Origin: Eledone cirrhosa
Taxonomy: Eukaryota
NCBI GenBank assembly: GCA_964016885.1
Contig: OZ024743.1
Span: 331,018,001 to 331,082,000 of the forward strand
DNA length: 64,000 nucleotides
Direction: 5' to 3'
The notes under the pieces were generated by a model that did not search any database, was not told where the DNA came from, and saw nothing but the letters and a program-made list of their open reading frames with translations. This document shows, piece after piece, positions 1 to 64,000 of this stretch; the first letter of the stretch is position 1; every line of letters begins with the position of its first letter. The position numbers and the translations under genes were made by a program.

Positions 1-219
1 TTTATTTACCTGTCTCTCTTTCTCCACCCAATTCTTTTTATCTCAATAACTTATTTTAGTTATTGTATCGCGCTAGCTTGCGGTATCTGGTCTTTAATAC
101 AAAGAAATCCCTATGATGGCTAGTACACAACTGATGATGGATAGTCCTGGCTACTATTTCTAATTCTTCATTTTATTTATATATCACATTTGCAACAACA
201 CAGCATGTCATTTTTCATT

Positions 220-265
<46 letters not shown>

Positions 266-310
266 GTTGCCACCCTGCCCATCTCCTCAATCTTTCTATT
301 TCTTCTTTAA

Positions 311-347
311 TCTTCTGATGAAGGACTACCGTCCAAAACATTAAGAG
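311..347 (+). ncRNA. Degenerate minimal hammerhead ribozyme in a Penelope-like terminal fragment
   Basis: tctt-CTGATGA-aggac-tacc-gtcc-AAAACATT-aaga. Stems I and II pair, but the expected GAAACGTT reads AAAACATT (two G>A changes at CpG). It follows a (TA)n tract. Confidence 0.6.
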
Positions 348-569
348 TCTTTGCTATGAATTTTGAAGCTTGTAACCAATGTCACACACCTAACCTCAGT
401 AAAAGCAAGGGGAGGTAATCGATAATATTTTTTTTTTTTCTCTCTTCTGTGTTTTTCAAGACTAAATATCTCTCCACTTCTGCTGGGGTTAAAATAAGCT
501 AGAGTCATATAGACTTTTGCTGTGTTTATGAGCTACTGCTCTGTATGTAAATGACAGATACATGCCTCT

Positions 570-1280
570 GCACACACACACACACACATATTGAGGTAAA
601 AAATAGCCACACAGATAGATACATAACCACACAGATGTACATGTACACACACAGACACACATTTTAAAGTAAATAGAACTGACAGCCATAAATCTAGACA
701 CATATACAAACAACGACACACACACATAACCAAACAACTACACACATTGACCACATACAAATAACCAGACACACACACACATATAACCACATACACACAC
801 ATATATATCCAAACAACCGTAGACACATTCACATACATGTACAAACAACTACATACACACCTATACATAAACAACCACACACACACACACCTATACATAA
901 ACAAACACGCAGACCTATACGTATAGAAACAACGACACACATATATAGAAATAACCAGACACACATATATAGAAATAACCAGACACACATACAAATAGAA
1001 ACAACCACACACACACATATACAGACAACCACACACACACACATACAAACAACTACACACACACACACATGCAAACAACCACATGCACACACACTCACAT
1101 ACAGACAACCACACACATACACAAACAACCACACACACACATACAGACAACCACACACACACACACATACAAACAACCACACACACACATACAGACGACG
1201 ACACCCACAGACAACCACACACATACAAACAACCACACACACACATACAGACAACCACACCCACACAAACAACCACACAG
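570..1280. repeat. Compound (CA)n-rich microsatellite
   Basis: Degenerate ACAC/ACAT/AAAC repeats; source of the spurious V/C- and T/H-rich ORFs. Confidence 0.9.
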
Positions 1281-1809
1281 TTTTGAAAGTACTTACACCA
1301 TAGTTAATGAGACAATTAACGATGAAATAAACATAATTAATTTAAAAATCTGTTTTCAATGACAACTTGCTCACTTAGACATGATTTGCATATAAAATAG
1401 ATTTTTAACGAAACCACAAGAAGCAACGTCTTAACCCTTTTATCTTATTTCTAATGAATTGGTCAGAATTTAGGAAAATAACTAAGCTCGGGTCTCAAAT
1501 AATGAGTGGAGGGGGGGGGAGCAAGACACGGTCACCTGACCAATCTTGCCTAAAATGGGACAATTCCTGTCTATCCCCCCCCATGCTAGCGTGGAAGATA
1601 GACGTTAAATGACGATGATGAAGACTAGAAAGTGAGAAAGAAATATAGACGAAGAATCACACCCAGTACATTACTGGTACTTTTTTTTATTGACCTTGTA
1701 AGGATGAAAGACAAAGTTGATCTCAGTGGAAATTGAAATCAGAAACCAGAAAGCAAGAACGAATATCACAGAACATTCTATCTGACATTCTAACGACTCT
1801 GCCAATTCA

Positions 1810-2160
1810 GTGCTTTACATACATGGTGCTATGACAAGAAGCACTCAGCCCGCTCTGTAAAGTGGTTGTGTACATCTCACGACAAAAAGCACCCAGTCTG
1901 CTCTGTAAAGTGGTTATATAGGTGCTATGACAAGAAGCACCCAGTCCACACTGTAAAGTGGTTGTGTACATCTCACGACAAAAAGCACCCAGTCCGCTCT
2001 GTAAAGTGGTTATATAGGTGTCATGACAAAAAGCACCCAGTCTACACTGTAAAGTAAGTGAGGGTTCACGTGTCACAACAAAAAGTACTCAGTCCACACT
2101 GTGTGGTTGGCATTAGGAAGGGTATCCAGCTATAGAAACCAAGCCAGAAACAGTTCTGTA
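1810..2160 (+). repeat. 48-bp tandem repeat ending in a SINE/RTE tail module
   Basis: About 6 units of aaaaagcacccagtccacactgtaaagtggtt..., followed by gttggcattaggaagggtatccagc. Confidence 0.8.
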
Positions 2161-2814
2161 TGAGCAAGACAGTCATCAATCTGGCTTTTGCCGCTGCCAC
2201 CACCATCATCATTTTAAGTCTACTTTCTATAATGGCATTGGTTGCAGGTGTTTACACACATGGAGTTAGACAGGTAAGAGAAGCTCATCTCATTCCAAGT
2301 TAGGCATGGCTTTTATGGCTGGATGCCCTTCCTAATGCCAACCACATTACAGAGTGTACTGGGTGGTTTTTATAATGGCACTAGCATTAAAGGATTCATT
2401 ACCTTCTCAGTAAGATTAAAGAGGTCCTCTCAACCCAACATGGTCTCTGTTTGGTTACTACCACTTTACAAGGTATATTTGGGATAATTCTACCATGGCA
2501 TCAGCACTAGAGAGTTTGTCATGTCCTAAACAAAACTAAAGGGTTTTCTCCACACTAAAGGATTTTGGTTTTGTTACTACTACTTTACAGAATGTACTGG
2601 GTGTATTTTATCAAGGCACCAGCACTACCACTTTACAGAGTGGACTGGGTGTATTTTATTGTGCCACCAACACTAGTAAATTTACCTTAGGACTAACAAG
2701 ACTAAAGGGTACTGGCTACCCTAAGTAATGTCTCTTCAATTAAGGTAAATTATAAGAAATATATTTTAATACCAAATTACTGCAAAGAACACATTAAACA
2801 TCATCACGTTTTCT

Positions 2815-3119
2815 TCTTCATCACCACCACCACACCTACTACAGCTACTACCACCACCACAGCTGTTGCTACTACTACCACCACCACTACACCTACTACA
2901 GCTACTACCACCACCAGTGCTGCTACTACTACTACCACCACCACCACCACCACCACACCTACTACAGCTACTACCACCACCACCACACCTACTACAGCTA
3001 CTACCACCACCACTGCTGCTACTACTACTACCACCACCACACCTACTACTGCTACTACTACTACTACCACCACCACCACCACACCTACTACTCCTACCAC
3101 CACTGCCGCTGCTGCTACA

Positions 3120-3151
<32 letters not shown>

Positions 3152-3235
3152 CACAACAACAACAACTACTTCTACCAGTAGTAGTGGGTTATAGTGGTGG
3201 TGGTAGCAGTGGAGGGAATAGTAGTAGTAGTAAGT
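2815..3235. repeat. (ACC)/(ACT) trinucleotide low-complexity tract
   Basis: Direct inspection. Confidence 0.9.
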
Positions 3236-3577
3236 TTTGTGTGGTAGGTGATATGAGAGCAGTACTCTAATGTGAGTCACACCTTTTCGTTTTTTTAAGT
3301 GCTTAGTCAGTACACACACACACACACATTTAGTCAGTACATATGACCCCTATTCAGGGTCCATGTGACTGGAAGGATAAAGGGGAGGGAGTTATCTGTA
3401 ACACTTAACGTCCTGTACCACATGAAACCGCATTAGCAAGACATTCTTGAAAGTAGAAAACAGCACTGTGACCACATCACATTAGATATTAAAGTCTTTA
3501 CTTTAAACCAGCAAATTTCCACAACAATCTGTCCAAAAATAAAAAATATTATAAACATTTGAATTAACAAACCACAT

Positions 3578-5209
3578 TAAGTAAACCCCTATACTTAGCT
3601 TTTGTTGACTTGGAGAAAGCCTTTGACAGAGTCCCTCGCTCCATTATCTGGTGGGCTCTTAGAAAACTAGGTGTTGATGAATGGCTTGTGAGAGCTATAC
3701 AAGCCATGTATTAAAAAAACAGTCAGCAATGTTAGAATTAAAAATAAATATAGTGAAGAATTTAGCGTAAAAGTTGGTGTTCATCAGGGCTCTGTCCTTA
3801 GCCCCCTCCTATTTATTATTGCCCTTCAGGCTATAACAGAGGAATTCAAGACCGGCTGCCCATGGGAACTTCTATATGCAGATAATCTAACGCTCATAGC
3901 TGAATCGATAGCTGAACCAGAGAAGAAATTCCAAACATGGAAGCATGGTTTAGAATCAAAAGGCCTTAAAGTTAACATGTCTAAGACTAAAGTTCTAGTA
4001 TCTAGGAAGGAAAATAGGGCACTGGTCCCCTCTGTGAAATGGCCATGCTCAGTGCGTAGGAAAGGAGTAGGCAGAAACTCCATTTTATGTCCCAAATGCA
4101 AAGTATGGGTACATAAAAGATGTGGGATCACAGGTAAGCTAAGAACATAAATTTTAAATGTGGTCAGTGCTCAGGTGCAATAAGTAGCAGCAAGTGCCCA
4201 CAGGATACTAGCTCCTTCCATTGCCCAGATGGTTCTATAGAAATAGTGGACACCTTCCGTTATCTGGGTGATAAAATCAGCAGTGGTGGAGGGTGTTCTG
4301 AAAGTACAGTAGCCAGAGTCAGAACGGGGTGGAAATAGTTCAGAGAGCTTATACCACTACTGGCGGCTAAAGGTTTCTCTCTAAAAATGAAAGGTAGATT
4401 GTATGATGCCTGCATACGAACATTTTATATGGCAGTGAGACATGGGCATTGTGTGCAGAGGATCTGCGCACACTGGAGAGCAACAAAGCTTGCATGCTCC
4501 GTTGGATGTGTAATAGTAATATACGTGAACAGCAAAGTATAAATGACCTAAGTGAGAAATTAGGAATTAGAGGGATCAGATGATGTTTACTCGAGAGAAG
4601 ACTACATTGGTATGGTTACGTGATGCGCATGAAAGACGACAGCTGTATAAAAAGTGCAGGGCGGTCAAAATTGATGGAAACTACGAGTAGGCAGACCCAG
4701 AAAAACCTGGGACGATTTGATAAATTCCAACCTTACACACTTACACCTCTCCAAGACAATGTCGCTGGACCGAGATCTTTGGTGCTACGCAGTAATACAG
4801 AAGACCTGCTTTGCCTTTGTACAAAACGAAACCTATAGTCAGTAGGCACCTCTTAACCAAAAATACACCCCCATCCCACTACCACTACTCCCACCCCCAT
4901 CAACACCACCCCTTTCTCTGTAAAGTTATGTTGGTACCACAACATCCAGTCCTAAATAAATGAGATCGTGTAGGTATCACAACAAAAAAACACACAGTCC
5001 ACGCTGTAATGTGGCCGTGTAGGTAACACGGTAAAAACCTCCCAGTCCACACTGTAAACATTGTTGGTGTTAGGAAGGGCATCCAGCCGTAGAAAACCTG
5101 CCAGACAGTCCTATACAAGCAAGACAACCAATCTTGTCTCAAGTAGGACAATTCCCGTCTAAACCCATGCTAGCGTGGAAGATAGACGTTAAACGATGAT
5201 GATGATGAT
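3578..5209 (+). mobile_element. 5'-truncated RTE-clade LINE, defective
   Basis: Encodes KPLYLAFVDLEKAFDRVPR, VGVHQGSVLSP, LLYADNL, a PHD-like Cys region and an RL.WYG motif, with stops and frameshifts. The long 3' UTR ends gacgttaaac(gat)n. Confidence 0.92.
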
Positions 5210-5394
5210 TAGTAATACATTCATGCAAAGTACCAAACAGTACTGTGACTGCATCACATTAAATATTAAAGTCTTCACTCTAATACTGCACATTTTCACA
5301 ATCTGTCCACCAATAAATATACAATAAATATTTAAATATTTGAATTAAACACATTTTTAGATATGTTTTGCTAAATCATTACAAGACCATCATC

Positions 5395-6126
5395 ACCATC
5401 ATCATCTTCACCACCATTATCATTTAACTTCAATTTTCCATGCTAGCATGGGTTAGACAGGTTCTTCCATTTGAGGCAAGTCGGCTCAGGTGACCATGTC
5501 TTGCACATACAGAACTGTTTCTGGCTCAGTTTCTATGGCTGGTTGCCCTTCCGAATGCCAACCACATTTACAGTGTGTACTGAGTGCTTTTTGTCATGAC
5601 ACCTACACAAACACATTTACAGTGTGTACTGAGTGCTTTTTGTCATGACACCTACACAAACACATTTACAGTGTGTACTGGGTGCTTTTTGTCATGACAC
5701 CGACACAACCACATTTACAGTGTGTACTGGGTGCTTTTTGTCATGACACCTACACAACCACATTTACAGTGTGTACTGGGTGCTTTTTGTCATGACACCT
5801 ACACAACCACATTTACAGTGTGTACTGGGTGCTTTTTGTAGTGACACCTACACAACCACATTTACAGTGTGTACTGGGTGCTTTTTGTCATGACACCTAC
5901 ACAACCACATTTACAGTGTGTACTGGGTGCTTTTTGTCATGACACCTACACAACCACATTTACAGTGTGTACTGGGTGCTTTTTGTCATGACACCTACAC
6001 AACCACATTTACAGTGTGTACTGGGTGCTTTTTGTAGTGACACCTACATGACCATTTTACAGTGTGGGCTGGGAGCTTTTTCTTGTGTCACATACATGAC
6101 CACTTTACTGTGTGGACTGGGTGCTT
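5395..6126 (-). repeat. SINE/RTE tail followed by a 49-bp minisatellite (~11-12 copies, 5563-6126)
   Basis: Unit cacatttacagtgtgtactgggtgctttttgtcatgacacctacacaac, period 49 (5563 to 5612). It is preceded by the reverse complement of the RTE-type 3' end. Confidence 0.9.
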
Positions 6127-7685
6127 TAACACTAAATAAAATTGGTAATGATTAAGGTCTTTTGTGTGATTTCAACTAATCTGACCTGTGATATGCTTGC
6201 CATCAACCTTTTCTCCTAAAACAGAATGGGGGGAGAGGGGCAAGGTGAGGAAGAATATACTGCTCTTTCTAGCACACAGGTACCTTTGTCTATAATCTAC
6301 AATATAATAAGAGATGCGGCTGCCTGTCTTATATATAGAGAGGAAAATATTACTCTACCTCTCACTAATTCCACCTCCCCCTCTCTCTAACTAATTAAAA
6401 CATAATGTGTGTGTTTCCTTATATCCAACAATGCAACTTAAAAAAAAAGACTTTTACTATAATGACAGGTGAGTATTGTTGTTATTCTGACTCACTCACC
6501 AATGACTGCTTCCCCCAGCTCCGAAACGGGGGGGGGGGGGACCCTCAGAGCTACAGATAAGCAGTTTCCAGTTTTTTTTAATTTATAGAAAAGTATTTGC
6601 TGGGGATTGGGAAGACATTTTTTTTTCCTAGGTTTTTTTCTAATCTGATCACCGACATCCTTGCAATCACCTTTTTTCCCCAAAAGGGAATGGCCAAGGA
6701 GGGGGGGGGGGGGCTATAAAGAATGTGTACATCAACAATGGTTCCGATGCTGCCATGTTTGTGCTACAAAAGTGAAATATGTCCAACAAGGTGTCCAACT
6801 CCTAACATGGCCGATATATACACAGTAGAGAGGGGTTGACCCTCTGATGTTCTTAGCCTCGGAAATTTCTTCAGTGCAAACCTTTTTCTTTTCTAGGCGT
6901 TTTCATTTGTTTTCAACTAATCTGACATCCAACTCACTCACCAACAACTCCTTTTTTCTGAAAACAGAGGTGGGGAGTAAGGGAGACCCTCGAAGCTACA
7001 AATAGGCACCTCTCAGCTGTATAGATTTATTGAAAAGCACCTGCTGGGAATTGCAAAAGAAAGTTTTCATGCGTTTTCAACTAATCTGATCTTTGACAAG
7101 CTCACAGTCACCTTTTTTTTCTGAAAATGGAATGCTATCAACAAAATTATCTCACAAATGGTCTTCATATAAGCTCCAAAGAAATAAGTTAAAAGCATTG
7201 TATATACCTAAATTCTGTAAATGTTTTATAAATTTCATAGAACACATTTTTCTGTTACTTTCTTTATTACATTCTGTATTTAGATATTCTAAATAAACTT
7301 TTAAAATTATGTTATGTGATATTTAAATACCTTTTAACATCTTTTATTTTAAGGAAAATGGATATTATGATAGATGCCAATAAGTGCCTTATGAATAGAT
7401 TTGAGCACAGTAAAGACCAGGATGACGGCCAGTTTTGTGTGTATATATACTTCGTTTTTGTATTAAGACAGAACAAAGGATTGACACAAAATAATAAATT
7501 AGTCACTGTGGAGGTCACACAATGTGCGATGAAAGAGCTTTGACAATAAACAAATAAACAACCATCTGATTATTAAACTAACCAACTGGAAATTTATAAT
7601 AAATTGAAGTGAAATCCAACAGGAGCGTGTGTTTTTATTGGCAGCATGACCCTCCCAAAGTGTAACAATATATATATGTATATAT

Positions 7686-8115
7686 CAGTGGCGAAGGGTA
7701 ACCTGGAAATTAGGGTATACAGTCCAATCGCTATGGAGAAAAGTGGGACTGTGCAGCCTTACCCCCCCCCCCCAATTCCCTCTAACCCCCCCCCCCGGTC
7801 AAACCCGCATGTAGTGTTATCTTTTTATGTGTCTACGATTTAGTAAGCAGTCAAAATTCTGCTTGCTTCAACTGACGCTGTCGTGTGTTTGTGTGTGTGT
7901 GTGTTATTTTTTGTGTGTCTACGATTTAGTAAGCAGTCAAAATTCTGCTTGCCCCAAAGCTGTCGTGTTTGTGTGTATGTGTGTTATCTTTTTTTGTCTC
8001 TATACGTTTTAGTAAGCAGCCAAAATTCTGCTTGCTTCAACCGACGCAATTGATCAACTCAAGATTCTATAACGCATGCACTACATGTGTTGCATCCACG
8101 GACCCTTCATCCCTG
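7686..8115. mobile_element. hAT-type MITE
   Basis: Imperfect TIRs CAGTGGCGAAGGGT / ACCCTTCATCCCTG, 8-bp flanking duplication GTATATAT, and internal tandem repeats. Confidence 0.7.
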
Positions 8116-8342
8116 GTATATATGTGTATATATATATATATATATATAGATCAGAGCAAACAGCACGGACACTCTATCTCAAAATTGTTTTTGAAAAGCA
8201 TTTAGAAATGTGCAACCGGTAAAAACTTAAAAACTTAAAACCACAACTGAATACTAACCCATACAATCACTAATACTCTTTTATTCCTAATTAAACCATT
8301 TTTCAACTGTGAACAATTTGTCAGCATTTTCTATTCCGTTTA

Positions 8343-8376
<34 letters not shown>

Positions 8377-8390
8377 CCTTCAAACCCGAA

Positions 8391-8477
<87 letters not shown>

Positions 8478-8479
<2 letters not shown>

Positions 8480-8898
8480 CAAAGGAAATGTGGTAAGGAA
8501 CCAGGTGGACCATAACGCACCAAGGTACTCAATACTTGAGGTAGTAGAGTGGGTAATAGGAACCAGTAAGACCCCATCTGTCATAGAAAAAAGTTCTCCA
8601 TCTAAGTCTTTTCGCAAATAGATCGATTTTTTGCGTGAGCATCCGAAGGTAAAGTTTTTTCGGTGGGATTGGGATGTTCTTGGTAGAGAAGTCAATGTTG
8701 TGTTTTCGCATGGTGCGGGTGAAATGAATTGGGCTTAGCGGAAAAGTCTGGATACGGCGTGGTAGGGTCGGAAAGTGCTCTACTACGGGGGTAGGAGCTA
8801 GATAACGAAGGAAATGTGGTAAGGAACCAGGTGGACCATAACGCACCAAAGTACTCAATACTTGAGGTAGTAGAGTGGGTAATAGGAACTTACTGGTT

Positions 8899-8900
<2 letters not shown>
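8478..8900 (-). mobile_element. Penelope-like element 5' fragment with ~88-bp direct repeats
   Basis: Encodes [43 protein letters not shown], resembling Naiad/Penelope ORF N-termini. Direct repeats lie at 8478-8562 and 8803-8890, and the fragment is flanked by (TA)n. Confidence 0.7.
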
Positions 8901-8941
<41 letters not shown>

Positions 8942-9066
8942 GCAAAGTTTTATTTAAATTGTTGGGTTACAACGAGTAAATATTTATAACTGATATAAAA
9001 GCACTCAACAAGTATTTGGAGTATATTTACGATATTAAATAAATGGAAACTATATTTATAAAACCA

Positions 9067-9140
9067 TATTTATTTCATTATATATATTTCAGGGATATCA
9101 TATTAAAAATATGGTATGCCTTCTTCAGACAAAATACAAT
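9067..9140 (-). ncRNA. Type I hammerhead ribozyme (inverted pLTR copy)
   Basis: Reverse complement of the 12755-12828 hammerhead. Confidence 0.8.
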
Positions 9141-9571
9141 ATAAACAGTCTTATAAATAGATAGATTTGACATACCTTACAACTTCAACTTCCATTTAAA
9201 AAGTTGATTTGGTAGTGAAAAATGTTAGGGACAGTTATAAAAAGAAAGAAAGAAAAAAAAAGAAAAAAAAAAGCGAAGAAAAAGAAGAAATGCATGCAAC
9301 TAAATAGAGATAGATAGATATAGAGAGATAGATAGAGAGAAGAAATTCATGTAAAGAAACAGAGAGAGATAGATAGAGAGAGAAAAAACACAGAGGGAGA
9401 TAGATAGAGAGAGAGAGAGAGAAGAGAGAGAGAGAAAAAATAGAGAGAGATAGATAGAGATAGAGATAGAGAGAAAGAAAATAGGTAGTTGGGCACCAGT
9501 TGAATGACGTATCAATGATATATTTATTTATTTATTTATTTAGTTCTAGTATTAAGGTAGAGAGAGATATA

Positions 9572-11389
9572 CTGAAAGAACTGAGGAAAAAGTACAAGGT
9601 AGCAGATAAGGCCGAGCTTGAGAAAATGAATGTTGAGGCATCTTGTATAATGCATGAGTTGGAAATTGAGAACAGAACACAACCTTTCGTGCCCAGGAAA
9701 CCGAAGATCAATATGAAAGATCACAAAAGAAATTTTGAAAATGACCTGCCAGTCAGATTGATTGCACCATCAAAATCTGACCTGGGTAAACTAAGCAAAA
9801 ACATTCTAGACAGGGTGATACAGCAAATTAAAAACTTGAATTGTTTACCTAACTTGAGCTTGTGGAAGGGAACTGGAGAGGTTATTGAGTGGTTTAAAGA
9901 AATTAAATATAACAATAATAATAAATTTATTCAACTAGATATTGCTAACTATTATTCATCTATTACCCCTAATCTACTAAATAAGGCACTAAATTACGCA
10001 TTCAAACATACAGACCTAACTAGCAATGAAATGCACATTATATTATCGGCTAGGAAAACATTGATAGAATTTAATGACCAACTATGGACCAGAGCAGATA
10101 GAGATAACAATTTCGACATTACTATGGGATCATCCGACTCAGCTCAGGTAACTGACCTTGTGGGCCTATTTATAATCAATTCGCTGCATAGGAAAATACC
10201 CGGTGCTACCGGAGGTTTATATAGAGATGACATGCTTTTACTTATTGAAAATAATAACTCTGAACTAAATAGAAAAAGAAAACAAATTACACAATTTTTT
10301 AATTACTTTAATCTAAAAATAGAAATTGAGAATAACCATAGAATAGTCAATTTCCTAGATGTAACATTAAATCTCAACACATGTCTTCACTATCCATTTC
10401 ACAAGTTGAATGAAAACTTAAACTATGTCAGTTTTAACTCTAACCACCCCAGATCTGTTAAAAATACTATAGTGAACTCTGTTCAAAAACGTATCTCTAG
10501 AATCTCATCTAATAAAAAGATTTTCGACGAAAAAGCCCAGTATTACAATGAAGCGTTAGCTAGAGCAGGATATAGTGATAAAATTATGTACATAGATAAT
10601 AATAGACAAACTAACCAAAATAACAACAATTTTAATTACGGCAACAACTTTAACAACTATAATAGAAAGCATTACAATAATTCCAAAAGCCAAAAAAGAA
10701 ATACAACTAGGAATATAATATAGTTTGCCCCCCCTTTCTCACTAAACATTAAAACCCACATCGCTAAACTATTTTTTAATGCTCTTGATAATCGCTTCCC
10801 TAGAACACATAGGTATCACTCAATTTTCAATAGACATACTATAAAATTAACTTACTCATCCACCAAAAATTTAGCACAAAATATTAATAGAATAAATAAT
10901 CGGAATTTAAAACCTAGCCAAAATACCGATAATAGCATAAATAATATCCAAGTAAACAAATGTAACTGTAGAGATAGATCTAAATGTCCGTTAAATAACA
11001 ATTGCTTAGTTAAAAATATAATATACAACTGTAATGTTAAAACGGACTTAAATTCTTTTAACTATGTTGGTTCCACCTCGACAGAATTTAAACTTCGCTA
11101 TAATAACCACAAGAATTCTTTCACAGATCCAAGCAAAAAATCTTCAACATCACTATCAGGCTTACTCTGGCAACTTAAGCATGATAACGTTGGATATTCG
11201 ACGGCTTGGAATATAGTCTCAAGAGGGATTCCTTTTAATTCATCCTCTGAGACATGTGACCTCTGCGCGGAGGAGATATTCTTTATACTAAAATCTAAAA
11301 ATTCCCTTAATTTACGGACAAATTTATTCAGTTGCTGCAGACATAGATTGAACTCAACTTTTAAATATAAATATAAATTTAAAATGTAG
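9572..11389 (+). pseudogene. Penelope-like RT-GIY-YIG ORF, 5'-truncated, one premature stop at 10721-10723
   Basis: RT motifs FIQLDIANYYSSI, FDITMGSSDSAQVTDLVG, GLYRDDM and VNFLDVTL. Reading through the TAG (NII*FAPPFS, expected W) continues in frame to CNCRDRSKCPLNNNCL...IIYNC...YVGST...FKLRYNNH...CDLC...CRH and a stop at 11389. Confidence 0.92.
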
Positions 11390-12754
11390 TATATTTACTT
11401 ATGATTTATAATTATTTAGGAAACTCGCCGATAAATCTTTCGATTTCTTTTTTTAAACATTCTTCATGAATAATTAAACTACCCTAAAAGCTGATGCTCC
11501 AAATATATCGAATAAATTTTACACTAGATAAACTTCTATAATAAATATAAGACCATCTGTATAGATCAAATGGGTATCTTAAACTTTTGGAATGATTTCT
11601 GCTAGGCAGGATTTGGTAAATAATTTTGGTTTTGTTTGCTTTTGATTCTGATGCTTATAATGAACTTGGCAATATATTGTCAATTAATTTTGAAGGGTTG
11701 ATCTCTGTGGTTGATTTGCGGGGCATACTGCGTTTTATTTTTAATATTTTTTAATTTTTTGCTATTTTTATTGATATATTGATATCTGTTGTCTATTTAT
11801 GCTTGAACGATAATCATGTAGAGTAAAGACAAGAATAGTATTGTTAAAATTAATGTAGATTCTATATATATTTGTGTGTATGTACACATATATGTATACT
11901 AGAATTTTTATAGCACAATGAGAATGTTTTCATGTGAAATAGGAATTTGCAGAGTTGATCACGTAAATTCACATGGAAGTCTATAGTATCGAATCTGGGA
12001 TAACCTTCTATTTTCTTTTTCTTTTTCTTTTTTCATGAAAGTGCATATATACTTATGTATTTCAATTTTTTTTGAAGTTTTTTATCTCATTTTTTTTTAT
12101 CTCAGTTTTTTTATCTCAGCTCTGATATAAACCTAGGAATTTTAAACTAGACATATGATCATTATTTTTCACACATTATTGATACGTGTTTCATTCATGA
12201 ATACTGATATTTACATTATAATACCTAATTCATACGAACTGATATTTTTACATTGATGAAACATGTTTTAAATCTGCCTCGTTTATCTCTGGATATTTTT
12301 CTTTTCTCTCTATGTAACGGCTGTTTTCTCTCCTAACCACATATATCTCTCTCTACCTTAATACTAGAACTAAATAAATAAATAAATAAATAAATATATC
12401 ATTGATACGTCATTCAACTGGTGCCCAACTACCTATTTTCTTTCTCTCTATCTCTATCTATATCTATCTCTCTCTATTTTTTCTCTCTCTCTCTTCTCTC
12501 TCTCTCTCTCTCTATCTATCTCCCTCTGTGTTTTTTCTCTCTCTCTCTATCTCTCTCTGTTTCTTTACATGAATTTCTTCTCTCTATCTATCTCTCTCTA
12601 TTTAGTTGCATGCATTTCTTCTTTTTCTTCGCTTTTTTTTTTCTTTCTTTCTTTTTATAACTGTCCCTCACATTTTTCACTACCAAATCAACTTTTTAAA
12701 TGGAAGTTGAAGTTGTAAGGTATGTCAAATCTATCTATTTATAAGACTGTTTAT

Positions 12755-12828
12755 ATTGTATTTTGTCTGAAGAAGGCATACCATATTTTTAATATGATAT
12801 CCCTGAAATATATATAATGAAATAAATA
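12755..12828 (+). ncRNA. Type I hammerhead ribozyme in the pLTR
   Basis: tattttgt-CTGAAGA-agg...cct-GAAA-tatata-TA-atgaaata. The core is intact, stems I and II pair, and the palindromic stem III (ATATATAT) is typical of PLE dimeric hammerheads. Confidence 0.82.
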
Positions 12829-13630
12829 TGGTTTTATAAATATAGTTTCCATTTATTTAATATCGTATATATATATTTATATATTTATTAAAATAACAGA
12901 TTAAAGTTTAAGCAAAGAATCGCTGCTTTCACCCTTAACGGGATCTTCTGAAACTAACTTGCTTAAACTTTAATCTGTTATTTTAATAAATATTTGCTCT
13001 ACGGTTCTTATATATTTGATATATATTTATCCTTATCGAGCCCTCTTTGGATTTTAGTCTTCACATTTATTATTATTACTATATATATATATATATACAC
13101 ACACATCGCTAGAACAGCTGTTGAAACAGCCAAATGCTGTCAAAGACAGTGATGGGCAAAAATGTCTCAGAGGACAGAGACCAGCAACCTGTTGTCAACA
13201 GAGAGACAAGTCTCAAGGTGGGTGACAGGCAGATGAAATATAGAAATGACTGAAAGAGGAGAACAAGTTAGAAGTGTGTTGGCTCATAGAAATGACTGGT
13301 AAAAGGAAATAATGAAAGATGTACAAGACAAGTTTACACACACATCTTCCTCCTCATCAGCTCTCAAACCATCAAAATGGTTTCGCATGATTTAATTGAG
13401 AGTATATATATATATATATGAGTGTATATCATATGACATATGTCGGTATATATATCATCTAGACACACAAGCACACATACATGCTTACCTAGTTATATAT
13501 ACGTCTATTAATACAAGTAAAAACATACATTAACATAACTGCAATTAAATATATAAATTATAGCTGAAGTCATATCATATATGGAGTATGTTGATTTATA
13601 TATATATTACATGCGCACACATACAAACAC

Positions 13631-13699
<69 letters not shown>

Positions 13700-13702
<3 letters not shown>

Positions 13703-14098
13703 TCATCATCATCATCATCATCGTTTAACGTCCATCTTCCACGCTTGCATGGGTTTGGACGGGAATTTTGCCACTTGAGGCAAGATTGGTTGTCTTGCTC
13801 GTATAGGACTGTCTGGCGGGTTTTCTACGGCTGGATGCCCTTCCTAACACCAACCACGTTTACAGTGTGGCCTGGGAGGTTTTTACTGTGTTACCTACAC
13901 GGCCACATTACAGCGTGGACTGTGTTTTTTGTCGTTTATTTAGGGCTGGATGTTGTGGTACCAACATAACTTTACATCGAAAGGGGTGGATGGGGTGGAG
14001 GTAGTGTCATTTTGTTAAGAGGTGCCTACTGACTGTAGGTTTCGCTTTGTACTTAGGCAAGGCGGGTCTTCTGTATTACTGTGTAGCGCCAAAGATCT

Positions 14099-14100
<2 letters not shown>
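13700..14100 (-). mobile_element. RTE LINE 3' end
   Basis: Reverse complement closely matches 4770-5209, with a (cat)n tail; flanked by (TA)n. Confidence 0.88.
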
Positions 14101-14139
<39 letters not shown>

Positions 14140-14142
<3 letters not shown>

Positions 14143-15868
14143 GAAGGTGAGTAATATTGTAGAACAATAAAACTATGCAGATATCAGATAAGTCGCACTC
14201 AACAGTTGAGTTATTAATAATATCCCTAAATTATTTTTTAGGGCATTACATAACAGCTTCCCTCCTTCACATATATATAGCAAGCTTTTCAAAAGGCATA
14301 CTATTAAATTCTCGTATTCTACTACTTCGAACATTTCTAAAATTATCTCAAGACATAATTCTAAAATATTAAATAATAACTCATATGCATCCAACCATGA
14401 GAGTCATAATAATAATAACACTATAAGGCCTGACGTCAATGTAAACTCTAGGCAAAATAACACAAGTATAAATACGAAGTCAAACATAATTTTGAGGAAT
14501 GCATCAAATACTAATGTAAATCTGGAAACTTTAGCACCTCCTTTAGTTAATTCCACCACTCCAGTTCCTAATATAATTAATCCTGGGCCACTTGCAAATA
14601 ACTCTGTAAATAATCTTAATCGTAAATGCAACTGCCCTATTAGAACTAATTGTCCTCTTAGTAATTTCTGTCTCGATAAAAACCTAGTATGCGAATGTGA
14701 AGTGGTAACTAGTACCAACACATATACCTACATTGGCTCTACTTCTACCTACTTTAAAGCAAGACTCTATAATCATTCTTCTACATTTAAATCTCTACTT
14801 AAAAGGACCAGCGCCGCACTCTCAGAACTTATTTGGTCCTTAAAAGACAAAAACATAAATTACAAAATTTCTTGGCGTAAAATCTACAACGCATCTCCAT
14901 ACTCCAATGCTTCCATATCTAGTGTTTGTAATTTATGTCTAGTTGAAAAATTTACCATTATCTCGAATTTCAACACAATAATAAATCGAAGAACCGATTT
15001 ATTTGGACTTTGTAATCATAAATCCTACAAGACCTTTCACAAAGTATATAGCTGATGTCCTATAACATATTTCACGAGTCATGGTTATCTTTACACATCT
15101 TTCATTATATTCTACAATGTATTAATTTGGTTTTCCCATCATATTTTAAGCCTTTGATCTTTTTTTCTATAGCCTTAGATTTTTGCTCAAACCTTCGTAG
15201 ATTTTCTAAACAAATTATGACGTCATATGTTTTTCTACGTTTATAAATCTTTCTAGCAATTTCCTTTATTTACTTGTTGATATAAAATAAAAATTAAATA
15301 GTATACCACACATATATAGATTTTACTAGAAATTATTAATTTTGACATAGATAGACTATTTTTTATATTTATTTTATTTTATTTTATTAATACATTTTTA
15401 CACTTCTTATTCTAATTTTTAGTATTTAAACCCAATATAAAATAATATACCCAGTTTCTATATTTAGGCCTCTAATATTTGAATACCATCTATAATATTC
15501 GCACATACACCTCATCAATTTACTTTTCAACCGTTATTTACAGCTGTTTTCATTTTGACAGCGTTCCTGATCAAAAGTCTCTCTCTCTCCCTTTTTTCTT
15601 CTTTTTTTCCTTTCTTTTCTTCTCTTTCTTTTTCCTTTTTCTCATTTTCTTTCCTTTCTTCTATTTTCCTATCTATTTCTTACTATAGTTTTAACACTTA
15701 TATTTCTGTCATATGTAGACTTAGCACTTTCCTGTAAACAAGTGCTATTATGCCTCATATCATGTTACCTTATTTTATCTGATGAGAACACAATTTCTGC
15801 CCCAGGATGATTTTGTATTTGAAATGCGCATAATAAAATATATGGAACTCTTTTAATTTCTTCTTTAT
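14140..15868 (+). mobile_element. Second Naiad-type Penelope-like element, 3' portion
   Basis: Open frame ~14210-15055 reads IPKLFFRALHNSFPP...KRHTIKFSYS...CNCPIRTNCPLSNFCL...YIGSTSTYFKARLYNH...CNLC...CNH (linker plus GIY-YIG). The AT-rich 3' UTR carries a hammerhead and the element is flanked by (TA)n. Confidence 0.9.
15771..15840 (+). ncRNA. Type I hammerhead ribozyme
   Basis: tattttat-CTGATGA-gaacacaa...ttgtattt-GAAA-tgcgca-TA-ataaaata, with a perfect 8-bp stem I and palindromic stem III ATGCGCAT. Confidence 0.88.
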
Positions 15869-15944
15869 TATATATATATATATATATATAGGCATACGTC
15901 AAGACGGCCGGTCTCAAAAGTGAAACTAATTTTTTACCGTTACG

Positions 15945-17325
15945 TACGCTATATTCTTAGTTAGTTTACCTGTGATCTCACTACATCTTTTATGTACCCA
16001 TACTTTGCATTTGGGACATAAAATGGAGTTTCTACCTACTCCTTTCCTACACACTGAGCATGGCCATTTCCCAGATGGGACCGGTGCCCTATTTTCCTTC
16101 CTACAAACTAGAACTTTAGTCTTAGACAAGTTAACTTTAAGGCCTTTTGATTCTAGGCCATGCTTCCATGTTTGGAATTTCTTCTCTAGTTCAGCCATTG
16201 ATTCAGCTATTAGCGTTAGATCATCTGCATATAGGAGTTCCCATGGGCAGCCGGTCTTGAACTCCTCTGTTATAGCCTGAAGGGCAATAATAAATAGTAG
16301 GGGGCTAAGGATGGAGCCCTGATGAACACCAACTTTTACGCTAAACTCTTCACTATATTCGTTGTTAATTCTAACCTTGCTGACTGTTTCTTTATACATG
16401 ACTTGTATAGCTCTCACAGGCCATTCATCAACACCTAGTTTTCTAAGGGCCCACCAGATAATCGAGCGGGGTACTCTGTCAAAGGCTTTCTCCAAGTCAA
16501 CAAAAGCTAAGTATAGGGGTTTACTTTTAGCTAGGTACTTCTCCTGTAGTTGTCGTACAATGAAAAGAGCGTCTGTTGTACTTTTACATGACACAAACCC
16601 GACCTGCATTTCGTCTAGATCAATTCGCTCTCTGATTAGTTGCGCTATTACTTTTTCTGTGACCTTCATGACCTGGTCAATTAATTTAATGCCTCTATAG
16701 TTTCCCCTATCTAGGGCATCACCTTTACCCTTGTAGCAGTTAACGATGATGCTGCTGCGCCAGTCCTTCGGAACGACCCCATTCTGTATGACTTGGTTTA
16801 CTATCCGGGTGACCATAGTGTATCCCACCGTTCCAGATGCTTTCAGCATTTCAGCAACTATTTCCAAAGGCCCGGCCGCCTTGCCCGTCTTCATATCTTT
16901 GATCGCCTTACTTATTATACTACCTTCAACTTGCACTGCTGGTCCCTCTATTGGGTCGATGTGGGGGAGACTGTCTTTCTCCCAATTATTCTCCTCATTT
17001 AGTAGCCTTTCGTAGTGACACTTCCAAGCTACCTTCTTATCAGCGTCAGTGATGGCAAGCAAGTACACCATCATCATTTAGGACACACTTCTCCCCGACA
17101 ATATCACTGTTTTCCTTGACACATTGCCTAGCAATCCTGAACACCTCACGTTTTTGGTCCTCACGTTGTAGAACATGCTTGAACTTTCTTTCCTCTGCTT
17201 CCCTTCTTGCGAAGTACACTTGTCTCCTAGCTTCCCTCCTGGCCACTTGATAGTCTTCTCTACTTCCCCCATCCCGCCATGCTTTCCAAGCCTGCTTTTT
17301 GGCCTTGATTGACCTCTCCATAATT
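15945..17325 (-). mobile_element. RTE-clade LINE internal fragment (RT plus PHD-like finger)
   Basis: ORF 15926-17077 contains NYRGIKL, FVDLEKAFDRV, GVHQGSILSP, YADD and then CSVC...CPKC..WVHKRC. An upstream frameshifted part lies at 17046-17325. Confidence 0.93.
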
Positions 17326-17720
17326 GAAATTCCAGTAGGAAAGCTAAAGCAAGATGTTGAAGCAAGGATTGCATATAACTTCATAAGATACATATGTCTA
17401 AAAAAAAAAGGCAGTAAAAATAAACCAATACTACTCTTGATGATGACGCCATGAGAGTCTGGAAACACTGGTAAAATTATAGACTTAGGAATTTTATTTT
17501 TCTAACCACTGTGGGGGACTTAGAAAATAGAAGCTTTTCATAAAGGAATTGAAACTGGAAAATAGCCATGTTTTTAACAACATATATGTAATAGAAACAA
17601 CTGTTCCACATAGATGTGAATATTTCATGTGTGTGTGTATCTCTATATATGTGTGTGTGTGTATATATATATATATATAATAGGTGGTTCAGTAGAATAC
17701 ACACACACATCATATATACA

Positions 17721-17753
<33 letters not shown>

Positions 17754-18159
17754 GTGTGTATATAATGTGTGTGTGTGTGTATATATATATACATGCACAC
17801 AAATATATATGTGTGTGTGTGCATGTGTTCTATCTGTCTACCTATTTCTCTCATTCTCTCCGCTTCTCTCTCTAAATGAACAAAATCCCTCCACACCTCC
17901 ACCTCTCCCACCACTCCCACGCCCTCCTCCTCTCCCACCAACCACCCCCTTCCTCGCCCACCATCCACCCCCACGCCCTCCTCCTCTCCCACCACCCGCC
18001 TCCCCACCCTCTTCCTCTCCCACAATCCCCCACCCTCCTCTCCCACCCTCCACCTCCCCACTCTCATTATTATACCAATAACAGATACTTGGTGGATACT
18101 TGTAATTAACATCTATTGATACTAAAATGAAATGCCCAACAGCACACACACTTACTGAT

Positions 18160-19316
18160 GTTGGTAGTGGTGGTTGTAGTGGTAGTGGTGGTTGTAGTGC
18201 TGGTTGTAGTGGTAGTGGTGGTTGTAGTGGTGGTTGAGTGGTAGTGGTGGATGTAGTGGTGATTGAGTGGTAGTGGTGGTTGTAGTGGTGGTTGTAATGG
18301 TAGTGGTGGTTGTAGTGGTAGTGGTGGTTGTAGTGGTGGTTGTAGTGGTGGTTGAGTGGTAGTGGTGGTTGTAGTGGTGGTTGAGTGATAGTGGTGGTTT
18401 TAGTGGTGGTTGTAGTGGTGGTTGAGTGGTAGTGGTGGTTTTAGTGGTGGTTGAGTGGTAGTGGTGGATGGAGTGGTGGTTGAGTGGTAGTGGTGGTTGT
18501 AGTGGTGGTTGTAATGGTAGTGGTGGTTGTAGTGCTAGTGGTGGTTGTAGTGGTAGTGGTGGTTGTAGTGCTTGTAGTGGTAGTGGTGGTTGTAGTGGTA
18601 GTGGTGGTTGTAGTGGTTGGTGGTTGTAGTGGTAGTGGTAGTGGTAGTGGTTGTAGTAATGGTGGTTGTAGTGGTTGTGTTGGTTGTAGTGGTAGTTGTG
18701 GTGGTAGTGGTGGTAGTGGTGATTGTAGTGGTAGTGGTGGTTGTAGTGGTGGTTGTAGTGGTGGTTGTAGTGGTAGTGGTGATGGTTGTAGTGGTAGTTG
18801 TGGTTGTAGTGGTAGTGGTGGTTGTAGTGGTAGTGGTAGTGGTAGTGGTGGTTGTAGTGATAGTGGTGGTTGTAGTGGTGGTTGTAGTTGTAGCGGTGGT
18901 CGTAGTGGTAGTGATGGTTGTAGTGGTAGTGGTGGTGGTAGTGGTGGCTGTAGTGATGGTAGTGGTGGTTGTAGTGGTAGTAATAGTGGTAGTGATGGTT
19001 GTAGTGGTGGTTGTAGTGGTAGTGGAGGTTGTGATGGTTGTAGTGGTTGTAGTAGTGATGGTATTAGTAGTGTTAGTGGTAGTGATGGTAGTGTTAGTGT
19101 TGTAGTGATAGTGGTGTGGGTTAAGTAATAGTTGTTATTGTTGCGATGTTGGTCTAGTAGTAGTAGTAGTAGTGATAGTATTGATAGTAGTAGTAGTGGT
19201 AGTGTTGATAGTAGATAGTAGTAGTATTAGTAGTGGTAGTAGTAGTAGTAGTAGTAGTAGTAGTATTGATAGTAGTAGTAGTAGCGGTGATGGTGGTGGT
19301 GGTAGTAGTAGTAGTC
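18160..19316. repeat. (GTA)/(GTG)/(GTT) low-complexity tract
   Basis: Direct inspection; explains the poly-Val and Gly/Ser ORFs. Confidence 0.9.
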
Positions 19317-19392
19317 GTTTTCTTACAGTGGTACTGGAAAGTGTGACAGACCATGAAATTAATACTCCATGTTAACAAGAGTTGGGTTCCTC

Positions 19393-22005
19393 TCATAACT
19401 TAGAAGAGATGTAAGATCTGTCAGAACTATATCATAACTTAGAAGAGATGTAAGATCTGTCAGAACTATATCATAACTTAGAAGTGATGTAAGATCTGTC
19501 AGAACAATATCATAACTTAGAAGAGATGTAAGATCTGTCAGAACTATATCATAACTTAGAAGTGATGTAAGATCTGTCAGAACTATATCATAACTTAGAA
19601 GTGATGTAATATCTGTCAGAACTATATCATAACTTAGAAGTGATGTAAGATCTGTCAGAACTATATCATAACTTAGAAGTGATGTAAGATCTGTCAGAAC
19701 AATATCATAACTTAGAAGTGATGTAAGATCTGTCAGAACAATATCATAACTTAGAAGTGATGTAAGATCTGTCAGAACTATATCATAACTTAGAAGTGAT
19801 GTAAGATCTGTCAGAACTATATCATAACTTAGAAGTGATGTAAGATCTGTCAGAACTATATCATAACTTAGAAGTGATGTAAGATCTGTCAGAACTATAT
19901 CATAACTTAGAAGTGATGTAAGATCTGTCAGAACTATATCATAACTCAGAAGTGATGTAAGATCTGTCAGAACTATATCATAACTTAGAAGAGATGTAAG
20001 ATCTGTCAGAACAATATCATAACTTAGAAGTGATGTAAGATCTGTCAGAACTATATCATAACTTAGAAGAGATGTAAGATCTGTCAGAACAATATCATAA
20101 CTTAGAAGTGATGTAAGATCTGTCAGAACTATATCATAACTTAGAAGTGATGTAAGATCTGTCAGAACTATATCATAACTTAGAAGTGATGTAAGATCTG
20201 TCAGAACAATATCATAACTTAGAAGTGATGTAAGATCTGTCAGAACTATATCATAACTTAGAAGTGATGTAAGATCTGTCAGAACAATATCATAACTTAG
20301 AAGAGATGTAAGATCTGTCAGAACTATATCATAACTTAGAAGTGATGTAAGATCTGTCAGAACTATATCATAACTTAGAAGTGATGTAAGATCTGTCAGA
20401 ACAATATCATAACTTAGAAGTGATGTAAGATCTGTCAGAACTATATCATAACTTAGAAGTGATGTAAGATCTGTCAGAACAATATCATAACTTAGAAGTG
20501 ATGTAAGATCTGTCAGAACTATATCATAACTTAGAAGTGATGTAAGATCTGCTAGAAATATATCATAACTTAGAAGTGATATATGGATCCATTAGGGATA
20601 TGTCATAACTTAGTAATGATACATGATCTGCTAGAAATATACCATAAATTAGTAGCGATGCCTGGATCGATTAGACATATGTCATAAGTTATGACATATG
20701 ACTATAACTTAGTAATGATATATGGATCCATGAAAGATATGTCATAACTTAGTAATGAAGTAGGTTCCCTTAGAGGTATGTCATAAATTATGATGTATGA
20801 TTTAGTAAAGACATGTCATAATATACCAATAGTGTATGATCCAATAGTGATATGACAATTTACAATTGAAGAATGATTTAGTAAAGACTAGCAGAATGGC
20901 CCGGCGTTAATCGGGATTCTGAACATAGATTGGCATGTTTATCCCTCCTTTCTGAAACAGTACAGAGAAGTACGGAATACCTCGGTCGGGGGATGGTGTC
21001 TACATTTTGTGCTTATAAAAAAATTTGTCGTAGATTGCCAGGGGTTTAACTTAATTGGGTGCCTGAGAGTAAAATGTTCAACCCACGAAAGCCAAGACCA
21101 TAGGGTTAAGTAAAAAGGCATTCGACAAACCGAACATGTATTTGTTGTGCTATGGTAGAATGAAAGCAATAGTTACAGAGCAGTAAGCATGTGGGACTGC
21201 AGTGATGGAGAGCATGAAGGAATTTAGTTGGATACTTTTAAGACCCTAACACAACCAAAATACTAAACAATGCGGTCTCCAGGCAAAAATTTGAAATCTT
21301 TTTCAGTCAAGAAAATTTGTGAAACATAAGTAATGCATATGCAAAGTTTAAAAAAAATTGGTTGGGTACTTCTCGAGTTACAGGCCCTAACGCAACCAAA
21401 ATGCTTTAAAAAATCATTTTTTGCCTAATGTGGTACCTGGGGCAAAAAATGAGAAAATCTTTCTTGCTCAAAACACTTTAAACTACATAAGTAATGCTAA
21501 TTTTGAAGAATCGCCTGGATTATTGTTCCGTTATACCTCAAAAAAGCCTTTACAGCCTAAAATATGCAGTTTTTCACCTAATGCGGTCCCTAGGGCATTG
21601 AAAATTTGAAATATTTTTTGCTCAAAACACTCACATGACCAGAAGTATTACATGTGTAAATTTTGAAAAAAATCGGTTGGGTGGTTCTTGAGTTTTAGGG
21701 GACAGACAGACATTCTCTGTTTTCGATATATAGATATGTCATAACATGCCAATGACGTATGATCCAGTAGAGATATATCATAAGTTACTCATAATGTATG
21801 ATCTGCAAAATATGTCATAACTTACCAGTATGTATGATCCAGTAGAGATATATCATAAGTTACTCATAATGTATGATCAGCAAAATATATGTCATAACTT
21901 ACCAGTATGTATGATCCAGTAGAGATATATCATAAGTTACTCATAATGTATGATCAGCAAAATATATGTCATAACTTACCAATGATGTATGATCCAGTAG
22001 AGATA
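19393..22005. repeat. 39-bp minisatellite: ~30 homogeneous copies (19393-20580), then diverged copies running into the host exon and interrupted by a Helitron
   Basis: Unit tcataacttagaagtgatgtaagatctgtcagaactata, period 39 (19393 to 19432). Confidence 0.95.
20888..21734 (-). mobile_element. Non-autonomous Helitron
   Basis: Minus strand starts TCTATATATC...tgtctgtctgtc and ends with hairpin cccg-attaacgc-cggg then CTAG. It is inserted between A and T without a TSD. Removing it restores the satellite unit gatttagtaaaga|tatgtcataac. Confidence 0.88.
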
Positions 22006-22057
22006 TGCCTTCTTCCTGAACAGCAATCCAAAACTGGTTTTGGTCCCTGCCTTTAAA
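21980..22057 (-). CDS. PLEKHH: Exon of PLEKHH1/2 (MAX-1)-like gene, FERM C-lobe start
   Basis: Acceptor ttgttttacAG, 78-nt phase-0 exon, donor GTAAGT. It translates FKGRDQNQFWIAVQEEGISLLDHTSL, matching PLEKHH WLAVxEDGxSLLE. Confidence 0.9.
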
Positions 22058-22179
22058 CTGTAAAACAATAACATAACACACATTGGAGTTACTAAGCATC
22101 ATCAAAACAAACCAGTAACATATTATCTATAAAATAACTATTAATTTATCTTGAAATTCTAATAAGAACCATCATAATT

Positions 22180-22580
22180 AATGGTTTCTGATTTAGGCAC
22201 AAGGCCAACAATTTGCTTTGAGGAGAAAGTTAATTAAATCTATCCCAGTATACTACAGGTACTTTATTTTATTGACCCCGTAAGGATGAACGGCAAAGCC
22301 AACCTCAGTGGGATTTGAACTAAATACTGCCAAGTATTTTGCCCGACTCTAACGATTCTGTCAATCTACCACCCCAAGAACCATCATAATTAATAATTAT
22401 TTCTACTTTTGGCACAAGGCCAGCAATTATTCCAGTACATTACTGGTACTTTATTTTATTGACCCCGTAACGATCAAAGGCAAAGTTAACCTCAGCGGGA
22501 TTTGAACTCAGATCATAAAGGGACGTAATTCTAAGCTGAAAAAGCATGTTGTCTGACGCTCTACTGATACTGCCAATAAT
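22180..22580 (-). mobile_element. Two tandem tRNA-derived SINEs with a Nin/Deu-like core
   Basis: Reverse complements contain the B-box gagttcaaatccc, the core gcctttcatccttacggggtc.ataaaataaagtaccag and the tail ggccttgtgcc. Confidence 0.75.
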
Positions 22581-22679
22581 GATTAGATTCACTACCCACT
22601 GCATTCCATATTAAATTTTGCTTCACTAAAATTTCACAATTGTCTCCCCTCCCTTTTTTTGGACTAGATATGATCATTT

Positions 22680-22942
22680 AGAGTCTTAACATAAGTGTCA
22701 CTGAGTCTCATAAGATCCAGTGTCACTGAGTCACTTAAGACTAAGGGTCACTGAGTCTCATAAGATCCAGTGTTACTGAGTTTCATAAGACTTGAGTCAC
22801 TGAGTCTCGTAAGACCCAGTGTATCAGATATCTGACTCATTTAAAATCCAGTATATCTGAGTCCCTTAAGATCAAGTGTCACTGAGTCACCTAAGAACCA
22901 GTGTCCCTGAGTTTCCTAAGACTCAGTATAACTGAGTCACTC
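22680..22942. repeat. ~25-bp degenerate tandem repeat
   Basis: About 10 units resembling agtgtcactgagtctcataagatcc. Confidence 0.8.
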
Positions 22943-23151
22943 TTGGATGCCATTAATAAAGTCCATTCTGCTGGAAGTATTCAGACCAAGCCTGCAGTAT
23001 GGGGATAACTTTCGCTTTTCCTCTCACTAATCTTGAAAACCCTCAATAAATGTTATGGGCACTGCTCTTCTTCTCCTCACTACCATCTAATTACTATCTT
23101 ATAGGTAATTTAACACACTTAAGATTGTTGTGAAACCTGTTTCTAGCTTAA

Positions 23152-23356
23152 CCCTTTAGTATTTACATTACTCTATATTTACTTTGGTATTTTCGTGGTA
23201 AAGGCTTTATCTCATATAATATCGAATCTATGAGATTTTGATATTTATTTTGAGAACAATACCTCAACATCAGTATGATTGGCCAGTTACAGCCAGTTTG
23301 AACAGAAAGAGGTGAGAGAGTTCTGGCTAGATACAGTTGGTTTCAATGCTAAAGGG
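23152..23356. mobile_element. piggyBac-type MITE
   Basis: TTAA|CCCTTTAG ... CTAAAGGG|TTAA. Related copies lie at 61608-61812 and, partially, 50035-50185. Confidence 0.8.
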
Positions 23357-23616
23357 TTAAGGCTCATGTGCACTACATGTATGTGTGTAAGATGATTTAA
23401 CAGAATGTCCTGTTTATTGTATCTTTACTAATGGATAGATTGTTGTGAAAATTTGTAGTATTAAAGTAAAGATATACATTTTTAATGTGATGTAGTTTTG
23501 TACTTTTCAAGAATAGATTGCTAATGTGGTTTCATGGAGGACAAGATGATAATAAATTTTTTAAATGTAAGAGAAATTTCTTTTACTAATTTTCTTATAT
23601 CCTTATATGGGCAGTC

Positions 23617-23830
23617 AATTGGCAGTATGGGTAGATCGTCGAACACCATGCTTTGCAGCATAGAGTTACAGCCCTTTACATTCTAAGATCAAATCCCGCC
23701 GAGGTCAGTTTTGCCTGTCATCCTTACAGGGTCGATAAAATAAAGTACCAGTAAGTACTGGGGTCGATTTACTTGGCTTTCCCTTCCCCTTCAAATTGCT
23801 GGCCTTGTGCCTAAAGTAGAAACAATTATT
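23617..23830 (+). mobile_element. tRNA-derived SINE (Nin-like core)
   Basis: A/B-box-like head, core cctgtcatccttacagggtcgataaaataaagtacc, tail ggccttgtgcctaaagtagaaacaattatt. Confidence 0.78.
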
Positions 23831-23880
23831 ATGCATATACATGTTAGAAATATGTTGGCTCCATAGAAATGCTATTTTAT

Positions 23881-24072
23881 AATAATTGTTTCTACTTTTG
23901 GCACAAGGCCAGCAATTACCCCAGTACATTACTGGTGCTTTATTTTATCGACCCCGTAAGGATGAAAGGCAAAGTTAACCTTGGCGGGATTTGAACTCAG
24001 AATGTAAGAGGCCATAACTCTATGCTGCAAAGCATGGTGTCCGACCCTCTACCAATAATGCCAATCCACCGC
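23881..24072 (-). mobile_element. tRNA-derived SINE (Nin-like core), inverted relative to its neighbour
   Basis: Same family as 48082-48267, reverse strand; flanked by gctatttt(t)ataataat repeats. Confidence 0.8.
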
Positions 24073-24091
24073 TATTTTTATAATAATATTA

Positions 24092-24346
<255 letters not shown>

Positions 24347-24454
24347 TCAATAATCCAGCTGAAAATCATTGGCAGTATTTAATTTGTTTATTAATCAAGT
24401 TATTTATTTACAAAGAAATCATCACCATCAATGTCAGGCTGTTAAGAGTCATTT

Positions 24455-24770
24455 AGGCATGTGACTTAGTGGTTAGTGTGTTTAGCTCCTCATCATAAGA
24501 CCATGATTTGACTACCTGCAGCACATTGTATCCTTGAGCAAGATACTTTATTTCACATGGCTCCAATCCACTTAGCTGGAAAATATTAGTTCAATCTGTA
24601 ATTCAAAGAGATAACCTTGTCATACTGTGTCATGCTGAATCTCCCTGAGAATTATGTTAACAATGCATATATGAGTAGAATAATGAACCACTTTCATGTT
24701 AATTTCATAGGCAGGCTGTTCCATTGTTGAAACAACTGAAATACTTGTCATTGGAACTGATAGAGGTCTA
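24455..24770 (+). mobile_element. tRNA-derived SINE with Meta-type core
   Basis: Head gtgacttagtggttag and core gtatccttgagcaagatactttatttcaca. Confidence 0.65.
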
Positions 24771-25944
24771 AAAACAAGATTCCAGACACTAATATATCTT
24801 AAACCTTTAGTTGCCAACCCCATTAAAACCAGCTTTGGTTCTATGAAATAAAACCATCCATTTTAAAGGCTTGCAATTTAAATTAAAATCTTTCAGCATA
24901 ATTCTATATAAGAACCTTACATTAAGTTACTATCTCAGCAACTCAACCAAAACTGGTGCTAGTTCTATAAAGTAAAACCATCCATTTTAAAGGTTTCCAA
25001 TTTAAATTAAAATCTTCCAGCATAATTTTATGCAAGAACCTTACATTAAGTTACTATTTCAATAATGAAATAATTAATAATTTTCGTAAATCACTCGAAA
25101 TTCTTCATTAATTAATTGAAATAGAGAGTATTTCATTAGAAATATGGTCATGAAAGGGTTAATCCACTTTACATCTTTCTCAAAAGTCGGCAGAAGGTTC
25201 TGCCAACTTGGGTAGTTGCCTAGGGGCATTAACTCTAGGATGTCCTATTTCATGTATGTAGGATCTTCTAAATACAAACACAAATTAAATTATTTGGCAA
25301 TTTTCTACATAAAAATTGATATAAAAAGATAGATATAGAAATTGCTATAAAAACATTTACAGATACAGATCTAAAGCCAAGAACAAAATGCTTAGGTTGG
25401 AATAATGTATGATTTTCGGCAGTTGTTCTTTTGTAAATATGTTTTAATATATTCAGAGAAAAGTTGTTACATCTACAGATCAATGGCACTCTTTAAACTT
25501 TCTCTCAACCACCAATAACCTACCAACAACGTTTGATAATAATAACAATAACAAAAATAAGTCAAGATCACCACCATTAATCCCGATATGATCTCTCTCT
25601 CTCCCATTCTCTCTCTCTCATTCTCACCCTCTCTTACACCCTTTCTCTCACTCGCTCTCTCTCATTTTCCACCCCTCTTACACTTTATCCTACTTGCTTT
25701 CTCTTTCACACTCTCCCTTTCTCTCTCTCTCACACTATCTCTCCCTTTCTCCCTCTCTCTCTCACTTGTTTTCTCTTTCCCCCTCACACTCTCCCTCAAT
25801 CCCTCCCTCTCATCACACCCACTAGTTATATTAATGAAAGGATTTCAAACTTTTGATGCTGTCTTTGAACTGTTCTCTTTTACTATATATATTGTAATAA
25901 ACACTTTATTCCTACATTTGCAGATTTTCTTCCTTGTGAATCAC

Positions 25945-27200
25945 CACCCATCATCAACATCAACATGGGCATCACCCTGATCAACATCATCACCACCACC
26001 ATCATCATCACCATCAACAACATCATTGTCACCATCATCATCACATTCAACAACATCATCGTCACCACCATTATCACCTTCAACATCATCACCATCGTCA
26101 TCATCACCGCCATCACCATCAACAATATCATCACCATCATCATCATCACCACCACCATCATCATCACCATCACCACCATCATTATCATCATCAACACCAT
26201 CAACAACATCATCGTCATCATCATCATCATCACCATCACCGCCATCACCATCACCTCCATCATCATCACCCTCATTATCATCATCAACACCATCAACAAC
26301 ATCATCGTCATCATCATCATCATCATCACCGCCATCACCATCATCATCACCATCATCACCATCACCATCACCATCACCACCATCACCATCATTTCATGTT
26401 GGCTTTTCATGTTGGCATGCGTTGAGTGGGTTGTCACAATCTGAGTCAGTTCATATTTGGAGTTAGCTCCCTTTATAATGGGTTGGAGGACTATGTTTCA
26501 CTTGTACATACCATCATTTGGCATCGTGTCTATGGCTTTCTACCACCAACATCATCATCAGAGTGTACAGGGAGCATTTGTTGTGGTACCAGCAATAGGA
26601 AGGTTGTTATGTCCTCAACAAAACTAAAGAGCTCTCTCTATCCTATGTTGTCGCCATTCCATCAACAATCATGTATTACAGAGTGCACAGGGCGCATTTT
26701 TGTGAGACATTTTACATGTGAACAATTGATGATGAAAATCCTGCTGATTATAATGATAGTAGTGATACTGATGGTGATGGTGGTGGTGGTGGTGATGGTG
26801 GTAATGCTTGTGGTGATGATGATGATTGTGGTGATGAAGGTGGTGGTGATGATGATGATGGTGATGATGGTGGTGGTGGTGACAATGATGATGATGATGA
26901 CATTGGTGGGGACAATGGTGATGATGATGATGATGATCATCATGACGATGATGATGATGATGGTGGTGGTGGTGGTGGTGGTGATGATGGTGGTGGTGGT
27001 GATGATAATGACAGTGGTGACGATGATGATGATGGTGATGACGATGGTGATGACGTGGTGATGATGATGATGGTGTTAGTGATGATCGTGATGATGATGT
27101 TGGTGGTGACGGTGATGACAGTGGTGATGATGATGATGGTGGTGGTGATGATGATGATGATGGTGGTGATGATGATGATGACGGTGGTGATGATGATTAT
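25945..27200. repeat. Opposed (CAT/CAC)n and (GAT/GGT)n tracts
   Basis: 25945-26392 is CAT-rich and 26730-27200 is ATG/GTG-rich. Confidence 0.9.
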
Positions 27201-27261
27201 GATAGAAACAATACAAAGCCCCTCTATGTACACCAAATTAAAGGTATCTGCTCTCCCTTAC

Positions 27262-27386
27262 CTCTGTTCTGATCCAGTCAAGTGAGTTTGATATTTTTCA
27301 GGATAAAACTTCTTCTGGACAGTCTGCAGTTGTTGACAGTTACTTAAGTCCTTGCTTGGATCAACTTTGGCGTCACCAAATTCTAT
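27262..27386 (-). CDS. PLEKHH: Exon of PLEKHH1/2 (MAX-1)-like MyTH4-FERM protein gene, FERM central lobe
   Basis: Minus strand: polypyrimidine acceptor ...tttaatctttcAG, 125-nt exon, donor GTAAGG. It translates IEFGDAKVDPSKDLSNCQQLQTVQKKFYPEKYQTHLTGSEQ(R), matching the PLEKHH pattern (Q)VExGD...L.QV..KFYPxRY. It ends in phase 2, compatible with the next exon. Confidence 0.88.
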
Positions 27387-28000
27387 CTGAAAGATTAAAA
27401 AAAAAAAGAAAAATTTAAATTAACTTTATTTTATCATAATCCTGATTTTATGTCATTACTCAACATAAACTATAGGGTTTCTCTTATGTAAAAATCCTAA
27501 GATATCAAAACAAGTTTCCCAGTTTGTATGATTGTTTATATATCCAGTAATCCTGGTATATATGGTATATAATTATTCTTACTAGCAGAAAAACCACCCT
27601 TTGGGTGGTTTTCTGCTAGCATGTGTAGTGTGCTTATTGATATTATACGCAAATATATATGCATGTAGATATGATACATCAAATAATATTGTAATTGACA
27701 ATATGCACAGAAATTGAACGAAGTTTTATGTAAGCAGTAAAGTAATCCACAAAACATAAAAAAATATATATTATATATAAACTGCATTAGGAGAAAAATT
27801 AGTGATGGAAATATATGAATGTTTATATAAGCGATCGCTAATCGGAAGTGATGACATTTGAAAATTTTAAAGAAGTGAATCTTTAAATAAGCAATAAAAT
27901 ATATTTAATCAAGAGTTACGAAATTTAGTAGATAAATTATGTAATATTCATTCATTATTTATTCAAAGTAATCCAACTTATTTTACAAACGGGATATAAA

Positions 28001-30030
28001 AACAAGAGGTGACAACACTTAGGACATGCTCTTCACCACTACTCCTGAAGTGGTTATCAGTTGTACTACTGAGGAACCTCTAGGCGACTCTGATCATGCT
28101 ATGATCATTGCCAATCTGGCTCTTGCGGGCAGCAACAAAAACCAGAACCATCTCCAATCTGCTTGCTTTGATTGGAAGAAAGCAGATTGGAACTTGTACT
28201 GCACTGAGCTACAGCGCCCAAACTGGCATGAGCTCTATAACTCTGGAGATGTGAACACTATACTCCAGAGCATCCTGGACTCAATATGGATAGCATGTGC
28301 AGCATCAGTGCCACGTAAGCAAAAAAAAACCACCCCAAAAGTGCAATTTGGGAAACTTCAGCAGTCCGACTTGCCAGGAAACAACGTCGGAATGCTGAAC
28401 GGGAATATAAACTGCATAAATCAGATGCCAACAGAAAAAGCAGAATAAATCTTCCAACCATCTCAAGCAAGTGACAAAAAAGGCAGTGCTTGAATTTGAA
28501 CAGTGCATAGCAACCAATCCTGACAGTAAGGTGTTCTGGAAATATGTTCATTCAAAGCAGAGACCTCACTCTCCAGTTGGTCCTCTTCGCAATCCCCACA
28601 CAAGCCAGATCACTGACGATCCCAAAGAATGCGCAGAACTCATTGCTGAGTGCTATGCAAGCATTTTTACTGTTGAAAACCAGAATGTACCATCTTCACC
28701 ATCTCTAACATCAAATTCCATAACAACTATGGAATTTACACCTGCAATGCTGTGACGTCACCTTAAGAATAAGCACAACTATGCCTCCCCTGGTCTTGAT
28801 GGTGTTACATACCTGCTTCTAAAACGTGGCGGGTACTTCCTTTTGCACCAGCTTTCTTTTTTCTTTCAATACTGTCTCAACAATGGTGCTACTCTGGAGC
28901 AGTGGAAAACTGCCAGTGTTATTCCCTTGTTCAAAAAGGGCGACCGCACGTCACCTGTCAACTATCGTCCAGTCAGTCTTACTAGCTGTATTGCCAAACT
29001 GATGGAATCCTGTATCAGAGAAACACTTTGGATTTCTGGAGCTCTCACAGCCTCATCCGGCCCTCGCAATTTGGATTTATCCCTAACTGCAGCTGCTGTG
29101 ATCAGCTTATCAAGTTCCTTGAAGACATTACCAGGATCACTGACAGCGGCTCATGGGTGGATGTTGTCTACCTTGACTTCGCTAAGGCTTTTAATTCTGT
29201 GCCACACAAAAGATTTATGGCAAAACTCTCTGCAATGAGTGTGAAGGATGATCTTTTTAACTGGTTGAAATCCTTCATTCTCAGCCGAAAAGAGGTTGTC
29301 TTGGCATCACTCAGCAAGACCTTTGTTAGCCGCTCTCCAGCCATCTATTTCAAGCTGTATACAGCTATGGTACGAGCACACTTGGAATTCGCATCATCAG
29401 TCTGGAACTCCTATCTTGCTCAGAACATTGACCTCCTGAAAACTGTTCAGAGACATGCAACCAAGTGCATACTCTCCATCAGACACCTACCATACTCTGA
29501 ACGCCTTGCTTCCCTGGGCATGGATTCATTGAAACTCTGACTTCTGGCAATGGACTTGGTAAACACCCACAAAGTTATTAACCATCTCGCCAACAACAAC
29601 CCTGAGCACCTTTTTGATCTCCATGTGTCTAACACACGTGGACATGCCTACAAAGTCAGAAAACAGCACAGCTCCCATGACTTTCGGAAACATTTTGTCA
29701 CGCTTAGAGTTGCTGAAGCATGGAACAAACTGCCTGCGTCAGTTGTTAGCTGCCGAGACACTGCATCCTTTATAACCTCCATGGAACAAACTGCCTGCGT
29801 CAGTTGTTAGCTGCCGAGACACTGCATCCTTTAAAACACTCATGCTTCCCGAAATACGCCAAAACTACACCTGATGTCCCCCTTCCATACACATGCACAC
29901 ATGTGTATATCATGACTCATGCACTGTTCATTTTCCTGACGTTTGTACATTACCCTATGTACTATACATACACTTTTGATGAGTTGTAGTGCACCTGAGC
30001 ACTGTACACAATATTTTCATTATTATTATA
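28001..30030 (+). mobile_element. 5'-truncated, internally deleted copy of the CR1/L2-group LINE
   Basis: Colinear with 44676-47030 but carrying stops and frameshifts; lacks the QGS/YADD RT core; ends gagttgtagtgcacctgagcac...(att)n. Confidence 0.92.
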
Positions 30031-30734
30031 AGTAGAAGTACTCTTTCCATGTGAGTATGATATATATAAATATTACATGATAGTTGAAAAAAGAGGAGAA
30101 AGTCTTCACAAGCATACCAACCACCAGTGAAGTCATTCTTCTCTTTTTTCAAATAAATATATGTGTGATTGTGTGTGTGTGTCTGTATGTGTGTATGTGT
30201 GTCTGTGCATGTATGTGTGTGTGGTTTGTTAATTTAAATACCCATGATAGCAAGGAAAATGGATGTTAACCAGTGATGATGATGATGGTGGTAGTAATAA
30301 TGATGATGGTGATGATGATGATGGTGGTGATGATGATGATGGTGATGGTAATAATTATGGTGGTGGTGATGATTGTGATGATGATGGTGATGATGATGAT
30401 GATGCAGGTGGTGGTGATGGTGACAATGATATCCTTACTAGACAGAATGTGAAAATGTGTAGTTTATGTAATGCTGTCACAATGGTCTTTTGGGCATTTT
30501 TTAAAGAATGTCTTGCTAATGCGGTATGATGTGGTACAGGATGTTAAAAGTTAATCTGACATTCATTATAGTTGGCACTAACGAAGAAGACTCCTTACAG
30601 CAACAAACTCACATAGTTTGTGAAGCTTTGTCAAACACTGAAGATCTTTCAAAACAACTTGGCCTTCCTTCCCTCTTCCCTTCCTTCCTTCCTTTCCTAA
30701 TTTTAATGTTGCATCAATACATGTGTTAGCATTA

Positions 30735-32100
30735 GGTGGTGGTGATGGTGGTGGTGGTGGTGGTAGTGGTGGTGGTTGTAGTGGTGGTGGTTGGGATATT
30801 GGTGGTGGTGGTGGATGCAAAGATATAGGTGGTGGTGGTGGTAGTTGTAGTGGTGTTTGAGATAGTGATGGTGGGATATTGGTGGTGGTGGTTGCTAAGA
30901 TATAGATGATAATGGTGGAGGTGGTAGTTGAGATATTAGTAGTGGTGTTAGTGGTAGTGGTTGTGCTGGTGGTGGTAGTATTGGTGATGGTAGTAGTAGT
31001 AATGGTGATTGAGATGTTGTTGTTGGTGGTGGTGGCTAAGATATAAGTGATGGTGGTGGTGGTGGTGACTGAGATATAGATGATATAATGGTGGTGGTGG
31101 CTGAGATATATGTGATGGTGGTGGTGGTGGCTGAGATATATGTGATGGTGGTGGTGGTGGCTGAGATATATGTGATGGTGGTGGTGGTGGTGGTGGCTGA
31201 GATATATGTGATGGTGGTGGTGGTGGTAGTAGTGGCTGAGATATAGGTAGTGGTAGTAACAGTGTTAGTAGTAATGGTGGTAGTGGTGTTAGTAGTAGTG
31301 GTGTTAGTAGTAGTAGTGTTAGTAGTAATGGTGGTAGTGGTGTTAGTTGTAGTAGTGTTAGTAGTAATGGTGTTAGTAGTAGTAGTGTTAGTAGTAATGG
31401 TGGTAGTGGTGTTAGTAGTAGTAGTGTTAGTAGTAATGGTGGTAGTGGTGTTAGTAGTAGTAGTGTTAGTAGTAATGGTGGTAGTGGTGTTAGTAGTAGT
31501 AGTGTTAGTAGTAATGGTGGTAGTGGTGTTAGTAGTAGTAGTGTTAGTAGTAATGGTGGTAGTGGTGTTAGTTGTAGTAGTGTTAGTAGTAATGGTGATA
31601 GTGGTGTTAGTAGCAGTAGTGTTAGTAGTAATGGTGGTAGTGGTGTTAGTTGTAGTAGTGTTAGTAGTAATGGTGATAGTGGTGTTAGTAGCAGTAGTGT
31701 TAGTAGTAATGGTGGTAGTGGTGTTAGTAGTAGTAGTGTTAGTAGTAATGGTGGTAGTAGTAATGGTGGTAGTGGTGTTAGTTGTAGTAGTGTTAGTAGT
31801 AATGGTGGTAGTGGTGTTAGTTGTAGTAGTGTTAGTAGTAATGGTGGTAGTGGTGTTAGTTGTAGTAGTGTTAGTAGTAATGGTGGTAGTGGTGTTAGTT
31901 GTAGTAGTGTTAGTAGTAATGGTGGTAGTGGTGTTAGTAGTAGTAGTGTTAGTAGTAATGGTGGTAGTGGTGTTAGTAGTAGTAGTGTTAGTAGTAATGG
32001 TGGTAGTGGTGTTAGTAGTAGTGGTGTTAGTAGTAATGGTGGTAGTGGTGTTAGTAGTAGTGGTGTTAGTAGTAATGGTGGTAGTGGTGTTAGTAGTACC
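30735..32100. repeat. GGT/GTA low-complexity region with a 39-bp higher-order unit (31260-32098)
   Basis: Repeating gtgttagtagtaatggtggtagtggtgttagtagtagta. Confidence 0.9.
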
Positions 32101-33174
32101 AGTGATAGCCAACACTGGTACCTGCACCACTCTCCAGCAATACTATCAGTTGCTATATTAAAAGGGGAGGGTGCAGTAATTGTTGCATAAAACTGGTTCA
32201 CATCAGACATATTATATCAGTGTTTGATGATAACATGGAGAAATTTGGGGGTGGAGGGAGAGGGGTGTGGATGGGGAGGGGGAGGTGTGGGGAGGGGGAT
32301 GGAGAGGGGGAGGGGGTGTTGAGTTTGGGAAAGAGAGGATGTGAAGCCATCCATGTTGCTGTTGAACATGGTGGTAGAAGTAGTGAAGGCTGTTGTTTTA
32401 ATGGTGGTGGTGGTAGTGTTAATGGTGGTTGGGGTAATGTTAGTGGTGGTGGCAGTGTTAATGGTGATGGGGGTAATGTTAGTGGTAGTGGTGACTGTGG
32501 TGGTAGTGTTGGTAGCAGTTGTAGTGGTGATGGTAGTGTTAGAACAGTGATGGTTGTAGTATTAATAGCAGTAGTGTGGTAGTGATAGTGACAGTAGTGG
32601 CAACAGTGGTAGTGTCAGTTGCAGTAGGTGTTGCATTAATAGCAGTGACAGAAGTGGTTACAGTGGGTGATGGGCAAGGGAGGAAACAGGTAGTGCCCAA
32701 ACCTGGTCAGCCTTAAAACCATCGCCAGGTATAAAATGTCACCCAATTTACTACTCATCCTCCTTCTAATTAAAGGGATTTTTGTTTCTTTTTAATTAGA
32801 CGCAGAAATCATTAAACAACATGAAAGGTGTGTGTGTGTGGGGGGTAGAAGTTTTGAATTCAATTTTAAGAGACTTTTACTCCCCCGCACATCATTTCTG
32901 TCTAAAGTCCTAAGTCTGTCTCAAGCCAGAAGGGTCGTTAGGCCGGTGCTTATCTCGGTTTTGTGACATGAAGTGACAGAGAGTCCAAGACTCCCTCCTT
33001 TCTGGGCAGAATGCCAGTCCATTGAAGGGTACTCATTTTCAGCTGAGTAAACTAGAACAACGTGAAATGAAGTGTTTTGCTCAAGAACACAACACTCAAA
33101 CAATTCCAGGAATCAAACCCACAACATTATGATCATAAGTCCAACACCCTTACCACTAGGCCATATTTCTGCAG

Positions 33175-33682
33175 GGTGGTGATTTGGCAGAGTTGTTCGT
33201 AGGTCAGATGGAATGTTTGGGGATATTTGTCCTGGTTCACTGTACACTCTGAGTTCAAAGCTTGCTAAGGTCAACTTGACCTTTCATCCTTTCGATGCTG
33301 ATAAATAAAGTGCAGGTTGACCACAGTCTAGTGACTGAAACCAGTAAAGGAAGAGTGCCCCAGGTTGGCCACAGTCTAGTGACTGAAACCAATAAAGGAA
33401 CAGTGCCCCAGGATGGCCACAATCTTGTGACTGAAACCAGTAAAAGGACCCCAGTATGGCTATAGTCTAGTGACTGAAACCAGTAAAAGTGCCCCAGTAT
33501 GGCCACATTTTAGTGACTGAAATGAGTAAAGGAATAGTGTCCCAGGATGGACACAGTCAAGTGACTAAAACCAGTAAAAGAACAGTGCCCCAGCATGGCC
33601 ACAACCTATTGAATGAAACCAGTAAAGAAACAATGCCCCAGCTTGGCCACAGTCTAATGATTTAAACCAGTAAAGGAAGAGT
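33175..33682 (+). repeat. Nin-like SINE whose tail is expanded into a ~48-bp tandem array
   Basis: SINE head and core at 33175-33310, then about 8 units of gtgccccaggatggccacagtctagtgactgaaaccagtaaaggaaca. Confidence 0.75.
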
Positions 33683-33721
33683 GTGCTGCCACTGCACCAA
33701 GTCCACACTGTAAAGTGTAAA

Positions 33722-34350
33722 GCACCATTTTACAGTGTGGACTAGGCACTTGTTGTAAATGACACCTACACAACCACTTTACAGTGTAGACTGGGTGCTT
33801 TTTATCATAACAACTACCATGAACATTTTACAGTCTGTACTGGGTGCTTTTTGTCATAACACCTACACAACCACTTTAAAGTGTGGACTGGGTGCTTTTT
33901 GTCATAACACCTACACAACCACTTTACAGTCTGTACTGGGTGCTTTTTATCATAACACCTACACAACCATTTTACAGTCTGTACTGGGTGCTTTTTGTCA
34001 TAACACCTACACGACCACTTTACAGTGTGGACTGGGTGCTTTTTGTCATAACACCTACATGACCACTTTACAGTGTAGACTGGGTAGTTTTAGTTATGAG
34101 ACCTATACAACCATTTTACAGTGTGGACTGGGTGCTTTTTTATCATGAGACCTACACGACCATTTTACAGTGTGGACTGGGTGCCTTTTTTATCATGAGA
34201 CCTATATGAGCATTTTACAGTGTGGACTGGGTGCTTTTTTATCATGAGACCTATACGACCATTTTACAGTGTGAACTGGCTGCTTTTTTATCATGAGACC
34301 TACACGACCACTTTACACTGTTGACTGGGTAGTTTTTATCCTGACACCTA
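33722..34350. repeat. 48/49-bp minisatellite, same family as the 5563 and 40845 arrays
   Basis: Units of ccactttacagtgtggactgggtgctttttgtcataacacctacacaa. Confidence 0.88.
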
Positions 34351-34357
34351 TCCAATC

Positions 34358-34402
<45 letters not shown>

Positions 34403-34406
<4 letters not shown>

Positions 34407-34705
34407 AAGGTTGTGAGTTCAATTCTCAGAACAGGTGATGTGTTGTTTCCTTGAGCAAGACACTTTATTTCACATTGCTCCAGTTTACTCAGCTGTAGAA
34501 ATGAGATGACAGGGACTGATGTCCCTATCATTCCACTGTAAAGTGGACGTGTAGGTGCCACGGCAAAAAAGCACCCACCACTCACTGTAAATGAGGTTGG
34601 TGTTAGGAAGGGCATCCAGCTGTAGAAATCAAGCCAGTATCAGTTCCCGTCCCACCCTTGCAAGCAGGGAAAAAGTGGACGTAAAATGAAATGAATGAAA
34701 TGAAA

Positions 34706-34708
<3 letters not shown>
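34403..34708 (+). mobile_element. Meta-core SINE with RTE-type tail, 5' part lost at (TA)n
   Basis: Nearly identical to 55053-55385 from tcgaaaggttg onward. Confidence 0.85.
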
Positions 34709-34746
<38 letters not shown>

Positions 34747-35104
34747 CATACAAACAAGCACATATTTACACACACACAGTTTTCTCAGTCAATGTTGCAG
34801 AAATTCCAAGAATGCTCAGTTAAGTTATTTCATTTTTTTACTATTATCTCTCGATTAATTAATTAGTTAATTAATAATAATTAATTCAAGGAAGCTCAGA
34901 GAATAATTCTTAATAGTTAATTTAGAAATCCATCATCTATAGAATGTGGTAGAGTGTAGGCAGTTGAGATTGAGACACAAATTAGAGTAGCCGGGTCAAT
35001 TAAGTGTGGTTTAGATGTAGTTGGTTTCATATTATAGCTATAAACCTTGGCATAGAACAAGGAGACAGCAAAAGGTAGAATGATATAACAATCTTCTCTT
35101 TCTG

Positions 35105-35660
35105 AAGTGGTAAACCTCAGATCTGGGATGTGAGCTGTAACAATATTTTCTCCCTCTTTTAGGTGTAGATAGATAACAAACCACCAGCAGCAAACATTCC
35201 CCCTCTTTAAGGACAGAATTTTTTATTTACCCTCATTAAGTCTCTTGAAATTGTTTATTTTTATTAATTTAGAAATCCATCATCTATACAATATAGTAGA
35301 GACTAGGCAGTTGAGAGGCACAAATTACAGTATCTGGGTCAATTAATAGTGACTCTTTTGCCCCTTTCCCACATCATGGATACTGCAGTAAATGTGAGCG
35401 TCATTGCTTCTGTTGCTGAATGGAATAAAATCCTAAAATACCGGGAACTATCAAACAATTATTTTTACCAGTCTCTAACATTTGAGACATTTGGTGGAGT
35501 TGGGCTACTGACAGCGAGTTCATTTCATTGTTGATGGTTCGCCTTACCAAGGCATCAGGTGATGCCTATGAGAGTACTTGGTTGTTTCAGGACCTTAGCC
35601 TCGCCATCACTCGTGGTAATGCTGCCAGTATGTTGGCTTGCCTCAAAAATTTCCGTTGAC
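35105..35660 (+). mobile_element. CRE-like (restriction-like endonuclease) non-LTR retrotransposon C-terminal relic
   Basis: GKPQIWDVSC (35110-35140), then AEWNKILKYRELSNNYFYQSLTFETFGGVG and GDAYESTWLFQDLSLAITRGNAASML, which is the typical RLE C-terminal pattern. Confidence 0.7.
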
Positions 35661-37230
35661 CCTTGTGGTGTATGACCAATTGTAGCACTTGGTAGGGTTG
35701 TTTTTGTTTCCCTTTTTTTTTATTTCATTCTCTCGCTTTGGTTGTATATTTTGGTGTGTTGTATTTGTAAGGTTCCTAGCAATAGTTAATTGTATTTATT
35801 ATATGTTTTTATTTATGTTTATATTTTCATTCTGAAAGAATTGGGAACAATTTGTAATGTTATTTCGATATACTTGGTTTCACATTATAGCTGTAACCCA
35901 TGGCTTAGAACAACAGGACGGAAAAGGGTAGGATGATATAAAAATAGTCCTCTTCTTTTAGGTGTAGATAGATAATAAACTACCACCAACAAACATTCCC
36001 TCTCTTTAGGGACAGACCTTTTGGGCTGCCCTCATTAAGCCTCTTGATATCTGACCACCTGAAACTGTCCCTGCTTCTATGATACAAAGCTATTTATTTT
36101 AAAATGCTGATATTTATTCCAAACACCAACTTGATAACAAGAAAGTTTATTAAATACCACAAAATTCTTGATTGTTTCCAAAATGATATTGAAAGACAAA
36201 TGCAGAATCTTTCATTAAAAATATGCTAAGGAAAGGGTTAAATACATGGTTAGTGTCTTTCATTAGAAATATGACAAGGAAAATGTTGAAGACATAGATA
36301 GTGTCTTTCATTAGAAATATTGTAATGAAATGGTTGACATAAACAGTGTTATTCATTAGAAATATGGTAATGAAAAGGTTAATTACATAGGCAGTCTTTC
36401 ATTAGACATATGGCAACGAAAGGTTTAATGACATAGATAGTGTCTTTCATTAGAAATATTGTAACAAAAGGGTTAAAGCTGGCATGATGAATTGTAGTAA
36501 GACTAGTGTTCTTATGAGATAACCTGTTGTGAGTTACTGACAATATCTGTATATGAAGCTAGTTCCAGCTAGTGGGGATCTGACATTGTGATGGAGTGTA
36601 AAGAAGGAGACTATGCTGGTACAGACAAGTGACATATATGAAAAATAAGAGTTGGGTAAAGACATGCCAAGTAATGAAAATGGAAGGGACCCATAAAGAG
36701 GAAGATCAAGTTAGAAATGGGAAGAAGTGGTGAACTCCACAAAGATGAAAAGTACTGCAAAAAGTGGTGAAGCACTGTACTAAAGAAGACCTGTTCAACT
36801 CATGTCTGTAGAAATGGGCTTCTGCATAGTTTCCACCTACCAAATTCCACTCATAAGATGTTAATCAAACTGAGACTTTATAACAAGAAACTTACTGAAG
36901 TTTCTTTGAAGTAGTATTGAATCAAGAACCTTGTATGTGTGTGTATATAAAAATATATATCACAGAAAAAAAGAGAATCAGTGTTGCGACGAATGGAATT
37001 TATTGGACATATTACAATCGTTTCTCTGGTGACCAGCTTCAGGCACGATCGATGTGATGATCAAACCTGACTCTGAAAATCGCAAGGTCCTCAAATACGT
37101 CTTGATTCTACGAAGCAGAATTTCCTATATATATATATTCTCTTTTTTTCTGTGATATCATATTCTGTTCTATGAGAGCATCGAGTGCTCAAACGGCCTA
37201 CCGCATATGGACGCTTTAAGCATCCAACAC

Positions 37231-37316
<86 letters not shown>

Positions 37317-37325
37317 GAGAGAGAG

Positions 37326-37650
37326 ATGCACACATGGATCAGTGGTTAGAGCATTGCGCTTGCAATCGCAAGGTTGTGAGTTTGATTCTTGGACCATGTG
37401 ATGCATTGTGTCCTTGAGCAAGACACTTTATTTCACATTGCTCCAGTTTACTAAGCTGTATAAATGAGTTGTGACATCACTGGTGCCAAGCTGTATCAGC
37501 CATTGCCTTTCCCTTGGACAACATCGGTGACATGGAGAGGGGGAGGCTGGTATGTATGGGTGACTGCTGGTCTTCCGCAAAAAACCTTGCTGGGACTTGT
37601 GCCTCGGAGGTGCCAATCCCATGGCTATACCAAAGGGGGTCTTTACCCTT
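37326..37650 (+). mobile_element. Meta-core tRNA-derived SINE with a different tail
   Basis: Head tggatcagtggttagagcattgcgcttgcaatcgc and core gtgtccttgagcaagacactttatttcac; the 3' half is unlike the 55053 family. Confidence 0.8.
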
Positions 37651-37838
37651 TATATATACACACACATGTATATATATACATACATATATATACACACATA
37701 TGCCTATGGTTAAGGTGTTACTAGTTAAATCACAAGACCATTTTACAACTTGGTACTCAATACTTTAATAAAAGTAGTGTATATATGTAAGTATATACAT
37801 TATACATATAATATATACATAGATATAATACATATATA

Positions 37839-37886
<48 letters not shown>

Positions 37887-38241
37887 CATAAAATATATAT
37901 ATATAGTCGAGTGAAAGCAGCCTTATAACTATGTATGTGTGTGTATATGTGTGTGGTAGTGAGCATATGTGTGTCTGTGTTTGTTAGTCTCGTAAATTAA
38001 GTGAATGACAGATATCATTAACTTGTGTGAGTTACATACTATTTATATGTTGCTATTTCTATGTTATACTTTACAATCAATCACCTACACAGACAGACAC
38101 ACATACACATGCATACACACATAGACAGACACACACATTCATACACATAGACAGACACACATATATATATATATATGTACATATGTGTATGTACAGTAAG
38201 GCACATATGCACATGTACACAAATAAACACACACACACACG

Positions 38242-38272
<31 letters not shown>

Positions 38273-38453
38273 ATGTACAGGAATACAGAGCCAGTAAGGC
38301 ACACATACACATGTGTACACAAACAAACACACACATAGACATATACATACACACACACACACACGCACACACAGACACATATACATGTGTACAAAAACAA
38401 ACACATACAAGCACAGATACACACAATCATTCCCCACCATTTGAACATTTGCA

Positions 38454-38494
<41 letters not shown>

Positions 38495-38753
38495 GTATAT
38501 GTGTAAATATATAGAGTTATAAACTCAAATAGTCTTTTTATGCATATCTGTGTATTTACAGTTACACAAAGCCAGTAAATCTCAGAGATATATCAACACA
38601 CACAAACATACACACACACACAACGAATGTGACATAGACATATGTATAATGATGGAAGGTGAGAGAATAGTATCATCATCATTTATATGTATGCCTGTGT
38701 GTGTGTGTGTGTGTATGTGTGTATATGATATATATATATATATATATATAAAT

Positions 38754-38786
<33 letters not shown>

Positions 38787-38974
38787 CCAAGCTGTATATA
38801 TGTAGGAGGTGAGTTTTATTGTAGTACAATAAAGCAATGCAGATATCGGATAAGAAGCACTCTACAGTTTGTAGGACTGGAGTATACATAATATATAAGA
38901 ACAAAAGATGGTTAAATGTTGATTTAAAACTGCACTATCCACAAGTGTTTTTTAACCTTCATATCATGTCTTCC

Positions 38975-39045
38975 TGTTTTATCTGATGAAAACACAAATA
39001 TTATTGCATGATGATATTTGTTTTTGAAATGCGCATAATAAAATA
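38975..39045 (+). ncRNA. Type I hammerhead ribozyme in a solo PLE terminal fragment (38790-39078)
   Basis: tgttttat-CTGATGA-aaacacaaatatta...tgatatttgttttt-GAAA-tgcgca-TA-ataaaata; same family as the 15771 copy. Confidence 0.87.
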
Positions 39046-39073
39046 CATGGAACTCTTTCAACCATCTTTTGTT

Positions 39074-39114
<41 letters not shown>

Positions 39115-39186
39115 CAAAAGGGCAAAGAAACAAATGCAGGAGTCAATAGTACATAGTGTTATTAGCTTCACACTTGGTGATATATA

Positions 39187-39219
<33 letters not shown>

Positions 39220-39369
39220 CATCATCGATTAACGCCCATCTTCCATGCTAGCATGGGTTAGACGGGTCCTATTTTGAGGCAAGTTGTGTCGGGAGGTGAC
39301 CATGTCTCGCTCAAATAGGGGTGTTTCTGGCTGGTTTTCTACGGCTGGAGCCCTTCCTAATGCCAACCA

Positions 39370-40290
39370 TATCATCATCATCATCATCATCAACGTTTAA
39401 CGTCCGTGTTCCACGCTTGCATGGGTTTGGACGGGGGTAGTCCCACTTGAGGCAAGAGTGATTGTCTTGCTCGCATAGGACTGTCTGGCAGGTTTTCTAC
39501 AGTTGGATGCCCTTCCTAACACCAACCACATTTACAGTGTGGGTCTGGGAGGTTTTTACCGTGTTGCCTACACGGCCACATTACAGCGTGGACTGTGTGT
39601 TTTTTTGTCGTGACACCTACACGATCTCATTTGTTTCGGCCTCGATGGCGCGGCACCAACATAACTTTACATAGAACGGGGTGGTGTGGATGGGGTGGGG
39701 GTGGTGGGACGGGGTGTATTTGTTAGAGATGCCTACTGGCTGGAGTAGGTTTTACTATATATTTAGGTAAGGCGGGTCTTCTCTGTTACTGAGTACCGCC
39801 AAAGGTCTCGGTCCAGTGACATTGTCTTGGAGAGGTGTAAGTGTGTGATGTCGGAGTTTATCAGCTCGTCCCAGGTTTTTCTAGGTCTGCCTATTCCGTG
39901 ACTACCGTCTATCTTTATTGCCCTGCACTTTGTTATACAGCTATCGACTTTCATGCGCATCACGTGTCCATACCAACGTAGCCTTCTCTCGAGTAAACAA
40001 CATCTGATCCCTCTTATCTCTAATTTATTCCTTAGTTCGTTTATGCTTTGCCGTTCACGTATATTACTGTTACACATCCAGCGGAGCATGCAAGCTTCGT
40101 TCCTCTCTAGTCTGCGTATATCCTCTGCACACAATGCCCAGGTCTCACTGCCATGCAGCATTGCTGTTCGTATGCAGGCATCGTACAACCTGCCTTTCAT
40201 TTTTAGTGAGAACCCTTTAGCAGCTAATAGTGGTATAAGCTCTCTGAACTTTTTCCAACCAGTTCTGACTCTAGCTACAGTACTTTCAGA
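39370..40290 (-). mobile_element. RTE LINE 3' portion
   Basis: Encodes SESTVARVRTGWKKFREL...MLHGSETW...RRLRWYGHVMRM...GRPRKTW. The 3' UTR matches 4830-5209 and ends in (gat)n; truncated at (TA)n. Confidence 0.92.
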
Positions 40291-40637
40291 TATATATATA
40301 TATATATATATAATATATATAATATATATATATATATAATATATAAATATATATATATAATATATAAATATATATATATAGAGAGAGAGAGATACAAGTA
40401 CACTTGGTAGGGAAGAGAGTGAGAGAGAAGCAATCACAGGCAGAAAGACAGTCAGGTACAACATACACACATACACAGAAATAGTCAGACCCACACTGTG
40501 AAGTAACTAAACTTACACACAGACACACACGTGCACCACACACACCTAGTTGTGCATATGTCTCTTTCTCCCTCTCACTATAAATATTTTTATCTGAGAG
40601 TGGTGTATTTTTTTATTTATGTGAACATTAAATGATG

Positions 40638-40675
<38 letters not shown>

Positions 40676-40839
40676 AAGAGAGAGAGAGAGTCTGCAGTGC
40701 TGAGACCAGGGAGACCACTAATCATTTGAGTACTCAATGTATAGGGAGATGTAGAGTGGGTATAGATCTATGTAAAATCCCGACCACAGCACCAAGAGAT
40801 TTCAGCTTGTGTTTCCAGCAAGCTGTTTTAAAACTACAT

Positions 40840-42042
40840 CCTTACAGTTTGGGCTGGGTGCTTTTTGCAGTGACACCTACATGACCACTTTACAGAGAGG
40901 GCTGGGTGCTTTTTGTTGTGACACCTACATAACCACTTTACAGAGAGGGCTGGGTGCTTTTTGTTGTGACACCTACATGACCACTTTACAGAGAGGGCTG
41001 GGTGCTTTTTGTTGTGACACCTACACGACCACTTTACAGTGTGGGCTGGGTGCTTTTTGTTGTGACACCTACACGACCACTTTACAGTGTGGGCTGGGTG
41101 CTTTTTGTTGTGACACCTACATAACCACTTTACAGAGAGGGCTGGGTGCTTTTTGTTGTGACACCTACATAACCACTTTACAGAGAGGGCTGGGTGCTTT
41201 TTGTTGTGACACCTACACGACCACTTTACAGTGTGGGCTGGGTGCTTTTTGCAGTGACACCTACATGACCACTTTACAGAGAGGGCTGGGTGCTTTTTGT
41301 TGTGACACCTACATAACCACTTTACAGAGAGGGCTGGGTGCTTTTTGTTGTGACACCTACACGACCACTTTACAGTGTGGGCTGGGTGCTTTTTGTTGTG
41401 ACACCTACATAACCACTTTACAGAGAGGGCTGGGCGCTTTTTGTTGTGACACCTACACGACCACTTTACAGTGTGGGCTGGGTGCTTTTTGTTGTGACAC
41501 CTACACGACCACTTTACAGTGTGGGCTGGGTGCTTTTTGTCGTGACACCTACATAACCACTTTACAGTGTGGGCTGGGTGCTTTTTGTTGTGACACCTAC
41601 ATAACCACTTTACAGAGAGGGCTGGGTGCTTTGTGTTGTGACACCTACACGACCACTTTACAGTGTGGGCTGGGTGCTTTTTGTTGTGACACCTACACGA
41701 CCACTTTACAGTGTGGGCTGGGTGCTTTTTGTTGTGACACCTACACGACCACTTTACAGATAGGGCTGGGTGCTTTTTGTTGTGACACCTACACGACCAT
41801 TTTACAGTGTGGGCTGGGTGCTTTTTGTTGTGACACCTACACGACCACTTTACAGTGTGGGCTGGGTGCTTTTTGTCGTAACACATACATAACCACTTTA
41901 CAGTGTGGGCTGGGTGCTTTTTGTTGTGACACCTACATAACCACTTTACAGTGTGGGTTGGGTGCTTTTTGTTGTGACACCTACATAACCACTTTACAGT
42001 GTGGGTTAGGGTGCTTTTTGTCATGATGCCTACATGACCACT
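40840..42042. repeat. 48-bp minisatellite (~25 copies)
   Basis: Unit gggctgggtgctttttgttgtgacacctacataaccactttacagaga, period 48; gives 16-aa repeat ORFs on both strands. Confidence 0.95.
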
Positions 42043-42055
42043 ATTTATGTATATA

Positions 42056-42138
42056 CAGGGTGTCCCAAAAATGTATACACATATTTATTAGAATACTATT
42101 AAAATGTGTATATATATTATTTTGTGGGGGACACCCTG
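42056..42138. mobile_element. Tc1/mariner-type MITE
   Basis: TA|CAGGGTGTCCC ... GGGACACCCTG|TA; related copy at 57612-57687. Confidence 0.75.
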
Positions 42139-42883
42139 TATATACAGCATATATATATGATTTCCTCCGAATGAATCAGTTCTAGTCCTGTAGAAGCCAT
42201 TTCTATATTAAATATTTATACTCTGCTATGTATTGAGTACCTTACTGTCGTTACCTCCAATTGAACCCGGGATACACTCACACACATATATATATATATA
42301 TACACATATATATATATATAATTTATTATTTAAAAGCCTGTGGTGCTGGTAAGCCATGACAGTATAGGAAATGTATCCGATGCTCTTTATATTTAAGACA
42401 TAACAAGAGAGAGACAATAAAATAGAAAACCGGTAAAATAATGACTGCTATAGAACATACTATATAACAATGCTATATAATATGCTATATAATGACTGCT
42501 ATAGAACATCTTACGTACATTGGTAAAATATTTCTGAACATTGACTTCGCTTCTAACCCACATACACCTTTTAATTATATATATATACTAGCAGCTGAAA
42601 GTTAATAATTTGAAAAATATTATTGAAAGTTTATTATAAAGAAGCAGTATCAGGAAAAAAAGTTATTTCGCTGTTAATAAACAGTTGCCTTCTACAGTAC
42701 GTTTCATTTAACTTACGCAGCATATTTATTTGTATACATGCACAGACTCTTCTGTACACACACAACATGTAGGAAAACGGAAACAAAATGCACAAAAAAA
42801 CAAAACAAAAAAACAGACATTTTATTTCTATCGTAATCAAGTGCGCTAAACCTATATTGTTTGCATTCTGTGTTTTTCTATGG

Positions 42884-44104
42884 ATGGGCAGAAATAACAA
42901 AATTGCCATGGTGATATCCATCGATGAAGTATGCGACAAAACTGGTCGATGTTCCAAAATAGAACATTGCCCAGAAGATCACATCTGCCATATCTGTACG
43001 GAACCCGAAAACTCGTTCCGTAATCGTTGGGTCGAATGTGGAACCTGTCACATCTCTGTCTGCCTTCAATGCGCCACAGGCTTCCGGAAGATCCCAGGCC
43101 AAAACAAGAAACATCATATTGCTACGATGGATAGACTCTGGGAGATGGTCCAGCTAACAAACTGGTCCTTTCAGTGCCTGGACTGTATGCCTGCTTCTCC
43201 CATTGCTGCGGAACAACAACAAAGACCGAAGATCGTGTCTTCTACCATTGTTCCCAAACAACAACAACAAAAACCGAGGATCATGTCTTCCTCTACCATT
43301 GCTCCTGAACAACAGCAAAAACCAACGACCGTAGCTTCTGCTACTACCCCCATTGAAGGACTTCATCAACAACAGCAACCCATGTCTTCCTCACCCGTTA
43401 CTTTTCAACAACAACAACCGACGACTGTGTCTTCTACCATGCCAGTTGAAGGAGAAGAACAACAACAAAAACCGACCGTCAATACGGAGTTTGAGGAAAT
43501 ACTGCAAATGATTTCCGCTTTAAGCCAAGAAATAGCGGAAATAAAATCAAGCGTTCATGTAGAACCCCACTCTTACCGGAGTGCCTTGTTAAAAAATCTT
43601 CGCGTACCTCATGTTGAACCTAGACGCATTGAGAATGCCACTGAATCTGCAAACCATGAAGTGATTGCCATTGGTGTACCAGAAGACATAGTTGATCTTC
43701 AGGCATTTGCTGCCAGTTCATCCAAAGACCTGGGCTGTGCTCCCGCAAAGGGTGCGCTACGCCTTGGCCGACCAGGCCCGAAACCCAGGTTAATTAGACT
43801 GTCGTTTTCAAACTCAACTGAGGCACGTTCATACCTTGTAGCCTCTGATAAAGCTAGGCGTGAAAGTCGGATTGCTTTCCGAACACGCCCTGGTCTTCCA
43901 CCTGATGTCCGCCCAAAGTTGCGTGCTGCAGCTTCCTTAAACCGCAGCTCGGCAGAACATGAAAGCTTCAGCCTACGAGATGATGGGCAGATATGGAAGT
44001 TTGTTAAGGCTGGCGAATCATGGAAAAGAGACACCAGCTGGTCTGAAAACACTGTACCCACAACAACTGACAATAAAGAAACTGAAAAAACTCTGGGAAA
44101 CTAA
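42884..44104 (+). CDS. LINE ORF1p (PHD finger, Q/T-rich linker, coiled coil, RRM-like domain)
   Basis: CHIC...WVECGTC...C..C...FQCLDC, EFEEILQMISALSQEIAEIK, VIAIGVPE and RLGRPGPKPRLIRLSF. The start is ATG 42884 or 42908. Confidence 0.85.
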   Translation: MGRNNKIAMVISIDEVCDKTGRCSKIEHCPEDHICHICTEPENSFRNRWVECGTCHISVCLQCATGFRKIPGQNKKHHIATMDRLWEMVQLTNWSFQCLDCMPASPIAAEQQQRPKIVSSTIVPKQQQQKPRIMSSSTIAPEQQQKPTTVASATTPIEGLHQQQQPMSSSPVTFQQQQPTTVSSTMPVEGEEQQQKPTVNTEFEEILQMISALSQEIAEIKSSVHVEPHSYRSALLKNLRVPHVEPRRIENATESANHEVIAIGVPEDIVDLQAFAASSSKDLGCAPAKGALRLGRPGPKPRLIRLSFSNSTEARSYLVASDKARRESRIAFRTRPGLPPDVRPKLRAAASLNRSSAEHESFSLRDDGQIWKFVKAGESWKRDTSWSENTVPTTTDNKETEKTLGN

Positions 44105-46920
44105 ATCAGAACAACCTGCCATCCCCTGCACATAATCATAGACTGGAATCAAGGTACAAATTGTTGTCCTTGAATGCACGTAGTCTATGCAATAAGATTC
44201 ATCTTTTTGACTTCTACGTCAAAAGTATCAACCCTGACTTCATTACAGTCATGGAAACTTGGGCACATCCCTTACTCTGTGATGGGGTTTTCAGCATGAC
44301 TGGCTACAACCTGTTTCGTAAAGACCGCATTAATCGTGGTGGTGGTGGTGTAATGGTCTACGTTCGGTCAAATCTGTCGGCAATTCCTTGTGCTGATTTG
44401 AACCAATCACAGCAGGAAATTTTTTTCTGCGATATACGTATGACCATGTCAACTCTGCTACTTGGAGTCCTTTACCGTCCCCCAAACTACCATCAGGACA
44501 CTCAACTTTGTGATATCCTCAGAGCTGCTGCCAGGAAGACAGCCACTTATGTTTTCATTGCAGGTGACTTCAATCACCCTGAAATTGACTGGGAAACCTT
44601 TCGTTGGCCGCCAAGTGCAAATGACTTCCTTGAGCTAGTGCTGGACTCGAGTTGGTCCCAGGTGGTCACCTCCCCAACGAGAGGTGACAACACTTTGGAC
44701 CTACTCTTCACCACTACTCCTGAAACGGTCATTAGTGTTACTGCTGAGGAACCTTTAGGTGACTCTGATCATGCTATGATCATTGCCAATCTATCCCTCA
44801 TGGGCAGTAACAAGAACCACAACCATCTCCAAACTGCTCACTTTGACTGGAATAAAGCAGACTGGAACTGTTACTGCACCGAGTTGCAACGGCCAAACTG
44901 GCTTGAGTTCTACGACTCTGGAGATGTCAACACTGTACTCCAGAACATTCTGAGCTCAATATGGACAGCATGTGCAGCATCGGTGCCACGTAAGCGGAAA
45001 AAACATCCCAAAAGCGCAATTTGGGAGACTGCAGCAGTCCATCTTGCCAGAAAAGAATGGCGCAATGCTGAACGTGAGTACAAACTTCACAAATCAGACA
45101 TTAATAGGAAGAGGCAAAATAGATCGTCCAACCACCTCAAACAGGTGACAAAAAAAGGCAGTGCTTCAATTTGAGAAGCGCATAGCAGCCAGCCCTGACA
45201 GTAAGGTGTTCTGGAAGTATGTTCACTCAAAGCAGAGGCCTCACTCTCCAGTTGGTCCTCTTCGCAATCCCCACACAAGCCAGGTTACTGACGACCCCAA
45301 GGAATGCGCAGAGCTCATTGCTGAATGCTATGCAGGCATTTTCACTATTGAAGACCAGAGTGTACCATCTCCACCACCTCTGACACCGGACTCTATTACA
45401 ACCATGGAATTTACACTTGCAATGCTGCGACGTCACCTAAAAAATAAACGCAACCATGCCTCTCCTGGTTTTGGTGGTGTTACGTACCTGCTTCTTAAAC
45501 GTGGTGGGTACTTCCTTCTACACCAGTTATCACGCTCCTTCCAATTCTGTCTGAACAACAGTGCTACTCCAGAACAGTGGAAAACTGCTAGTGTCATTCC
45601 TCTGTTCAAAAAGGGTGACCGCACATCACCTGTCAACTATCGTCCAGTCAGTCTAACTAGTTGCATCGCCAAACTGATGGAATCCTGTGTCAGAGAAACA
45701 CTTTGGAACTTCTGGAGCTCTCACAGTTTTATCCGGCCCTCGCAATTTGGATTTATCCCCAACTCCAGCTGCTGTGATCAACTTATAGAGTTTCTTGAGG
45801 ACATCACCCGGATCACTGATGGCGGCTCATGGGTGGATGTTATTTACCTTGACTTTGCGAAGGCCTTCAATTCTGTGCCACACAAAAGGCTTATGGCAAA
45901 CTCTCTGCAATGGGTGTGAAGGATGATCTTTTTAACTGGTTGAAGTCCTTCATTCTCAGTCGAAGAGAGGTAGTCACGGTTCTGGGACAGCATTCCTCAC
46001 CATATGAGATGTCATCTGGTGTACCACAGGGATCTGTTCTTGGCCCCCTTTTGTTTGTGGCATATATTAATGACATAGATGCCAACTTAAGGAATGCCAC
46101 AGTACTAAAGTACGCAGACGACATCAAGCTGTACCTTGAGATAAAAAGGACAGATCCTGAACACTATAGATCTTGCTTGCAGTCTGACCTGGACACAATG
46201 CAACAATGGATCTCAGACTGGCAACTCAAGCTAGCTGTGGACAAGTGCACCACCATGCATTTTGGGAGTAAAAACCCAGCGTCGACATACTCCCTCCACA
46301 GCACTAATATCAAGAAGTCTTCTTGTGAACGTGACCTGGGCATTACGGTCAGCAGCAATTTGCGTTGGAGGCACATCTCTAAAATTGTCAAGGGGGCCGA
46401 GGGTGTCTTAGCATCACTCAGCAAGACCTTTGTCAGCTGCTCTCCAGATATCTATTTAAGGCTGTATACAGCTATGGTGCGACCACACTTAGAATTTGCA
46501 TCACCAGTCTGGAACCCCTATCTTGCTCAGAACATTGACTGCCTGGAAACTGTTCAGAGACGTGCAACCAAGCGAATACCCTCCATCAGGCATCTACCAT
46601 ACTCTGAGCGCCTTGCTTCCCTGGGCATGGATTCATTGAAGCTCCGACGCCTGGCAACTGACTTGGTAAACATCCACAAAATTGTTAACCATGTTTCCAA
46701 CAACAACCCTGAGTACCTTTTTGATTTCCATGTGTCTAACACACGTGGACATGCCCACAAAGTAAGAAAACAGCACAGTTCCCATGACTTTCGGAAACAT
46801 TTTTTCACGCTCAGAGTTGCTGAAGCATGGAACAAACTACCTGCATCAGTTGTTAGCTGTCGAGACACTGCATCCTTTAAGGCCTCCATGCTTCCCGAGA
46901 TCCGCCAACATTACAGCTAA
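44095..46920 (+). CDS. LINE ORF2p (APE endonuclease plus reverse transcriptase), interrupted by two single-base indels
   Basis: LNARS, ETW, GDFN, LDL and SDH (APE); NYRPVSLTS, YLDFAKAF, GVPQGSVLGP and YADD (RT). Frame changes occur at A-runs 45150-45156 and 45898-45900, with no in-frame stops otherwise. Confidence 0.9.
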
Positions 46921-47607
46921 CACATACACACATGTACTTCCCTGACATTTGTGTATTATTCTATGTACTATACATACACCTTTGACGAGTTGTAGTGCAC
47001 CTGAGCACTTTACATAATAATTTCATTATTTATTTAAATATTTATGTTATTGAATCATTTTTGTATGCGTGTGTGTCTACATATGTGTGTATGTCTACAT
47101 GTGTGTGTATGTGTATGTATGTCTACATGTGTGTATGTGTCTGTATGTGTGTATGTGTGTGTGTCTACATATGTGTATGTCTACATATGTGTGTATGTCT
47201 ACATATGTGCGTATGTCTACATGTGTGTGTCTACATATGTGTGTATGTGTATGTCTGTATGTATGTGTATCTAAATATGTGTGTGTCTACATATGTGTGT
47301 ATGTGTCTGTATGTATGTGTGTGCGTGTGTCTACATATGTATGTGTACCATTGTTGTGTGAATGCATGTATGTGTATGATTGCATGTGTGTATATGCGTA
47401 CCAGTGTATCTATGTATGTGTGTTTGTATGTCTAGAACTTAGAATGCTCAAAACTGTATCAGATGTCAAATCATTGATCAATCCCCAACCCCAGGGCTGA
47501 TACTTTTTTTATCCCCCCCCCCCCCCCTCCACGGGGGATGGGAAGGAAGGCAAAGTTGACTTTAGCAGGAGATTTGAATTTGAGAGCCAGAAATATTCTG
47601 GGGTAAT

Positions 47608-47990
47608 TAATAATAATGAAAATTATTGTGTACAGTGCTCAGGAGCACTACAACTCATTAAAGGTGCATGTATAGTACATAGAATAATGTACAAATGTCA
47701 GGAAAGTGAACAGTGTATGAGTCATGATATACACACAGATACATGCATGTGTGTGTATGGAGGGGGATATCAGGTGTAGTGTTGGCAAATTTCAGGAAGC
47801 ATGGAAGTTTTGAAGGATGGAGTGTCCTGACAGCTAACAACTGATGCAGGTAGTTTGTTTCATGCTTCAGCAACTCTGAACATGAAAAAATGTTTTCGAA
47901 AGTCATTGGAGCTGTATTGTTTTCTGATGTTGTAAGCATGTTCACAGGGGTTAGACATATGGAATTCAAAAAGGTGCTCAGGATTGTGCT
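47608..47990 (-). mobile_element. 3' end fragment of the same CR1/L2-group LINE
   Basis: Reverse complement matches 29600-30030. Confidence 0.85.
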
Positions 47991-48081
47991 CACCATCTCT
48001 CCACTTGTGTTCCTTTGTCTTCTCTTCTGTGAGTCTCAATGATTTGACAAAATTCCTCCAAATTCTTGTTTATTTTCAACA

Positions 48082-48267
48082 GGATTGGCACTATCGGTAG
48101 AGGGTCGGACACCATGCTTTGAAGCATAGAGTTATGTCCCTTTATGATCTGAGTTCAAATCCCGCCGAGGTTAACTTTGCCTTTCATCCTTACGGGGTTG
48201 ATAAAATAAAGTACCAGTAATGTACTGGGTAATTGCTGGCCTTGTGCCAAAAGTAGAAACAATTATT
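48082..48267 (+). mobile_element. tRNA-derived SINE (Nin-like core)
   Basis: gagttcaaatcccgccgaggttaactttgcctttcatccttacggggttgataaaataaagtaccag. Confidence 0.8.
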
Positions 48268-48687
48268 GGAAAATGCTAGGCAGTGTTTTCATTAGAAATA
48301 TGGCAACAAAAAGATTAATTTTTTAAAAACTGTTATAGTTTAGAAAATTAATTTTATTTTGTTATCTGTTATACATAAACATTATATCAATTTTTAGTAA
48401 TGCAGATCTGGAGTGCACATGGTGCATTATTATGGTATTATTACGCTAAGTTAGGTACCATTTTATGTTTAGGTACAATTGTTTCATTAGCTATCTGTTT
48501 CAGATATTTCACTGAGACAGACTCCAGCTCCTCAGCCTTTATTAATGTCATTGTGTGATGGTTATGTTCTTTTCCATCAAATGTGAAAATGTCCACTAGT
48601 TAGTGTGATAAATATATACACACCACAACCTTTTCAACAGATTGAGTTCTCTATCATCTCTGGATATTCTTTATTCAAACTATACAA

Positions 48688-48796
<109 letters not shown>

Positions 48797-49699
48797 TAAA
48801 TAGAAAGCTATGAATTAATGAGTGAAAGAATGAGGAATATTCAGTGAATGAAATGAGTCAGAGTCATAGAAAATGGTAAAAGGGAAGTGGAAGGAAAAAG
48901 AGGAGAACTAACAGTTAGATGTAAAAGAGGAGGAGAGAGGAACTCAAGGGTAAATATAGGAGAGGGCAAGAGAGAAGGTGGTAAAATATGTGTATAAGAG
49001 AGAGAAAGAGAGAGAGAGTTGAGAGAAATATGAGAGTAATTATAAACTCAGGGCTTCTTTCATTAGCCTCTTTCCTCTCTTATCTAGGAAAAGGAAAAGA
49101 GCCAATCAGGTTGGTATGAAAAGTGTTAAACTGCACCCAGTGTCTGGGTTTAGTGTTGGGAAACACAAGAGAGGGCTGGATTAACCATTAAGCAAAATAA
49201 TCACATGTTTAGGGTATCAAGGAAAGAAAAGCAGCATTTTATTCAAATTAAAATATTCGTCATTAAAAACAAAAAAAATTCTTTCTGCAAACTTTATATA
49301 TGAAGGGAGGGGCCACCATAATCTGTTAAGTGCTTAGGACCTTAAAAGGATTTAATATGATCCTGACACCAGATATTATGAAGAATGAAGGAACCTCTTA
49401 GTTGACATAACTCCCAGGCCTGCTCTTCTCCAGAACATTAGAATTTGAAATTTCTGCAGTGTAAAATGTATTACACCATTCTGATCCAGTACATTAGCCC
49501 CTACAAAGGTTGCAATATAAAATATATAACTAGTTTCTCCAACCCAAAACATTAACCCTCCAAAGTGTTACAGTATACAATGTAACACTAGAAAGTGTTA
49601 CAGAAAATGTCATTTAAAAAGATTATAACCCAGCAACATTTTTCCATGTTTTTACTCACCCACATGATGGCAAAAGAGTCAGTTAACTCAGGTTCCTCT

Positions 49700-50350
49700 C
49701 TACCTTCCTGAACTTATGCAACAAGAGGCTTCGAAGAGAAGAAGAATATTATCATTCTCGAAAGATAGAAGCCAAAGTTTGAACTGAAAATCTAAATCAA
49801 AATGAGATGAACAGTATGAGTGGATGAAGGGGTGCCCCATTCTGAAGGAATTGTTCTGTTTCCCATGTCTGTTATTTTGTCAAGAAATAACGAACAACTG
49901 CTAGCTACTGTAATTTGAACAATTTCATTACAGCTTTGACAAAACACAAAAAATCTTAGAACTATCTGAATTCCGTAATTCTCTGAAAACGTTTGGCAAT
50001 GATTCTGACCATACTTGCCATATCTTCTTCCTATGAGAGATCATCTCACATAATATCGAATCTATCTACGAGATTTTGATATTTATTTTGAGTACAATAA
50101 CCTTAGCATCAATATGAATAGCCAGTTTGAAGAGAAAGAGATGAGAGAATTTTGGCCGGATACAGCTGGTTTAAATGCTAAAGGGTTAAAGTGAGTAAAT
50201 AATTATATGATGTGTTCTCGAAATGAAGGGAGATTGAGTAATTTGGTCTTCAGTTCCATGAATAAAGACCTTTTGAAGAAAATGAAGGTAGAACATGCTG
50301 CTGATACAATTTATAGCAAAGTGATCAATGAATTTGCTAAAAAGAAATGA
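49700..50350 (+). mobile_element. Possible decayed hAT transposase C-terminus, interrupted by a piggyBac-type MITE
   Basis: 50200-50350 resembles the dimerisation-domain end (R.EGRLSNL...NKDLL...VINEFAKK); heavily decayed. Confidence 0.4.
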
Positions 50351-50686
50351 TTTTACAAGTAAATTTTAAATATCTCATTATTTGTAGGTTTTATTTTCTC
50401 AGATTCCTATTGTAACCAATAAGGGTCATCATGGCAAGCCTGTCACCAGGGTGTTACTAATGGGAGGGGACATCAAGTACAGTAGAAAGAGGTATGAAGC
50501 CTGAAGTGTGGCCTGTTTGTAGAAATGTATTTTCCCACATTAAATTTAGTTCATATTACATTCACAGATGAGACGGGCAAATAATTTTCCAAAAGGCAGG
50601 GAGTAAGGCTTGACAACCCCACTCTCTACCATGGTTATTAGCTTTCACCATGGACTGGATGCCATGCTTTCCAAGTCACCCTTCGT

Positions 50687-50735
<49 letters not shown>

Positions 50736-51183
50736 GGTTGTTATAAACTCACAGGAAAGCTGGACAGCAGGAGGTCTTCAAAGGAGAAACCCTCCCGTAA
50801 AGTGAGTGTTTCAGCCCTTAACTTTTGACACTCTAAGGAGGCCCGGACTGCATCCAGGTCATGACTCCTGGGTGCCCTTCTGCTGACATTTAGCCATTAG
50901 GAAATCAGTCTTGCTGTGTATTTAAACCATATGCAGATTGTGTTGACAAGATCTAGCTGGAATTCCTCTCCATTGCCTCTGCTTTCAAACTTATATTTAA
51001 ACACTGTACCAAGTTTGGAAAAACTCAAGAAAGTATATTTATATATATAGTTATATATATATCAAACAATTTGATTGGTATCTGCTATACTGTGGCTACA
51101 ACTTCGATTTATACCTATTATATATATATAAATTATAAGTTTGAAAAAGAGTCAGATAAAATTTATCCAATTTTTTTCTTCTT

Positions 51184-51220
51184 AGTCCTGATGAAGGAGT
51201 AGCATTCGAAACGTTAAGAC
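51184..51220 (+). ncRNA. Minimal hammerhead-like motif in a PLE terminal fragment
   Basis: CTGATGA-aggagtagcattc-GAAACGTT-aagac. The core is intact but stems I and II are weak; same architecture as 311-347. Confidence 0.55.
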
Positions 51221-51303
51221 CCTCTTCCTGCTATATCAAGCGTTAACCTAATATACCCCTTCCATATACTGTACCGATTGTGTTGTTATTTCTGTTTACC
51301 TTT

Positions 51304-51357
<54 letters not shown>

Positions 51358-51499
51358 AATAACAGCAACAATATCAATATTAATAGATCACTGCTAATGT
51401 AATAATTTGGGGTATTAAATAATTCCTGCATTAGCAACATTTGCAACGACGACAGCAACTGCGACAACAGCAGATGTACCAACAGTAGCAACAGAGGGT

Positions 51500-64000: not shown

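Follow-up and report, generated by a model that had tools for sequence, protein, structure and literature searches.

A locus-specific minisatellite in Eledone cirrhosa whose first unit appears to be the end of a PLEKHH1 exon with its splice donor

Where did the 39-bp satellite come from that lies in an intron of Eledone cirrhosa, downstream of a short exon whose end it resembles? The DNA analysed here, referred to as 'the window', is a stretch of 64,000 nucleotides from contig OZ024743.1 (positions 331,018,001 to 331,082,000, forward strand), and the original prediction was that the satellite is an amplified exon/donor junction of the host gene. We put the probability of the following reading at roughly 0.8: the satellite belongs to a locus-specific minisatellite, the first unit of which is the end of an exon of PLEKHH1 together with its splice donor, and which likely grew by local tandem duplication and is likely neutral. 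Both the birthplace and the history of the array can be read at this locus—the exon of origin, the old and diverged copies, the transposon splitting the array, and two later re-amplifications.

The host gene is an orthologue of PLEKHH1 (PLEKHH1/2, MAX-1; domain order PH-PH-MyTH4-FERM), as is evident from its collinear exons and from the Pfam list of proteins P0002 and P0003. Another protein, P0008 of Octopus sinensis, has 30 collinear matches on C4, between 330.99 and 331.93 Mb on the minus strand. The MyTH4 exons lie on the same strand about 136 kb upstream of the source exon, and match PLEKHH1 of Argonauta at 98% and that of O. sinensis at 97%. The source exon itself (21980..22057, minus strand) is 78 nt long and of phase 0-0, with an AG acceptor and a TTG|GTAAGT donor; it encodes part of the C-terminal region, after MyTH4, corresponding to residues 1299-1324 of P0008. 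Splicing at 21980, the absence of which would have told against a junction origin, is shown by one contig from run X4 (record 9; 4,524 nt). This contig fits 21980-22057 without mismatch, and beyond that stretch it carries the end of the previous exon on one side and the start of the following exon on the other. The kind of run and library is unrecorded, and we take X4 to be transcript-derived solely because its contig is spliced. The RNA basis is thus one contig from one run, and assembled contigs drop rare isoforms; within it, the first donor (21980) is the sole donor used. The next PLEKHH1 exon starts at C4:330993098, and the intron downstream of 21980 spans 46,881 bp. An Rfam search of 19300-24500 returned no RNA family match, and a PDB search with a 34-aa piece of the exon returned one weak, irrelevant match only.

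How good is the likeness between exon end and satellite? The founder unit (21967..22005, minus strand) consists of the last 26 nt of the exon and the first 13 nt of the intron, and contains the used donor. Recounted without gaps, the junction 39-mer (22005-21967) and the commonest satellite unit agree at 28 of 39 positions, exactly as originally claimed; 17 of the 26 exonic positions match and 11 of the 13 intronic. Shuffled sequences do not reach this: with every rotation and either strand allowed and the best score kept, 20,000 shuffles gave a maximum of 26/39, and the same maximum was found among 104,176 genomic 39-mers from outside the array, with none in either control reaching 27. The junction is, furthermore, the most central of the 11 unit lineages, with a mean identity of 0.79 versus 0.65-0.76 for the others, as would be expected were it the conserved source.

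The unit is also confined to one place. When the genome was searched with the satellite and with the copies nearest the exon, the best candidates being scored, this locus alone came up, apart from one repeat on C2; an exact-pattern scan with a 29-nt core of the satellite gave 27 matches in the genome, all within the array. A dispersed family at unlinked loci, which would have spoken against the prediction, was therefore not found. The C2 locus (68-69%) was considered as a dispersed source and rejected; its repeat, with a period of 22/33, is made up of an 11-bp motif and is unrelated.

These results bear on the direction of events. A pre-existing repeat might instead have inserted at the exon end, or donated it, or the likeness might be coincidental, and the abundance of tandem repeats in this intron (35% of its length; TRF repeats cover 16,274 of the 46,881 bp) means that repeats adjoining exons are common. 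We regard this as scarcely credible, because the controls never reach 27/39, copies identical at 37 of 38 positions abut the exon, the searches gave no second locus beside the unrelated 11-bp-based repeat, and the exon peptide is kept in relatives. In protein comparison, the 26-aa peptide shows no difference from O. sinensis (P0003) or Argonauta (P0002), it is 77% identical in the protein of a more distant relative, and it is kept in P0002, P0003 and P0006. This conservation suggests that the exon is older than the repeat, and hence that the exon gave rise to the repeat rather than the other way round. The conserved exon, the splicing at 21980, the locus-specific unit and the central position of the junction together support the view that the array arose when the exon/donor junction was tandemly amplified.

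Junction and satellite are parts of a single array that an 847-bp Helitron-like element interrupts without shifting the register, a finding new to this account. The array has 46 units including the founder, and the 45 duplicates run head-to-tail and, if the insert is disregarded, in register. TRF reports its two sides separately, 19393-20660 as period 39 (32.5 copies, 95%) and 21734-22006 as period 77 (3.6 copies). Next to the exon, the proximal block (21737..21966, minus strand) comprises six duplicates arranged as an A/B dimer of 77 bp (94% matches by TRF). Gapped alignment gives its A units 35-37 identical positions of 39 to the junction, and its B units 27-28; A-type units differ from the true junction by one aligned base and a 1-nt gap. 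The A units at 21927 and 21850 retain CTG|GTAAGT, their donors (21903 and 21826) lying 77 and 154 nt downstream of the used one, the last A unit reads TTG|GCATGT, and the B units read TGA|GTAACT. Beyond the insert, the old diverged block (20561..20887, minus strand) holds what remains of the split unit, followed by eight more units, one of them partial. GT is present in the first two units of this block, deleted in two, and replaced by CT in five; its eight units have 26-33 positions identical to the junction, the partial one 18. The homogenised block (19391..20560, minus strand) contains 30 units of 39 bp with a mean pairwise difference of 3.0%, and C replaces the donor G in all of them. The change from G|GTAAGT to T|CTAAGT that had been reported for about 30 such copies is accurate: 29 of the 30 read T|CTAAGT and one reads T|CTGAGT.

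The smooth gradient that had been described, from the exon through diverged to homogenised copies, is absent. Moving outward from the exon, identity to the junction (gapped alignment) runs 39, 28, 37, 28, 35, 27, 36 and then 29, 33, 30, 31, 30, 18 (the partial unit), 26, 31, 32, 30, 28. With an A/B dimer in the proximal block, even the unit adjoining the exon differs from the junction as much as the satellite does. A tree of the 39-nt units has weak support, with unit d_20600 misaligned, and is too weak to date events. Read-through from the exon would end at a stop codon 38-40 nt inside the intron (21942-21940). Farther out, a 410-codon frame (19359-20591, minus strand) is open across the homogenised block, since 39 bp make up 13 codons of a junction that is itself open on read-through; a coding role for this block was rejected, as stops and the insert separate its frame from the exon.

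The gap in the array from 21734 to 20888, overlooked in the earlier reading, is a dispersed mobile element (20888..21734, minus strand; 847 bp). Helitrons begin with TC, end with CTRR preceded by a hairpin, insert between A and T, and produce no target-site duplication. The insert resembles them in every one of these features: it has TC at its 5' end and a hairpin and CTAG at its 3' end, and it lies between A and T without target duplication. We call it a non-autonomous Helitron-like element, a name given by its ends only. It splits one repeat unit after the second base, and the flanks rejoin in register to form a unit with 28/39 identity to the junction. Among 40 scored of 4,019 candidates in the genome, 39 are other near-full-length copies with 89-93% identity. 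The ends of 12 copies are consistent: nine begin with TC (seven of these after A, two after a preceding copy), 11 terminate in CTAG and one in GTAG, and T comes next in all 12, with no target duplication. The predicted 3' hairpin has an energy of -6.7 kcal/mol. Some copies of this family stand head to tail.

The same unit family is apparently common to a second organism, 'organism B', to judge from its contigs. One of these (run X5; 506 nt, depth 18.1) fits 21866-21737, and its further pieces, placed by equal depth and by piece ends, would correspond to about 20888-20741 and 20702-20601; the old block, 20561-20887, is matched by an organism B contig at 80% or more. No organism B contig was seen joining the units to the exon itself or covering the upstream part of the exon. 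Depth and piece ends suggest lengths that fit an insert-free site, and an insert-free array in organism B would mean that the array predates the split between the two organisms and that the insert is younger. Contigs of organism C (run X6) leave the repeat blocks uncovered, which counts neither for nor against this.

Is an arrangement of this kind new? The original prediction presented it as a route from coding DNA to satellite birth; the route is not a new one, since junction-spanning minisatellites are already described in human genes. In intron 7 (IVS7) of human F7, according to the portion of Borensztajn et al. (2006, PMC1557585) used here, a 37-bp VNTR has a first monomer that spans the exon 7 boundary; the downstream donor copies are functional yet unused, and a preference for the most upstream donor was shown in mammalian cells. 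The same portion lists 6-16, CBS IVS13, LAMIN B2 (100-bp unit) and PDGF intron 4 (81-bp unit), with 10-25 copies of a junction-spanning monomer, and records that in 6-16 and CBS the next two pseudo-donors are used too. The PLEKHH1 array shares the architecture of all these cases as far as that text describes them. Like F7, it has a boundary-spanning first monomer, a donor repeated in head-to-tail intronic copies, a similar unit size and a locus-specific unit; pseudo-donors occur in part of the array, with GT in 7/45 duplicates. The differences from F7 are also clear. The F7 monomer, in the same source, has 4 exonic and 33 intronic bp and occurs in 5-9 identical copies with all donors intact, whereas the PLEKHH1 unit has 26 exonic and 13 intronic bp, its 46 units are of several ages, most of their donors are lost, a mobile element lies inside, and the array is apparently common to a second organism. 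In contrast to what the source reports for 6-16 and CBS, no pseudo-donor use is seen in the single PLEKHH1 contig. A limited literature search on donor-born minisatellites and cephalopods yielded no paper about this locus or about junction repeats in cephalopods, which does not imply absence from print. The array shows that intronic minisatellites can arise from coding DNA in cephalopods, as they can in humans, and that this has happened more than once within one gene.

The loss of donors might be expected to reveal selection. In the strict form of the original prediction, only donor-dead variants amplified: duplicated donors would disturb splicing, and donor-less units alone would reach high copy number. 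The donor states of the 45 duplicates—35 CT, seven GT (two of them the full CTG|GTAAGT), two deletions and one GC—lend this idea some initial appeal, as CT replaces GT in most copies, including all 30 homogenised ones, and the largest and most distal block is donor-dead. Two other PLEKHH1 junctions point the same way. At the exon for residues 441-463, a locus-specific array with a 43-bp unit and about 63 copies (L242; G000:C4:331238614-331245800, in two blocks 4.4 kb apart, with the donor in the region of C4:331245784) has GTGAGT in 51/62 copies, and one G, at position -1, is lost in all 62 copies counted. The exon that precedes the source exon in the window (24188..24319, minus strand) likewise has its donor junction duplicated, as a decayed 52-bp tandem copy of 2.4 units (24099..24224, minus strand); its first two units are 36/52 identical, and in the copy the GT found at 24188 has become AT. 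Weaker donors in the copies at these two junctions are what mild selection would predict.

We nonetheless judge such a filter improbable, and 'only' cannot stand. Seven of the 45 duplicates retain GT, a point missed in the earlier reading. The 35 CT units form one contiguous distal run, so that a single mutation suffices to explain them, and under neutral divergence the probability that a unit differing at 11 of 39 positions has lost GT is 48%. Competition should be strongest close to the exon, yet the copies there have perfect donors and were themselves re-duplicated. GT-bearing donors have amplified in the 43-bp PLEKHH1 array as well, most of whose copies keep GTGAGT, and intact ones elsewhere: downstream of an ALDH exon on C18, an 82-bp array (L156/L240; G000:C18:34848900-34850550) carries 18 further exact copies of the donor sequence AGAG|GTAAGA, with 96% matches. 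In organism B, a collapsed 102-nt contig (X5, record 11) with a depth of 71.8, about four times single-copy, has the donor GT unaltered, and human F7 and the other genes carry from several to 25 intact pseudo-donors in the part of the literature cited above (PMC1557585). The change from G to C in the 30 near-identical copies is thus likely one inherited mutation and not the product of selection. Of the three arrays, one is dead, one weakened and one intact, and no rule follows from them; they do offer a ready test, in molluscs, of the upstream-donor rule known from F7.

Intact donors this close to an exon must somehow be tolerated, and the human precedent offers a plausible way. If splicing uses whichever donor lies farthest upstream in a series, as it does in F7, the copies would mostly be ignored; were a downstream copy used, the transcript would include the stop codon, and nonsense-mediated decay would likely remove it. 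With upstream donors preferred and mis-spliced transcripts degraded, selection on the copies would be weak. A functional role is conceivable on much the same grounds: the intact copies at +77 and +154 nt might act as decoys that send some of the mRNA to nonsense-mediated decay, or that bind U1 and so tune PLEKHH1 output. The near-identity of A-type units to the true junction, the stop that downstream donor use would include, the similar units of organism B, and the alternative use reported for 6-16 and CBS in the cited portion of PMC1557585 are all compatible with such a role. Recent re-duplication of the dimer explains the high identity equally well, however, and the first donor alone appears in the single transcript contig, so that we think decoys very unlikely.

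Growth of a probably neutral array from the exon/donor junction, the reading we prefer, would have proceeded as follows. Slippage or unequal exchange would first have duplicated 39 bp, placing a copy of the junction downstream and leaving the exon and its donor intact. The array would then have grown and diverged by 15-30%, and the donor G of one distal unit would have mutated to C, a change inherited by all later distal units. A Helitron-like element would next have inserted in the E. cirrhosa lineage. Finally, re-amplification would have occurred twice, once in a 77-bp dimer close to the exon and once in a single 39-bp variant at the opposite end of the array. The array demonstrates no new mechanism, no large effect on intron size, and no selection against extra donors.

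Its effect on intron size is real but small. Tandem amplification had been proposed to have expanded the intron, yet junction-derived DNA accounts for just 1,740 of its 46,881 bp, or 3.7%.

Are splice junctions, then, especially prone to tandem duplication? We looked for junction copies (gapped score of at least 30; cross-locus null, 0.07% of donors and 0.23% of acceptors) at 30 PLEKHH1 exons and at 174 family matches (70/72 myosin, 90/107 kinesin and 14/14 ALDH). Eleven of the 174 were excluded as long single-exon, near-duplicate or broken matches; the remaining 163 gave 156 callable donors and 131 callable acceptors, called by a simple score at approximate sites. Copies were found at 4/29 donors and 1/29 acceptors of PLEKHH1. 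In the other genes they were found at 5/156 donors, or about four without L150 (judged mis-called, in a CT-rich repeat), and at 1/131 acceptors (L141, probably mis-called). Random intronic anchors proved to be the first unit of a tandem copy in 65/1,453 cases in PLEKHH1 and 213/6,019 in the others, and high-complexity anchors in 11/324 and 22/1,300, respectively. Against this background the excess is not significant: PLEKHH1 donors, with the flagged case removed, stand at 3/28 versus 3.4% (P=0.068, borderline), other donors at 4/156 versus the high-complexity rate (P=0.27), and the comparison of donors with acceptors gives P=0.07-0.18. Junction copies are thus recurrent among the exons surveyed, but are not shown to be commoner than intronic tandem duplication in general.

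It is nevertheless possible, though doubtful, that splice donors are favoured minisatellite birthplaces in the octopod genome, and that growing arrays mildly favour copies whose donors are weakened. What invites the idea is that 4/29 donors of PLEKHH1 are echoed, that two arrays reached 46 and about 63 units, and that donors (7/184) may be affected more often than acceptors (1-2/160). Were the first part true, exon ends would steadily seed new intronic satellites; were both true, such arrays would amount to a natural experiment, genome-wide, on how 5' splice sites compete in an invertebrate.

Several minor cases came to light in the same survey. Another PLEKHH1 exon (L046; region of G000:C4:331218098) has a donor-junction repeat of 49 bp in 2.9 copies, and yet another (L029; region of C4:331177722) has a single upstream copy of its acceptor junction. 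Three myosin exons (L061, L070 and L084, on C6, C3 and C6) have short or decayed copies of apparent donor junctions, at approximate positions.

The window contains other repeats as well. A 48-49-bp tandem family of similar consensus occurs at five places (1833-2102, 2576-2675, 5559-6127, 33724-34350 and 40842-42042), unlike the junction repeats, which are locus-specific. A 25/50-bp minisatellite occupies 22685-22941, in the intron upstream of the source exon, and the sequences at 22175-22650 and 23125-23400 are very high-copy dispersed repeats common to organisms A, B and C. Long open frames in the PLEKHH1 introns, at 9485-11389, 14210-15055, 15926-17501 and 42773-46920, are probably the remnants of mobile elements.
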